Shown piece after piece: positions 1 through 64,000 of a stretch of DNA of 64,000 nucleotides; the stretch's first letter is position 1, and each line of letters opens with the position of its first letter. The translations under genes were made by a program, and so were the position numbers. The stretch lies in NCBI GenBank assembly GCA_029838195.1, contig JALGVJ010000018.1:1-64000 (forward strand), written 5' to 3'. The DNA comes from Promethearchaeota archaeon (GTDB lineage: Archaea; Asgardarchaeota; Lokiarchaeia; Sigyniarchaeales; SOKP01). Under the pieces are notes generated by a model. That model saw only the letters and a program-made list of their open reading frames with translations, had not been told where the DNA came from and did no database searches.

Positions 1-223
1 CGCATGGCAGCGCTTAATTGGTTTCTTAGCTGTCTTATTACTTCTTCAGAATATTGGAAGATTATATCCGATGCCAGCTCGTCCAGTTCACAATTTTTCG
101 ATTCATTAATATATAATGGATCGTCATATTTTTTCAACTTTTTGGTGGTTTTGTCGCCAATCTTAGAGCTGGAGCGTGGTAACTGAGATTAATTTGCTAC
201 CTTATAAAAAAAAATTTGAAAAT

Positions 224-775
224 TCATTGAAATGCCTTGAACATTTCTTTTTTCGCCTTACAGATCGGGCAATTATCTGGGGCCTCTCCTTCCAAAGTAT
301 ATCCACATACCCCACAAACTTGAATGGAGCCTAATTGGACATCCTTCTTTGAATCTACAGCCTTTTTAGCTTTTTCAAACAATTTCTTATGCTCCTTTTC
401 CGTGTTTAGTGCCCATTCAAAGGTTTTCACGGCACCTTCTTCGCCTTGAAACTTGGCCGTTTCGATATATGCGGGATACATCTCCGTGATTTCGAAGGTT
501 TCGCCATCAATCCCTAATTGTAAATTTTTTAAGGTGTCTCCAGGGCCAAATGCACCCATGCTATTAGCAACAAACCCACCATTGAGCTGTTTTAATTGCT
601 GGTAGTGGTCTCCCGCATGAATATATTCAGCATGAGCAATTGCTTCAAAAAGGCGAGCTACGTTATCAAATCCTTCTTTCCTAGCAATATTGGCAAAGTG
701 GAGATAACGCATGTGAGCCATTGATTCTCCCCCAAAAGCATTAATTAAGTGTTGTTGAGTAATTTGTTTCATCAT
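224..775 (-). CDS. rbr: rubrerythrin family protein
   Basis: Diiron motifs (GESMA..RY, EYIHA, GETFE...MYP, EKEH) plus C-terminal rubredoxin CGVCG...CPIC. Confidence 0.93.
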   Translation of the reverse strand: MMKQITQQHLINAFGGESMAHMRYLHFANIARKEGFDNVARLFEAIAHAEYIHAGDHYQQLKQLNGGFVANSMGAFGPGDTLKNLQLGIDGETFEITEMYPAYIETAKFQGEEGAVKTFEWALNTEKEHKKLFEKAKKAVDSKKDVQLGSIQVCGVCGYTLEGEAPDNCPICKAKKEMFKAFQ

Positions 776-925
776 TTCTTCCCTCTTGAATTTTGAATTT
801 TTTTAAGGAGGTAATGTGAATTCTATTTTAAAGATTTCGTTTAGAATCTAAAAATCATTAATTTTTCAAATGGTTATAAATTTAATTTTTTTAACCGTTA
901 ATAGTTTGATTAATTAAAGCATTAG

Positions 926-2122
926 ATGATGAAGAGGAACGGACAGATAATGGAAGTAAAAACGAAAATTTCCATTCAAAAAATATTTAATGATAATGTC
1001 GAAAAGGCCGTATTCAAGGCATTAGAATTAATTAATGCTAAAAAAGTGATGACAAAAGAAGGAATGACCATTTTAATAAAACCCAATATTTTACAAGCCA
1101 AACCTCCTGAAAGAGCTGTTACGACTCACCCTGAAGTGATTAGAGCGGTTATTCACTGGGTTAACCAATTTAATCCCGCAAAAATCTACGTTTGCGATTC
1201 TAGCGGAGGTGCAGAACGAGGAATTACAGAAAAAAGCATGAAAGTGAGTGGAATTTTTGCCACATGTGAAGAAGAGGGAGTAGAATGCATTCCGTTTGAA
1301 AAAACCAAAACAAGGGTTTATCACGTAAAAAATCCCTTGGAACTCGACCATTTTGCAAGTTCGAGCTTAATTGAAGAAGTGGATTTAATCATTAACGTAC
1401 CAAAAATCAAAACACATGGTCAATGTTTACTAACGTGTTGTATAAAGAACATGTTTGGTACGATTCTTCGAATTAACAAACCAAAAACGCATGCACAATT
1501 TTCTACTCTCGAGAGATTTTGTGGCGCTTTAGCCGATATATATTCTGTTTCAAGACCACAATTAACCGTAATTGATGGATATTTGTGCCAAGAAGGTGCT
1601 GGACCTTCAAAAGGAGATGTCGTGAAGCTTAATTTAATCTTAGCAGGTTTTGATGGAGTTGCATTGGACAGCGTGGTTTGTAAATTAATCGGAATTAATA
1701 TTGATGACGTGAAATACATTAAAAAAGCGGAAAAAAAGGGTTTAGGGACGACAAACTTGGATCATGTCGAAATTTTAGGAGAATCTATTGAAAACGTCTC
1801 TCGCAAATTTAAGTTGCCTTTTACTACTCCCATCTCAGTTCCACTTCCCCGTTTTTTATCAAATTTCGTGGGAAACACGTTATTTAAGGCCAGCGTGAAA
1901 TTTAATCCAAAGAAATGCAAATTATGTTCAACCTGCTGGACCAGTTGTCCTGTAGATGCGATTAAACCTCCAGCGATAAGGAGATTGGGAAATGTTCCCT
2001 CTTGGAATCGAAAAAAATGCATTACTTGCTATTGCTGCGCTGAACTCTGCCCCCACGAAGCCATAGACTTTAAAGTGGATTATCTTAAAAATGTCTTCTT
2101 ATCCATCACGGAACTTTTTTAA
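926..2122 (+). CDS. DUF362 domain protein with C-terminal 2x[4Fe-4S] ferredoxin domain
   Basis: IKPN...TTHPEVI, NVPKIKTH, CIKNMFG, VIDG motifs; two CxxCxxCxxxCP motifs. Confidence 0.88.
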   Translation: MMKRNGQIMEVKTKISIQKIFNDNVEKAVFKALELINAKKVMTKEGMTILIKPNILQAKPPERAVTTHPEVIRAVIHWVNQFNPAKIYVCDSSGGAERGITEKSMKVSGIFATCEEEGVECIPFEKTKTRVYHVKNPLELDHFASSSLIEEVDLIINVPKIKTHGQCLLTCCIKNMFGTILRINKPKTHAQFSTLERFCGALADIYSVSRPQLTVIDGYLCQEGAGPSKGDVVKLNLILAGFDGVALDSVVCKLIGINIDDVKYIKKAEKKGLGTTNLDHVEILGESIENVSRKFKLPFTTPISVPLPRFLSNFVGNTLFKASVKFNPKKCKLCSTCWTSCPVDAIKPPAIRRLGNVPSWNRKKCITCYCCAELCPHEAIDFKVDYLKNVFLSITELF

Positions 2123-2350
2123 TGTAAAAACATTATTCTTTTTTTCATAGATTTAATTTAGCATAAATCTTGCAAGCTTTTAGAACTAAAAGTAAGATAT
2201 ATAAGAGGAAGAAGAGGTCTCTTTATCAGGAATTTTTCTCTCTCATGAACTCTTTATTTGAAATTTTTCTATTTTAGATTTAATTAAACTCTTAAAGTAC
2301 AATTATCTTAGATCATTATAATATTACCTCATAATTTAAGCGAACTTGAC

Positions 2351-3625
<1,275 letters not shown>

Positions 3626-3963
3626 AAGGGGTAATTTCCATTTTTAATTCATGTTTTTTTCTATTTTGTTTATTTTACGAAAAATTTGAAACATTCAATT
3701 CATAAAAGAGAAATCATGGGGGCATTCTCCGGAATTTCAAATTTTTAAAAGAAAATTCAGATGCTGGAACATAAAAATTTCATTATATACATTTTTAGGC
3801 GTGCTTATTAATTTTAGAATCGTATCTTTTTTTTTTAAGATTAAAAACTTTAATACCTTTTGAATGTAATATAAAATATAATCAAAAATGTCTAAAATTT
3901 AAAGATTTTAGATTGTTGTAGTGATTTACTTAATTAAAAATAACGTGAGGAAATAGTTAGAAC

Positions 3964-5355
3964 ATGAAAATCGTGATTTTAAATGGCTCTCCTAAGGGGG
4001 ACGAAAGCGTCACAATGCAATACATGCTGTATATTAAGAAAAAGATCCCTGAAAACGAGTATAAATTTCTGAACGTTGCTCAACAAGTCTCAAAAATCGA
4101 AAAAGATGATACCCGATTCCAAGAAATAATGAAAGAAATTCAATCGGCGGATGGAATTATTTGGGGGTTTCCTGTTTACGTTATGCTCATATGTTCCCAA
4201 TTCAAGCGCTTTATAGAATTAATATTTGAAAGAGATGCTCAATCAAATTTTAAGGATAAATACACTGTCATATTATCCACCTCCATCCATTTTTATGATC
4301 ATACTGCACAAAATTACATGCAAGCCATCTGTGATGATTTAGATATGAAATTTATCGATTATTTTTCTGCAGATAGTTGGGATCTCCTATATCCAAAGAA
4401 AAGGCAAACATGGCTTCATTTCATGGAAAATTTTTTCACGAGTATCGAGAGAAAACAAGCTACTCAAAAAAAATATTCACCCCTCTTGTTTCGAGATTTT
4501 ACATATGAGCCCCAATTAGCACTAAAGGATGCGGATTTATTGACGTTAGGCGAAAAAAAATTGCTCATTGTAACAGATTCTACAAGCTTGGACACCAATC
4601 TTGGAAAGATGATTAATCAACTCAAGAGTTATTTTACCGATGAAATAGAAACGATTAATATACATGATTTACATCTCATTTCAGGTTGTATTGGATGCAC
4701 GCAATGCGGGTATAATCATGAATGCGTATTTGAGGATAAGGATGAGTTTAAGGAATTTTGGGAAGAAAAAGTAATGAAGGCAGATATTTTGATTTTTACC
4801 GGGCAGATGAAAGATAGATTCCTTTCTGCTCGCTGGAAGATGATCTATGATAGGGCATTTTATAATAATCACACGCCCACGCTGATAAACAAACAAGTCG
4901 GGTATCTCATTTCCGGTCCCTTGAGTCAAAATCAGAATCTACGAGAAATCTTGCAAGCACACGTGGAATATCAGAATTCAAATCTCGTGGGTTTTGTTAC
5001 GGATGAGTTTGGTACTTCAGAACAATTAGATCAAATTTTATATGATTTTGGACGTTCATTACTTGAATTAAGCAAGCAGGATTTAATCAAGCCCCCTACG
5101 TTTTTAGGAGTAGGAGCCATAAAAATCTTCAGAGATGATGTATATGGCAGAAATCGCTTCGTTTTTCTTGCAGATCATGAATACTATGAGACTCATGGGA
5201 TTTATGATACTTTTCCCCAGAGAGATGAAAGAGCTAAAAGAATGAATGAAAAACTCATACCTTTAATGAGAATTGATAAGGTGAGGAAAAAGTTAAACTT
5301 GAAGCAAGAGTTTCTCAAGCCGTTTAAACGTGTTATAGAAGATCCAAATAAATAA
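3964..5355 (+). CDS. tandem flavodoxin-like NAD(P)H-dependent oxidoreductase / iron-sulfur flavoprotein
   Basis: N-terminal LNGSPK...S.T FMN loop and ADGIIWGFPVY; second flavodoxin repeat carries CIGCTQC...C. Confidence 0.82.
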   Translation: MKIVILNGSPKGDESVTMQYMLYIKKKIPENEYKFLNVAQQVSKIEKDDTRFQEIMKEIQSADGIIWGFPVYVMLICSQFKRFIELIFERDAQSNFKDKYTVILSTSIHFYDHTAQNYMQAICDDLDMKFIDYFSADSWDLLYPKKRQTWLHFMENFFTSIERKQATQKKYSPLLFRDFTYEPQLALKDADLLTLGEKKLLIVTDSTSLDTNLGKMINQLKSYFTDEIETINIHDLHLISGCIGCTQCGYNHECVFEDKDEFKEFWEEKVMKADILIFTGQMKDRFLSARWKMIYDRAFYNNHTPTLINKQVGYLISGPLSQNQNLREILQAHVEYQNSNLVGFVTDEFGTSEQLDQILYDFGRSLLELSKQDLIKPPTFLGVGAIKIFRDDVYGRNRFVFLADHEYYETHGIYDTFPQRDERAKRMNEKLIPLMRIDKVRKKLNLKQEFLKPFKRVIEDPNK

Positions 5356-5423
5356 TAATAACCCCGGCTTATTTTTTTTAACACCTTTCACGGATAAAAA
5401 ACAAAAGAGAATAAAGTTCTAAA

Positions 5424-5624
5424 ATGGCTTGGGGCGGATTTTTAGGAAAAAATGGCTCAAATTATTATAGATTACTGCGAAGGGCAGAAAAATCCATTGA
5501 ATTCTTAGAGGATATAAAAAATTTTCTAAATGAAAAAGAAAAACAACATGTACTAAAAACGATTGAAATCATAACTAATTATATTAATAATTTATCCGAA
5601 CGAGGGAAAAAAGATTTAGAGTGA
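5424..5624 (+). CDS. small hypothetical protein
   Basis: 66-aa ORF filling an intergenic gap; overlaps the convergent gene by 9 nt. Confidence 0.4.
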   Translation: MAWGGFLGKNGSNYYRLLRRAEKSIEFLEDIKNFLNEKEKQHVLKTIEIITNYINNLSERGKKDLE

Positions 5625-6185
5625 ATCAAGGAGCTTTTTAATCGCTTGAATTATATTATCTGCCGCACGTTTTACGGATGGAGTCAAATTAATTTCAAAG
5701 AAAGGGAGATCTATATTTTCAATTCTTTCTTCTAAGGGTATTTCCTCGGATTTATAGAGTGTTAATTGTTCAAATCCTTCTAGGCTTTCGGGTACAAAAC
5801 CGATCATGAATATATTTATATTATCCAACGCTTTTAATATAAGATCAATCACGATTTGAATGGGAATTGTATGACTGGAGATGGGGACGACATTAGCGAT
5901 GTGTTCTCTTTCAATAATACTGACCGTGCCCGGTTCTCCGTTTAAAGTGCAGGTGTCAAAGATGCATAAATGCGAGGGGTTAAATTCTATAATCTGCTCG
6001 ATTCTACTCATTGGATCTATCCCCGCATTAATAAACAAGTATCTATCATTTGAATAAGAGAGCAATTCACTAATGATATAAATTCCCACTGCATCATCAC
6101 TTAACTTTTCCTCTCCAATGCCCATGAAAACGATTTTTGTTGCTCCAGAAAATTTTTCCATTAATTTTTTAACGAAATTTTCCAT
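5616..6185 (-). CDS. hydrogenase maturation protease (HycI-like)
   Basis: GIGEEKLSDDAVG, FDT, PG, ISSHTIP motifs. Confidence 0.85.
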   Translation of the reverse strand: MENFVKKLMEKFSGATKIVFMGIGEEKLSDDAVGIYIISELLSYSNDRYLFINAGIDPMSRIEQIIEFNPSHLCIFDTCTLNGEPGTVSIIEREHIANVVPISSHTIPIQIVIDLILKALDNINIFMIGFVPESLEGFEQLTLYKSEEIPLEERIENIDLPFFEINLTPSVKRAADNIIQAIKKLLDSL

Positions 6186-6402
6186 GATGTACTAAATTTT
6201 CTTGCATTTGTAATGAGGGATATAATTTTAAAAAGAGAGAGAAGCAATATTTTTTTTCTTTATTCTTTATTTGAAAAAATACGATTTACAATTAAAATAA
6301 AACGAAAAAATATGAAATGAAAAAGTAAAAGATGAAATATAGAGATGGTGGAAAAAAATGAGAAGTAATCCAATATTGATGTCTTTCTTACTATTTCAAA
6401 TC

Positions 6403-7485
6403 TTAAGAAAAAGAATTAAAAGGAAGATCTCCCGAAAATTTTACAGCCGCAATTTTTCCTTCCTCATTTTCTTCTACCAATCCAATTTGTTTTAGTTGAT
6501 CAACCATTTTTCTGATTAAAACAATTGGAGAGCCCACGGCATTTCTCAAATCATCAATAGAAATTTGCCCTACATCTTTAATGATGAAATAAGCTTTAAA
6601 AATACCTTCTTGCTCCATAAGGGGTTTCAATTTTTCATATTCCTGTAGAGCTGTGGTTTGTTCTTTAATTTCTTCAAATTTTTTCTTATAATTATTCTCA
6701 ATATCTTTTATTTTATTTTCCATCTCACTTACCTGCTTGAGGGCTTCTGCTTTCTCTTTAGTTAGTTGCTCTATTTTTGAAATTAACTCTTTTTGTTTAT
6801 CATAAATCTCTTTAAATTTCTCTTCAAAATCCAGGGCTTCAATTTCTTTATCTCCTATTGTCATGATTTCACTTTCAAGAAGGAATGTTTCCAGTTTTGT
6901 TAATTTAGATTGTAATTGTTGTTTTTCTTCCGCATATTTTTTTGTTAAATTTTCTATTTCTGTTCTATACTCATTACGTAAAGCTTCAATTTCTCTTGTA
7001 TATTCTTCTTTATACTTTCCTTCGAATGATTTAATTTCTTGAATTTGATTTTCTAATGATTTAATTCGATCATTTTTAACAAGGAGTTCCCCTTCTTTTT
7101 CAGCAAGTTTTGCTTTTAATTCTCCAACTTGTTTTAATGTTTCAGTTAATTTTTGGTCAGAGGTTTCTCTCTGTTGCTTATATAATTCCATTTCCTTTTT
7201 CGCTTGTAATGCCTCGCCTTTTGCGTGTTCTAATTCCAATTCTTTTTCATTTAATAAAGCCCTTTGCATACCTATAATTTCTTTTAATTCTCTCACATCT
7301 TCAGGCACTTCAATGGCTTGCGCTTTTTCTTGCTTTTGTTCTTCAATTATTTTTTCTTGCTCTTGAATAATTTTTTTTTGTCGTTCAATTAATTCCATTA
7401 ATCTTTCAATTTTAGTCTCAAGAGCTGCTACTTCATTTTCTCTTTCCTCAATCTTGTTTAATAAGTCTTTTAAATCCATTCCCAT
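6403..7485 (-). CDS. long coiled-coil protein with C-terminal winged helix
   Basis: About 290 aa of E/K/Q-rich heptads, then KAYFIIKDVGQISIDDLRNAVG...VDQLKQIGLVEE. Confidence 0.7.
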   Translation of the reverse strand: MGMDLKDLLNKIEERENEVAALETKIERLMELIERQKKIIQEQEKIIEEQKQEKAQAIEVPEDVRELKEIIGMQRALLNEKELELEHAKGEALQAKKEMELYKQQRETSDQKLTETLKQVGELKAKLAEKEGELLVKNDRIKSLENQIQEIKSFEGKYKEEYTREIEALRNEYRTEIENLTKKYAEEKQQLQSKLTKLETFLLESEIMTIGDKEIEALDFEEKFKEIYDKQKELISKIEQLTKEKAEALKQVSEMENKIKDIENNYKKKFEEIKEQTTALQEYEKLKPLMEQEGIFKAYFIIKDVGQISIDDLRNAVGSPIVLIRKMVDQLKQIGLVEENEEGKIAAVKFSGDLPFNSFS

Positions 7486-7644
7486 TGTAAGTTGGCTCTT
7501 TTCATATTAATTATTATTTTTAATTGAGATTTATCAAATATAAGAGAGATTTGGTATAAATAATTTTCGAAATGTAATTTACAACGATTCTAAGATCATT
7601 AATAAAAGAAGCAAGGCAATAAGAAAATATTTATTGTTTAATTT

Positions 7645-8679
7645 TTATCCAAAAATGAATTTAGTACCAACACTAAGATTCCATGCTCTTATTTTTCGAG
7701 AAGATGGTAATTCATTAATTTTTTGGAGAAAATTCGTTCCACTACAATGAATAGGAAATAAATAAAGGGGAATATCCTTATCTTGAAGGGATTGGAGGTA
7801 AGCGTTGGTTTTTTTCATTCTTTCCTCTGTAGCAGTAGCCATGTGAAATCCTCCAATAACATGTGTAATGGGTTTAGAAGTAATCTGCTTTACCTGGTCG
7901 AGCGTATTCATAATGCCGGCATGACAGCAACCTAATAATAAAATAACTTTATCATGTAATTCAATGAACAGCGAACGATCATCCAAGATAATGTCCCTTT
8001 TCATGATTCCATCTTGCAAAGAGAAAAAATTACTGAATTTCTCTTCAACATGCGTTCGCTTGATCTCCCCTAAAAGAATAACTTTTATCCCGTCATGCTT
8101 TAATATAGTACGAGGTTTTTTAGTGAAAATGACCTTACCTTTTAACCCCGCCATCTTTTCAAGATCTAAGGGTTCTTGATTTACAATTTTAAAAGTAGAA
8201 AGGAGGGGTAATAATTCTTCTCGTGTTTTCCCCTTCAAATCTTTATTTTTTACCTCCTTAGATCTCTTAAAGAATCTTTCAAATACAGCATGTTCATGAC
8301 AATATATGGGAATTTCTTTATCTATTTGTTTTAATAATTCATGTAAACCCCCCACATGATCATAATGCCAGTGAGATAATATTATGGAATCAATATCATG
8401 GAATTGATACCCTCTAATATTAAAATTATGAATAAAAGTTAAATTCGGTCCACCCGTGTCGAATATAATTGTTTTTTTAAAGGATTCCGCTTCCCTTTTA
8501 GAATCATCATTTTTCTCATTTTCATTAACCTCTCGAATGGTAATGATAAAACCGATTCCATGTTCTGCAAGAGAGCGTGTCGCCAATAGTTTATTAAATT
8601 TCATGAAGGTTAAACCCGGGTTAGTTTGAAAAGGCAAGACGCAATTATTAGTTAATATCTCAATTTCTATTTGAATCAT
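7645..8679 (-). CDS. MBL-fold metallo-hydrolase (DHPS-like subclass)
   Basis: EHG, FDTG, SHWHYDHVGG, GCCHAG, GGFH and HCSG motifs. Confidence 0.88.
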   Translation of the reverse strand: MIQIEIEILTNNCVLPFQTNPGLTFMKFNKLLATRSLAEHGIGFIITIREVNENEKNDDSKREAESFKKTIIFDTGGPNLTFIHNFNIRGYQFHDIDSIILSHWHYDHVGGLHELLKQIDKEIPIYCHEHAVFERFFKRSKEVKNKDLKGKTREELLPLLSTFKIVNQEPLDLEKMAGLKGKVIFTKKPRTILKHDGIKVILLGEIKRTHVEEKFSNFFSLQDGIMKRDIILDDRSLFIELHDKVILLLGCCHAGIMNTLDQVKQITSKPITHVIGGFHMATATEERMKKTNAYLQSLQDKDIPLYLFPIHCSGTNFLQKINELPSSRKIRAWNLSVGTKFIFG

Positions 8680-8723
8680 TGATGAGGCCTATTTCTTTAC
8701 CTTATTTATATAAAATTTCATGC

Positions 8724-9686
8724 TTACAAAAAAAGAATTACATAATTTCCAAATATAATAAGTAACACAGCAATAAGAAATTTCTTGCGAAACTTCTCTT
8801 TTAATATCATGATTGATAAAAATTGTTGCACCAAGGGAGTACTTGCAGTTATAGTGGAGGTAATAATAAGTCCATTAATTTCTGCTGCTTTCATGAAGAA
8901 CGAATCAGCTAATCCTAAGGATAGCGCCCCTGCTAATCCAATATATAAATAATATTTTAGAGTACTTCTGTTTTCCGTTTTAAACGCTTCAAAAAATTCC
9001 TGCTGAAATAATCCATAAATTCCTATGCAGATTGTGGCAATGATAACCCTTAAAAAATTAGAAACAAAAACATCACCAGTAATGATTCTCGTTTGGTGAA
9101 ATGAGGCGTATGCTACAGCCCATAGAAATGCTGCGATGAGGGCAAATAATACTCCTTCTATTAAATCTTTCGAATGGGCTTCAGAAGAAACCTTTTCTTG
9201 ATTCTTGGTCTGTTCTGGTTTATCCTTCCGACTTAATAAAAAAACGCTCGAAAGAATTAATGCACCTCCAATTAAAACCGAGAATTTAATTTCTTCTCCA
9301 AAAAAAATAAAAGCTAACGGATATACAAATACTAAGGAAAGCTGAGTCAAGGGATACGCACGAGATACATCAATTTTCTTTAAAGAGGAAAAATAGAAAA
9401 TATCCCCTATAGTAACTGAAAGTCCCGATATTGAGGAAGCAATAAGGGCATCTACTAATTGTTGGTCAGTTAAAGTACTTAAAATTTGAAAAGTACTGAA
9501 AAATAAAGAAAAGAGAAACGTGCCCAATGAAACACAGCATAGACGAAAAAAAAGCGTGGCCTTCACTTCAGTTTTTCCTAAGCCAAATTTATAGACCAGA
9601 GAGGCGATTCCCCAGGTGAAAATTGCATTTAATGCGAATAAATAGCCAACAATGAAATCATCCATTTGAGATAGGAAAATTTTCAT
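8724..9686 (-). CDS. DMT/EamA family transporter
   Basis: About 10 TM segments in two EamA repeats (FFGEEI, ILKEKF). Confidence 0.88.
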   Translation of the reverse strand: MKIFLSQMDDFIVGYLFALNAIFTWGIASLVYKFGLGKTEVKATLFFRLCCVSLGTFLFSLFFSTFQILSTLTDQQLVDALIASSISGLSVTIGDIFYFSSLKKIDVSRAYPLTQLSLVFVYPLAFIFFGEEIKFSVLIGGALILSSVFLLSRKDKPEQTKNQEKVSSEAHSKDLIEGVLFALIAAFLWAVAYASFHQTRIITGDVFVSNFLRVIIATICIGIYGLFQQEFFEAFKTENRSTLKYYLYIGLAGALSLGLADSFFMKAAEINGLIITSTITASTPLVQQFLSIMILKEKFRKKFLIAVLLIIFGNYVILFL

Positions 9687-9859
9687 TGAATTAAAAGCAT
9701 AAGAATAAGAAAATTATTAAGGTAAAATAAAGGTAGAGGCTTCTGGTTTTCTCATGATTTACGTCATCTTAATAAAAGAAGGATATTTTTCCCTCTAAGG
9801 AAATTATTAATTCATAGGTTTTTAAAGAGTTAAGAAGGTATAAATGATAAAAAACCAAT

Positions 9860-10564
9860 TTAAATGAATGATACTTTCGTGTCTTTTATATATTTAGCTT
9901 TGCCCAAAACGTCCATTTGGGCGATTAGCCAACATAATTCATCATAACTGGTAGAGGATTTAAAAATCTCTTCCGATTTTAATCGAATATTCTCTATCGA
10001 GGCCATGGGCTGTTGTCGAGCAATCCTTTCTGCCAACATCCAACATAATTCCGAATATTCATATTTCTCTTGAGCAATATAATAGGCTACGATAGAAATT
10101 TTCGTTTTGAGATCGTCAGTTAAAAGATCACCCATATCTCCAAATTGAGAAAATTGTTCTTCAGCTTTCTTTTGAATTTCTTCTTTTTTATCAGGAGACC
10201 ATTCCCTGTATTTTTCAATTTCTTCCATCCATTTTTTAGTGTCTGGTTTTTTCAATTTGAACTCATATCTTTTTTTGATAATACGTTCCACGGCATTATC
10301 CTCCTTTAAATCATCCATTATAGCTAAAAATGTCCCATATTCTTGATTTTCTTCCATGATTAAAATTCTTATTTCTTTTCCTCTTTCTTTTTCAAGTTTT
10401 TCTTTATATCTTTCCGCTAGAACCCGTTTCTCGGATGAATTATTACTTCCAATCCAAATATTTACGATTTCATCATCATCTACCACATAAATTTCATTGG
10501 AATCAAAAGGAATTTGTTTTATATCCCTTAATTCTCCTTTATCATCCAATTTGAGAAATCTCAA
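9860..10564 (-). CDS. single gelsolin-like domain protein with C-terminal repeated helical module
   Basis: FDSNEIYVVDD..VNIWIGSN and EENQEYGTF match the gelsolin core; duplicated Y(S/D)ELCW(M/L)(L/I)A motif; TTG start after AAGGGG. Confidence 0.72.
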   Translation of the reverse strand: MRFLKLDDKGELRDIKQIPFDSNEIYVVDDDEIVNIWIGSNNSSEKRVLAERYKEKLEKERGKEIRILIMEENQEYGTFLAIMDDLKEDNAVERIIKKRYEFKLKKPDTKKWMEEIEKYREWSPDKKEEIQKKAEEQFSQFGDMGDLLTDDLKTKISIVAYYIAQEKYEYSELCWMLAERIARQQPMASIENIRLKSEEIFKSSTSYDELCWLIAQMDVLGKAKYIKDTKVSFI

Positions 10565-10884
10565 ATTATTCGCCCCTTACCTTGAGTTTCATTTTATTTT
10601 TATAGTGCGGGTTAGAAAAATAATGATATACTAATTTATTAAAAATACTTTAAACAATAAGTTCCATTCTCTTATTAATTATTAAGATCACTTACTATTA
10701 AAAACAATAGGATTTCTTTGATCATGCTTATCTCAACAAGGAAAGGAAAGGTTTTGTTCTTTTAATTTAAATGTTTTTCATGACCTTGGAGTTCAAAATC
10801 TTCCTCCTATTGCTTCTCTTTTCAATCATGGAAGGATTTTAATACACGATAAAAAGGAGCCCCCTAACTCTGGAGATAAGAATC

Positions 10885-11163
10885 TTATTTTTCTTCAAAT
10901 TCAATTAGTTCATATCGAATATCTCCACTATAGGTGGTTTTTTCCTCTAATTTTCGAATTTTATTACCTATTTTAAATCGCATTCCTTTTTCTTGAGCAT
11001 AAATTATTCGCTTCAATAATTCTGCCGTAGTTGGTAAGCTTATAGAATCATCACACTCATCACGCAAGAATTCGCGAACATTAGTGGGGTTATATAAGAT
11101 GTTTAGCTTGAGTTTTAAAAAAATATCGACCATCCGGATGATCCAATCTCTTTTTATCTTCAT
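10885..11163 (-). CDS. hypothetical protein
   Basis: 92-aa ORF with ATG start; no recognised family. Confidence 0.55.
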   Translation of the reverse strand: MKIKRDWIIRMVDIFLKLKLNILYNPTNVREFLRDECDDSISLPTTAELLKRIIYAQEKGMRFKIGNKIRKLEEKTTYSGDIRYELIEFEEK

Positions 11164-11402
11164 GATGATACGATTTTTCTTTATGATAATATGGTTTTTT
11201 TATTATTTATATTTTATTTTTTTTGATAACTAAAGAATTTTAATATTTACTTAAAATATACTTTAGTTTATAACAGATTTTCTTTATATAGCTGTCGATA
11301 TATTTATATATTCTGTTGGATATTTTAATATTGATCATATATTATTGATCGATCTTAAAAAAAATCAATTCTATCGATAAAAAAAGAGGTCAATATTAAA
11401 AT

Positions 11403-13475
11403 ATGGCTTTTGAAAAGAATATCAAGAGCTTAGTTTTTCCAATGGCATTTCCGGGGCCTCGGTTAGGCCATTCCACGATGTTAGGGGAGGCTCCTGAAAA
11501 ATATTTATTGGATTCAATTCAATTTTTAAAAGAATTGAATTATTTTGATGGCTTGGAGATCACGCATATTAAAGATCCAGAGATTAAAGAAAAATTTATT
11601 GAAGCGATAAAAAGTTTTAAATACATTACATATACCGCTGAACCGATTCAATTAATTAATGAAGATAACTTGATCGCTCCTGCAGATATTAGTTCTATAG
11701 ATGAGTTAGAACGGCAGAACGCCGTGAAGCGATTGAAGTGGTACATGAAAGAAGCTTATGAGTATAATGCCAAACAATTTACATTTCTTAGCGGGGAAGA
11801 TCCGGGAACGACAAATGGAATAAAAAGTAGGAGATTAGCAATAGATTCCTTAATAAAATCCATTAATGAAATATGTCTATTTAATAAAGAATTAGCGAAA
11901 AAATTGAAAAAAAAGCCCATGAAGATGACTTTAGAAACGTTTGATCGGTCCAATGAGCCGGGACATAAAAATCAGTTAATAGGGCCTTCTGATGACGCTC
12001 GTTCAATTGCCATTACAATTCGTAATGTTTATCAGCACGACGAATTTGGCTTAATGTATGATTTATCTCACATGTTTTTAATTAAAACTGGGTATAATCA
12101 CGAGGATTTTGACGTTATTCGTTCTTTAGCCCCATTTTTAAATTGGATTCATATTGCAAATAGCGTTTCAGACAAAAATGACCCTAATTATGGAGATACT
12201 CATGTTTCGATGGATTATCCTAATGGAAATGTAACTCCCGAGGTCTTGAAAAATTTTCTTAAGGTTTTAAAAGATATAAATTATCAAGGCGGAATCGGAT
12301 TTGAATATTCACCTCGAGGAAGGCAATTAAGTGAATCTGTTATAAAGATAGCCATAGCAGGATTTGAAGAAGCAAGGCAACAAATAGACGTGAATTATGC
12401 CTTGGGGTCTTATCGTTTTAAAACCCGTAGATTTCTGCCCGAAAAAATATTTTATATGATCACGGAAAAGAAGAAAAGTAATTTTAGCGAGATTTTAAAA
12501 GAGGAGTATGCAAATAGAGTAAAAAGAGCTCGTCCTTGGAATTCAAACTTAGTTATCATTGCGGCAGATCATCCCGCTCGAAGGGTAACAAATGTAGGGA
12601 GGAATGAATTGGCCATGGGAGATAGACAACAATATTTAGGGCGGATTTTAAGAGTATTAATGCTAGATGAAATCGATGGAGTCATGACAACTCCTGATAT
12701 CATGGATGATCTAATGATTTTGAATTTTCTCTTGAAAGAAAAAGAAGGTCAGAGCTTCATGGATAACAAGATTTTGATTGGCTGTACAAATCGGGGCGGG
12801 TTAGCAGGCTCAACATATGAAATGGACGATAGTATAACCGCTTACACGGTTGAGGATATTAACAAACTCGGATTAGATGGAGCAAAAATGATGTTTAGAT
12901 TAGATTTAGAAACGAATATGGCAAGATATAGTCAGAGAACACTTCAATCTTGCTCGAAAATGGTGAGGGCATGTAATGATTATGATACTCCTATTTTTAT
13001 CGAACCTTTACCCGTGGAACGTCAAGATTCTATTGGATATAAAGTAAAACTTAAAGCAGATGAGCTAATAAAAACGATCGGAATAGCAACGGCGATTGGG
13101 GGGAGTTCCGCTAATATTTGGCTGAAAATTCCCTACGTGGAAGATTATGAACACGTTGTTAGGAGCACGAGTAACCCAATTTTAATGCTGGGGGGAGAAA
13201 GTACGGGAAATCCCACCGATATTTTAGAAGAATTCGAGAAAGGATTGGGAGCGGGAAAAAATGTAAAAGGTTGCCTGGTAGGACGAAATCTACTATATCC
13301 TGGCCATGACGATCCTCGAGCTGTTGGAATAGCCGTATCAAAAATTGTTCACGATAATTTGAATACTGAAGAAGCTGTTAAAATTTTATCGGATAATCGA
13401 GGAAGAGAGATGGATTTTTTAACAAGCCCGTTAATGGGAATTTCTTTTGATGAGGATGAGATCGGGTATTTATAA
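11403..13475 (+). CDS. fusion of a xylose-isomerase-like TIM barrel and a Cgl0159/DeoC-LacD-type class I aldolase
   Basis: N half: LETFD, YDLSH, HIAN, YGDTH, GFE metal motifs. C half: AADHPARR, NRGGLAG, FIEPL, WLKIP, LGG, VGRNLLYP. Confidence 0.75.
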   Translation: MAFEKNIKSLVFPMAFPGPRLGHSTMLGEAPEKYLLDSIQFLKELNYFDGLEITHIKDPEIKEKFIEAIKSFKYITYTAEPIQLINEDNLIAPADISSIDELERQNAVKRLKWYMKEAYEYNAKQFTFLSGEDPGTTNGIKSRRLAIDSLIKSINEICLFNKELAKKLKKKPMKMTLETFDRSNEPGHKNQLIGPSDDARSIAITIRNVYQHDEFGLMYDLSHMFLIKTGYNHEDFDVIRSLAPFLNWIHIANSVSDKNDPNYGDTHVSMDYPNGNVTPEVLKNFLKVLKDINYQGGIGFEYSPRGRQLSESVIKIAIAGFEEARQQIDVNYALGSYRFKTRRFLPEKIFYMITEKKKSNFSEILKEEYANRVKRARPWNSNLVIIAADHPARRVTNVGRNELAMGDRQQYLGRILRVLMLDEIDGVMTTPDIMDDLMILNFLLKEKEGQSFMDNKILIGCTNRGGLAGSTYEMDDSITAYTVEDINKLGLDGAKMMFRLDLETNMARYSQRTLQSCSKMVRACNDYDTPIFIEPLPVERQDSIGYKVKLKADELIKTIGIATAIGGSSANIWLKIPYVEDYEHVVRSTSNPILMLGGESTGNPTDILEEFEKGLGAGKNVKGCLVGRNLLYPGHDDPRAVGIAVSKIVHDNLNTEEAVKILSDNRGREMDFLTSPLMGISFDEDEIGYL

Positions 13476-13499
13476 AAAGTAGAAAATTTTTATTAACTC

Positions 13500-13919
13500 A
13501 TGAGATTTCTATCGTTTCATTGTGAATATTTTAAATATAGGACGACTAAAAAAAGCCGTTCTAAGATCATCGAAAATTTATCTGAAGAGAACAAACAAGG
13601 CATAATTCAGAACGCTATTGTACTATTTATCAGTTTTGAAAAAGAAGATGAGAATAATCCTTTTATTTTAAAACAATGCATTAAAGAGATTAAAGCAATT
13701 ACCCAACAACTAAAGGTACACAACATGGTTCTTTTGTCTTTCGCCCATTTATTTGGAGAATTAAGCAGCCCTGAATTCGGATTTATTTCAATAAAAAAAT
13801 TAGAAGAAAAATTAAAAGAAAATAGCTTTACGATCCTCCGACCTCCTTTTGGCTGGTTCAATGAATTAGAATTAAAAGCAAAAGGACATCCTCTTTCCAG
13901 AATAGCCAGAAAAATTTAA
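13500..13919 (+). CDS. free-standing archaeal-type threonyl-tRNA synthetase editing domain
   Basis: MRFLSFH, FAHL, PFGWFNEL...KGHPLSR motifs. Confidence 0.88.
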   Translation: MRFLSFHCEYFKYRTTKKSRSKIIENLSEENKQGIIQNAIVLFISFEKEDENNPFILKQCIKEIKAITQQLKVHNMVLLSFAHLFGELSSPEFGFISIKKLEEKLKENSFTILRPPFGWFNELELKAKGHPLSRIARKI

Positions 13920-14014
13920 TAAATAAATAAAAGAACCATGACACGGAGAGAGAATATTTTCTTCAATCTCCATATCTAAGGATGCATGCCAAGAGTCCAC
14001 TTTGATTAAAAACA

Positions 14015-14727
14015 TCATTGCAATATCGAATGTAAGAGAATAGTTTCCTGAAAATAAGGATAACATTTATTTTTATCAATACAAGATTTAAGGGCTCCTA
14101 TGGATTCAATTCCCTCTAAATATGGCACGAATTCATCCCTAATCGCATTAGTAGGGCAATTTTTTTGACATGAGCCACATGAACGGCAATATTTTTCAAT
14201 CCATGCGTGTTCTCGAGAATCCGTGTAATTAAAATAGGGTTTATCTATAAAAATAGGGGCAATTCTCTGCCGAGGTCCAAATTCAGGAGTGATTAATAAT
14301 CCCATTTTTCCTCGCCATCCCATTCCCGCTTTAGCGGCTAAAGGGGGTGTTAAGGTTAATCCATCTAAGGGATGATTGTCTTGACATTTAATTCCTTTCT
14401 TTCTTAACCAATGTGCGATATCATGGATGGCTTTTCCTAGATGCCAATATACTCTCATGGTCTCGATGCCCGCCTCAATTTCTGGGGCCTTTTCTATTTC
14501 ATTTTTCTTCATCTCTTCTATAAAAATAAGAGCGTGAGGATAAGAGATAAATCGTCCTTGGAAAATTAATTCACGAGGAATTCTTGTAAAGCCTATTTTT
14601 TTAATTCCCCATTTATTTTAATTCCCCATTTATTTAAAGCATATTGTTTTAATTCATTCCATAACACATTTTTCGTGTATTCATAAGGGTAGATTTCTAC
14701 AACCTCTTTATTTTGAACGAGAAATAT
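14015..14727 (-). pseudogene. degraded QueG/reductive-dehalogenase-like Fe-S protein
   Basis: AAKAGMGWRGKMGLLITPEFGPRQR and CxxCxxCxxxCP. Upstream frame broken by a 17-bp duplication, and the second cluster motif is lost. Confidence 0.75.
14602..14635. repeat. 17-bp perfect tandem duplication TAATTCCCCATTTATTT
   Basis: Units at 14602-14618 and 14619-14635. Confidence 0.95.
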
Positions 14728-15097
14728 TTAGTAGGGGGATGAAGGCAATTGTTTAAATAAAAAAGAGGTCTACTATTTTCATGCTATATTTTCATGCCGA
14801 AATAAAATTATTCAACTTCATGCCAGAAAGAAGAAAGAGAAATCTCTTTTTCCTAATTTGAATTATTAATGATTTCTTTATGATAATCAAAATGATTTAA
14901 AACGAGTTCATTTTCAGAACTCTCTCATTTGATACAACGAGAACGAAAAAACTATTAAAATCGGGGCAAATCTCGTTTTAAATTATAATATTTGAACCAC
15001 ATGGGAAAAGGAATGTTGTAAGTCGTACTCGGAGGTAAATTAAAATTTATAGTTAATTAAAGAAAATTATTAAAATCTTAAGTTCTTTATTGAAAAT

Positions 15098-15808
15098 ATG
15101 AGAAAAGAAGAATTATTACTGAATCACTTATCACCGTTTCTTAGAGACAAGAAAGGAATACTACTTCCGAAACTAGAGCCATCTTTATCGTCTAAAAAAA
15201 AGCAGCTAAAAACAGGAACTACAACGGTAGGATTAACATGCAAGGATGCTGTAATTTTAGGAACAGACAAACGGGCAACGATGGCATATTTTATTGCCAG
15301 TAAGACTTCAGAAAAATTACATGAAATTCAAAAACATTTATGGATGACAATTGCAGGGTCTGTAGCAGACGCTCAATATTTAATTGACATTTTAAGAGCG
15401 GAAACCACCCTTTATCAATTAGAGAAAGAAAAACCTGTAAAGGTTAGGGCTGCCGGCCGACTTCTTTCTAACATGTTATATAGTAGTAAACTGTTTCCCT
15501 ATGAAGTGGGTTTAATATTAGGAGGTGTTACTGAAGAAGAGGGTCCCTTGCTATTAGATGTGGGGGCATATGGTTCCTTATTAGAGGAAAAATATTGTTC
15601 TATAGGGAGCGGCCAAAATTTCTCGTATGGAGTTCTTGAATCAAAGTATAAAGAAAATCTTTCTATTGAAGAGGGTAAAAATATAGTAAAAGCAGCCATT
15701 ACATCTTCTATAATCCGGGACATGGCGAGTGGTAATGGAATTGATATCGTAGTTGTGAAAAAAGAAGGTCCCACAGAGCGCATGTTTTATCCCATTAAAA
15801 AAGAATAA
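15098..15808 (+). CDS. psmB: proteasome subunit beta
   Basis: Propeptide, then KTG|TTTVG; DKRAT, AGSVADAQ, IGSG and RDMASG motifs. Confidence 0.96.
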   Translation: MRKEELLLNHLSPFLRDKKGILLPKLEPSLSSKKKQLKTGTTTVGLTCKDAVILGTDKRATMAYFIASKTSEKLHEIQKHLWMTIAGSVADAQYLIDILRAETTLYQLEKEKPVKVRAAGRLLSNMLYSSKLFPYEVGLILGGVTEEEGPLLLDVGAYGSLLEEKYCSIGSGQNFSYGVLESKYKENLSIEEGKNIVKAAITSSIIRDMASGNGIDIVVVKKEGPTERMFYPIKKE

Positions 15809-16092
15809 AAGAGAATTGGTATTATTTCATTGTTTTTTAATTTAACGTTTCATATTTATTATTCCTTCTTTTTAGTTTGTTCCAAATTAATAAAAAATTG
15901 AAAAAAATTATTTTTCGAACGACAGAAATCTTTCCCTACAAAAACATAAACTTTAAATTGAATCAATGTGCAAAAATAAAATTTATAATAAGAAACTTCT
16001 TTATACAAATAAACTAAAATAGAAGATTAATTTACAAATTTTTATTAAAAGAGTTTGGATCAAACTATAACAATGTAAACAAGGATAAACAG

Positions 16093-16827
16093 ATGAGTTA
16101 TAGAATAATTGTGGATTTATCTCACAACGAGCAAATTGAAGAATTCCCGGAATTTTCCTTGGGAGAAGATGATTATGAGGTTCACTACATAGATAGAAAT
16201 GAAGGTCCTATCGATTACGAGCAATTGGAAGATTTTGATATTTTATTCATGGGTAATATCCAGCATGATAAAAAAAATAAAACCGATCGATTTATTCCTG
16301 ATGAGTTAAAAGCTATTAAAAGATTCATTGGAGAAGGAGAAGGAGGCCTTTTATTAACTTCTGGCGCTGGCGGTGATAACGATATTCCCATGAAAGAGGG
16401 ATCCATCCGAGTGTTATATAAAATCACGGGTGTAAAACGATTCTGGAATGGCGTTATTTTGGAAACGGGTTCTAATTTTCTCGTGAATAGAGAAAACGTG
16501 CTTGCTACTGAACTTTATAATCATCCAATTACTAAAAAAATCACAGAATTGGTCTTTCCTAATTGTTGTTTTTTTAGTTTGTCTGACGAAGAGGTGGATG
16601 ATATCGTAGTGACCTCAGAAAAGGCTGAATTTAAATATTTCGAGGATGATGAAGTGAGCGCAATTGGTCCCGTACCCATCTGCGTGGCTTCAACATTTTA
16701 TGGGGGAAGATGCGTTACTGTCGGCTCTTCGGAATTTTTACTAGAAGACTCAGATTATGGGATTGACAGTGGAGATAATTTGCGTTTCCTGAAAAACATC
16801 ATTCGCTGGCTAACTTTTGAAATTTAA
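16093..16827 (+). CDS. GIFT/DUF4350 (IFT52-like, class I GATase-like fold) domain protein
   Basis: IIVDLSHNE start, ELKAIKRFI..GGLLL..GAGGD, HPIT, GRCVTVGSSEF, N..FLKNIIRWL. Confidence 0.62.
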   Translation: MSYRIIVDLSHNEQIEEFPEFSLGEDDYEVHYIDRNEGPIDYEQLEDFDILFMGNIQHDKKNKTDRFIPDELKAIKRFIGEGEGGLLLTSGAGGDNDIPMKEGSIRVLYKITGVKRFWNGVILETGSNFLVNRENVLATELYNHPITKKITELVFPNCCFFSLSDEEVDDIVVTSEKAEFKYFEDDEVSAIGPVPICVASTFYGGRCVTVGSSEFLLEDSDYGIDSGDNLRFLKNIIRWLTFEI

Positions 16828-17034
16828 TTTAATTTATCATTGAAAATCCTTATTCTGTTTTTATTTTTTTCAAAAATCATTAAAGAAATATTTAAAAATT
16901 CAGAAAAATTAGAATTTTTGATTTTAATTTAATAGTTGAATTATATTCGTAATTAATTTATTTTAAATTGAAGTTCACGTTATTATCGTTTCATTCATTT
17001 ATTTTATATAACTAGCTATGGTATTATTTGGATC

Positions 17035-18147
17035 ATGGTTTTTCGATTATTGAGACCCGATGCAGAAAGGGCTTGGAAGCATCCCGAAATCTTGAGAAGA
17101 TTTTCTCGTTATCGGGGAATTATTGAAGGAACTCGAATTGCCCGCTACCTCCTTGCAAAATCTATTAAGTGTTCTTTTAATGAAACGAACTCGCTAGAAG
17201 ATTTATTATTAGAATTTAAAACTAAAACCAAAAAATTTCGTGATATTTTAAGGAAGGAAGGGGAGATTTCAGAACTGGGAAATGAAAAGGAACATTCTTA
17301 TATTGCTTTAGCAGAGAGAATAGCTAATGAATATTTAAAAAGCTGCAATTTCTGTGAAAGAAGATGTGGAGCGAATCGCAGTGAAGGGGAAAAAGGATTT
17401 TGCTTGGTGCCGAAAGATGCTTTTATTTCTTCTGCTTTCTTACATTATGGGGAGGAGAGCGTGCTAGTTCCTAGCGGCACCATTTTTTTTCAGGGGTGTA
17501 ACTTTGCTTGTTGTTTTTGTCAAAACTACGATATTTCGCAAGCATGGAAAAAAAGATATCCAATAGAAGAAGTAGCACAGAAAGTCTCGGGAAATACATT
17601 AGCGAATTTAGCTGAAAAATTATGCAATAACGGTGCGTTAAACATAAACTACGTTGGTGGGGACCCAATTCCGAATATTCACGTGATATTAAATAGCTTG
17701 AGGTATCAATCGAAAAATATTTGTCAGCTATGGAATTCAAACTTTTATTTAACTGAAGAGAGCTTATCGTTAATATTAGATTTGATGGATTTCTGGCTTC
17801 CTGATTTTAAATATGGGAATAATGACTGTGCAAAAAAATATTCCGGAATAGAGAATTACTATGACGTGATTACCAGAAACTTAAAGATAATTCATGATGT
17901 GGGAAGTGGCGAAATTATCATTCGTCATTTAGTCATGCCCAATCACGTGGAGTGTTGTTCAATTCCTATCTTAGATTATATTGCGAAAGAAGTGCCAAAA
18001 TGCGTTGTAAATATAATGGCACAGTATAGACCCGTTTATCATGCATTTAATCATACTGAAATAAATCGACGTCCTACGTCAGAAGAACTCCAAAAAGTAA
18101 AACAGCACGCAAAACTTCTTGGAATTCTTTTCGAACCCGTCTCATGA
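17035..18147 (+). CDS. PflX-like radical SAM protein
   Basis: CNFCERRC, GCNFACCFCQNYDIS, DFKYGN, IRHLVMPNH, NIMAQYRP motifs. Confidence 0.9.
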   Translation: MVFRLLRPDAERAWKHPEILRRFSRYRGIIEGTRIARYLLAKSIKCSFNETNSLEDLLLEFKTKTKKFRDILRKEGEISELGNEKEHSYIALAERIANEYLKSCNFCERRCGANRSEGEKGFCLVPKDAFISSAFLHYGEESVLVPSGTIFFQGCNFACCFCQNYDISQAWKKRYPIEEVAQKVSGNTLANLAEKLCNNGALNINYVGGDPIPNIHVILNSLRYQSKNICQLWNSNFYLTEESLSLILDLMDFWLPDFKYGNNDCAKKYSGIENYYDVITRNLKIIHDVGSGEIIIRHLVMPNHVECCSIPILDYIAKEVPKCVVNIMAQYRPVYHAFNHTEINRRPTSEELQKVKQHAKLLGILFEPVS

Positions 18148-18276
18148 ATTAAGAATACTTTATTATGAAATCTGAATTAGATTAGAAAAAAATTTCGTGG
18201 TCTCTTTTTTCGAAAAAGCTATAAGCCATCCAAAATTCCTCTATTCATTAAGAATCATTTCAGATATAAGATTAAA

Positions 18277-19425
18277 ATGAGTCTTAGATTAGAAGATATA
18301 AAGGGATTGGAAAAAAAGACTATTGATTCTTTAAAATCTGCGGGAATTGATACGGTAGAAAAACTAGCTAATACGGAAACAGAAAAATTGCTTGAAATTA
18401 AAGGAATAGGTGAATCAAGCGCAAAAATATATATTGAGAGCGCAAAAGAGCTATTAAATAAGCATGAAGGCGCTGAATCCCCTCAAGCGGAGGAAAAAAC
18501 TGAAGAGGAGGCTATAATTGAAGATGAGTTGAAAAAAGCGGAAGAAAAAAAGGAACGATTAAAAGGTAAACCCGTTCAAGAAGGTGATTTTATCTTAGTA
18601 AGAATTACGGGAAAAACTCAAAAAGGGAAGGTATTCCAAGTTTCTTCAATTGAAGATGCCAAGAAAGCAGGAATTTATGATGAAGAGAAAGCAAAACAAG
18701 GATACTATTCTCCGGAATTTGTTATTGTGGGAAAACCAGGGTTTTTAAATGAGGGGCTGACTGAAGTTATTGAAAAAATGAATTATTTTGAAAAAAAATC
18801 GGTTAGGATTCCTCCAAACAAGGCTTTTGGAAAAAGAGATCCGCAGAAAATTGAACGAATTGGCATTGCTAAGTTTAAGCGCATGAACGAAGGAAAAAAT
18901 CCGCAAATTGGCCAGGAGTTTGTCAAAAAAGGAACGGGACAACGGGGTGTCATTACCAACATTACTCAAGGAAAAGTTATCATCGATTATAATCATCCTT
19001 TAGCAGGCCAGCATCTCGATTATAACATTGAAATAATTGATAAATTTGAAGATTTTGAAGAAAAAATTCATCAACTCATGTTTTCGAAAGGGATACCTAA
19101 AGAAAACATATCCGACTTCAAATTGAATTACCTCAAGGAAAAAAAGACTCTTGAAATTACCATTCCAAAGATGTTTCTTTTTCAAAACTTAACTTACTTT
19201 AAATTTGCCTTAGCCATGGACTTACAAACTCACATGGAAGACGAAATAGATACAGTAAAATTCATTGAAATCTATGAAAAAATACCAGCACCCGTACCTC
19301 CAGAAGAATCCGTTAAAAAAAAATTAGAAGAATATTCTAAAAAACAAGAAGAAAAACAAGAAGAAAAACAAGAAGAAAAAGATTCGGCTTCCGCTGAAAC
19401 ATCAACGGTAAAAGAAAACGAATAA
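18277..19425 (+). CDS. long-type archaeal FKBP peptidyl-prolyl isomerase with N-terminal helix-hairpin-helix domain
   Basis: IPPNKAFGKRDP and DYNHPLAG FKBP/SlyD motifs; N-terminal IKGLEKK...AGIDTVEKLA...IKGIGESSA. Confidence 0.87.
   Translation: MSLRLEDIKGLEKKTIDSLKSAGIDTVEKLANTETEKLLEIKGIGESSAKIYIESAKELLNKHEGAESPQAEEKTEEEAIIEDELKKAEEKKERLKGKPVQEGDFILVRITGKTQKGKVFQVSSIEDAKKAGIYDEEKAKQGYYSPEFVIVGKPGFLNEGLTEVIEKMNYFEKKSVRIPPNKAFGKRDPQKIERIGIAKFKRMNEGKNPQIGQEFVKKGTGQRGVITNITQGKVIIDYNHPLAGQHLDYNIEIIDKFEDFEEKIHQLMFSKGIPKENISDFKLNYLKEKKTLEITIPKMFLFQNLTYFKFALAMDLQTHMEDEIDTVKFIEIYEKIPAPVPPEESVKKKLEEYSKKQEEKQEEKQEEKDSASAETSTVKENE
19342..19377 (+). repeat. 12-bp tandem repeat (AAACAAGAAGAA)x3 encoding KQEE
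   Basis: Seen in the acidic tail of the FKBP gene. Confidence 0.85.
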
Positions 19426-19710
19426 TTTAATTACTCTCATGGAGAAATAATGTACATTCTTTTCCTTACCTTAATTAACATTTTTCCAAGAGATAATAGC
19501 TATTTTTAATTTTACTAAATTCTTGCCAATTTAAGCATTATTCCTTATTATTCTTCACTTTTTTATTAACATTCTCTTTAATATACCGATAAAATTAACT
19601 TCTTCTACATTAAATAAAAGCTTAAGGATTAAAAATAAAAAAAAAAAGAGATACAAAGAAAGTAAGAAAAACATTAAATGTTTAGATGTTACACATGCAA
19701 TTTAATTTTT

Positions 19711-20502
19711 TCAAGCATGCTTTACTTGCTTTATTTTATTTAAAATTATATTTCCAATTAACTCTTCGGCCGTGGTTTTCCCCCTCCAGTTAGTAAATTC
19801 CGGAAAACATCCCACATCAACGATATAATACTCGTTGGTGTTTTCTTCTTTAACCAGATCTAAATGTCCAAAAGATAAATTATAAGAGGTTTTCCATAGT
19901 TTTATGATCTTTCGAACTTCCATATCGAGGGGTACTTGTTTCATGGGACCATGCTCATCTGACATGGGAGGTTTCTCTAAGAGACATGTCTCATCTTGAA
20001 TGAAATAAGCTAAATAATGCGTTCCTTTAATGAATTTTTGAAAGTAATAAATTTTATCAGAATTTAGTTTAAGCATTTCCTTATTTTTTATTAATTGAAT
20101 TCCCTTACTTCCCGAACTCATTAAAGGTTTTAAAATTATTGGAAAATCATTTTTATTTAATTTTTCCTCCATGACTTTCATGGTACCCATGTAGAAAGGA
20201 GGTGTATTGAGATTTAAGTTTTTAGCTAAATAATAAGCTTCAATTCTATCTCGATGTTTATATGCAATAGTAGGATCTGGGAAAACGGGAACATTAGCTT
20301 CTTCTAAATAAAAAGCAGCTTGGAGGAACAAGAAATTTTTCGATTTTAATATGATAAAATTGTTATCTTTTAGAGTAGAATTGATATTGAGTTTTTTTTC
20401 ATCTATTAGTTCGATGAAAAAGTCATGATTTTCCAGAAATTCTTTCAATTTCCAGCTAAAAGAACTTTTTTTAATTTTTTTTGTAAAAATTCCAATCCGC
20501 AT
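19711..20502 (-). CDS. ATP-grasp protein, divergent ITPK1-like
   Basis: PIILKP..SSGSKGI, YFQKFI, GHLDLV...YYIVDVGCFPEF. Confidence 0.68.
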   Translation of the reverse strand: MRIGIFTKKIKKSSFSWKLKEFLENHDFFIELIDEKKLNINSTLKDNNFIILKSKNFLFLQAAFYLEEANVPVFPDPTIAYKHRDRIEAYYLAKNLNLNTPPFYMGTMKVMEEKLNKNDFPIILKPLMSSGSKGIQLIKNKEMLKLNSDKIYYFQKFIKGTHYLAYFIQDETCLLEKPPMSDEHGPMKQVPLDMEVRKIIKLWKTSYNLSFGHLDLVKEENTNEYYIVDVGCFPEFTNWRGKTTAEELIGNIILNKIKQVKHA

Positions 20503-20525
20503 GATTAATGATTAAAAGAGTGGTT

Positions 20526-21344
20526 TCATATTTTAGCTTGATTAATTAAAAAATCGCCCACTAATTTTGGGCCTTCCTTCATGTAATTAAAATTTGGCGT
20601 GCTGTTGATATCTGTTAAATAAAATTTTCCGTCGTCAGACTTTAAATAATCTATTGAAGTTATTTTGAGATCCAGCGTTTTCATGGCTTTCAAGCTCATT
20701 TCTTTTAAAAAAGGGATTTCTTCTATTTTGACTCTACTTTTCATTTTGTCAGGTTCTATCAAAACAGGAATTTGCTTATAGAAAAATAATTCTTCATTAA
20801 TTCCATAAACTTTATATTCCCAATCACTTTTTATGAATTCTTGATAATAATAATGATTAATTTGGAAGTTTTCTTCGTTTGAATTTATTAATACTCTTTT
20901 ATCGATGACTTGAATTTTTCCATTCCTTATCCTTATTTCCGGTTTAAAATTAATGTTTTTTTGATCAATTGCATTTTTTATTATATAATTTTCGAAGGGC
21001 GGTGTTAAATGTTTGGAAGAATATCCATAATTTGGCACGAGAATTCCATTTTTACGAAGATATAAAGAATTTAAAAACCGATTCATGGCTAAATAGATTC
21101 CTTTATAAGAATTAAAAACAGGAATGGACGTTTCTCGTTCGATATATCTAACAAGGGCCAATGCTAAATTTCCTTTCGTCTTTACAAAAAAGACATCTTC
21201 GTCCAACCTTAAGTCATCGAGAGATAATAAAAAATCTTGCTCTACATAAAGAGTTACATGAGCTTTATCTTTTAAATAAGCAAGTAATTTCGCTAATTTA
21301 TACTTCAGATGATAGGTATCCGTGATAATTCCAATTCTTGGCAT
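20526..21344 (-). CDS. ATP-grasp protein, ITPK1-like inositol phosphate kinase candidate
   Basis: YQEFI...EYKVYG, SIDYL...FYLTDINSTPNF. Confidence 0.72.
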   Translation of the reverse strand: MPRIGIITDTYHLKYKLAKLLAYLKDKAHVTLYVEQDFLLSLDDLRLDEDVFFVKTKGNLALALVRYIERETSIPVFNSYKGIYLAMNRFLNSLYLRKNGILVPNYGYSSKHLTPPFENYIIKNAIDQKNINFKPEIRIRNGKIQVIDKRVLINSNEENFQINHYYYQEFIKSDWEYKVYGINEELFFYKQIPVLIEPDKMKSRVKIEEIPFLKEMSLKAMKTLDLKITSIDYLKSDDGKFYLTDINSTPNFNYMKEGPKLVGDFLINQAKI

Positions 21345-21786
21345 TTTAAACCATTCTCACGAGTTAAACTCATTTAATATTAAATGAGTATAATCCTTGC
21401 TCTCTTTTTAATATCTTTTACTCCACTAATTCTGTATGGTTAAAAAAATAAAATGGGCTAAAAGATTTTCTTGTAATAAAAAAAAACTATTCCTTTAATT
21501 TCTATTTTTTATCATGAATAAACACGCAGAAATTATTAAAGTTTGAAATAAAGTTTCAAAATTTGGAGAGTGAAAAATATCTTTGACATTTAATCAAAAA
21601 TTTGAAAACACGGATAATAATTTGAGTTCTTTTTGGACTTCTTTTTTTTAAGTGAAATAGTGATTTTTAGCGAAAACTTTGAAGATTTCCTCATTCAAAA
21701 ATCTTTTTCTCCATAAAAAGTATTAGATATATAAACCATTAATTTATATATTTTCATATATTCTGATAAGATTAAATCAATATAGT

Positions 21787-22704
21787 GTGAGAATGGCTAA
21801 AAATATTCTCAAGCGAATTTACATTGGCACGATCAACGAGCGTGATCCCGAGATCTTCAAGGAGATTAAAGATTTCTGCTTAACACATTATAATATAAAG
21901 TTTGTAAACCTTCTCGAGAAAAAAAAATTTTCCAAAAAATATTTCAAAAAAAAAATAAAAAAATATCCTATCTCATTTCTCATTGTAAAATTATATTCTA
22001 AAAATTCTAATGAAAAAATATATAACGCTCTTAACTCCTTAGCACCCAACATTCCTCTATTAAACAGCATTGAAGCAGTAAGGACATGCGAAAGTCGTAA
22101 AAAAACGTTCATGTTGATGCAAACAAGATGTAAGGAGATTAAAATCCCCGAATTTTATTCCACAAGAGATGAGGTTCTGGCTGCTCTCTCCAGTAATAAA
22201 AAAATCATTATTAAACTAGATTCTCATAATCCTGAACATGTAAAGAAGGAAGACAGAATTTTAGGGATCGTGTCCAATCAAAAAGAAATTTCTACTATTT
22301 TAAGCCAATACGATTTTGATGAGATCTTTTTTCAAGAATACATGGGAAAATTCGATATTATTTATAAAGTATACGTGATCAATAATTGGATCGTGTCCAT
22401 TACCTCCACCGACCGATTACAAGGCGATAAACATTTAAGCCCATTGGATTTAGTCCATCTTAGAGTGTCTATTGATGAAATGCTGAAAAATCACATTTTA
22501 AAAATAGGCAAGCAATTTAGGATGTCAATCTTTGGAATTGATTACGTTATAAAAAATAACGTGCCTTACATTATCGATATCAATGATTTTCCTAGTTTTA
22601 GAAGGATTCCTGAAGCTGTTAGCCTCATTTCTGATTACATGTATAATCTTTTAACTCTAAGAGAATACGCAGAACTCTTAAAAACGCACATAGCTACATA
22701 TTGA
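21787..22704 (+). CDS. ATP-grasp protein, ITPK1-like inositol phosphate kinase candidate
   Basis: FFQEY...YKVYVI and IFGIDYVI...IIDINDFPSF (ITPK1-type DIN.FP); adjacent to ino1. Confidence 0.8.
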   Translation: MRMAKNILKRIYIGTINERDPEIFKEIKDFCLTHYNIKFVNLLEKKKFSKKYFKKKIKKYPISFLIVKLYSKNSNEKIYNALNSLAPNIPLLNSIEAVRTCESRKKTFMLMQTRCKEIKIPEFYSTRDEVLAALSSNKKIIIKLDSHNPEHVKKEDRILGIVSNQKEISTILSQYDFDEIFFQEYMGKFDIIYKVYVINNWIVSITSTDRLQGDKHLSPLDLVHLRVSIDEMLKNHILKIGKQFRMSIFGIDYVIKNNVPYIIDINDFPSFRRIPEAVSLISDYMYNLLTLREYAELLKTHIATY

Positions 22705-22774
22705 CCAAGAATCATATTTTAGTCTTGACTATTCAATACTCATCAATAAAAACATAAAGGTTAGAAAAATCATG

Positions 22775-23863
22775 TTATCTTTCTCTCTTTTTTTGAAGGA
22801 ATTCTATTAAATTCCTTTTAGCCGCCTCATCTTCTAACTGTTCGGGAGGATGTTTACAAAAAAAAGAACAAGCCGAATGTAAAATTCCGCCAATTTTTCT
22901 ATCTTTCGCAATTTTAGAAACGCGAATGCAATCTGCGATAATGCCTGCGGAATTGTTGCCATCTTCCACGAACATGGTGATATCAATCCTAACGGGCGCT
23001 CCTCCAAATATTTTACCTTCTAATCTCATGTAAGCTTCTTTTTGATTTTTTAAAAAAGGAATATAATCCACGGCAGATATTTGGCATTCTATTCTTTCCT
23101 TATTCGGTAACCTAGAAATGACGGATTCTGTTTTTGATTGCCGCTTTCCTTCTTCATATCGTAGCTTTCCATTTGGCATGGGCGTTAGTAAATTACAAAA
23201 ATCACTAGAACCTCCCCAATCTAATTGAATCGTGCGTTCTAAAACAGCACCTCTCAGCGGAAATAAATTGGCTAAGGATCTATGGATGATGGTAGCCCCT
23301 ATCTGAGATTTTACATCATCTCCTATTAGGGAAAGGTTTCGTTCTTCCGCTTTTTTAATGAGTTCTGGATCTTTTGCCACTGGGGTGGGCATGCCATTCA
23401 CAACACTAGCACTTGCTTCAAGAGCACATGTTACGTAATATTTCACCGCCCTATGTGAACCCGTTGGAAGTAAAATGACGACAACATCCACGTTTCTTTT
23501 CTTTAATTCATTAGTAATATCAGCTGGTTTTTGTTCCTCTGAAAAAGGGATAATGTTTTTAATGTTACTCGCTAATCCATCCAATATGGGTCCCTTAATG
23601 ACAGGCGCATCCAAAAAGCGGGGTCGAAATAATTCTATATTGCAATTGGGCTCTGTAAAAATCGCTTCACTTAAGTCTTTTCCGACTTTTTTAGCATTCA
23701 CGTCAATTCCTAATACAAAATTTATGTCCGTTATAGAGTAGTCTTTAATTTCGGGTAACACGCCAATGATTCGTTCTGGATGCTCTTTATAGTTTTCTAC
23801 GCCTTGAACTAGAGCGGAAGCAACATCTCCAACGCCGACAATACAAGTATTTATATTGGCCAT
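22775..23863 (-). CDS. ino1: myo-inositol-1(3)-phosphate synthase
   Basis: GVGDVASALVQG, LPTGS, GDDVKSQIGAT, SKT, NSAG and FCKHPP motifs. Confidence 0.93.
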   Translation of the reverse strand: MANINTCIVGVGDVASALVQGVENYKEHPERIIGVLPEIKDYSITDINFVLGIDVNAKKVGKDLSEAIFTEPNCNIELFRPRFLDAPVIKGPILDGLASNIKNIIPFSEEQKPADITNELKKRNVDVVVILLPTGSHRAVKYYVTCALEASASVVNGMPTPVAKDPELIKKAEERNLSLIGDDVKSQIGATIIHRSLANLFPLRGAVLERTIQLDWGGSSDFCNLLTPMPNGKLRYEEGKRQSKTESVISRLPNKERIECQISAVDYIPFLKNQKEAYMRLEGKIFGGAPVRIDITMFVEDGNNSAGIIADCIRVSKIAKDRKIGGILHSACSFFCKHPPEQLEDEAAKRNLIEFLQKKRER

Positions 23864-24238
23864 GATATTGAAGATAATAAAATGTTAATATTTAAATCAT
23901 TTTTGCTAATAGATTTGTTTATCTTGTTCATTTTTACTTAAACACCAGAAAAGATCATATTTAATTATCATATTTCATGAATGCATAAAATTTTCATGAT
24001 TTAAACGAGTATTTTTAAATAATAACCTCCCATAATTTAATAATGTTTTATTAATGGTAGATAATTTAAAATGGATTGATTTTAGATACAAGCATGGTTT
24101 GATTTAAAATGAATTTCTATTTTTCATTCTTAATTGTTCTACTTGCTTAATAATATTTAAAACTCTTTTAAAAAAATTTTAGTATTAAAAAGAATATTTC
24201 CTATCATTCAAAGGAGTTATAATACTTATATATTTATC

Positions 24239-27052
24239 ATGAGATTTGAAGATAAAAAAATCTATATTGCATTAAGTCCTCATATCAATTATTATCACTC
24301 ATACCGCGGTGATTCACGGGGAGTCACGGGATTTGGAAAAGATTTAGCTTTAATGAGAGGAATACTTGATAAATTAGATGAGATTGAAGACATGGGTTTT
24401 TCTTTTGGATCCATGAAAATTTCTTGGGATTACGCAGATCTTTTTTGGTCCATTCAATTACAAAAGGAGTATCAACAAGATGTTTTGGATCGCGTGAGAG
24501 AGAGATGCAAGCGAAAAAAAGATGAAGTACTCATTGGTTCTTGGGGAAATGTTGCTCAGCCCATTTTAGATACGGAAGCCTTAATTCAAGACCAAAAGTG
24601 GTTTCGAGAAAATTCCATGGGTATTGGTGTGGATCAATTATTTAAGGGGAGGGTGGCGCCTTACACAAGAACTCAAGAGACCATGTATACACAAGGCATG
24701 ATTGAAATATATAATAAATTGGGAATTGAAGGGATCTGCATCTATTATTCCGTATATCAATTTGACGTTGCCAGACCTTTTTTAAATCCTCGCTTAGATT
24801 GGAATCAACAATTTGGACCTGTTAAATTGAAATCCACCGTTTCTGATGCAACTTGTTTAATGATTCCCATGTATGGATTTGGAGATATATTAGACAATTG
24901 TTCTATCAAACGCTGGTTAAAAATAATTAGAAAAGCTCAGAAGAGAGGAGATATTAAGGGTCACGCTCTCCTTTTTTTAAATTTTGACATGGATTATGAC
25001 CTGTGGCTTTCCGTTCCCATGCCCTCCTTTCTCAAATGGATGCCAAATACTCGCGGCTTACTAGAATTTGCTGAAGTCGTGGACCAACTTGAGTACGTGG
25101 AATTTGCAAACCTTTTGGAAATCATTCCTAAATTAGAGGTTAGAGGCGAAACGATGCTACAACAAGATGTTGCAGATGGAAATTGGAATGGATTTTACAA
25201 TTGGGCACAAAAACATGATAACACGCGCTTTTGGACCGTTGGTCAATGGGCAAGATGGGTAAAATGCATAACTGATACATTAATTTCAACAAATCATGTA
25301 AAAGATAGGGTCGAACAAATAAATTCATTTTTGAGAGAAGGCACGGATCAATCAAATACTTACCTTAAAAACATGATTCTTTTTAGTTCTACGACGAATT
25401 TTGGATTATCCCTCCCATTTCAGCATCCTCATAGACAAAAAACAGCCATGAGTTATGGGTTAAATGCTTTAAGGGCTGCATTAAAAGCGATGAGGATCGC
25501 TAAAGAAAATTTAACTTCTCAAATTAAAAAGAATAATTTATTTACAAAACCGGGCATTTGGATTTTTCCCATTACCAATCGGGGTATTACACCAGAAGAG
25601 AATAAAAAGGTGGAATCTCCCATTTTAATACGAACTGAAATTCCTCTTGAATTCAAGGAGAATTTATTAGATAATAAAGATTTACTTTCCCATATCAGTT
25701 TCATGGAAGAGGGCGTGCGTCATGCATTTTATGAAGATCCGTTAAAATCAACTCTAATTCTCGAAGCCATCATTCCACCTGATAAATTTTCGGATGGAAA
25801 TTCTTATTATCTTCCTTTAACTTTCCGACAACAGGAGCCTCATGATTCTATTAAAAATGAGCTTCAAGCAACCAGAAGAATTTTAAAAAATAAGTATTTA
25901 ACCGTGGAATTTGATAAAAATGGAAAAATAAATTCTTTTAAACATAAAGGAAAAGAATTCGCTTGTCCAAAATTTTTAGATTCTGCAGTGGTTTTTGGCA
26001 CTCCAAAAAAAGCAAAACGATGTGAATCCATTAAAGATGAATTTTTGGTTCTAAGAACGGGGGAAGATAATTTTTCCGCTTCCATTAAGATTAAAAGCAC
26101 CTTCGAAATCTTGCCTGATGCTCACGTTCACGTGGAGAAAATCTGTACGATGTATGCCGATTTACCATGCTTATTTATCCAAGTTGAAATGAATCTCTGT
26201 GATATAAAAGGAGAGAAAAAAATAGAAGATGGAACCTCTTTTGTTGAGGAAGAATATAATAAGGGATGGTTAGAAATCATGCCTTGTGAAATCCGCCCCA
26301 ACATTCTTGGAAAAAACAAATTTTTGCGAATATGGAAACATAATTATTTTGGTCGGGTTTCATGGTTTGATTTAAACATGAAACAAATAGATCCTAAAAA
26401 TGCTAATATTGATTGCTTGGTATCAAATATCTCAGATGGCTGGATGGGGCTAACTAACGGGGAGAAAGGCTTGCTCGTGGGATATAATGGAGTAAAAGCG
26501 GCGAATTTTGCATTTACGCCCTTAAAATTGCGAGATAAGGGTTTTGGAGATTGTGCTCAAAAAGCCCAACAAGTTAGAATTAATCCTTTCGGGACGTATT
26601 ATGGAAAATCGCTACATTATTGGAGTAATGGAACGGGACACGCACAAAAACTTGTTCCCAAGCTCTTTACTACCTTAGATTCTTCCGCACCAACATTTAG
26701 CGGTAAAACTGTTTCTTTCGAGTTAGTACTCATTCCCTACATGGGAGACTTCCCTCCCTATGAATTTCAATCCTTCTTGAACCATTATTCTCTCCCTCCC
26801 TTGCTCTTGTACGTGGGTAAATATCAAGATGAAATTCAAGATAATTATTCTTACTTGGAATCCAAAGCAAGTTCATTAATTAAAGAATTTGATATTGAGG
26901 AACTCATGGAAATGGATTACATTGATTGGGTGAGAAAAATTAATGCTGATTTTGACACTGCACGAGAATTAAAATTTCCTAAGCAAGAAATGAAATTAGA
27001 TGTAAGTTCAGCGTTATTACTCCTCTTAGATGGAATTAGAGGAAAATCATGA
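24239..27052 (+). CDS. large putative glycoside hydrolase (GH38/GH57-like N-terminal barrel plus beta-supersandwich)
   Basis: N-terminal HINYYHSY, RTQE, NFDMD; later LKNKYLTVEFDKNGKINS typical of a GH38 C-terminal domain start. Confidence 0.55.
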   Translation: MRFEDKKIYIALSPHINYYHSYRGDSRGVTGFGKDLALMRGILDKLDEIEDMGFSFGSMKISWDYADLFWSIQLQKEYQQDVLDRVRERCKRKKDEVLIGSWGNVAQPILDTEALIQDQKWFRENSMGIGVDQLFKGRVAPYTRTQETMYTQGMIEIYNKLGIEGICIYYSVYQFDVARPFLNPRLDWNQQFGPVKLKSTVSDATCLMIPMYGFGDILDNCSIKRWLKIIRKAQKRGDIKGHALLFLNFDMDYDLWLSVPMPSFLKWMPNTRGLLEFAEVVDQLEYVEFANLLEIIPKLEVRGETMLQQDVADGNWNGFYNWAQKHDNTRFWTVGQWARWVKCITDTLISTNHVKDRVEQINSFLREGTDQSNTYLKNMILFSSTTNFGLSLPFQHPHRQKTAMSYGLNALRAALKAMRIAKENLTSQIKKNNLFTKPGIWIFPITNRGITPEENKKVESPILIRTEIPLEFKENLLDNKDLLSHISFMEEGVRHAFYEDPLKSTLILEAIIPPDKFSDGNSYYLPLTFRQQEPHDSIKNELQATRRILKNKYLTVEFDKNGKINSFKHKGKEFACPKFLDSAVVFGTPKKAKRCESIKDEFLVLRTGEDNFSASIKIKSTFEILPDAHVHVEKICTMYADLPCLFIQVEMNLCDIKGEKKIEDGTSFVEEEYNKGWLEIMPCEIRPNILGKNKFLRIWKHNYFGRVSWFDLNMKQIDPKNANIDCLVSNISDGWMGLTNGEKGLLVGYNGVKAANFAFTPLKLRDKGFGDCAQKAQQVRINPFGTYYGKSLHYWSNGTGHAQKLVPKLFTTLDSSAPTFSGKTVSFELVLIPYMGDFPPYEFQSFLNHYSLPPLLLYVGKYQDEIQDNYSYLESKASSLIKEFDIEELMEMDYIDWVRKINADFDTARELKFPKQEMKLDVSSALLLLLDGIRGKS

Positions 27053-27120
27053 AGTTTTCATTTCAATTTCAATTCAAAAATAGTTGCCTAATCTTAAATA
27101 AAAAAGAAAGGAGTAGGAAA

Positions 27121-28137
27121 ATGGAAGGAAAAATGAATGCTCTATTATTTCCCGAACCTTGGAAAGTAGAGCTGATTGAAGTGGACATCCCGAAATGCGG
27201 ACCATATGATGTATTGGCAGAAATCCATTCAGTTGGAATTTGTGGAAGTGATGTAGGAATTTTCGAAGGAGAACATTGGATTGTTGCTAGGGAACCAGGA
27301 GGACATGGGCATGAAACAGGAGCTCGCGCTGTAGAAGTGGGCAAAAATATTGAAGGGATTAACGAAGGCGATCATTTAGCTCGTATGGGACATGGATATG
27401 CTCAATATTCCACTCACGTGAATGTAATTGGTCATGGAAAAGATGAGAAAATGGGGGCATTACCTATCGTGCGAAATGACTTATCATTAGAAGAGATCTC
27501 CTTTGCTGATGCTGTTGGTTGTGCTATCAATTGTTTTGAACGGGCTGAATTCGATAGAATTGAAGGAGAAAAAAAAGCTATTGTTTTAGGCTTAGGTCCT
27601 ATAGGGTTAATTTTAACCCAAATTCTTCTCATGAATGGAATAGAAGTCGCAGCTTCAGAACTTTATCCCTTAAAAAGGAAATTAGCAAGGAAATGGGGTG
27701 CCAAGGTATATGATCCCAAAAAATACACGAGACCAACTCATGGTAATTTTACCGTGGTGGATCAGATTAAAAAAGAATTTGGTGAAGCTCACGCCGTTTT
27801 TGAAATGGTTGGAAGTAATGATACCCTACTACAAGCTATTGATTTAGTGCAACCAGGGTTTCGAGTAATGGTTTTTGGTGCTCAGAAAATGCAATATATT
27901 CCCTATGTAAATTGTAGAAAGAAAGGAGTTGAATTAGTATATCCGGAAGCCATGGTAAATTCTAAAGCGGACAAGGATTATTGGAACGATGCCCTAAACT
28001 TGATCGCCAGTAAAAAATTGGATTTAAAGAGCTTGATCACGAAGCGCATTACTTTGGAAGAAGCCGTTGATGCGTTCAAGTATTATGACCGAGAAAAATG
28101 GATTAAAATCATCATAGAGCCCTTTAGAACCCGATGA
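27121..28137 (+). CDS. zinc-dependent MDR alcohol/polyol dehydrogenase
   Basis: GICGSD, GHE and GLGPIG motifs; no structural-Zn Cys cluster; start chosen after AGGAG. Confidence 0.87.
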   Translation: MEGKMNALLFPEPWKVELIEVDIPKCGPYDVLAEIHSVGICGSDVGIFEGEHWIVAREPGGHGHETGARAVEVGKNIEGINEGDHLARMGHGYAQYSTHVNVIGHGKDEKMGALPIVRNDLSLEEISFADAVGCAINCFERAEFDRIEGEKKAIVLGLGPIGLILTQILLMNGIEVAASELYPLKRKLARKWGAKVYDPKKYTRPTHGNFTVVDQIKKEFGEAHAVFEMVGSNDTLLQAIDLVQPGFRVMVFGAQKMQYIPYVNCRKKGVELVYPEAMVNSKADKDYWNDALNLIASKKLDLKSLITKRITLEEAVDAFKYYDREKWIKIIIEPFRTR

Positions 28138-28288
28138 TTTTTCGCTTTTAATGATTATTTTACAAATCTAAGAAGAAAAGAGAAAAGAATAGGGATAATA
28201 TTCTTGCATGTTGATATATTTTTTAAAAAAGTTATTAAAATGCTGTAATAAAAAAATTAAAAAAATTTGGAATATATAGATTGTTATT

Positions 28289-29584
28289 TTATTCGATTTC
28301 ATAAGTTTCTTTCACAAATCTGAAGAAAATCGTAGATAGTATAAAGAATGCCGTTGAAGTTAAAAAGATCCACTGTAATCCAAATGATTGCGCAATTACC
28401 CCCGCAATTATGGCACCTATAATCTGAGGAACCGTGAATACTATATTCAATATTCCAAAAAACTTACCTCTTTGATCTTCTGGCAAGAGATCTTGGGACC
28501 ATGCGTTTAAAGGGGCTGGCATGCCAAGGAGAGCTACGAGAATAAAGGGCAGGGAGATAAAAAAGAGCAAGATATTAACCCCTGCATTTGTTGTTTTCAC
28601 GAATGATGCTGAAGCAACTCCGATGCTTATGATAATAATGATTAAGGGAGTATATTTTTTTCTCCCAAATCGATCGCTTATTTTTCCAAGTGTAACCGTT
28701 ATGAGAATGAGAAGCGGAAAACCAATAAGGATAGCTAATAAGAGCTGAAGAGTAGAAATGCCTAAAGAAAAGATATAAATGAAAAGAAAAGGCATGATAA
28801 CACCCACACCAGATTGGTAAATCATGTAAGCAAGAGTCATCTTAAAGAATTCTTTATGTTCTTTCATGGCTTGATAATCAAACATTCGGACAAAATCTTC
28901 CGTAAATTTTCTTTTTGGTGGCAACTCAGAAGGAGGTCGTTCTTTTATAAAAATAAAACCTAAAATGGCAGCAGCAATTAACATGATTCCGCCGAAAGAC
29001 AGGACAAATTGGTGCCCTTCTTGCGTCAAGATTTTTCCTTCTCCCGAAGGAGCAGGCACGGTGAACAATAAATCACTTATTAAAAAGAGAGCAACCCCAA
29101 TAAGCACGCCTAGATTTCCAATAGCCGTGATTATCCCGTTAGCTCGACCTCGATATTCGAGATCAATGGTATCAGGAATAACTGCCCTCTCGGCAGCAAA
29201 AAAAGCATTTGAGGAAATTCCTAATATCACTACATCAATGAAAAAGGCCCAAAAATAATTAGGGCTATATCCATAGAGGATTGCTGCTGCTCCCGTAATG
29301 ACACCACCGACTAATAAATATGGTCGTCTTCTCCCATGTTTTGATCTTGTATTATCAGAGAAAATGCCCCAAACAAGTAAGAAAATCAACCCCATCGTTG
29401 CTGAGAATGAAACCATCACGGACACATAAAGTTCTGAAAGTTGAAGCACGTGAGCGAGATAGGTATTAAAGAAATTTTGTTCTACAAAGCCATAGACTTG
29501 ATCCGCAGCAAAGACAATACCAATAATTATGGCTTCAAATAAAATGAATTTAGGAAGCTTGCCTGTTCGTAAATTTTCATTCAT
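28289..29584 (-). CDS. MFS (GPH-like) sugar transporter
   Basis: SDNTRSKHGRRRPYLL and SDRFGRKK motifs; about 12 TM. Confidence 0.9.
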   Translation of the reverse strand: MNENLRTGKLPKFILFEAIIIGIVFAADQVYGFVEQNFFNTYLAHVLQLSELYVSVMVSFSATMGLIFLLVWGIFSDNTRSKHGRRRPYLLVGGVITGAAAILYGYSPNYFWAFFIDVVILGISSNAFFAAERAVIPDTIDLEYRGRANGIITAIGNLGVLIGVALFLISDLLFTVPAPSGEGKILTQEGHQFVLSFGGIMLIAAAILGFIFIKERPPSELPPKRKFTEDFVRMFDYQAMKEHKEFFKMTLAYMIYQSGVGVIMPFLFIYIFSLGISTLQLLLAILIGFPLLILITVTLGKISDRFGRKKYTPLIIIIISIGVASASFVKTTNAGVNILLFFISLPFILVALLGMPAPLNAWSQDLLPEDQRGKFFGILNIVFTVPQIIGAIIAGVIAQSFGLQWIFLTSTAFFILSTIFFRFVKETYEIE

Positions 29585-29753
29585 TTTTCGTCAAATTATA
29601 AAATTTTATAAAATTAAATATGTTAAATGAAATTAAAGTTTCTTTATTAATAAAATGCTATGATATTTCATTAATAAGGAGTGGTATTAATGGGCAAAGA
29701 ATTTGGTCAATTTCCTCCGGCAATTGGGGCCACGAGAAAGATTTTACCATAAT

Positions 29754-30776
29754 TCAAGAGATTTTGTGCGAGGGGAGGGGGATTTGTATTATGAAATTGC
29801 TACCTTTTTCATGATTACCCTCAATTCTATTTTTTACGAAAATTTTTCCATGATAACTATCGATTATTTTTTTAACTAAGGATAACCCCAATCCCATTCC
29901 TCCCACGGATTTATCGTGAGCTGAGGTTCTTTTAAAAATTTCATTTTTTCTAGCATCTGAAATTCCTCGCGCATTATCAATGAATTGTAGTTGAAGAAAA
30001 TCGTTATTTTTTTCTTTTATCTTATCAACGTGGATGGTAATTTCAATTTCAGGATTAAGGTTATGTTTTATCGCATTAATGAGTAGATTTTCAAAGACAT
30101 CAAGGAGTAATTCATTTGCTAGGATAAAATACCTCGGTTCATTAGGGATAACTTTAATTTTTAAATTTTTATCAGAGAAATTGTTCTTAACATTAGAAAC
30201 GGCATCATTTAAGATTTGTAAGACTTCTAATTCATGAAGCGTGAATTTTCCATTCTCGATATTGGAAAGTGTTTGAACATTATGGATGAGAACGGTGGCT
30301 CTATCTATTTGATCTTTAAAAATATTTATTAACTCATCTAATTCATTTTTCTTATTTGGTTCTTTTTGATAAAGCTTAAAAAGTTCAAACGAACTCAACA
30401 TGCTCTGAAGTATATTATTCATATCGTGGGCGAATAAATCTTTATAGAAATTAAGCCTTTCATATGCATTTCTGTAATTGGCTTCAGATTCCTTGATTTT
30501 TTCCTCCATTTTTGGAATGAAAATCCAAAAAAATCCCATTACAGCACAGAAGATTTTAAACGTCTCCGAAACATCGTCAGCCGCTTTTATATCAATTAAC
30601 TCAAATTTTTCAAGGATATTTCCAATAGTAAATAAAAATCCGCCCATAAAAAGCAAGACTATGGTTAAAGAGCTGATGTCTTTTTTTTTAGAAAATTCCA
30701 TTATACTAATAATGAGACACCCTACGAAAAAGAACATGGCAATAATATTGAAAACCCCATCTATTACTTGTACCGT
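29754..30776 (-). CDS. membrane-bound sensor histidine kinase (start uncertain: ACG 30776 or ATG 30737)
   Basis: H-box FAHDMNNILQ, N-box ENLLINAIKH, DNARGI, GMGLGLSLVK; N-terminal TMs. Confidence 0.88.
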   Translation of the reverse strand, partial: TVQVIDGVFNIIAMFFFVGCLIISIMEFSKKKDISSLTIVLLFMGGFLFTIGNILEKFELIDIKAADDVSETFKIFCAVMGFFWIFIPKMEEKIKESEANYRNAYERLNFYKDLFAHDMNNILQSMLSSFELFKLYQKEPNKKNELDELINIFKDQIDRATVLIHNVQTLSNIENGKFTLHELEVLQILNDAVSNVKNNFSDKNLKIKVIPNEPRYFILANELLLDVFENLLINAIKHNLNPEIEITIHVDKIKEKNNDFLQLQFIDNARGISDARKNEIFKRTSAHDKSVGGMGLGLSLVKKIIDSYHGKIFVKNRIEGNHEKGSNFIIQIPLPSHKIS

Positions 30777-30779
30777 GGT

Positions 30780-31067
30780 TCACACCTCTCTTTCAATTTC
30801 TTCTTCTCGAGCATGGAAATGTCGATAGATCATTCCAATGAAAAATGAAAGTGCTGATAAGAGAATGGTTAGATGTTCGAAAAAATCAAATAAATCCGGA
30901 GCAAAAAAAGCCTCTAAATTTGTAAAAATAAAGGACATCACAATAAAAATAGCGCCGGGTAATAAAGGGAATATGTCCCTTCTTTTCTTTAAGATATAAC
31001 GAAAAAAAATAATCGGAATTAAAATAAAAATTAAAGCAAAAAATTCTAACATTTCAAACTCAGGCAA
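30780..31067 (-). CDS. small 3-TM membrane protein in frame with the downstream kinase
   Basis: Hydrophobic 95-aa ORF; its TGA is followed by an open in-frame stretch into the kinase. Confidence 0.7.
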   Translation of the reverse strand: MPEFEMLEFFALIFILIPIIFFRYILKKRRDIFPLLPGAIFIVMSFIFTNLEAFFAPDLFDFFEHLTILLSALSFFIGMIYRHFHAREEEIEREV

Positions 31068-31214
31068 GCAGCATTTTCACCTAATTTAAAAATAAATTAC
31101 TCCTTCTAGATTTTTGTTTTAATTATGATAATAAAGAATGGAGGATAATAAAAAAATCTTTTTTAATTCTTTCTTTTCATGGGTTTTCATTGGTAATCTC
31201 TTGATTGATAAGTG

Positions 31215-32516
31215 TTATTCATTTTTTAGGATCAAGGTTTCTTTCACGCGTAAAAATAACGGGATGGACCCAATGAGAAAAATTGGAACGAATAAAAAGA
31301 TATATTGGACTCCATAGGAATCCGCAATCAATCCTCCAATGAAAGCCCCGGGAATTTGAGAAATAGTATCCATGAAATTAAGAATGCCTGTGAATTTTCC
31401 ACGTTCATTTTCGGGCAATAAATCTTGCTGCCAAGTTAAAAGAGGGACCATGAGTCCCATTAATGCCACTAAGACCAAAATAAAAGAGACCACGTAAAAA
31501 ATGAAATTCATGGGAGTATTAGGCGAAATAAAGGGAAGTGTAAAAAATCCTGCGCTGGAAATGAGAATTAAAGGAGTAAGAAATCGTTTTCGACCATATT
31601 TATCCACGATTTTCCCGAGAAGATACATTACAAGTAAGGAAATGGGAATGATGATGCTAAAAATTAAAATCAATTGAATCGTTGGCAAGCCGAGATCGAA
31701 TATATAATTAAATACAAAAGGGAGAATGATTCGAATTCCAATATTAAAGACAAACATGGCAATTATAATGCGAAAAAAATGCTTATGTGCTTTCAATTCA
31801 GCATATTTCATGGTTTTTCTTAAATCTTCCAAGAAAGTTTTTTTAGGAGGCAATTCTGAGACGGGTTTTTCTTTGATGAAGAGGAATCCAATGATCGAAA
31901 CTAGTACCATCGTGAATCCACCAATGGCAAAGGAAAGGATATAACCTTCTTGCGTTATTAATGTACCTGACGCTGTTTGAATGGAATAATATTCATTTAC
32001 ATAAAGCGTTAGTCCCACTGGTATCATGGAGCCTAACAAGTTTGCAATTTGCGTAATTCCATTGGCTCTGCCTCGGTATTCCGTATCGAAGATGTCTGGA
32101 ATTAACACTTTTTGAGCAGCATAAAAGGAATTTGATGCGAGCCCAATTATAATTACATCTATGAAAAAACACCAAAAAAAATTAGGAGAAAAAGAATAAA
32201 GATACATGGCAAGGCCTCCAATTATTCCGCCGATAAGAAGATAAGGCCTTCTTCTTCCCCACCTACTTCTCGTGTTATCGCTTAGAGTTCCAAAAACAAT
32301 AAAAAACACGAATCCAGCAATCCCACTGAACGATACCATTATAGAGATGTAAATGTATTCTTTCTTTAGCACGTGCTCGATATATGTATTAAAGAGAGAG
32401 AATTCATAAAATCCAAAAATTGCCGCCGCCCCATAAATTAGAGCAATAATGATCATTTCGAAAAGCAGAAATTTTTCCTTTTCATGAGCTTCCTTATCAT
32501 TTAATTTTTTTTCCAT
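31215..32516 (-). CDS. MFS (GPH-like) sugar transporter, paralog of 28289-29584
   Basis: SDNTRSRWGRRRPYLL; shared EYRGRANGI and QDLLPE..RGKF motifs. Confidence 0.9.
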   Translation of the reverse strand: MEKKLNDKEAHEKEKFLLFEMIIIALIYGAAAIFGFYEFSLFNTYIEHVLKKEYIYISIMVSFSGIAGFVFFIVFGTLSDNTRSRWGRRRPYLLIGGIIGGLAMYLYSFSPNFFWCFFIDVIIIGLASNSFYAAQKVLIPDIFDTEYRGRANGITQIANLLGSMIPVGLTLYVNEYYSIQTASGTLITQEGYILSFAIGGFTMVLVSIIGFLFIKEKPVSELPPKKTFLEDLRKTMKYAELKAHKHFFRIIIAMFVFNIGIRIILPFVFNYIFDLGLPTIQLILIFSIIIPISLLVMYLLGKIVDKYGRKRFLTPLILISSAGFFTLPFISPNTPMNFIFYVVSFILVLVALMGLMVPLLTWQQDLLPENERGKFTGILNFMDTISQIPGAFIGGLIADSYGVQYIFLFVPIFLIGSIPLFLRVKETLILKNE

Positions 32517-32610
32517 GATCTAAATTTCATCCGAAATTATTTAAGTATTTTGAAGTTTTATTTTTGATTAGGAAATAATGTTCACGTTATTTAATTGATG
32601 GGGGACACAA

Positions 32611-33501
32611 ATGAAAAAAAAGATTTTATTTTCCGTGAAAAGAGATCATGAAATCCTTGATCGTGTTATAGAGGGATTGAATGCTATTTCTAATATCGAG
32701 CTTATTATTCATGATCCGACCAAGGAATATTTTAACATTACTCGCATGAGGACCATTTTAAGCAACTATGATTTCATTATCGTGAAGGTTGTGAATCAGA
32801 ATTCTTTAAACATGTTATATTTTGCCAAGCTCCATGGCATTCGCACGCTTCATGATTTAAATTCTGTTTTAATTTGTAAGAGCAAATTTATTTTAGACAT
32901 GTATTTAAGGAAGATTTTAGAGACTCATGCCCCTCAATTTGAAAACATTCATTTACCTACTGCTTGGAATCATAATCCCATAAATAAAACCGAATTTAGG
33001 GAGTGGATTATTGAGCATGTGCCCGTTGTTATTAAAAGTAACTATCAGTGTGACCCGTATAATAGGTTCAATTTTTTAGTGAGGAAAAAAGAAGAGATTG
33101 ATTACTTTTATGAACGCTATTCTTCTTTTATTACTAATGATGTATATCTCCAAAAATTTATTGAATGTGATGGGTATGACAGAAAAATTTATGTTATTGG
33201 AGAGGAAATCTTTGGAATAAAAAGAGAAAACCCAATTTATTTATTTCTGAGAGAACATCCCGAGAATATTGATGTAAATGAATTAAAAAGGGAACCCTAT
33301 TCCGTTCCAAGTAAAATAAAAGAATTTGCTAAGATTTTGGGAAAAGAGTTAAATTTAAAATTATTTGGTTTTGATTTGGTTCAAAAAGGCAAGGGAGAAT
33401 ATTATCTTTTAGATTTAAATGAATTTCCCGGATTTAAAGGGATCCAAAACGTTTCTACTAAGCTAATATCGTTTTTTAAAAACTTATTTTTCTCAGAATA
33501 A
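32611..33501 (+). CDS. ATP-grasp protein, ITPK1-like inositol phosphate kinase candidate
   Basis: YLQKFI..DGYDRKIYVIG and LFGFDLV...YLLDLNEFPGF. Confidence 0.78.
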   Translation: MKKKILFSVKRDHEILDRVIEGLNAISNIELIIHDPTKEYFNITRMRTILSNYDFIIVKVVNQNSLNMLYFAKLHGIRTLHDLNSVLICKSKFILDMYLRKILETHAPQFENIHLPTAWNHNPINKTEFREWIIEHVPVVIKSNYQCDPYNRFNFLVRKKEEIDYFYERYSSFITNDVYLQKFIECDGYDRKIYVIGEEIFGIKRENPIYLFLREHPENIDVNELKREPYSVPSKIKEFAKILGKELNLKLFGFDLVQKGKGEYYLLDLNEFPGFKGIQNVSTKLISFFKNLFFSE

Positions 33502-33514
33502 TTTCAGATTAATT

Positions 33515-34323
33515 TTATTGAAAAGCAGAAAAGATGTAAGAGGGGATTATCATGATAAAAGAAATCAATCCATATAAAATGCAGAAGTAATTAAAGGAGA
33601 GCTTTTTTACTAATTTTATTAAAATGCTCATCATGAGATATGCGCCTAGAAAGCTAAAACTCAAGGAAAGGAGGAGATTGAGAAGAGTTGAAATTTTAAA
33701 AACAGAGTTGTTTTTAAATAAGACTTCGAGAAGTAAGGATATTATAAAAAATGGGATATACATGATAAAACTTAATTTTAAAGCAGTTTCTTTATCATTA
33801 TTTTCTAATAAATGAATGGAAACCGTCAAGGCAGGACGAGAAACTCCCGGAAGTATCGCCAGTCCTTGCATTAATCCGGATAAAAAGGCAGATGTTCTAA
33901 GTTCCTTATTAGATAAATTTTCGAAATCATTTGTTCCAAAAATTCTATTAATGCGAATTAATAATATTCCTGCTCCAAATAAAATGCCTCTATATAAACG
34001 TGTTGAAACAAGTAATAGAAAGGAAAAATCGTGAGGAGTGTGCCCATGCTGCTAAAAATTAACCAATTTCTTCTATTAATATCCACCCGATCACTTTCAT
34101 TCCCTAATGAATTTAGTATGTTTAAAATCCTCGCAAATTCTGACCGAAATTTAATAATTATAGCCAGAAAAGAACCAAGTTGGAACCAGAATACACCTTG
34201 AATCTCATTATTAGGGTTTAAATTTAAATTTTTTGAGATCATGGCCATGACTTGCCCAAATGGAGAGATGGGGAGCATTTCCAGAATTCCAAATAAAAAA
34301 GCAAGGATGATGATTTCAATCAT
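33515..34323 (-). pseudogene. frameshifted BacA/UppP-like polyprenyl-diphosphate phosphatase
   Basis: N fragment GILEMLPISPFGQ and C fragment QGLAILPGVSR lie in different frames; shift near 33960-34030. Confidence 0.78.
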
Positions 34324-34386
34324 TGAATTAAAATTATTTTTTCAATAAATCGACATTTTTTTTAAATTAAAGAATTTAAAAGGAAA

Positions 34387-34860
34387 TTAAAAATATCGTT
34401 GCAATCCCTTCATGACGCAACGTTTAATTTCATCGCGCGCGATTCTAAATCCCTCTAAGCCCTTCATGGAGGGATCTTCAATATTTCCCGTTTCCCCCGC
34501 AAATTCTCGTAAAGTAAGAATGACCTTATCATTCGATTTCAAGCATTTTAACACTTCTTTTTTATGCGTTTCGGTTAAAGTGATGATTAAATCTGCTTGT
34601 TCAAGGTAATTAGGATGTTTTTTTAGATCTATAGATAAGGCATCTTCTCTCAAATGAATGTTGTCTTCTTTCATGGCTAAACGTGCATCCAGAGAAATGA
34701 GCATGCCATCTCTCGCATTAGAGGCGATTCCACCGGAACAAATTTTAACATCCATGCCTTTACTTGAAAAGAAATCTTTTAAATACCCTTCTACCATGCG
34801 GCTTCGTGCTGTATTAACGCTACAAGCAATGACAATATTTTTATAGGGAAATTTATTCAT
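34387..34860 (-). CDS. low-molecular-weight protein phosphatase family
   Basis: P-loop CSVNTARS (CX5R), ADLIITL, IEDP. Confidence 0.88.
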   Translation of the reverse strand: MNKFPYKNIVIACSVNTARSRMVEGYLKDFFSSKGMDVKICSGGIASNARDGMLISLDARLAMKEDNIHLREDALSIDLKKHPNYLEQADLIITLTETHKKEVLKCLKSNDKVILTLREFAGETGNIEDPSMKGLEGFRIARDEIKRCVMKGLQRYF

Positions 34861-34992
34861 GTTTCTTTTTTTTCGAATATAATGATTGGGGTCTGATAAG
34901 CCTATAAATGAATTCTGCCTTTAAAATCTTAAAAAAATAAAATAAAAAACTTATACTATTAAAGAAAATAAAAAAACCATGGAAAAAAAAAT

Positions 34993-35685
34993 TTAGAAAA
35001 AACTCTCTTTTTTAGCAAAATGGATGCCCCGTGAGCTCATGGCTTCTAATGCGTTTGAAATGTTATTTTCAGGTTGATCTATGCCCCGCGTTAAATCTAT
35101 TAAAAACACCACGTCAAATCCAAAACTCACCCCGTCCATTGCGGTAAAATAACAACAATAGTCTAATGCCAACCCGCACACGAATATTCTTTTAATTTTA
35201 AGAGATTTTAGATATCCGGCAAGCCCAGTTTCAGTTTTTTTATCATTTTCTAAAAAACCTGAATAACTATCTACTTTTGGATTATATCCTTTTCTAATAA
35301 TAGCATGTGCGAGAGTTTTATCGAGTGTTTCATGAAACTCTGCGCCTAGAGTTCCTTGAAGGCAATGATCAGGCCATAATATAGGGCCGATGGCTCCATC
35401 TTGAAATTCATCTCCCGGTTTTTTACCAGGATGGTTGCTAGCAAATGATAAATGATTTTTTGGATGCCAATCTTGAGTAAAAACGATAATACCTTTTTCT
35501 TTTTTAAATTTTTCTCCGAGTTCATTAATTGGAACAACAATCTGATCCCCTCCTTCTACGGGAAGAGCGCCTCCGGGAATAAAATCATTTTGCATGTCTA
35601 CTATTATTAAGGCATCCTCTTTCGAAATTTTTATTTCTGGAATGATGTCTAAATCTTTAATTTTCATTGCCATCCTTTTTAACAT
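34993..35685 (-). CDS. pncA: nicotinamidase/pyrazinamidase
   Basis: VDMQNDFIPGGAL, QDWHP, WPDHC, DSYSGF and GLALDYC motifs. Confidence 0.94.
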   Translation of the reverse strand: MLKRMAMKIKDLDIIPEIKISKEDALIIVDMQNDFIPGGALPVEGGDQIVVPINELGEKFKKEKGIIVFTQDWHPKNHLSFASNHPGKKPGDEFQDGAIGPILWPDHCLQGTLGAEFHETLDKTLAHAIIRKGYNPKVDSYSGFLENDKKTETGLAGYLKSLKIKRIFVCGLALDYCCYFTAMDGVSFGFDVVFLIDLTRGIDQPENNISNALEAMSSRGIHFAKKESFF

Positions 35686-35798
35686 TTAATTTTCTTATTT
35701 TGAGATAAAATTATTTGTATTAACATAATTTAAGTGCCTATTTTAATATATTCCTTTTAATTTCTATTTTAATTCAATGCAGAACATATTTACCCCAA

Positions 35799-36440
35799 CT
35801 ATGGTGAGTTTCTTTTTTTAAATCGGAAAGAATACAAGGAATTAACAATTACGTATCCGAAAATCCCAAACGTTACGCTCCATTCAAAAATAGGAAGCCA
35901 CGTGAAAAGAACTGCGAGAAAAAGAGCCGAACAAATGAAACCGTACCCCGCTAATATATTACTATAGGCCTCACATTTAAGCATTAAAATACTAAAAGTA
36001 AAGCAATACACGCTTCCCATTATCCATGAAATGGCTACCATTATACCGTGTATCCACAAAATAAGTGTATTATCCAAACGCGCTGGAAACATGCCTATAA
36101 GAGAAAAAGTCAAACAGGAAATATAAGAAGCATGAAGGGCTATTTTTCTAATTAGTTGATTGGACTCTTTAAGGATTTCTCCTAAGGTATAATAAAAAGG
36201 CATGGCAATTATACCCGAAAGAATAAGTGCCAAATTAAAATAAACGGCCCCCTTTCCATTGACACCTAATTCACTTATCATGTTAGTAAAGAAATCATAT
36301 CCGGGAAAAAAATAAAGAGCAATTAATTCACCATTTGCCATTATAAAAGCAGAAATTAATCCAAAAAAACCCCCGGGAATTTTCATCAATAAGCGATTCC
36401 AAAAGATCTCTACTTTTTCCATGCTTATTTTAAAATTCAT
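35799..36440 (-). CDS. DUF998 family membrane protein
   Basis: PGYDFFTNMISELG, IGMFP, IH, PIFEW motifs; about 6 TM. Confidence 0.75.
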   Translation of the reverse strand: MNFKISMEKVEIFWNRLLMKIPGGFFGLISAFIMANGELIALYFFPGYDFFTNMISELGVNGKGAVYFNLALILSGIIAMPFYYTLGEILKESNQLIRKIALHASYISCLTFSLIGMFPARLDNTLILWIHGIMVAISWIMGSVYCFTFSILMLKCEAYSNILAGYGFICSALFLAVLFTWLPIFEWSVTFGIFGYVIVNSLYSFRFKKRNSP

Positions 36441-36777
36441 TGTAAATATAATTTAATGTAATAAAATGAAGGAGATTTATTTATTTATTTGATAAGGTTT
36501 TATTCTTACATTTTAAAAAAATATTAAATTATTTATCTTTAAATTCACGTTAACTTAGAGAATGAAGAAGAAAATAGCAAGGTAGAAGAAGTAAAATCTC
36601 TTAAGATAAATTCATTTTAAAGAATCGAAATTTTATTAATCACCAATATTTCTCTTGAATAGTGAAATTGTTCGCTTAAAAATTTTCCTATAAACCACGA
36701 TATATAGTTAAATTTATTTTATACAAAACTCTTTTATCTGTTAAAAAACTGTAAATTGAAAGAAAAAAGAATACCAT

Positions 36778-37158
36778 GTGAAATTTATGAATGGCAGACA
36801 AAAATTTTACCTATTATTAGCCATTTTCCAAGTATTTCTGGGAATGATCGTTTTTTTTTCTGTAAATGGAATCGTTAGTGTCGCAAGAGCCCAAGCCGAA
36901 CAAGCAACCTCCCTACAATACTATGATAGCACGACAGCAGCTTTTCTTGCCTTATCTTCAGCCATATCTTTAGGATTATCCGTTCTCGGAGCTGCTTTTG
37001 CCCTTAAAACGGTTGGAACCGCTGCTATTTCATCATTATCGGAAAAAGAGGAAGTTTTCTTCAAGGCCTTTCTCGTAGTAGCCCTTTGTGAAGCTTTAGC
37101 AATTTATGGATTAATTATTGCAGTATTACTATGGACCAAGATACCTCTTCCCCCATAA
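36778..37158 (+). CDS. atpK: A/V-type ATP synthase subunit K (c, proteolipid)
   Basis: Single hairpin with ALCEALAIYGL; extra N-terminal hydrophobic segment. Confidence 0.92.
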   Translation: MKFMNGRQKFYLLLAIFQVFLGMIVFFSVNGIVSVARAQAEQATSLQYYDSTTAAFLALSSAISLGLSVLGAAFALKTVGTAAISSLSEKEEVFFKAFLVVALCEALAIYGLIIAVLLWTKIPLPP

Positions 37159-37251
37159 AGCTCCATCTCTTTTAAGGATGGAAAATGATGATAATCCGTT
37201 TAGATTCAAGAGCAGAAATAGATTGCATTTTGTTTTTTTTAAAAATTTGAA

Positions 37252-38316
37252 GTGGGTGAGAATGTTACGAGCATTATAGTTCCTTCCTATGCTTATACGT
37301 ATATCAAAATGGATTTTCTTAAGTTATTACTCTTAGATGAGGCTTCTTTAAACAGATTAAAACAGCTGGAAAATATTGAGGAAATTATAAATTTTCTCAA
37401 GCCTTATTATCCTGAATTGGAAATTAAAAAATTAGATATTGTTGAGATTGAGAAAGCACTCTTTTCTACTTATATAAAATTAATTGGGAAAATCATGATT
37501 TATTCTCCGGAGAACATGCGGTATTTTCTTAGAAATATCTTGCTTAAATATGAGATATATAACATCAAGCAAGTGATAATTGGCACCATCATTGGCATGA
37601 GCAAGGAAGAGAAACGAGCAAATGTGAATTTTACGGTTGAAAAATATTTAGAAAATGAAGAATTCATGAAAAAATTGCTTGAACTTACATCTTTGGAGGA
37701 AATTGAATTTTTCTTGCGAAAGACACGATATAACAAGGCAATAAGAGAGGGACTGCTTTATTTCCGAAACACGGGTGAGATTTTTGTCTTAGAATCCTTT
37801 TTGGATCAACTTTATTATCAAAACTTAGTTTCCATGAAACGAAGATTAAACAAGAAAGAACGAGAAATGATAAAATTGTACATAAATTATATTGTAGAAA
37901 TTTATAATATAAACATGATTTACAGGGGGATTAAAAATAATATTGACAGAAATTTATTGTCTCAATTTCTAATAAAGAACTATTTATTTTTAACTGAGGG
38001 AAGAATGTTTCAGTTATTAGAATTAGATAACGTTGATATTTTTATTAATTATCTCAGAACAATTTATAAAATCACTCCCGGAATAAAAGAAAATTATAAT
38101 GATGCGTCCATTAATCCATTATGTTTACGCAGATCTCTTGAAAATCTTTACATTAATTATTATTTTAAGAAATTTCGAGCAAAAGTGGGGGATATTGAGT
38201 ATTTCACGATCTATAAAATTTTAGAAATTTTAATTAAAAAAGAAGAGGAAATTAAATTTGAAATCTTACCAAAATTGGTACAGATTCTTAATGAAAAATT
38301 TACATTATTAAAATAA
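37252..38316 (+). CDS. atpC: A/V-type ATP synthase subunit C (d/AC39)
   Basis: Operon position, size, KYEIYNIK and LESFLDQLYY motifs. Confidence 0.82.
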   Translation: MGENVTSIIVPSYAYTYIKMDFLKLLLLDEASLNRLKQLENIEEIINFLKPYYPELEIKKLDIVEIEKALFSTYIKLIGKIMIYSPENMRYFLRNILLKYEIYNIKQVIIGTIIGMSKEEKRANVNFTVEKYLENEEFMKKLLELTSLEEIEFFLRKTRYNKAIREGLLYFRNTGEIFVLESFLDQLYYQNLVSMKRRLNKKEREMIKLYINYIVEIYNINMIYRGIKNNIDRNLLSQFLIKNYLFLTEGRMFQLLELDNVDIFINYLRTIYKITPGIKENYNDASINPLCLRRSLENLYINYYFKKFRAKVGDIEYFTIYKILEILIKKEEEIKFEILPKLVQILNEKFTLLK

Positions 38317-38360
38317 ATTAAAAGCGTTCCGGCTAAATATCATGGAGAAGAGGAGATCAA

Positions 38361-38672
38361 ATGGTAATTTTTGATTGGATTAAAGATATTGAGGATAAAT
38401 ATAAAAATTTAATTGAAAAGGTAAAAGAAGAGAATTCTATGGAATTAAAAGAATTTAGAAGGAAACAGGAAATGGAAATGGAGAAAATCATCAATAAAAA
38501 ACAAGAGACAGTCAATAAAGCCTTGAAAACACTCTCAGAAGAAATTCATGAGGGAATAAAGCAATTGGATACCCGTTTTATTAGTATCTCTAAAGATATT
38601 GAAAATGAATTGAGGGAAAAAAAGGAAGAGATAATAAATAATATATTGCAAAAATTAAAACTTGAATTTTAA
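38361..38672 (+). CDS. atpH: A/V-type ATP synthase subunit H (G)
   Basis: 103-aa charged helical protein within the operon. Confidence 0.68.
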   Translation: MVIFDWIKDIEDKYKNLIEKVKEENSMELKEFRRKQEMEMEKIINKKQETVNKALKTLSEEIHEGIKQLDTRFISISKDIENELREKKEEIINNILQKLKLEF

Positions 38673-38673
38673 A

Positions 38674-38994
38674 ATGTCCGAAAAAGATATATATATAATA
38701 GGAGATCCGGAAATTGTAAGGCTCTTCGGCCTTTTAGGAATTGAAGGAACGGAACTAGAAAATCCAAAGAATTTCATAAAAATATTTAATGAAATAATCA
38801 AAGATAAATCCATTGGTATGATATTTATAGCGTTAGATTTATCTACTGATGAAATTAATTTTCTCATGGATTTTAAACTGAATAATTTAAGTCCTTTAAT
38901 TGTATATTTACCCAACATTTTTGAGACTGAAATCGATAAAACAGACATCTTTTATCGGAATATTCTCGATTCAATATATAAAATAATTAGGTAA
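38674..38994 (+). CDS. atpF: A/V-type ATP synthase subunit F
   Basis: IYIIGDPEIVRLFGLLGI...PLIVYLP. Confidence 0.88.
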   Translation: MSEKDIYIIGDPEIVRLFGLLGIEGTELENPKNFIKIFNEIIKDKSIGMIFIALDLSTDEINFLMDFKLNNLSPLIVYLPNIFETEIDKTDIFYRNILDSIYKIIR

Positions 38995-39014
38995 AAAAAG
39001 GAGGAGATTGACCA

Positions 39015-39737
39015 ATTTCCAACCAAGAAGAATTAAAACGGAGAGTCGGAAAATTAGGACTTTATTTAATTCAGAAAGCTGAAAAAGAGATTCGAGAAAT
39101 GAATCAAATGGTGTTATTCCAAAAAGCAAGATTTAAGAAGAGAATTATGGAAAGAACGGAAGAGCAGTCCAGGCAAATCAAAGCTAGTTTTATTAATACT
39201 TATAACGAGTTTTGTAATAATTCGTTATCCTCCAACTTGATTAAAATAAATGATCAAGCGCTCAATCTTAAAAATCGTTTAATAAAAGAACTAAATCAAG
39301 AATTATTCCCTAAAATTAAAGATCGAATTCACCAACATTATTCGGATTATATTAAATTTTTAATTCGAATTATAGAAAAAGATGAAAAAGAGCTTATAAA
39401 TAAAGCCAAGGTAGAAATCATCTTCAATTCACGAGATCATGCGTATTTCATGAAAAATAAAAATGATTTTCAACAAATTTTCAAACCAAACGTTGAAATT
39501 AGAAAATCTGAAGAAGATTTTATCGGAGGGTATAAAATAACATTACCACTTGAAAAAATATCTCTCGATCATACCATTGAAGAAATTATCAAATCAAATC
39601 AACTAATCATAGAAAAGGAGTTCACTAAAATTATTTCAGATAAAGAAATAAAAAATATTCAAAGAGAATTCGAACAATTCATTCATGAACAAAAATTAAA
39701 GATTGAGGGGTATTTAATCGAATATGACCAAATTTAA
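39015..39737 (+). CDS. atpE: A/V-type ATP synthase subunit E (probable ATT start; first ATG at 39099)
   Basis: Helical N-terminus and FIGGYKI...LDHTIE; frame is open back to ATT 39015 after GGAGGAG. Confidence 0.8.
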   Translation: MSNQEELKRRVGKLGLYLIQKAEKEIREMNQMVLFQKARFKKRIMERTEEQSRQIKASFINTYNEFCNNSLSSNLIKINDQALNLKNRLIKELNQELFPKIKDRIHQHYSDYIKFLIRIIEKDEKELINKAKVEIIFNSRDHAYFMKNKNDFQQIFKPNVEIRKSEEDFIGGYKITLPLEKISLDHTIEEIIKSNQLIIEKEFTKIISDKEIKNIQREFEQFIHEQKLKIEGYLIEYDQI

Positions 39738-41550
39738 AGAGGAGGGAGATATTGGCTATATAACCTCTATTAACGGATCTCTCATTAAAATTAAAGGAAT
39801 AGAAAAAAAAGCCCGGTTACATGATCTAGTCAAAGTAGTTCAGCATAACATAATAGGCGAAGTAATTCAAATCCACGTAGACCATATCATAGCACAATGT
39901 TATGAAGAAACTTTTAATTTAAAACTTAACCAACAAGTTATCAATTTAGGCGAGCCGCTCAGCATGGAATTAGGACCGGGATTATTGGGAAAAATTTTTG
40001 ATGGAATTCAAAGACCCCTCGAATTTGCTCTCATGCAGTCGGGGAATGAAGGGTTTTTAAAAAGAGGCTTAGAATTCCCCGCTCTATCGCGGACTAAATT
40101 GTGGGAATTCAAACCGGTTAAAAAAATAAATGATACTGTCAGCACAGGCGATGTTATCGGCGTGGTACAAGAAACGGATTCGATCTTACATAAAATTATG
40201 GTTCCTCCCGGTATTTCTGGAAAAATTACACATGTTGTAAAAGGAGGTCAATACCATATAGATGATGAGATTTATCGGTTAAAAATTAAAAATGAAGAAC
40301 AATCTTTTACCATGATTCAAAAATGGCCGATAACGGAAGGCAGACCTTTTATAAAAAAATTAAACTTGAATGAACCTCTCTTAACCGGATTACGAGTAAT
40401 CGATCTTCTATTTCCTATCGCAAAAGGTGGAAGTGTCGCTGTTCCGGGCGGTTTTGGTACGGGCAAGACGGTCATTCAGCAATCTTTAGCAAAATGGTGT
40501 GATGCTGATGTTATTATATTTGTTGGCTGTGGAGAGCGAGGGAATGAAATCGCAGACGTATTACAGCAATTTTCAGAATTAAAGGATCCACGAACAGGAA
40601 AAACCTTATTGAATCGCATCGTGTTAATTGCCAATACTTCTAATATGCCCGTTTCGGCTCGTGAAGCGAGCATTTTTTCGGGAGTCACTATTGGAGAATA
40701 TTATAGGGATATGGGATATGATGTGGCATTATTGGCAGATAGTACATCAAGATGGGCCGAATCTTTAAGAGAGATATCCGGCTTATTAGAAGAGATGCCT
40801 GCTGAAGAGGGTTACCCCGCTTATTTGCCTTCTAAGCTTTCAAGTTTTTATGAACGTGCGGGAATCGTACAAGTACTGGGGAATTCTTCAGAGAAAAAAA
40901 GAATTGGATCCTTAACGATTATTGGATCCGTATCTCCTCCATCCGGAGATTTTAATGAACCGGTTACATCGAATACAAAAAGATTTGTTCAAACATTTTG
41001 GGCTTTAGATGCAAGCCTTGCCTATTCTAAGCATTATCCTGCCATTAATTGGCGAGATTCTTATTCTAATTATCCAGAATACATTTCTGATTGGTGGTAT
41101 GAACGAGACATAGATTGGAGAGGAATAGAATTAGATTGGGATCAATGTAGAATAAAAGTGAATGAAATTTTATCAATAGAAAATGATTTAAAAAATGTTA
41201 CTCAATTAATAGGAGAAGAAAATCTGCCCGATGAGCAACAACTTATTTTGTTAATTGCGAAAATAATAAAAAATGGTTTTCTCATTCAGAATGCTTTTAA
41301 TGAGATTGACTGTTTCACCACGCCCAAAAAACTTTTAGCTCAAATTAAATTAATCTTGTTGTTTTATCAAGAAGCAAGAGATTTAATTCGTCAAGGTGTT
41401 TTAATTGAAAATATAAAAAACTTAGAGATTGTAAATGATATTTTAAGAGTTAGTTCTACTATTCCAAATAATGATTTTTCTAAATTAGAAGATTTAAGAG
41501 AAAAGCTAATGAATGAAATGGATTCTTTAAAATCTTTCAAGGTGAGATGA
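39724..41550 (+). CDS. atpA: A/V-type ATP synthase subunit A
   Basis: PGGFGTGKT, GCGERGNE, NTSNMPV, EEGYPAYL; no intein. Confidence 0.97.
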   Translation: MTKFKEEGDIGYITSINGSLIKIKGIEKKARLHDLVKVVQHNIIGEVIQIHVDHIIAQCYEETFNLKLNQQVINLGEPLSMELGPGLLGKIFDGIQRPLEFALMQSGNEGFLKRGLEFPALSRTKLWEFKPVKKINDTVSTGDVIGVVQETDSILHKIMVPPGISGKITHVVKGGQYHIDDEIYRLKIKNEEQSFTMIQKWPITEGRPFIKKLNLNEPLLTGLRVIDLLFPIAKGGSVAVPGGFGTGKTVIQQSLAKWCDADVIIFVGCGERGNEIADVLQQFSELKDPRTGKTLLNRIVLIANTSNMPVSAREASIFSGVTIGEYYRDMGYDVALLADSTSRWAESLREISGLLEEMPAEEGYPAYLPSKLSSFYERAGIVQVLGNSSEKKRIGSLTIIGSVSPPSGDFNEPVTSNTKRFVQTFWALDASLAYSKHYPAINWRDSYSNYPEYISDWWYERDIDWRGIELDWDQCRIKVNEILSIENDLKNVTQLIGEENLPDEQQLILLIAKIIKNGFLIQNAFNEIDCFTTPKKLLAQIKLILLFYQEARDLIRQGVLIENIKNLEIVNDILRVSSTIPNNDFSKLEDLREKLMNEMDSLKSFKVR

Positions 41551-41556
41551 TATTTA

Positions 41557-42948
41557 ATGAGCGTTACGTATAGAAAAATAGATCAAATTATAGGTCCCTT
41601 AATATTTTTAAAAAATGAACACGACGTTCAATATGGAGAAATTGTAAAGCTCCACTCTACGGATGGTAAAGAACGCATTGGAGAAGTAATCAAAATAGAT
41701 GAAGAAATGATCGTGGTGGAAGTGTTTGAAAGCACTAAAGGATTATCTTCTGAAAATACCGAAGTATTCTTTACAAAAGATACATTTAAAATTAAATTAT
41801 CGGTGGACATGCTTGGAAGGGTGTTTAATTCCTTAGGTCAGCCCATCGATATTAGTACTAAAGAAGTCCTTGATTATAATATTTTAACTGAAGAAGAGCG
41901 AGATATTAATGGAGCTCCTATTAATCCTTTTGCCCGACAATATCCTTCCGATGTCATTCAAACGGGCGTCTCCACGATTGATGGACTCTTTACTTTGATT
42001 AGGGGACAAAAATTACCCATCTTCAGTGCGCAAGGCTTGCCACATAATCAACTTGCGGCTCAAATAATCACTCAAGCAAAAGTATTGACAGAAGAACCCT
42101 TTTTAATCATATTTTGTGGGATTGGAATCATTCGAGATGAGGCCATGTTTTTCTTAGATCGATTTAAAGAGAGTGGTAATATCCAAAACATCATTTCCTT
42201 CATTAATTTTGCAGATGATCCCATAATGGAACGATTAATCATTCCCAGAGCCGCTCTTACTACAGCAGAATATTTTGCGTTTGAAAAAGACATGCACGTC
42301 CTTATCGTATTAATTGATATGACGAATTATGCCGAAGCACTGAGAGAATTAAGCTCGGCTAAAGAAGAAATTCCAAGTAGAAAAGGATATCCGGGATATT
42401 TATACTCCGATTTAGCCTCTCTTTATGAAAGAACGGGTAAAATCAAGGGAAAAGTGGGTTCTATCACTCAAATCCCCATTTTAACCATGCCAAATGATGA
42501 TATAAGCCATCCAATACCAGATACCACGGGTTATATAACAGAAGGTCAATTGGTACTAAGTCGAGATTTAGATAAAAAAGGTATTTATCCTCCTTTTGAG
42601 GTTTTAGCTTCCATTTCTCGTCTCATGAAAGACGCCATTGGTGTTAAAACCACGCGAGAAGATCATGCTGATGTAAGCTCCCAATTATTAGCGACCTATT
42701 CAAGCGCCTTAGAAGTGAGAGATCTTCTCTCCATCGTGGGAGAAGAAGGGTTAAATCCAGAACAAAAATTGTTATTACAATTTGCAAACGAATTTGAGAA
42801 TAAATTTTTAAATCAAGGCAAAAATGAAAATCGAAGTTTTAATGATACGCTCAATATTGCTTGGGATATTCTTTCCATTTTGCCGAAAAACATGTTGATT
42901 AGAATATCACAAAAATATATTGATAAATATTACGTGGAACGATATTAA
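41557..42948 (+). CDS. atpB: A/V-type ATP synthase subunit B
   Basis: [32 protein letters not shown]. Confidence 0.97.
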
Positions 42949-42952
42949 ATGG

Positions 42953-43594
42953 GTGAAAAATATTTCCTTTAAAAAATTCAAGCCAACTAAAACGAATTTA
43001 TTATTACTAGAAAAAAAATTAAAATTCACTGTTAGAGGAGAAAATTTTCTCGAATTTAAAAGAGAGCAGATTATAAACGAGATTAAACGATATTTTCCAG
43101 AATATCTCTCTTTAAGAAAAGAGTTTTTAGACTTGTATAAACAAGCGATTAAAAAATTGTTTAAAACTTATGAAGACATGGGAACGAGAAATTTTTATTT
43201 AATCAGTAAAATGAGCAAGATTCAGTTCGCTCCTAAAGTTTCTATTGAATATATAAAACAAATGGGAATCATTATTCCTTCCATTAAATATAAGTTAAAA
43301 GAAGAAAAACAATTGCCCGCTTATTCATTTGAAAATACCAGCCATCATCTTGATGATTTAATAAAAATTTTAATAAATTTATTTCAAACTCTTAATTCCT
43401 TGGCAGAGAAAGAAGACATGGTGCTAAAATATGCTTTAAATTTTAAAAAATTAAACCGGAGGATTAATGGTCTCAAAAATATCATAATCCCCCAACTCCA
43501 ACAAGAAATAAAAATAATTAAGGAAATTTTAGAAGAAATTGACAGGGAAAATTTTGTCCGGTTGAAAAAAGTAAAGAGTTTAATAATAAAATGA
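42953..43594 (+). CDS. atpD: A/V-type ATP synthase subunit D
   Basis: PTKTNL, RRINGLKNIIIP, EEIDRENFVRLK; GTG start. Confidence 0.92.
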   Translation: MKNISFKKFKPTKTNLLLLEKKLKFTVRGENFLEFKREQIINEIKRYFPEYLSLRKEFLDLYKQAIKKLFKTYEDMGTRNFYLISKMSKIQFAPKVSIEYIKQMGIIIPSIKYKLKEEKQLPAYSFENTSHHLDDLIKILINLFQTLNSLAEKEDMVLKYALNFKKLNRRINGLKNIIIPQLQQEIKIIKEILEEIDRENFVRLKKVKSLIIK

Positions 43595-43615
43595 ATATGA
43601 GGTGCCAGAACAGCA

Positions 43616-45844
43616 ATGAAAAATCATACTGAAATGACCCTATTTAGAGTTACTATTAACAAGAATTTTAAGGATAAATTTTTAAATCAACTTTCTCAAA
43701 TTCGCAATGTCCACATTAAGGAAAGAACGGATTTAGATGCAAAAAAAAGCGAGCAGGCTTTGGAAGAACAAGTGATAATAAATAAATTAAAGAAATTACG
43801 ACAACTTTCCGATTCCTTATTTAAAAAATTGAATATTAAAGCAACAGACTTTGCACAATTGAAAATTGAAAATAAGCAAATATTTTCTGGCGAGAATCTA
43901 GAGGAGATTATCGACCATGTCACGGAAGAGATTAATTTTTATGTGAATCGAATTAATGAATTGGAGCGATACATTGTCAAGGCAAGCATGGAACTTGAAG
44001 CCATGAAATTAAATGAGGAATGTTTTAAATTTCTCAATGATTTTGGCTTAAATCGCACCAATTTAAACTATTTTTCCCAACTTGGATTTAAGGTATATAC
44101 TACTTTTAAGAAAAACTTAGAAAATTTCTTAAATTTATTTGAATTTGATGTTTTTCCTAATGTGAATCAATGGAAGGAAATATCCGATGAAAGAATCATA
44201 TTTTTTGTCATTTATCCCAAGAACAAAGAAAACGATTTAAAAGAACGAATTAAATTAATTCATGCGGAAGAAATACCTATTTTAAAAAAATATCTATTCC
44301 CTGACAGAATTAATTTTGATCGCATCTCGAAAGAGATTAATTATATTAATAAAACTTTATCGAAATATGAATATGAAATCCAATACATTCGAGATAAAAA
44401 CTTGTTAAAATTCGCTGCAATTGAAGAAGTGATAAAAAACATTGAAGAATACTTCTGGGCAGAACAACAATTTGAGGAAGAAACTCCAGATACTCTAAAG
44501 CTTAAATTTTTCATCCCAATAGATGATAAGGAACAAGTTAAAAATCAACTCATCAAAGTTTTTAAAGATAAAATCACTTTTGATGCGGTTGATATCTCTA
44601 AAAAACGCAAAACCCTTGAGACAAGAAGAGAGAGAAGACAACGAGCCCTTCAAGGTCGCAAGGGGAAAAAAAAGGAAGAAAGCGATCTTAGAAATGAAGC
44701 ACCCACCATCATGAGAAATTTCTTTCTTTTTCGACCTTTTGAAACCTTGACGAAAATGTATGGCGTGCCGGCTTATTCGGAAATTGACCCCACCCCTTTC
44801 ATCGCCATTACTTTTCCCTTATTATTTGGGTTAATGTTTGGAGATATCGGACATGGCATTGTTTTGATTATCGCAGGGTTTGTCGGAGGCATACTCTTCC
44901 GAAAAAAAGGAGAAAACTTGCGGAATTTTTCTTGGATAATTTTTTATTGTGGTTGGGGTTCGGTTCTTGCGGGTTTCCTCTATGGCGAATTTTTTGGAAT
45001 GCATGAAATGTTTGGGCAAGAGCTAAGACCTGTTGTAATAGGAACCTTTACTTTACATAATCCTCTTGAAAATATTACCACCGTGTTTAAATTTACAATT
45101 TTAATTGGCGTGTTTCATATAAATCTGGGATGGATAATTCAATTCATGAATTATTGGAAACAATCGCAAAAATACCTTGCAATCACGGACTCTTTTATAA
45201 AAATCTTGTTTCTCACGGGAGGGACTATACTGCTGTTTGGCTGGGGATTTGACCTTAATGCTTGGCTTTTAGAACCGTATCCCATTCTCTTACCGGTAAT
45301 TCCAGGCATATTATTAATCGTTTTAAAACCCCTTGGAAAAGTTCTTAACGTTTCCTACCTCCGAGAAGAATCTTATAGTAGCTTGTTGGGAGAAGGCTCC
45401 ATGGAAACGTTTGAAACCTTTTTGTCCGTTTTAAGTAATGTAGCATCCTATATTCGTATATTAGCTTTGAGCTTGGCTCATATCGCATTGATGATTGCCA
45501 TTCAAGCCATGATAAATCTCATCCAAGTCGGAAATATCTTCATGCAAATCTTCGTGATAATTGGCTTGATCTTCGGAAATATCGTCGTCATCCTATTAGA
45601 AGGAATTCTCGTATTCATAAATGCCCTCCGATTGCATTTCTATGAATTCTTCTTCAAATTTTATAAAGGTAGCGGTAAGGAATTCTTTCCCTTCTATTTG
45701 AGTAATACTTACTCAACCATTGAAATCGTCTTAAAACCAGAAGTTGACATGATTTCTGAAGAAGTTGAAAGAGAAATTATCGTTAAAAAAGCTCAAGAAC
45801 ATATCAAGGAGGCAAAAGATTATATATTGAATAAATATTCGTAA
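43616..45844 (+). CDS. atpI: A/V-type ATP synthase subunit I (a)
   Basis: YGVPAYSEIDPT, FGLMFGDIGHG, SYIRILAL (essential Arg), LRLHFYEFF. Confidence 0.96.
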   Translation: MKNHTEMTLFRVTINKNFKDKFLNQLSQIRNVHIKERTDLDAKKSEQALEEQVIINKLKKLRQLSDSLFKKLNIKATDFAQLKIENKQIFSGENLEEIIDHVTEEINFYVNRINELERYIVKASMELEAMKLNEECFKFLNDFGLNRTNLNYFSQLGFKVYTTFKKNLENFLNLFEFDVFPNVNQWKEISDERIIFFVIYPKNKENDLKERIKLIHAEEIPILKKYLFPDRINFDRISKEINYINKTLSKYEYEIQYIRDKNLLKFAAIEEVIKNIEEYFWAEQQFEEETPDTLKLKFFIPIDDKEQVKNQLIKVFKDKITFDAVDISKKRKTLETRRERRQRALQGRKGKKKEESDLRNEAPTIMRNFFLFRPFETLTKMYGVPAYSEIDPTPFIAITFPLLFGLMFGDIGHGIVLIIAGFVGGILFRKKGENLRNFSWIIFYCGWGSVLAGFLYGEFFGMHEMFGQELRPVVIGTFTLHNPLENITTVFKFTILIGVFHINLGWIIQFMNYWKQSQKYLAITDSFIKILFLTGGTILLFGWGFDLNAWLLEPYPILLPVIPGILLIVLKPLGKVLNVSYLREESYSSLLGEGSMETFETFLSVLSNVASYIRILALSLAHIALMIAIQAMINLIQVGNIFMQIFVIIGLIFGNIVVILLEGILVFINALRLHFYEFFFKFYKGSGKEFFPFYLSNTYSTIEIVLKPEVDMISEEVEREIIVKKAQEHIKEAKDYILNKYS

Positions 45845-45933
45845 TCCTCTCTCGCAATTCCTTGTGCTTTATAGTTGCACGAGAAAAAAAACCACGCCGT
45901 ACTGCCATTAAAAAATAGGAGAAAAATTAAATA

Positions 45934-46386
45934 ATGGAAAAGAAAAAAAAAGAACACCCTCAAGTCAAAAATGGGTTTAGGAAAAAATGGATGGGAAAAA
46001 TAATAATCTTAGCCATTTATACCGCTTTACTTTCTATTTTATATCTCTACATGATGAGCCTCAATACTCATCCCATAGTCGCATTTTTAACTAATCTTTT
46101 CCTTTTTCTGGTCTTCCTCGGTATTATCATTAAAGGTAAAAATATTAAATCCTTTTATTCCCGCCTATTCCGTTCCAAAAAAGAACGAATGCTCTCCCAA
46201 TCTCAAACTAGAAAGAGGAGATATGAGTTGAAAAAAGAAATTCAAAATTCAACAATTAAAGAGATTGCGCCCATAAGTCTTGATTTTAAATATAAAAAAA
46301 CATTGCTGAGAAAATGTGATAACTGCGGAATGGTCTTGCCCGCTTTCGCTAAAAAATGCTATAATTGCGGAAAAGAATTGTCATGA
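45934..46386 (+). CDS. membrane protein with C-terminal zinc ribbon
   Basis: Two TM segments; CDNCG...CYNCG. Confidence 0.75.
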   Translation: MEKKKKEHPQVKNGFRKKWMGKIIILAIYTALLSILYLYMMSLNTHPIVAFLTNLFLFLVFLGIIIKGKNIKSFYSRLFRSKKERMLSQSQTRKRRYELKKEIQNSTIKEIAPISLDFKYKKTLLRKCDNCGMVLPAFAKKCYNCGKELS

Positions 46387-46448
46387 AAAATCCAAAAGAA
46401 ATAGAAAATATTATTTTCCATTTATTAGTCCATTCGATAAAAAATCGA

Positions 46449-46547
46449 TGCACCTGCCGGGATTCGAACCCGGGTCGCTGGCTTGGGAAGCCAGCATACT
46501 AACCATTGTACAAATAGCCGTTTGCTAATTTTCTATACAACAGGTGC
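46449..46547 (-). tRNA. tRNA-Gly(CCC) with 27-nt D-loop intron (46506-46532)
   Basis: Acceptor GCACCTG/CAGGTGC+A; anticodon arm CTGGC-TTCCCAA-GCCAG; T-arm CCGGG-TTCGAAT-CCCGG; 72 nt after intron removal. Confidence 0.92.
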
Positions 46548-46609
46548 TTGGTTAACCAATTAAAATATAATTAAACGAAATAATTAAATCTTTTTGTTAT
46601 GGGACGGAT

Positions 46610-48799
46610 TCACCATGAAAGTCCTTTTTTAAAACGCAAATCGCTAATGATTTCTTGAGCTTCATGGGGAGGTACTTCCATAAAGGAATGGAATTCATTT
46701 TGCCAGAAGGCTCGTCCGGAAGTGGAGGAGCGAATGTCTTCCACGAATTTTATTGATTTTCTGACGGGGAGGAGGGTTTCGATAGTGGCTTGGTATTCTT
46801 TTTCTTGATTGATGGCCTTAATTTTGGCACCATATTTTGATAAAATCGTCAAGGTATTTTTAATATATTCGGGAGGGACTTGAATGATGGTTTTATAAAT
46901 CGGTTCGATAAGGATCATTTCGCTTTCTTTAAGCCCTTGTTTTATTCCATCATAGAGAAGGGCAGATAATTCAGTAAACAAGCGTTCTTCATCAATATCA
47001 TTTAAGATTAAATCCATTATTTTAATTTTGATTTGTGTTAATTTTTCACCGGCAAGAGGGCCGTTCATGTGAATTTTTTCAACGATCGTGAGTATATTTT
47101 CCTTGATGAGGGGATTTAATTCTTTTTGGTTTTTAAAGAACAAGATGTTATAATCCTCATCACATTGCCAGAAATCTTGTATTTCTTCCTCAGTAAGGCC
47201 AGTATTCATTTTTAAGATGGATTTTAGATGGTCAAGGGGTTTAATGGACTCAATGGTAGTGGTTTGCAAAAATTTAACGGTTTTATCATCCAACCGTTCG
47301 ATTTGAAGCTTAATGAAATTTTGGCCATTTGCCGAATGAATTTCAATGAGAGAAGATTTATTCTTACAAGATTCTTTAAACACGGGGCGGGGTTCAGAAA
47401 TGGAAACCTTAACACCCCGTTTTTCGATTTCTTTGGCAGTAATTTCAAGATGGAGGGGCCCCATACCAGATAATAGAAATTCGCCATTTTCTTCGTTAAT
47501 TTCAAATTTTAAATTTGGATCTTCGATTAATAGATGTTCTATTATTTCTTTCATGGACTCAATTTCTCTTAAATATTCGGGTTCGATGGATACAGTCACC
47601 ACGGGAGTGGTCACGTATTTCACATTTTCAAAAGGCACCATTTCATTCATGATCGAAGGTTCGATGATGGTTTCCCCACTTTTCACGTTTTTTAAACCTT
47701 CAATAGCAACGATGTTTCCCGCAGGGAGTTGTTTTACCCGTTGTCTCCGCTGTCCCATGAAAAGAGCAATTTTTTGAATGGTTTCGATCGCATTTTCCCT
47801 CATGAGAAAAATTTCTTTTTTTTCCGTGCATGTCCCCGAAAAAATTCGGCCCGTAGCGATCAATCCGTGCTTTTCTGCTTGAACCTTGCTCAAGCAAATA
47901 ACTAAAGGGCTCCCAGGATCGCATGATTTCATAGCTCTTGCTATCTCAGAGTTTTTGTTTCCTTCCCAAATTTTTTCAATGCGATATTGTTGGGCGGTTC
48001 GGGGGTCCGGTAAATGATTTACTACCATTTCCAAGATTGCCTCATGGATGGGAAAATATACGGTTAAATCTTCAAATTTTCTTTCTGAGATGGTATCTTT
48101 TTCATAACGTTCTCGAATATCTTTAAACTTTAAGGTACTCTTGTTCAACATATTTAAAGTAAATCCCCATTTATGAAGGGCAGAACCAAACGCAACGGTT
48201 CCATCCGCGGGCGATACTTTCCAGGCTTGCTTGAAAGGAGACTCCGCAAAGTGTTCGATCAACGTGTTGAAGTCATTGATGATACGCGTGTATTTTTTTC
48301 TTATTTTATCATCCGTGAGATTAAGTTCTCGAATGAGACGATCTACTTTATTAATAAACAAGACGGGTTTCACGCGCTCTTCTAAAGCTTGTCGTATTAC
48401 CGTCTCGGATTGAGAGATGATTTCTTCCACCGCATCCACTACAACAACAACCCCATCGACTAATCTCAAGGCACGAGTCACCTTTCCACTGAAATCTAAG
48501 TGGCCTGGAGTATCAACCAAGTTGATGACGAAAGGTTCGTTTTTTTCGCCCGCTTTCTCATAATACAAGGATATATTTGCGGATTTCATCGTTATTCCTC
48601 TTTTTTGCTCCTCTTCTAAGAAATCTAACGCGCGAGCTTCTCCGGCTAATTCTGGTGATAATAGACCTGCCTCACTCAATAATGAATCTGAGAGTGTTGT
48701 TTTCCCATGATCAATATGTCCGATTAAACCAAAATTCCTGACTGAAGCAGGATTTTTCATTAATGCAACGATTTCAGAAGGATCTTTTCGGCGAGGCAT
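46610..48799 (-). CDS. elongation factor 2 paralog (aEF-2p-like)
   Basis: GHIDHGKTT, RGITM, DTPGH, NKVD, GMGPLHLE; domain IV lacks the HRG diphthamide motif. Confidence 0.88.
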   Translation of the reverse strand: MPRRKDPSEIVALMKNPASVRNFGLIGHIDHGKTTLSDSLLSEAGLLSPELAGEARALDFLEEEQKRGITMKSANISLYYEKAGEKNEPFVINLVDTPGHLDFSGKVTRALRLVDGVVVVVDAVEEIISQSETVIRQALEERVKPVLFINKVDRLIRELNLTDDKIRKKYTRIINDFNTLIEHFAESPFKQAWKVSPADGTVAFGSALHKWGFTLNMLNKSTLKFKDIRERYEKDTISERKFEDLTVYFPIHEAILEMVVNHLPDPRTAQQYRIEKIWEGNKNSEIARAMKSCDPGSPLVICLSKVQAEKHGLIATGRIFSGTCTEKKEIFLMRENAIETIQKIALFMGQRRQRVKQLPAGNIVAIEGLKNVKSGETIIEPSIMNEMVPFENVKYVTTPVVTVSIEPEYLREIESMKEIIEHLLIEDPNLKFEINEENGEFLLSGMGPLHLEITAKEIEKRGVKVSISEPRPVFKESCKNKSSLIEIHSANGQNFIKLQIERLDDKTVKFLQTTTIESIKPLDHLKSILKMNTGLTEEEIQDFWQCDEDYNILFFKNQKELNPLIKENILTIVEKIHMNGPLAGEKLTQIKIKIMDLILNDIDEERLFTELSALLYDGIKQGLKESEMILIEPIYKTIIQVPPEYIKNTLTILSKYGAKIKAINQEKEYQATIETLLPVRKSIKFVEDIRSSTSGRAFWQNEFHSFMEVPPHEAQEIISDLRFKKGLSW

Positions 48800-48997
48800 T
48801 ATAATCCATAAAATTCATTGGGATTAGATAATTCTTATTATTAATTGTTAAAATTAATAGGGTGCTAAGAAGGGGGAATGGGAAATGATATTTCATAACT
48901 CAAGATCTTCTTCATCTATTAATTGGAATCTTAATATCGGATGGGTCAGAACATTCATTAAATGATCATTTCCCAAGAAGAAAAAGAACGAATCCTA

Positions 48998-49633
48998 TTA
49001 TAACTTAACTTCTCCATCAATTTTCACTATTCTGCCCTCCACGTGTAGTCGTTTATCGCAGAAGAGTTCAATGGCTTTAGGGAAGATTTTATGCTCCCAT
49101 TGTAAGACCCTTGCAGCGAGCGTTTCTTCCGTGTCCGTATCATAGACGGGCACGCATTTTTGAATGATGATGGGGCCATGATCTTCCTTATTATCCACGA
49201 AATGCACGGTACAGCCTGAGACTTTTACACCATAATTCAAAACATCGAGGTGGGCGTGCATGCCTTTGAAAGAGGGCAATAAGGAAGGATGGATGTTCAT
49301 CACGTTTCCATTAAAGGCATCAATGAAATGTTGGCTAACCAATCTCATGTATCCAACGAGCACGATGAGTTCGCATTCATATTTTTTAAGAACTTGGATC
49401 ATCTTATCGTCAAATTCTTCTCTGGTTCCGATGTGTTTATCCGATTCTATTAAATAATAGGTAATGCCGTGATTTTTAGCTCGTTCCAAGCAATAGGCCC
49501 CCGCTTTATTGCATATTAAAACTTCTACTGTGGCTTTATCTTTTAATATTCCTGATTCACACGCTACGACGATGGCTTCAAAATTTGAACCGGAACCGGA
49601 AGCAATGGCTCCAATCTTAACTTTAGATGTCAT
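48998..49633 (-). CDS. purN: phosphoribosylglycinamide formyltransferase
   Basis: ASGSGSNF, GYMR, NIHPSLLPSF, GCTVHFV, D.GPII; start reassigned to ATG 49633. Confidence 0.95.
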   Translation of the reverse strand: MTSKVKIGAIASGSGSNFEAIVVACESGILKDKATVEVLICNKAGAYCLERAKNHGITYYLIESDKHIGTREEFDDKMIQVLKKYECELIVLVGYMRLVSQHFIDAFNGNVMNIHPSLLPSFKGMHAHLDVLNYGVKVSGCTVHFVDNKEDHGPIIIQKCVPVYDTDTEETLAARVLQWEHKIFPKAIELFCDKRLHVEGRIVKIDGEVKL

Positions 49634-50230
49634 AATATTAGCGTACGTTTTATTTTTAATAAAATTTTTTATCAAGATAAGTATATTCGAGTTAGTTAGG
49701 GAACTTTGAAAAGAGGAATCCTTGTCGCTTTTTTTTTGAGTTTTACAATTTTTCTTGAAAGATTGGTTTAAATTGGCAAGAATTTGGTAGCGCGAATGAT
49801 TTTTAGGATGGTCGCCCAACCTTCTTACTTTAAAGCGAATAAGGAAGATCACCATAGAGAATAGGGTTAAACAAGAGAGAAAAAAATTTTAAGACCCCAA
49901 TTATGGAGAGGAAATTTATTATCTTAAATAATAGAAAGGTTTTTATTTTGTTTTTGTTTTAATTTATCATAGTCTAAGAAAATAATTTTTTCTAGATTTG
50001 CTTTATTATTTTTTAAAACGTAGGTATTACGTTATCTAATTATTTACAAGAATTATACAATTTCAATTATAAAATTAACCAAAATTGAGTTAATTGAAAA
50101 TTTATCATCATTATTATAAAAAGTCTAACATCTTGAATAAAAAATAGATACTTAACAATCAATTCAGAAAGAAGAGCATTATTTTTTCTGAGTTAATTAT
50201 ATAAAAAAGAAGAATGCATGCTGAAAATCC

Positions 50231-52141
50231 ATGTCGTATGAAACTGCTTTACAAAAAATAAAAGAACAAATCATCCAAAGCCTACCTCCAGATATCCAAG
50301 TTCATAAAATAGAATTTGAAGGGCCTGAAATTGCGGTGTACAGTTCGAATCACGAAACCGAAGAAATGGAAGATAACGCCATTTTAAAAGAACTGGCTAA
50401 GAAAATGAGAAAGCGCATTGTTTTCCGCTGGAACGTAGAGGAGAGAAAAGATCCTGCAGAGACAGAAGTATATATTAGAAACTTGGTGGGTGAGGAAGCT
50501 GAAATTTCTGCCATTGAATTTGATCACACTCGTGGAGAAGTGATTATTGAAAGTGGGAAGCCGGGAATTGTAATTGGCAAAAAAGGTATAAATTTGAAGG
50601 AAATAAGAAACAACACGTTTTGGCAACCAAAAACAATAAGGACACCTCCTTTGGAATCTAAAACGATTACTTTAATACGGGGCATGCTTACAAATGAGAG
50701 GAAAACCCAGAGAGATATCCTCTTGAGAATCGGCAAGAGAATCCATCGCCCTATTCTTTTCAAGGATTTAACTATCCGATTAACGACCTTAGGAGGATTT
50801 AGAGAAGTAGGACGATCATGCGTGTTAATGCAAACGAGAGATAGTAGCGTTCTATTAGATGCTGGCTTGAACGTGGGAAACCAAAATGAAAAATTTCCTC
50901 ATTTCGAAATACCTGAATTTTCAATAAGAGATTTAGATGCGGTTGTCATTACCCATGCCCATTTGGATCATTGCGGGATGGTACCTTTCCTATATAAATA
51001 TGGGTATCGAGGCCCCGTCTATTGCACGCTTCCAACACGCAATTTAGCCACCATGCTTCAACTAGATTTCATTCAAATCTGTGAGAAAGAAGGAATAGTT
51101 CCTCCTTATTCAAAGCGAGACGTGAAAACGACGGTTCTTCATACAATTCCTTTATCATGGGGTAAGGTCACGGACATTGCTCCCGATATTAAACTAACCC
51201 TGCACAATTCGGGACATATTTTGGGCTCTTCCATGGCACACTTGCACTTTGGCAAGGGAGGGTTCAATTTTGTCTATACGGGAGATTTTAAATATCAAAA
51301 AACTCGTTTATTAGAAAAAGCCACTGTAAAATTTCCACGCGTTGAAGGCTTACTAATTGAATCGACTTATGGGGGCCCTCAGGATAGAATTCCCAGCAGG
51401 CAAGATTCAGAAAAAGAGTTGCGGCAGATAATTAATTCTACCATAAAAAAAGGCGGAAAAATATTAATTCCCGTGTTAGCTGTTGGACGTGCCCAGGAAT
51501 TAATCATCGTGTTGGAAGAATTCATCTCAAAAGGTATAATTGATAAAATTCCCATCTTCCTGGATGGACTCATCGCAGAAGCCACGGCAATCCATACCGC
51601 TCATCCTGATTTCTTGAGCAGTGATTTAAGAGAAAAAATATTACACCAAGGGAAAAATCCGTTCTTGAGTGATTTTTTCACGGCCGTCAATACTCATCAA
51701 GAACGCCAAGATATCCTTTCTGGTGGTCCATGTGTTATCATGGCAACGAGCGGCATGCTCATGGGAGGGCCTTCGGTAGAATACTTGAAAGGCTTAGCAG
51801 AAGATAAAAATAATGCCTTGATCTTTGTTTCATATCAAGTTGCCGGCACGCTGGGGAACAGAATCCAAAAAGGGTTTAAAGAATTTCAATATGTTGATGA
51901 ACGAGGGCGCACGCAGTTAGTAAAATTAAATCTAAAAATATTCACCCTTGAAGGATTTTCCGGTCATTCCTCTCGATCACAAATCTCGCAATTTCTTAGG
52001 AGAATTCAGCCAAGACCAAGGATAATCCTCACAAATCACGGAGAAGAAAGTAAAACCATTAGCCTTTCCACCATGGTTCATAAAAAATTACGGAAAGCTA
52101 CAAAAGCGCCCCGAAATTGTGAAACGATTCTATTGAAATAA
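50231..52141 (+). CDS. fttA: aCPSF1/FttA beta-CASP ribonuclease with KH domains
   Basis: FEGPEI, KPGIVIGKKG, GGFREVGRS, THAHLDH, GHILGS, ESTYGG, GFSGH, NHGE. Confidence 0.96.
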   Translation: MSYETALQKIKEQIIQSLPPDIQVHKIEFEGPEIAVYSSNHETEEMEDNAILKELAKKMRKRIVFRWNVEERKDPAETEVYIRNLVGEEAEISAIEFDHTRGEVIIESGKPGIVIGKKGINLKEIRNNTFWQPKTIRTPPLESKTITLIRGMLTNERKTQRDILLRIGKRIHRPILFKDLTIRLTTLGGFREVGRSCVLMQTRDSSVLLDAGLNVGNQNEKFPHFEIPEFSIRDLDAVVITHAHLDHCGMVPFLYKYGYRGPVYCTLPTRNLATMLQLDFIQICEKEGIVPPYSKRDVKTTVLHTIPLSWGKVTDIAPDIKLTLHNSGHILGSSMAHLHFGKGGFNFVYTGDFKYQKTRLLEKATVKFPRVEGLLIESTYGGPQDRIPSRQDSEKELRQIINSTIKKGGKILIPVLAVGRAQELIIVLEEFISKGIIDKIPIFLDGLIAEATAIHTAHPDFLSSDLREKILHQGKNPFLSDFFTAVNTHQERQDILSGGPCVIMATSGMLMGGPSVEYLKGLAEDKNNALIFVSYQVAGTLGNRIQKGFKEFQYVDERGRTQLVKLNLKIFTLEGFSGHSSRSQISQFLRRIQPRPRIILTNHGEESKTISLSTMVHKKLRKATKAPRNCETILLK

Positions 52142-52456
52142 TTTGCCATTTTTTTTAAATAGAACATAACGTGAACAGCGGTAAGTTGAGTTAGCCGGAA
52201 CCATTTTTACCTCACTATTTCTAAGCGAATATCTCCTCCTCAAATTCTATTCCGTGAATGGTTTATCTTTTATTTTCAATTCAAGTTCATTAGCGGTTTC
52301 ATTAATTGCACGTTGTTGTTATTAGGCTCAATATTTTTTCGAATTTATTATTCGCTCTCAAGGATCCCTACTTTTAACGATCTAATGTGATTAGATATAA
52401 GAATTTTTTTAATGAAGGTATAATTTAATAAATTAAACTTGGAATAAAGTGGTAAT

Positions 52457-53401
52457 TTGAAGCGATTGATTCTTAAATTAAAAGAGAATTTAACCACGAA
52501 AATTCGCCATGTCATTCAGTTTATAATGTTTCTCATAATAAATTTTGGTATCATTGAATATATTTTTTCCTTGGATTTAATTGATTACTCCATTTTAATC
52601 AAGATCTTACCCATTTTAAACTCTCCCCGCAATCATCTTTCCTATGGCGCCGGTTTCTTGGAATATATCTTTTTTTCATTGACAGAGGGCACCTTTCCTT
52701 TCTTCCTCGTGGGCCTTCTCCTGCTAATTTTATTATTCTCGAACCGGTTTTTCTGTGGATGGATTTGTCCCGTAGGAGCGATTCAAGATGCGCTAATAGG
52801 GATTCCTACAAAAAATAAAAAAAGAGTTTCAAAAGAAACTCAAGAATTTTTAATCAAATTGAAAACATTCATATTAATTCTCTTGACAATCATGACCGTT
52901 CCCTTGGCGTATACGTTCACGACCAATTCAGAATTTTATGAAAATTATCGTGAAAATTTAGGTTATATGGGGGAAAAGCCCTTGGGATATTTCTCCCTCT
53001 CAGAATTTATCTTTTATTTCCTCCCTAACCTCATTCAAGAAATTGTAAAAAAAGCCAATTTTGAACCGCTTTTCAAGGATTTTCTAACCTTTTTTATTTT
53101 TGCTTTCTATATCATCATTATTATCATATCAATTTGGTATCCCCGAGCATACTGTCGCTATTTATGTCCTTTTGGAGCATTTGCCGCCCAAATAGGGAGA
53201 TATTCCTTTTTAAAATTAACACGCAGCCCGGTAAGATGCGTGGGAAGGGCACAATGCGGTAAATGTGAGAAAATCTGCCCAAAACAAGTACGCGTGTTGG
53301 ATGAACCTTTTGAATTCTTCACCGGAAAAGGAGAATGCAATCTCTGTATGAAATGCATGGAAGTGTGTGATTATATGGCAATTGAATTAACGTTTGGATG
53401 A
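52457..53401 (+). CDS. NapH/MauN-like membrane ferredoxin
   Basis: FFCGWICPVG and YCRYLCPFG motifs; two C-terminal 4Fe-4S motifs. Confidence 0.87.
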   Translation: MKRLILKLKENLTTKIRHVIQFIMFLIINFGIIEYIFSLDLIDYSILIKILPILNSPRNHLSYGAGFLEYIFFSLTEGTFPFFLVGLLLLILLFSNRFFCGWICPVGAIQDALIGIPTKNKKRVSKETQEFLIKLKTFILILLTIMTVPLAYTFTTNSEFYENYRENLGYMGEKPLGYFSLSEFIFYFLPNLIQEIVKKANFEPLFKDFLTFFIFAFYIIIIIISIWYPRAYCRYLCPFGAFAAQIGRYSFLKLTRSPVRCVGRAQCGKCEKICPKQVRVLDEPFEFFTGKGECNLCMKCMEVCDYMAIELTFG

Positions 53402-63918: not shown

Positions 63919-64000
63919 ATGGTGTTAGATGTTCAAGGACATTGGTTTATAGATCAAAAGGGAAGGAAAGTTCTTTTAAGAGGGGTAAATTTAGGCGGCA
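63919..64000 (+). CDS. 5' end of a probable GH5 glycoside hydrolase (runs off the window)
   Basis: MVLDVQGHWFIDQKGRKVLLRGVNLGG matches the typical GH5/endoglycoceramidase N-terminus. Confidence 0.7.
   Translation, partial: MVLDVQGHWFIDQKGRKVLLRGVNLGG

What the first reader, a model, noticed from the sequence alone, without database searches (positions are those of the whole stretch)
19711..33501. Four ITPK1-like ATP-grasp kinases clustered with inositol-3-phosphate synthase
Seen: three ATP-grasp genes lie next to ino1 and a fourth lies about 9 kb downstream. All four have Asp at the terminal metal-binding site (DINDFP, DLNEFP, DINSTP, DVGCFP), whereas RimK/LysX ligases have E-x-N. Established: D-x-N-x-F-P is the ITPK1 signature, and ITPK1-like genes have been reported in Asgard archaea (Desfougeres et al. 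2019). Inference: a lipid-independent route from glucose-6-P via Ins3P to inositol polyphosphates, with labour divided among paralogs.
Basis: partly seen in the sequence, partly recalled or inferred. Interest (0 to 1): 0.8.

Follow-up and report, generated by a model that had tools for sequence, protein, structure and literature searches.

The report
Lokiarchaeal inositol synthase–ITPK kinase cluster
This Loki-type Asgard archaeon carries its own copy of a gene cluster published in 2019 that pairs a dedicated inositol-phosphate synthase with ATP-grasp relatives of the eukaryotic kinase ITPK1, so the locus is real and conserved but not new.

Summary
Four mutually related ATP-grasp genes sit with an inositol-3-phosphate synthase gene. 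The motifs are exactly as quoted: DVGCFP, DINSTP, DINDFP and DLNEFP.

The interpretation repeats Desfougeres et al. 2019 (PMC6900528). That paper reported four ITPK1 homologues (LcIKA-D) flanking IPS genes in Lokiarchaeum. It proposed the same glucose-6-P to Ins3P to InsPn route, and found that LcIKC partly restores IP6 in yeast plc1-delta.

- **ITPK1-like by HMM and PDB searches:** only G4 (32611-33501) and G3 (21787-22704).
- **Ambiguous:** G2 (20526-21344) keeps D-x-N and the strand lysine, but its best solved relatives are LysX/ArgX.
- **Altered site:** the whole G1 family (19711-20502) has D-x-G and lacks that lysine.
- **Not RimK-type:** none of the four has the RimK/LysX ligase signatures (E-x-N, W-x-x-N-x-x-x-G loop).

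The order G1, G2, G3, ino1, [variable slot], G4 recurs in 43 loci. The 9-kb "gap" is that slot, filled here with passenger genes.

PF05770 hits occur in 36 of 40 sampled genomes of the window's own GTDB family, and in 1 of 160 other Asgard genomes. A three-kinase version exists in Thermoplasmatota.

The scan has flagged this cluster before in at least 32 other genomes. Novelty is low and interest is modest.

The parts
19711..20502 (-). G1: divergent ATP-grasp, 263 aa. It has D-V-G in place of D-x-N and no strand lysine, but keeps the ATP-binding lysine (ILKP) and a GSxG loop.
   Evidence: AF2 pLDDT is 94.5. Best fold match is ArgX/LysX, with ITPK1 lower. D-x-G holds across the family. Median identity to 42 orthologues is 42%.
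20526..21344 (-). G2: ATP-grasp, 272 aa, with D-I-N-S-T-P and the Y-K-V-Y lysine. It lies 23 bp upstream of G1 on the same strand.
   Evidence: PF05770 scores 16.8 bits, below the cut-off. The profile's best PDB hit is ArgX at 1.2e-4. The RimK loop motif is absent. Median identity to orthologues is 54%.
21787..22704 (+). G3: ITPK1-like ATP-grasp, 305 aa from the GTG (an ATG two codons in gives 303 aa), with D-I-N-D-F-P. It is transcribed divergently from G2 and convergently with ino1. It is probably the type of the published LcIKC.
   Evidence: Residue 156 is the invariant Arg in 15 of 20 family members, and in none of the sampled G4 or G2 proteins. The paper cites Arg156 in LcIKC.
22775..23863 (-). 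ino1: short actinobacterial-type inositol-3-phosphate synthase, 362 aa, dedicated to this cluster.
   Evidence: A second, canonical archaeal MIPS lies on contig C23, in an operon with a nucleotidyltransferase and a CDP-alcohol phosphatidyltransferase. Median identity to orthologues is 76%.
24239..32516 (.). Variable slot between ino1 and G4. Here it holds a 937-aa protein without Pfam hits (24239-27052 +), a Zn-dependent dehydrogenase (27049-28137 +), an MFS transporter (28289-29584 -), a histidine kinase (29754-30737 -) and a second MFS transporter (31215-32516 -).
   Evidence: In 43 loci the slot content ranges from nothing to MFS only, to 937-aa + ADH + MFS, and to unrelated genes. The language-model look-alikes of the 937-aa protein are GH57/GH38-like, which is a lead only.
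32611..33501 (+). G4: the clearest ITPK1-like ATP-grasp, 296 aa, with D-L-N-E-F-P. K192 and R205 align with the IP-contact Lys and Arg of ZmITPK1.

Best explanation
This is an orthologous copy of the Lokiarchaeal IPS/ITPK1-homologue cluster. A dedicated second inositol-3-phosphate synthase turns glucose-6-phosphate into Ins3P. ATP-grasp kinases encoded beside it phosphorylate Ins3P to higher soluble inositol phosphates without any lipid or phospholipase C step. G4 and G3 are the ITPK1-type kinases. G2 is probably a further kinase of the same broad clade. G1 has lost the Asn metal ligand and the strand lysine but keeps ATP-binding features, so it is a partner of altered or no catalytic activity. 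The genes between ino1 and G4 are variable passengers, not core parts. Shown here: homology, motifs, synteny and distribution. Inferred: substrate, product and order of steps.
For: The published precedent is direct. Lokiarchaeum has four ITPK1 homologues flanking IPS genes, and LcIKC partly restores IP6 in yeast plc1-delta. LcIKC's Arg156 matches the invariant Arg of the G3 family.

G4 passes PF05770. The G4 and G3 family profiles hit ITPK1 structures best, and the K199/R212-equivalent residues align.

All four proteins lack the RimK E-x-N and the W-x-x-N-x-x-x-G loop. G2, G3 and G4 have also replaced the ligase GSxG loop.

RimK-type ATP-grasps from the same genomes split off with SH-aLRT 99. 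They score about 130 bits on PF08443, against 23 bits or less for the cluster genes.

The order G1, G2, G3, ino1, slot, G4 recurs in 43 loci. MIPS is also linked to G1-, G2- and G3-like genes in Thermoplasmatota MAGs with different neighbours.

The genome has a separate MIPS in a nucleotidyltransferase/CDP-alcohol transferase operon. It has no IPK or IPK1 family kinase.
Against: - No activity is known for G1, G2 or G4 types. The only assay in the literature is a weak heterologous rescue by one paralogue.
- G2 and G1 fall below the PF05770 cut-off. Their folds match LysX/ArgX/RimK slightly better than ITPK1: for G2, Z is 23.2 against 20.1; for G1, Foldseek E is 4e-18 against 2e-13.
- Unrelated flanking genes (radical SAM, FKBP, BacA, LMW-PTP, isochorismatase) are as syntenic as the cluster in 32-49 loci. 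Gene order within this family is therefore weak evidence of function.
- The D-x-N-x-F-P motif also occurs in bacterial ATP-grasps in a non-inositol context.
- No eukaryotic ITPK1 sequence could be put into my tree.
Confidence: 0.6

Rival explanations
1. Mixed pathway. Only G3 and G4 are inositol phosphate kinases. The conserved G2-G1 pair carries out different chemistry on an inositol derivative, for example ligation, pyrophosphorylation or head-group phosphorylation, or it acts as a regulatory pair.
For: The G2 profile's best solved relative is ArgX. RimK Pfam rings weakly in 19 of 20 G2 members, against 9 of 20 for PF05770. The G1 and G2 folds rank LysX/ArgX first. G1 keeps the ligase-like GSxG loop. 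G1 and G2 are always adjacent and co-oriented, 23 bp apart here.
Against: Both lack E-x-N and the RimK/LysX W-x-x-N-x-x-x-G loop that holds the acyl-phosphate and nucleophile. G2 keeps D-x-N and the ITPK-type strand lysine. Neither nests with the RimK-type proteins. No carboxylate-supplying or carrier-protein gene is conserved in the cluster.
Confidence: 0.25
2. The cluster's ino1 paralogue makes a cyclitol phosphate other than myo-inositol-3-phosphate, and the ATP-grasps act on that product.
For: The genome already has a canonical archaeal MIPS elsewhere. The second-best solved relative of the cluster enzyme is a five-membered-cyclitol-phosphate synthase, 6K96, at E 6e-41.
Against: It aligns end to end with genuine M. 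tuberculosis Ino1 at E 2e-79, 126 bits above 6K96. TIGR03450 is its best NCBIfam hit at 297 bits.
Confidence: 0.07
3. The adjacency is inherited synteny within one archaeal family and carries no functional coupling.
For: Unrelated flanking genes are conserved in position in 32-49 of the same loci.
Against: MIPS is linked to G1-, G2- and G3-like genes in Thermoplasmatota, in another arrangement and with other neighbours. All PF05770-positive genes of the genome lie here.
Confidence: 0.05

Closest known systems
Lokiarchaeum LcIKA-LcIKD / IPS loci (Desfougeres et al. 2019, PNAS, PMC6900528)
   Same: ITPK1-homologous ATP-grasp genes flank an inositol-3-phosphate synthase gene in a Loki-type Asgard genome, and the same soluble-route hypothesis is proposed. 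G3 here probably corresponds to the assayed LcIKC, on the Arg156 match.
   Different: This is another genome. I could not map LcIKA-D onto G1-G4, because no accession numbers are in the text held and no supplement is held. It is therefore unknown whether the G1 and G2 families were among the four. Here a 9-kb passenger insert separates ino1 from G4.
Eukaryotic ITPK1 (Pfam PF05770; PDB 2QB5, 2ODT, 7TN5-8, 8OXE, 1Z2N)
   Same: ATP-grasp fold, a D-x-N-x-F-P-G/S-F/Y metal-binding strand, a K-V/I-Y lysine and a following Arg. G4 and G3 hit these structures best.
   Different: HMMER aligns only the C-terminal ~115 residues (residues 180-294). The archaeal proteins are shorter, at 263-305 aa, and lack the long insertion after the R212 strand. 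G2 and G1 are not recognisably closer to ITPK1 than to LysX/RimK.
RimK / LysX / ArgX / MptN alpha-L-glutamate-type ATP-grasp ligases (PF08443, TIGR00768)
   Same: The compact three-domain ATP-grasp architecture. These are the best fold matches for G1 and G2. NCBI often names the orthologues 'RimK family ligase'.
   Different: E-x-N is replaced by D-x-N or D-x-G, and the W-x-x-N-x-x-x-G loop is missing. PF08443 scores are 13-23 bits, against about 130 for the genome's true RimK-type genes. The cluster proteins lie on the other side of a split with SH-aLRT 99.

Membership tests
ITPK1 / Ins134_P3_kin (PF05770) | Score at or above the Pfam gathering cut-off (23 bits) | tested here: inconclusive
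   G4 scores 46.6 and passes. G3 scores 21.5 in hmmscan, but 23.8 when summed in the six-frame search, and most orthologues carry PF05770. G1 scores 19.9 and G2 16.8, both failing.
ITPK1 / Ins134_P3_kin (PF05770) | Nearest solved relatives by sequence profile are ITPK1/ITPK4 | tested here: inconclusive
   Met for G4 (E 7e-10) and G3 (E 3e-6). Not met for G2 (ArgX 1.2e-4, ITPK 0.13) or for G1 (no clear hit).
ITPK1 / Ins134_P3_kin (PF05770) | Metal-binding D-x-N on the last strand (HsITPK1 D295/N297) | tested here: inconclusive
   Met in G2, G3 and G4 and in all 30 orthologues sampled. Not met in G1, where D-x-G holds across the family.
ITPK1 / Ins134_P3_kin (PF05770) | IP-contact Lys on the K-V/I-Y strand (HsITPK1 K199) and the following Arg (R212) | tested here: inconclusive
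   The Lys aligns in G4 (K192), G3 (K194) and G2 (K178), and is absent in G1. The Arg aligns in G4 (R205). G3 and G2 are uncertain. The N-terminal contacts K18 and K59 could not be anchored.
ITPK1 / Ins134_P3_kin (PF05770) | ATP-dependent phosphorylation of inositol phosphates | not testable with these tools
   Only the literature bears on this: LcIKC, probably a G3 type, gives partial IP6 rescue in yeast plc1-delta.
RimK/LysX/MptN ligases (PF08443) | E-x-N metal site and the W-x-x-N-x-x-x-G(G/A) loop | tested here: not met
   Both are absent from all four families, and both are present in 15 aligned RimK-type proteins from the same genomes.
RimK/LysX/MptN ligases (PF08443) | Strong PF08443 or TIGR00768 score | tested here: not met
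   G4 scores 23.1 bits, just over the 21-bit cut-off but half its PF05770 score. G2 scores 13.7, and G3 and G1 score nothing. TIGR00768 gives 40 bits or less against a cut-off of 143. The genome's true RimK-type genes score 130-132 bits.
Inositol-3-phosphate synthase (MIPS) | Full-length homology to a characterised MIPS | tested here: met
   Residues 4-356 align to residues 16-365 of 1GR0 at E 2e-79. PF01658 scores 73 bits. TIGR03450 scores 297 bits, below its equivalog cut-off of 638.

The most novel reading that the evidence does not exclude
The G2-G1 pair is an undescribed part of the pathway: a new inositol-phosphate kinase family plus a degenerate ATP-binding partner. It is older than the G3/G4 ITPK1-like pair in the sense that it travels with MIPS outside Asgard, in Thermoplasmatota. 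The four enzymes together would make a defined InsPn in a stepwise way. Because the set is confined to one Loki family in the sample, the Asgard-eukaryote ITPK1 link could reflect transfer rather than vertical descent.
Probability: 0.2. Interest if true: 0.6.

Novelty: already known. Interest (0 to 1): 0.3.

Why it matters
Soluble inositol polyphosphates were long held to be a eukaryotic hallmark. An archaeal Ins3P-to-InsPn route bears on what the archaeal ancestor of eukaryotes could already do. That point was made in 2019.

This window adds detail only:
- the cluster has its own second MIPS;
- it has a conserved five-gene core with a variable slot;
- two of the four ATP-grasps are not demonstrably ITPK1-like;
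- its range in the Asgard sample is narrow, essentially one GTDB family.

The activities of the four paralogues and the product are still unmeasured, and ordinary biochemistry could settle both.

Tried and rejected
- **Gene contexts.** I took synteny from the search for related loci instead.
- **Fold comparison.** It did not separate kinase from ligase for G1 and G2. LysX/ArgX, RimK, PPIP5K2 and ITPK1 all score Z 19-23 for G2.
- **Mapping LcIKA-D to G1-G4.** This failed because no accession numbers are in the main text and no supplement is held. Only the Arg156 clue was usable.
- **Tree.** It shows only that the four families do not nest in the RimK-type group; their mutual order is unresolved.
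- **"Extended inositol island" reading.** I rejected this for the genes at 24239-32516 and for the LMW phosphatase at 34387-34860. The slot content varies between genomes. The downstream genes are no more conserved than unrelated upstream genes.
- **937-aa protein.** It has no Pfam or PDB sequence match.
- **Other kinase families.** IPK (PF03770) and IPK1 (PF06090) were not found in the 96.6%-complete genome.
Full report
**What is there**

The window is contig C54 of a 4.5-Mb, 94-contig, 96.6%-complete genome. Its proteins match Promethearchaeota (Loki-type Asgard) MAGs.

The region holds four ATP-grasp ORFs and an ino1 gene:

| Gene | Coordinates | Strand | Motif |
|---|---|---|---|
| G1 | 19711-20502 | - | DVGCFP |
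| G2 | 20526-21344 | - | DINSTP |
| G3 | 21787-22704 | + | DINDFP |
| ino1 | 22775-23863 | - | n/a |
| G4 | 32611-33501 | + | DLNEFP |

The four are distant paralogues. They share 22-30% identity, and hhalign of G2 and G1 against G4 gives 97-99% probability over the full length. Every PF05770 hit in the genome lies in this window.

**Already published**

Desfougeres et al. 2019 (PMC6900528) reported four ITPK1 homologues, LcIKA-D, in Lokiarchaeum, and noted that two pairs of them flank two IPS genes. From this they proposed that ITPK1 was originally an inositol or InsP1 kinase feeding a lipid-independent route. They showed that LcIKC partly restores IP6 in yeast plc1-delta. A 2026 preprint places Asgard sequences as sister to the eukaryotic ITPK1 clade.

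The paper cites Arg156 in LcIKC. Residue 156 is the invariant Arg of the motif D-R-I-[IL]-G in 15 of 20 G3-family proteins. It is not Arg in any sampled G4 or G2 protein. The assayed protein was therefore probably a G3 type. I could not map the other three.

**Are all four ITPK1-like?**

| Gene | PF05770 (cut-off 23 bits) | Best solved relative (family profile) | Predicted fold |
|---|---|---|---|
| G4 | 46.6 bits, passes | ZmITPK1 and HsITPK1, E 7e-10; K192 and R205 align with the IP-contact Lys and Arg | not modelled |
| G3 | 21.5 bits; 23.8 when summed | ITPK1, E 3e-6 | not modelled |
| G2 | 16.8 bits | ArgX, E 1.2e-4; ITPK at 0.13 | pLDDT 85.5; Z 23.2 LysX/ArgX, 21.5 PPIP5K2, 20.1 ZmITPK1 |
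| G1 | 19.9 bits | no clear hit | pLDDT 94.5; ArgX/LysX first, ITPK1 lower |

Most G3 orthologues carry PF05770. RimK Pfam rings weakly in 19 of 20 G2 members, against 9 of 20 for PF05770. The fold comparison does not discriminate between kinase and ligase for G1 or G2.

Residues are more informative. In a merged alignment with 15 RimK-type proteins from the same genomes:
- None of G1-G4 has the RimK/LysX W-x-x-N-x-x-x-G loop or E-x-N.
- G2, G3 and G4 have D-x-N and the Y/R-K-[VI]-Y lysine, and have lost the ligase GSxG loop.
- G1 keeps GSxG but has D-x-G and no lysine, and this holds across its family.

The genome's real RimK-type genes (contigs C92 and C38) score about 130 bits on PF08443, against 23 bits or less for the cluster genes. 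They also split off in a tree with SH-aLRT 99. Positive ITPK1 membership, however, is shown only for G4 and G3.

**Context**

Among 76 loci fetched with the G3 profile, 43 carry all five genes in the order and orientation G1-, G2-, G3+, ino1-, G4+. Between ino1 and G4 lies a variable slot. It is sometimes empty, often holds one MFS transporter, sometimes holds the 937-aa protein with a Zn-dehydrogenase and an MFS transporter, and sometimes holds unrelated genes. The window and its nearest relative L001 have the fullest version. This explains why the fourth gene lies 9 kb away.

Median identity to the window's proteins is 76% for ino1, 54% for G2, 52% for G3, 49% for G4 and 42% for G1. G1 is therefore under constraint, if somewhat looser.

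There is a caveat. Unrelated flanking genes are equally syntenic in 32-49 loci, so gene order within this family proves little on its own. Independent support comes from Thermoplasmatota MAGs, which carry ino1, G1, G2 and G3 with other neighbours and no G4.

**Distribution**

In an even sample of 201 genomes of the phylum, PF05770 rings in 36 of 40 genomes of the window's own GTDB family, in 1 of 3 of a sister family, and in 0 of 157 genomes from 25 other families. The G4 profile gives the same picture. "Found in Asgard archaea" thus means essentially one family in this sample.

**Rest of the genome**

A second, canonical archaeal MIPS lies on contig C23, in an operon with a nucleotidyltransferase and a CDP-alcohol phosphatidyltransferase. 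That is the usual route to CDP-inositol products. The cluster's actinobacterial-type ino1 (E 2e-79 to 1GR0) therefore looks like a dedicated Ins3P supply. Two inositol monophosphatase-family genes exist elsewhere. No IPK or IPK1 family kinase was found.

**Mechanism, with status**

- *Shown:* homology, motifs, synteny and distribution.
- *From the literature:* weak IP6 rescue by one paralogue.
- *Inferred:* ino1 makes Ins3P. G3 and G4, and probably G2, add phosphates in turn. G1 is an altered or non-catalytic partner of G2, since the two genes are always adjacent and are 23 bp apart here. The product and the order of steps are unknown.

**Verdict**

The locus is real and conserved, and it matters biologically, but it is an orthologue of a published cluster. 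The scan's own notes show it has been flagged in at least 32 other genomes, with the same conclusion. I reached these points before reading those notes. Novelty: already known. Interest: 0.3.

Noticed in passing
window 33515-33871 and 33958-34323 (-): Two adjacent ORFs each match half of BacA/UppP (undecaprenyl-diphosphatase). Their stop-to-stop frames overlap, as a frameshift or a sequencing error would give. Homologues sit at this position in about 40 related loci.
   Followed up: no
G000 contig C23, locus L077:8143-11504: A second, canonical archaeal inositol-3-phosphate synthase (388 aa) lies in an operon with a CDP-alcohol phosphatidyltransferase (450 aa) and a nucleotidyltransferase (264 aa). 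This is a likely CDP-inositol / di-inositol-phosphate or inositol-lipid route, separate from the kinase cluster.
   Followed up: partly
L070:8608-10606 (Ktedonobacteraceae); also L071-L076 (Streptomyces, Kitasatospora, Yinghuangia): Bacterial ATP-grasps carry the same D-[IV]-N-D-F-P-S-F strand (tandem pairs in the Ktedonobacteraceae loci L070, L073 and L075). In L070 they pass the RimK Pfam cut-off and lie beside Mur ligase, a GT4 transferase, an APH-type phosphotransferase and an ABC-FHA exporter. No MIPS lies nearby and their function is unknown.
   Followed up: partly
window 24239-27052 (+): A 937-aa protein has no Pfam or PDB sequence match. It recurs in the ino1-G4 slot of about 10 loci. 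Its language-model look-alikes are GH57/GH38-type glycoside hydrolases, which is a lead only.
   Followed up: partly
L039:12231-14461 and L046:2293-4547: Two further, more divergent MIPS-like ORFs lie directly beside the cluster's ino1 in two Promethearchaeota MAGs.
   Followed up: no
L030 (DATKTW010000070.1): A contig filed under 'Candidatus Nanopelagicaceae bacterium' carries the complete Asgard-type cluster G1, G2, G3, ino1, MFS, G4. It is probably a mis-binned archaeal contig.
   Followed up: no
G190:C338:15318-16205: The G4 orthologue of one related genome has an in-frame TAA stop. It may be a pseudogene or an assembly error.
   Followed up: no

Follow-up and report, generated by a model that had tools for sequence, protein, structure and literature searches.

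The genes at positions 22775-34860 of the window (the whole 64,000-nucleotide stretch of Promethearchaeota DNA that was analysed), together with their immediate neighbors, probably represent three juxtaposed units and not one system. The first would be the published Lokiarchaeal cluster of ino1 and the ITPK1-like kinases K1-K3 and K4; the second an accessory cassette for glycoside uptake and catabolism in the divergent ino1-K4 gap, optional and often lost; and the third a frameshifted UppP gene, a YwlE-like LMW-PTP gene and an isochorismatase gene, presumably kept by inherited gene order. The first-pass annotation had proposed a single regulated system that takes up, cleaves, oxidises and senses an inositol glycoside or related polyol and serves the inositol phosphate kinases. 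This proposal is supported in part: a glycoside cassette is plausible, but its link to inositol found no support in a synteny comparison. The ino1/kinase genes and the cassette come and go independently of each other, and in many relatives the module is absent or unlinked to ino1/ITPK1-like genes, the first of the two outcomes that the annotation itself had named as refuting. The alternative raised in the same annotation, an unrelated sugar-catabolic insertion, is a better fit to the variability of the slot than an inositol module.

Every gene listed in the first-pass annotation was found where it had been placed. The locus contains four ITPK1-like ATP-grasp kinases. K1 (19711-20502) and K2 (20526-21344), both on the minus strand, match PF05770 weakly, and the matches are stronger for K3 (21787-22704, plus strand) and K4 (32611-33501, plus strand; 46.6 bits), with ino1, encoding myo-inositol-1-phosphate synthase, lying between (22775-23863, minus strand; PF01658, 73 bits). 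The ino1 product scores 297 bits against TIGR03450, below the equivalog cut-off, and is 72-80% identical to the copies of relatives. The order K1-K2-K3 beside ino1 is kept in relatives, and the longer order K1-K2-K3-ino1-(937-aa gene-Zn dehydrogenase-MFS)-K4-BacA-LMW-PTP-isochorismatase is found again in at least a dozen related MAGs, so that the arrangement is far from chance. The shared position can be ascribed to descent, because the upstream proteasome, radical-SAM and FKBP genes also hold the same order in relatives.

In Lokiarchaeum, ino1 (IPS) is flanked by ITPK1-like LcIK genes, and a functional link between them has been argued (Desfougeres et al., 2019, PNAS, PMC6900528). K1-K3, ino1 and K4 correspond to this LcIKA-D/IPS cluster. 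The searched text of that article does not deal with what lies in the gap from IPS to the fourth kinase, and the words "operon", "cluster" and "genomic" do not occur in it. The first-pass annotation knew of no description of such a module; our literature search likewise found none of the inserted genes, and the ino1-ITPK1-like cluster was published in 2019. None of the iol operon families (IolG GFO/IDH/MocA, IolE, IolD, IolB, IolC) was detected in a Pfam and NCBIfam scan of 20 ORFs of ≥100 aa between 15098 and 38316. The intergenic regions of the island share AT-rich 11-13-mers alone and no common non-trivial motif, and therefore give no evidence for a common operator.

K4 forms the right edge of a slot with highly variable content. 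Among ~75 related loci, the ino1-K4 gap is empty in 11, with K4 directly beside ino1; it holds an MFS gene only in 14 (4 of them with deletion scars), a GH36-like gene in 10, a GH2 gene in 2 and the 937-aa cassette in ~16. The cassette is missing from most relatives that retain ino1 and K1-K4, where scars or other glycosidases are found instead. Within the family, K4 is present in 61 of 68 genomes and the 937-aa gene in 13 of 68. Outside it, the sole other family with K4 among those searched is the sister family f2, where 2 of 7 genomes gave weak matches, and the distant Heimdall-like Asgard family f24 carries the 937-aa gene in 7 of 21 genomes and K4 in 0 of the 21 searched. In L. ossiferum, f2 and f24 the 937-aa gene shows no linkage to ino1 or K4, and at five related loci the cassette is present without ino1 and K1-K3. 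At another locus, a GH2 gene, a URO-D-like gene, the 937-aa gene, the dehydrogenase gene and an MFS gene are clustered with no ino1 nearby. In bacteria, the neighbors of the 937-aa gene belong to sugar metabolism and include a GPH symporter, a sugar-phosphate isomerase-like TIM barrel, a Cof-type HAD and a fucose-isomerase-like gene. We found no sign that the cassette is part of the inositol-kinase cluster.

The alternative GH36-like occupant of the slot matches 7exf structurally over its full length (E 2e-27, TM 0.61/0.68), at ~11% identity and with no Pfam match. The plant GH36 alkaline α-galactosidase has been solved with galactinol, a galactosyl-inositol, bound (7exh). Neither a GH36-like gene nor a GT8 galactinol-synthase-type gene was found in the genome studied here, which is 96.6% complete. 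A profile comparison of the 937-aa and GH36-like proteins with hhalign showed no relation, and they are regarded as analogues and not as paralogues.

The 937-aa ORF (24239-27052, plus strand) lies between ino1 and K4 and is co-oriented with the Zn dehydrogenase gene directly downstream, as the first-pass annotation had it. Its product has no Pfam (E ≤ 0.01), NCBIfam or PDB sequence match, and a search of PDB chains with the sequence, then with its 33-sequence profile, returned chance matches only. The AF2 model (pLDDT 86, pTM 0.90) predicts a GH57-like (β/α)7-barrel catalytic domain, a helical bundle and a mutarotase-like β-sandwich as in GH38, and has the full-length build of that family (barrel, helical bundle, C-terminal β domains). 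With this model, Foldseek retrieved GH38 2wyh (E 2e-21, ~976 alignment columns) and GH57 1k1x (E 3e-15). VIA comparisons with GH57 and GH38 chains gave Z scores of 18-21, including 21.0 for GH57 1k1w, 20.3 for the GH57 barrel of 7e1y (3.6 Å, 362 residues) and 18.4 for that of 9jlr (3.4 Å, 320 residues), and among GH38 structures 18.4 for 2wyh (670 residues aligned) and 19.4 for 7dd9 (638 residues aligned). The best barrel matches are GH57 4-α-glucanotransferase, amylopullulanases and AmyC, and the closest named ESM Atlas clusters carry PF03065 and PF01074. The predicted structure thus bears out the glycosidase-like nature proposed earlier: judged by the model, the protein is glycosidase-like and belongs to an uncharacterised family matched by no Pfam or NCBIfam model. 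It does not match PF03065, where even the highest-scoring distant member of the family, at 20.2 bits, stays below the cut-off of 21.2, and it has no PF01074 (GH38) match in the Pfam scan. Clustered at 50% identity, the family comprises 449 representatives from Asgard archaea and from bacteria, the latter including gut Clostridia, Spirochaetes, SAR324 and Nitrospirales.

GH57 motifs as such are not conserved in the 937-aa family. The end of strand 1 reads SPHINYYH, compared with HFHQP in canonical Asgard GH57 proteins, and gives a first-strand motif of H-I-N, compared with H-x-D in GH38. Alignment of the 937-aa profile with 13 Asgard GH57 sequences (hhalign) placed the invariant E147 on the invariant E126, the GH57 nucleophile (region III), and D219 on D217, in the place of the Asp acid/base (region IV), at just 7% probability (E 0.005), a value that counts against the catalytic part of the favored three-unit reading. 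Alternative candidates for the acid/base are D250/D252, likewise invariant, which close a later strand. Invariant Arg/Lys residues are abundant in the family (R23, R89, R144, K325, R339, R399, R780) and could indicate an anionic substrate, which also speaks against the favored reading.

The dehydrogenase ORF opens at 27049, and its homologues and the called 338-aa product begin at M25, so that the start is most likely at 27121 and the gene (27121-28137, plus strand) would not overlap the 937-aa gene. The product is a Zn-dependent MDR enzyme, with PF08240, PF00107 and PF16912 all above their cut-offs. Its GICGSD and GHGHE segments align with the Zn ligands (Cys, His-Glu) of threonine dehydrogenase 3gfb; the enzyme thus has the catalytic Cys/His-Glu site but lacks the structural Zn lobe. 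Against the NCBIfam equivalogs all scores are far below cut-off, including Tdh (83.3 bits versus 380) and the scyllo-inosose 3-dehydrogenase IolM (NF041097; 79.3 bits versus 450). Orthologues are 72-84% identical and occur in 14 genomes, 14 of which also have the 937-aa gene, which supports the idea that the two proteins constitute a functional unit.

MFS_a (28289-29584, minus strand), a GPH/sucrose-transporter-like symporter, and its paralogue MFS_b (31215-32516, minus strand) are 47% identical and bracket the histidine kinase gene, which confirms the earlier description. Both PF07690 and PF13347 are above cut-off, while the scores against TIGR00792 (36-47 bits versus 231) and TIGR01301 (~24 versus 511) fall below. 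Of the two, MFS_a, which carries the motif SDNTRSxxGRRRPY, corresponds more closely to the single MFS of relatives, and the sucrose transporter SUC1 of plants (E 5e-5) is its sole PDB sequence match. At 35 loci, 8 bacterial ones among them, a member of the same MFS cluster adjoins a 937-aa homologue, and tandem MFS pairs without a kinase are found at two related loci. Given this linkage and the constant pairing of dehydrogenase and 937-aa genes, import, release and oxidation of a glycoside, as had been suggested, are a reasonable proposal, unlike the link to inositol.

The histidine kinase (29754-30737, minus strand) has ~3 TM segments, HisKA and HATPase_c. It scores 66.9 bits against PF02518 and 24.4 bits against PF00512 (cut-off 26.9), and the H box FAHDMNN is present. 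A sensing role had been assigned to this protein; the kinase is indeed there, but it has no extracytoplasmic sensor domain. Directly upstream lies a 95-aa ORF (30780-31067, minus strand) with 3 TM segments in its sequence and no Pfam match. The kinase occupies the ino1-K4 position in this genome and in one relative (L021) only, and L021 has a 91-aa counterpart of the small ORF in the same place, also as a separate ORF. Homologues of the kinase (43-45% identity) lie beside GH36-like genes in another genome. The combination of a kinase without a ligand-binding domain and two MFS proteins points to a co-sensor role for one of the transporters. No response regulator was found among the neighboring ORFs scanned, which weakens the regulatory part of the favored reading.

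Downstream of K4, the gene for the BacA/UppP polyprenyl-diphosphate phosphatase (33515-34323, minus strand) is broken by a frameshift near 33990. Two ORFs in different frames result (33958-34323 and 33515-33871), which separately hold the N- and C-terminal halves of PF02673. Relatives have one intact gene of ~282 aa. Contigs from four DNA runs over 33400-34450 did not bridge the frameshift, which may reflect a pseudogene or an assembly error. The next gene (34387-34860, minus strand; PF01451, 52.3 bits) encodes an LMW-PTP-fold phosphatase of the YwlE type, with an intact CX5R(S) P-loop and DP; its C-S-V-N-T-A-R-S and E-D-P segments align with YwlE of B. subtilis, an arginine phosphatase and the closest relative of known structure (E 6e-10). 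The BacA-like gene and the CX5R phosphatase that had been noted here are therefore both present, the former only in broken form. Orthologues of the phosphatase occur in 51 of the 68 family genomes, with weaker homologues in one other family; in one genus the gene lies elsewhere. A role as an InsP phosphatase was considered and dropped, the distribution speaking neither for nor against it. An isochorismatase-family hydrolase gene (34993-35685, minus strand; PF00857, 83 bits) is the conserved downstream neighbor, and its gene order is kept in relatives. BacA and the CX5R phosphatase are tied to K4 by conserved gene order only.

In the three-unit reading, the sucrose-transporter-like MFS symporter would import a small glycoside, conceivably an α-glycoside and possibly a galactoside, which the cytoplasmic 937-aa enzyme would cleave with E147 as the candidate nucleophile and D250/D252 or D219 as the candidate acid/base. 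The sugar or polyol set free would then be oxidised by the Zn MDR dehydrogenase, with NAD(P)+ as the acceptor. The second MFS paralogue, the sensor-less kinase and the small membrane protein may form a transporter-coupled regulatory add-on in this genus, comparable to UhpB/UhpC. Against this reading, the cassette stayed in the ino1-K4 gap throughout the diversification of the family, and a second type of glycosidase came to the same place. Furthermore, this second, GH36-like type resembles galactinol-binding plant alkaline α-galactosidases. A common inositol-glycoside theme would account for all of this.

Such a theme underlies an alternative that we regard as unlikely, and which is in essence the idea of the first-pass annotation: a galactinol-like glycosyl-inositol would enter through the MFS, the 937-aa or GH36-like enzyme would free myo-inositol from it, and the dehydrogenase and kinases would use or balance this beside ino1. 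The location of the cassette, which many genomes have in the divergent promoter gap that separates ino1 from K4, the structural likeness of the alternative occupant to GH36 alkaline α-galactosidase (7exf, and 7exh with galactinol) and the activity of some MDR enzymes on inososes are all in keeping with it, yet the dehydrogenase lies far below the IolM cut-off and scores as well against Tdh. Salvage is also at odds with the independent gain and loss of the cassette and the ino1/kinase genes, with the lack of iol genes in the island and of a detectable GT8 galactinol-synthase-like gene in this genome, and with the finding that neither the 937-aa nor the GH36-like family occurs near ino1 outside one archaeal family, whose whole neighborhood is syntenic. 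ITPK1 acts on InsP1 and is not known to act on free inositol, so salvage would need an inositol kinase, which is missing. That the successive occupants of the gap (the 937-aa and dehydrogenase genes, or the GH36-like gene, each with a sucrose-transporter-like MFS) all represent salvage modules for galactinol-like glycosyl-inositols appears quite unlikely; if true, Lokiarchaeia would couple external inositol glycosides to an ITPK1-type pathway, an archaeal counterpart of plant galactinol/raffinose metabolism.

The barrel matches and the cytoplasmic location are also what would be expected if the 937-aa protein were a diverged enzyme of the GH57 type (amylase, glucanotransferase or branching enzyme) that works on an intracellular glycogen-like α-glucan, with the neighboring genes incidental. 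We consider this very unlikely: the same genomes already have 2-5 canonical PF03065 matches each, the GH57 motifs and the PF03065 match are lacking in the 937-aa protein, and the steady partners of its family are a glycoside-type MFS and the dehydrogenase, not glycogen genes. Finally, the enzyme might work in the direction of synthesis, as a transglycosylase making a glycosyl-inositol or related compatible solute from the ino1 product, with the MFS exporting or recapturing it. Transglycosylases are indeed known among the retaining GH57 and GH36 relatives (4-α-glucanotransferase, raffinose synthase), and the 937-aa gene adjoins ino1. This option is highly improbable, however, since the cassette comes and goes independently of the ino1/kinase genes, includes neither an inositol-phosphate phosphatase nor a nucleotide-sugar enzyme, and stands in bacterial contexts that look catabolic.

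The Lokiarchaeal ino1-ITPK1-like cluster serves as an argument for an origin of inositol-phosphate signalling before the eukaryotes, and position alone is no ground to count genes inside this cluster as part of the pathway. The locus is of interest for a glycosidase family that is uncharacterised yet large (~450 clusters at 50% identity) and is accompanied in Lokiarchaeia by a highly conserved dehydrogenase found only in its company, and for a gene slot in which different glycosidases replace each other. Should the substrate prove to be an inositol glycoside, nutrient uptake and Asgard inositol-phosphate synthesis would be linked at this locus.

Among known systems, the LcIKA-D/IPS locus has the same ITPK1-like ATP-grasp genes flanking an inositol-phosphate synthase, whereas our focus, unlike that of the searched text of that work, is on the genes inside the IPS-fourth-kinase gap as a variable insert. 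The 937-aa protein has in common with GH57 and GH38 the (β/α)7 barrel, a Glu at the end of strand 4, the helical bundle and the C-terminal mutarotase-like β-sandwich, as predicted, but is only ~10% identical to them and has no PF03065 or PF01074 match, and there is no evidence in it of a GH38-type Zn site (His, Asp, Asp, His) or Asp nucleophile. The GH36-like slot protein is alike in full-length structure to the plant GH36 alkaline α-galactosidase/raffinose-synthase (SIP) proteins. In E. coli, UhpABC/UhpT is a sugar-phosphate sensing system, and the two paralogous MFS proteins beside a membrane histidine kinase without its own ligand-binding domain resemble it; here, however, there is no adjacent response regulator, the MFS is of a different type, and the arrangement is found in this genus only. 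Operons of the melAB type consist of a GPH symporter and an α-galactosidase. The 937-aa cassette is similar in pairing a GPH/SUT cation/glycoside symporter with a putative cytoplasmic retaining α-glycosidase-like enzyme as a patchy accessory unit, and differs in its family-less glycosidase and in the Zn MDR dehydrogenase that accompanies it in Lokiarchaeia.

The 937-aa glycosidase-like gene, its Zn-dependent MDR dehydrogenase and the adjoining MFS transporter are best explained as an accessory unit for glycoside import and breakdown, lying in a variable slot of the ino1/ITPK1-like cluster, which was already described for Lokiarchaeia in 2019 (PMC6900528). An ORF listing and Pfam/NCBIfam scans bear out the gene layout of the first-pass annotation. 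Three weak ITPK1-like ATP-grasp kinase genes found by Pfam, K1 (19711-20502, −), K2 (20526-21344, −) and K3 (21787-22704, +), are followed by ino1, for myo-inositol-1-phosphate synthase (22775-23863, −; Pfam/NCBIfam). The slot between ino1 and the fourth kinase gene, K4, contains the 937-aa ORF (24239-27052, +), which matches no family, the dehydrogenase downstream on the same strand (27121-28137, +), and, on the minus strand, MFS_a (28289-29584), a histidine kinase (29754-30737; Pfam), a 95-aa membrane ORF (30780-31067; ORF listing) and MFS_b (31215-32516), both transporters being recognised by Pfam/NCBIfam. K4 (32611-33501, +; PF05770, 46.6 bits) precedes three Pfam-assigned minus-strand genes, encoding BacA/UppP (33515-34323), LMW-PTP (34387-34860) and, beyond it, an isochorismatase. 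A genome search placed all PF05770-like genes of the source genome within the window. All the genes described earlier are present, with three corrections: BacA is frameshifted, M25 (27121) is the likeliest start of the dehydrogenase, and the kinase, with about three TM segments, has no sensor domain.

The order K1-K2-K3-ino1-937 aa-dehydrogenase-MFS-K4-BacA-LMW-PTP-isochorismatase occurs in at least 12 MAGs. Unrelated upstream genes (a proteasome subunit, an unknown protein, a radical-SAM enzyme and FKBP) keep their order likewise, and the shared position of the cassette is therefore read as inherited. Across about 75 loci, including K4 neighbourhoods from another 50 genomes of this family, all of them mutually related MAGs whose counts are not independent events, the slot is empty in 11, holds MFS only in 14, a GH36-like 811-aa protein with or without MFS in 10, MFS with a GH2 and a URO-D-like gene in 2, and the 937-aa cassette in about 16, these loci having been partly chosen for carrying it. 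Deletion scars mark four of the 14 MFS-only loci. In L075 (10667-10959) a fusion joins the N-terminus of the 937-aa protein (residues 1-79) to the dehydrogenase C-terminus (residues 330-356), in L108 and L112 the dehydrogenase C-terminus alone is left, and in L014 only an N-terminal dehydrogenase remnant. On the favoured reading, repeated loss and replacement of the cassette took place within the slot. Five loci carry it with neither K1-K3 nor ino1, and K4 follows it in the two that reach far enough. The URO-D-like gene (PF01208) accompanies MFS, GH2 and/or the 937-aa gene in L027, L038, L039, L079 and L109; these loci, where it stands next to glycosidases, represent several lineages, one of them Heimdall-like.

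The first-pass annotation had proposed a single system that releases, imports, oxidises and senses an inositol glycoside or related polyol and feeds or balances the InsP kinases. The variable slot, the scars, genome-wide counts and unlinked loci speak against the cassette belonging to such a system. K4 is found in 61 of the 68 genomes of the family versus 13 of 68 for the 937-aa gene; in a distant Asgard family, 7 of 21 genomes have the latter and none (0/21) has K4. Neither ino1 nor K4 lies within 10 kb of the 937-aa and dehydrogenase genes of L. ossiferum, and in a sister family the cassette and a K4-like gene are on separate contigs. A role specifically in inositol-glycoside metabolism appears improbable: plant relatives of the GH36-like slot occupant do bind galactinol, but no test run gave support for it. 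In the sister-family genome G237 (locus L142), a distant K4-like ATP-grasp gene (26-31% identical) adjoins FKBP, with proteasome and unknown genes close by, and FKBP and K4 may therefore have been neighbours before ino1 and K1-K3 reached this locus. In G165, of the same family, the genome search gave a 20%-identical K4 match on the contig of locus L141; tblastn of L141 found none.

The 937-aa protein, whose sequence shows neither a signal peptide nor a TM segment, is predicted to be a cytoplasmic glycosidase, probably of the retaining type, and its family is matched by no model in Pfam or NCBIfam. Full-length Asgard homologues number about 140 (45-82% identity), nearly all labelled 'hypothetical'; bacterial ones, at 25-30% identity, come from Clostridia, Spirochaetes, SAR324 and Nitrospirales. 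Of 1.84 billion representatives searched by profile, 449 were recovered as homologues. An AF2 model built from 33 sequences (pLDDT 86, pTM 0.90) aligns over its full length in Foldseek to bacterial GH38 alpha-mannosidases (2wyh, E 2e-21) and to a GH57 4-alpha-glucanotransferase (1k1x, E 3e-15). An independent structure search, VIA, returned GH57 enzymes (Z 18-21; barrels at 3.4-3.6 Å across 320-362 residues), GH38 enzymes (Z 18-19 across 640-670 residues) and, for residues 540-860, mutarotase-like beta-sandwiches, and the closest named ESM Atlas clusters have PF03065 and PF01074. In a weak profile-profile alignment (7% probability) with 13 canonical Asgard GH57 proteins, invariant E147 falls on the nucleophile and D219 on the acid/base; invariant D250/D252 are alternative candidates for the acid/base.

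The dehydrogenase orthologue (72-84% identical) was present in 14 of 301 sampled Asgard genomes, all 14 of which also have the 937-aa gene, in nearly every case next to it. The enzyme retains a catalytic Cys/His-Glu Zn site, has no structural Zn lobe, and scores far under all NCBIfam equivalog cut-offs (Tdh, 83 against 380; IolM, 79 against 450). Across lineages its 72-84% identity compares with only 45-59% for its glycosidase partner, a degree of constraint that is unusually high for an accessory enzyme. The MFS has a GRRRP motif, with plant SUC1 its sole PDB sequence match. Members of this MFS cluster lie beside 937-aa homologues at 35 loci, 8 of them bacterial, and further bacterial neighbours are sugar-metabolism genes. 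Among the loci compared, the kinase and second MFS occupy the slot in the window and its closest relative, L021, only; kinase homologues (43-45% identity) adjoin GH36-like genes in another genus. A 3-TM ORF of 91-95 aa lies directly upstream of the kinase in both (window 30780-31067, −; L021:12690-12965, −); the window copy shares the reading frame of the kinase, from which a single TGA and 14 codons separate it, and L021 keeps it as a separate ORF.

BacA and the YwlE-like phosphatase are linked to K4 by gene order only. The BacA break near 33990, a site that contigs of four public DNA runs did not span, reflects either a pseudogene or an assembly error; relatives have one intact gene of ~282 aa. 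Orthologues of the phosphatase are confined to the family. One genus has the gene at another location, and in three further genera, two of them K4-bearing, none was found.

In L015 and L127 the cluster adjoins a tandem array of two or three ino1-like genes, with 72%, 38% and 32% identity to the window ino1, reminiscent of the pair of IPS genes that Lokiarchaeum is reported to have (PMC6900528). The 811-aa gene (L082:5486-7924, +; also L077, L078, L084, L085, L118, L123, L130 and L132) replaces the 937-aa gene in the slot of one genus and is located elsewhere in others; at the loci examined, no GH36-like gene outside the slot is near ino1. Its Asgard-wide 'hypothetical' family (~100 homologues, with a long N-terminal helix) has no Pfam match. 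The protein model (pLDDT 90.6) best matches, over its full length, the Arabidopsis GH36 alkaline alpha-galactosidase (7exf, E 2e-27), making the family a structural homologue of the plant GH36 alkaline alpha-galactosidase/raffinose-synthase family.
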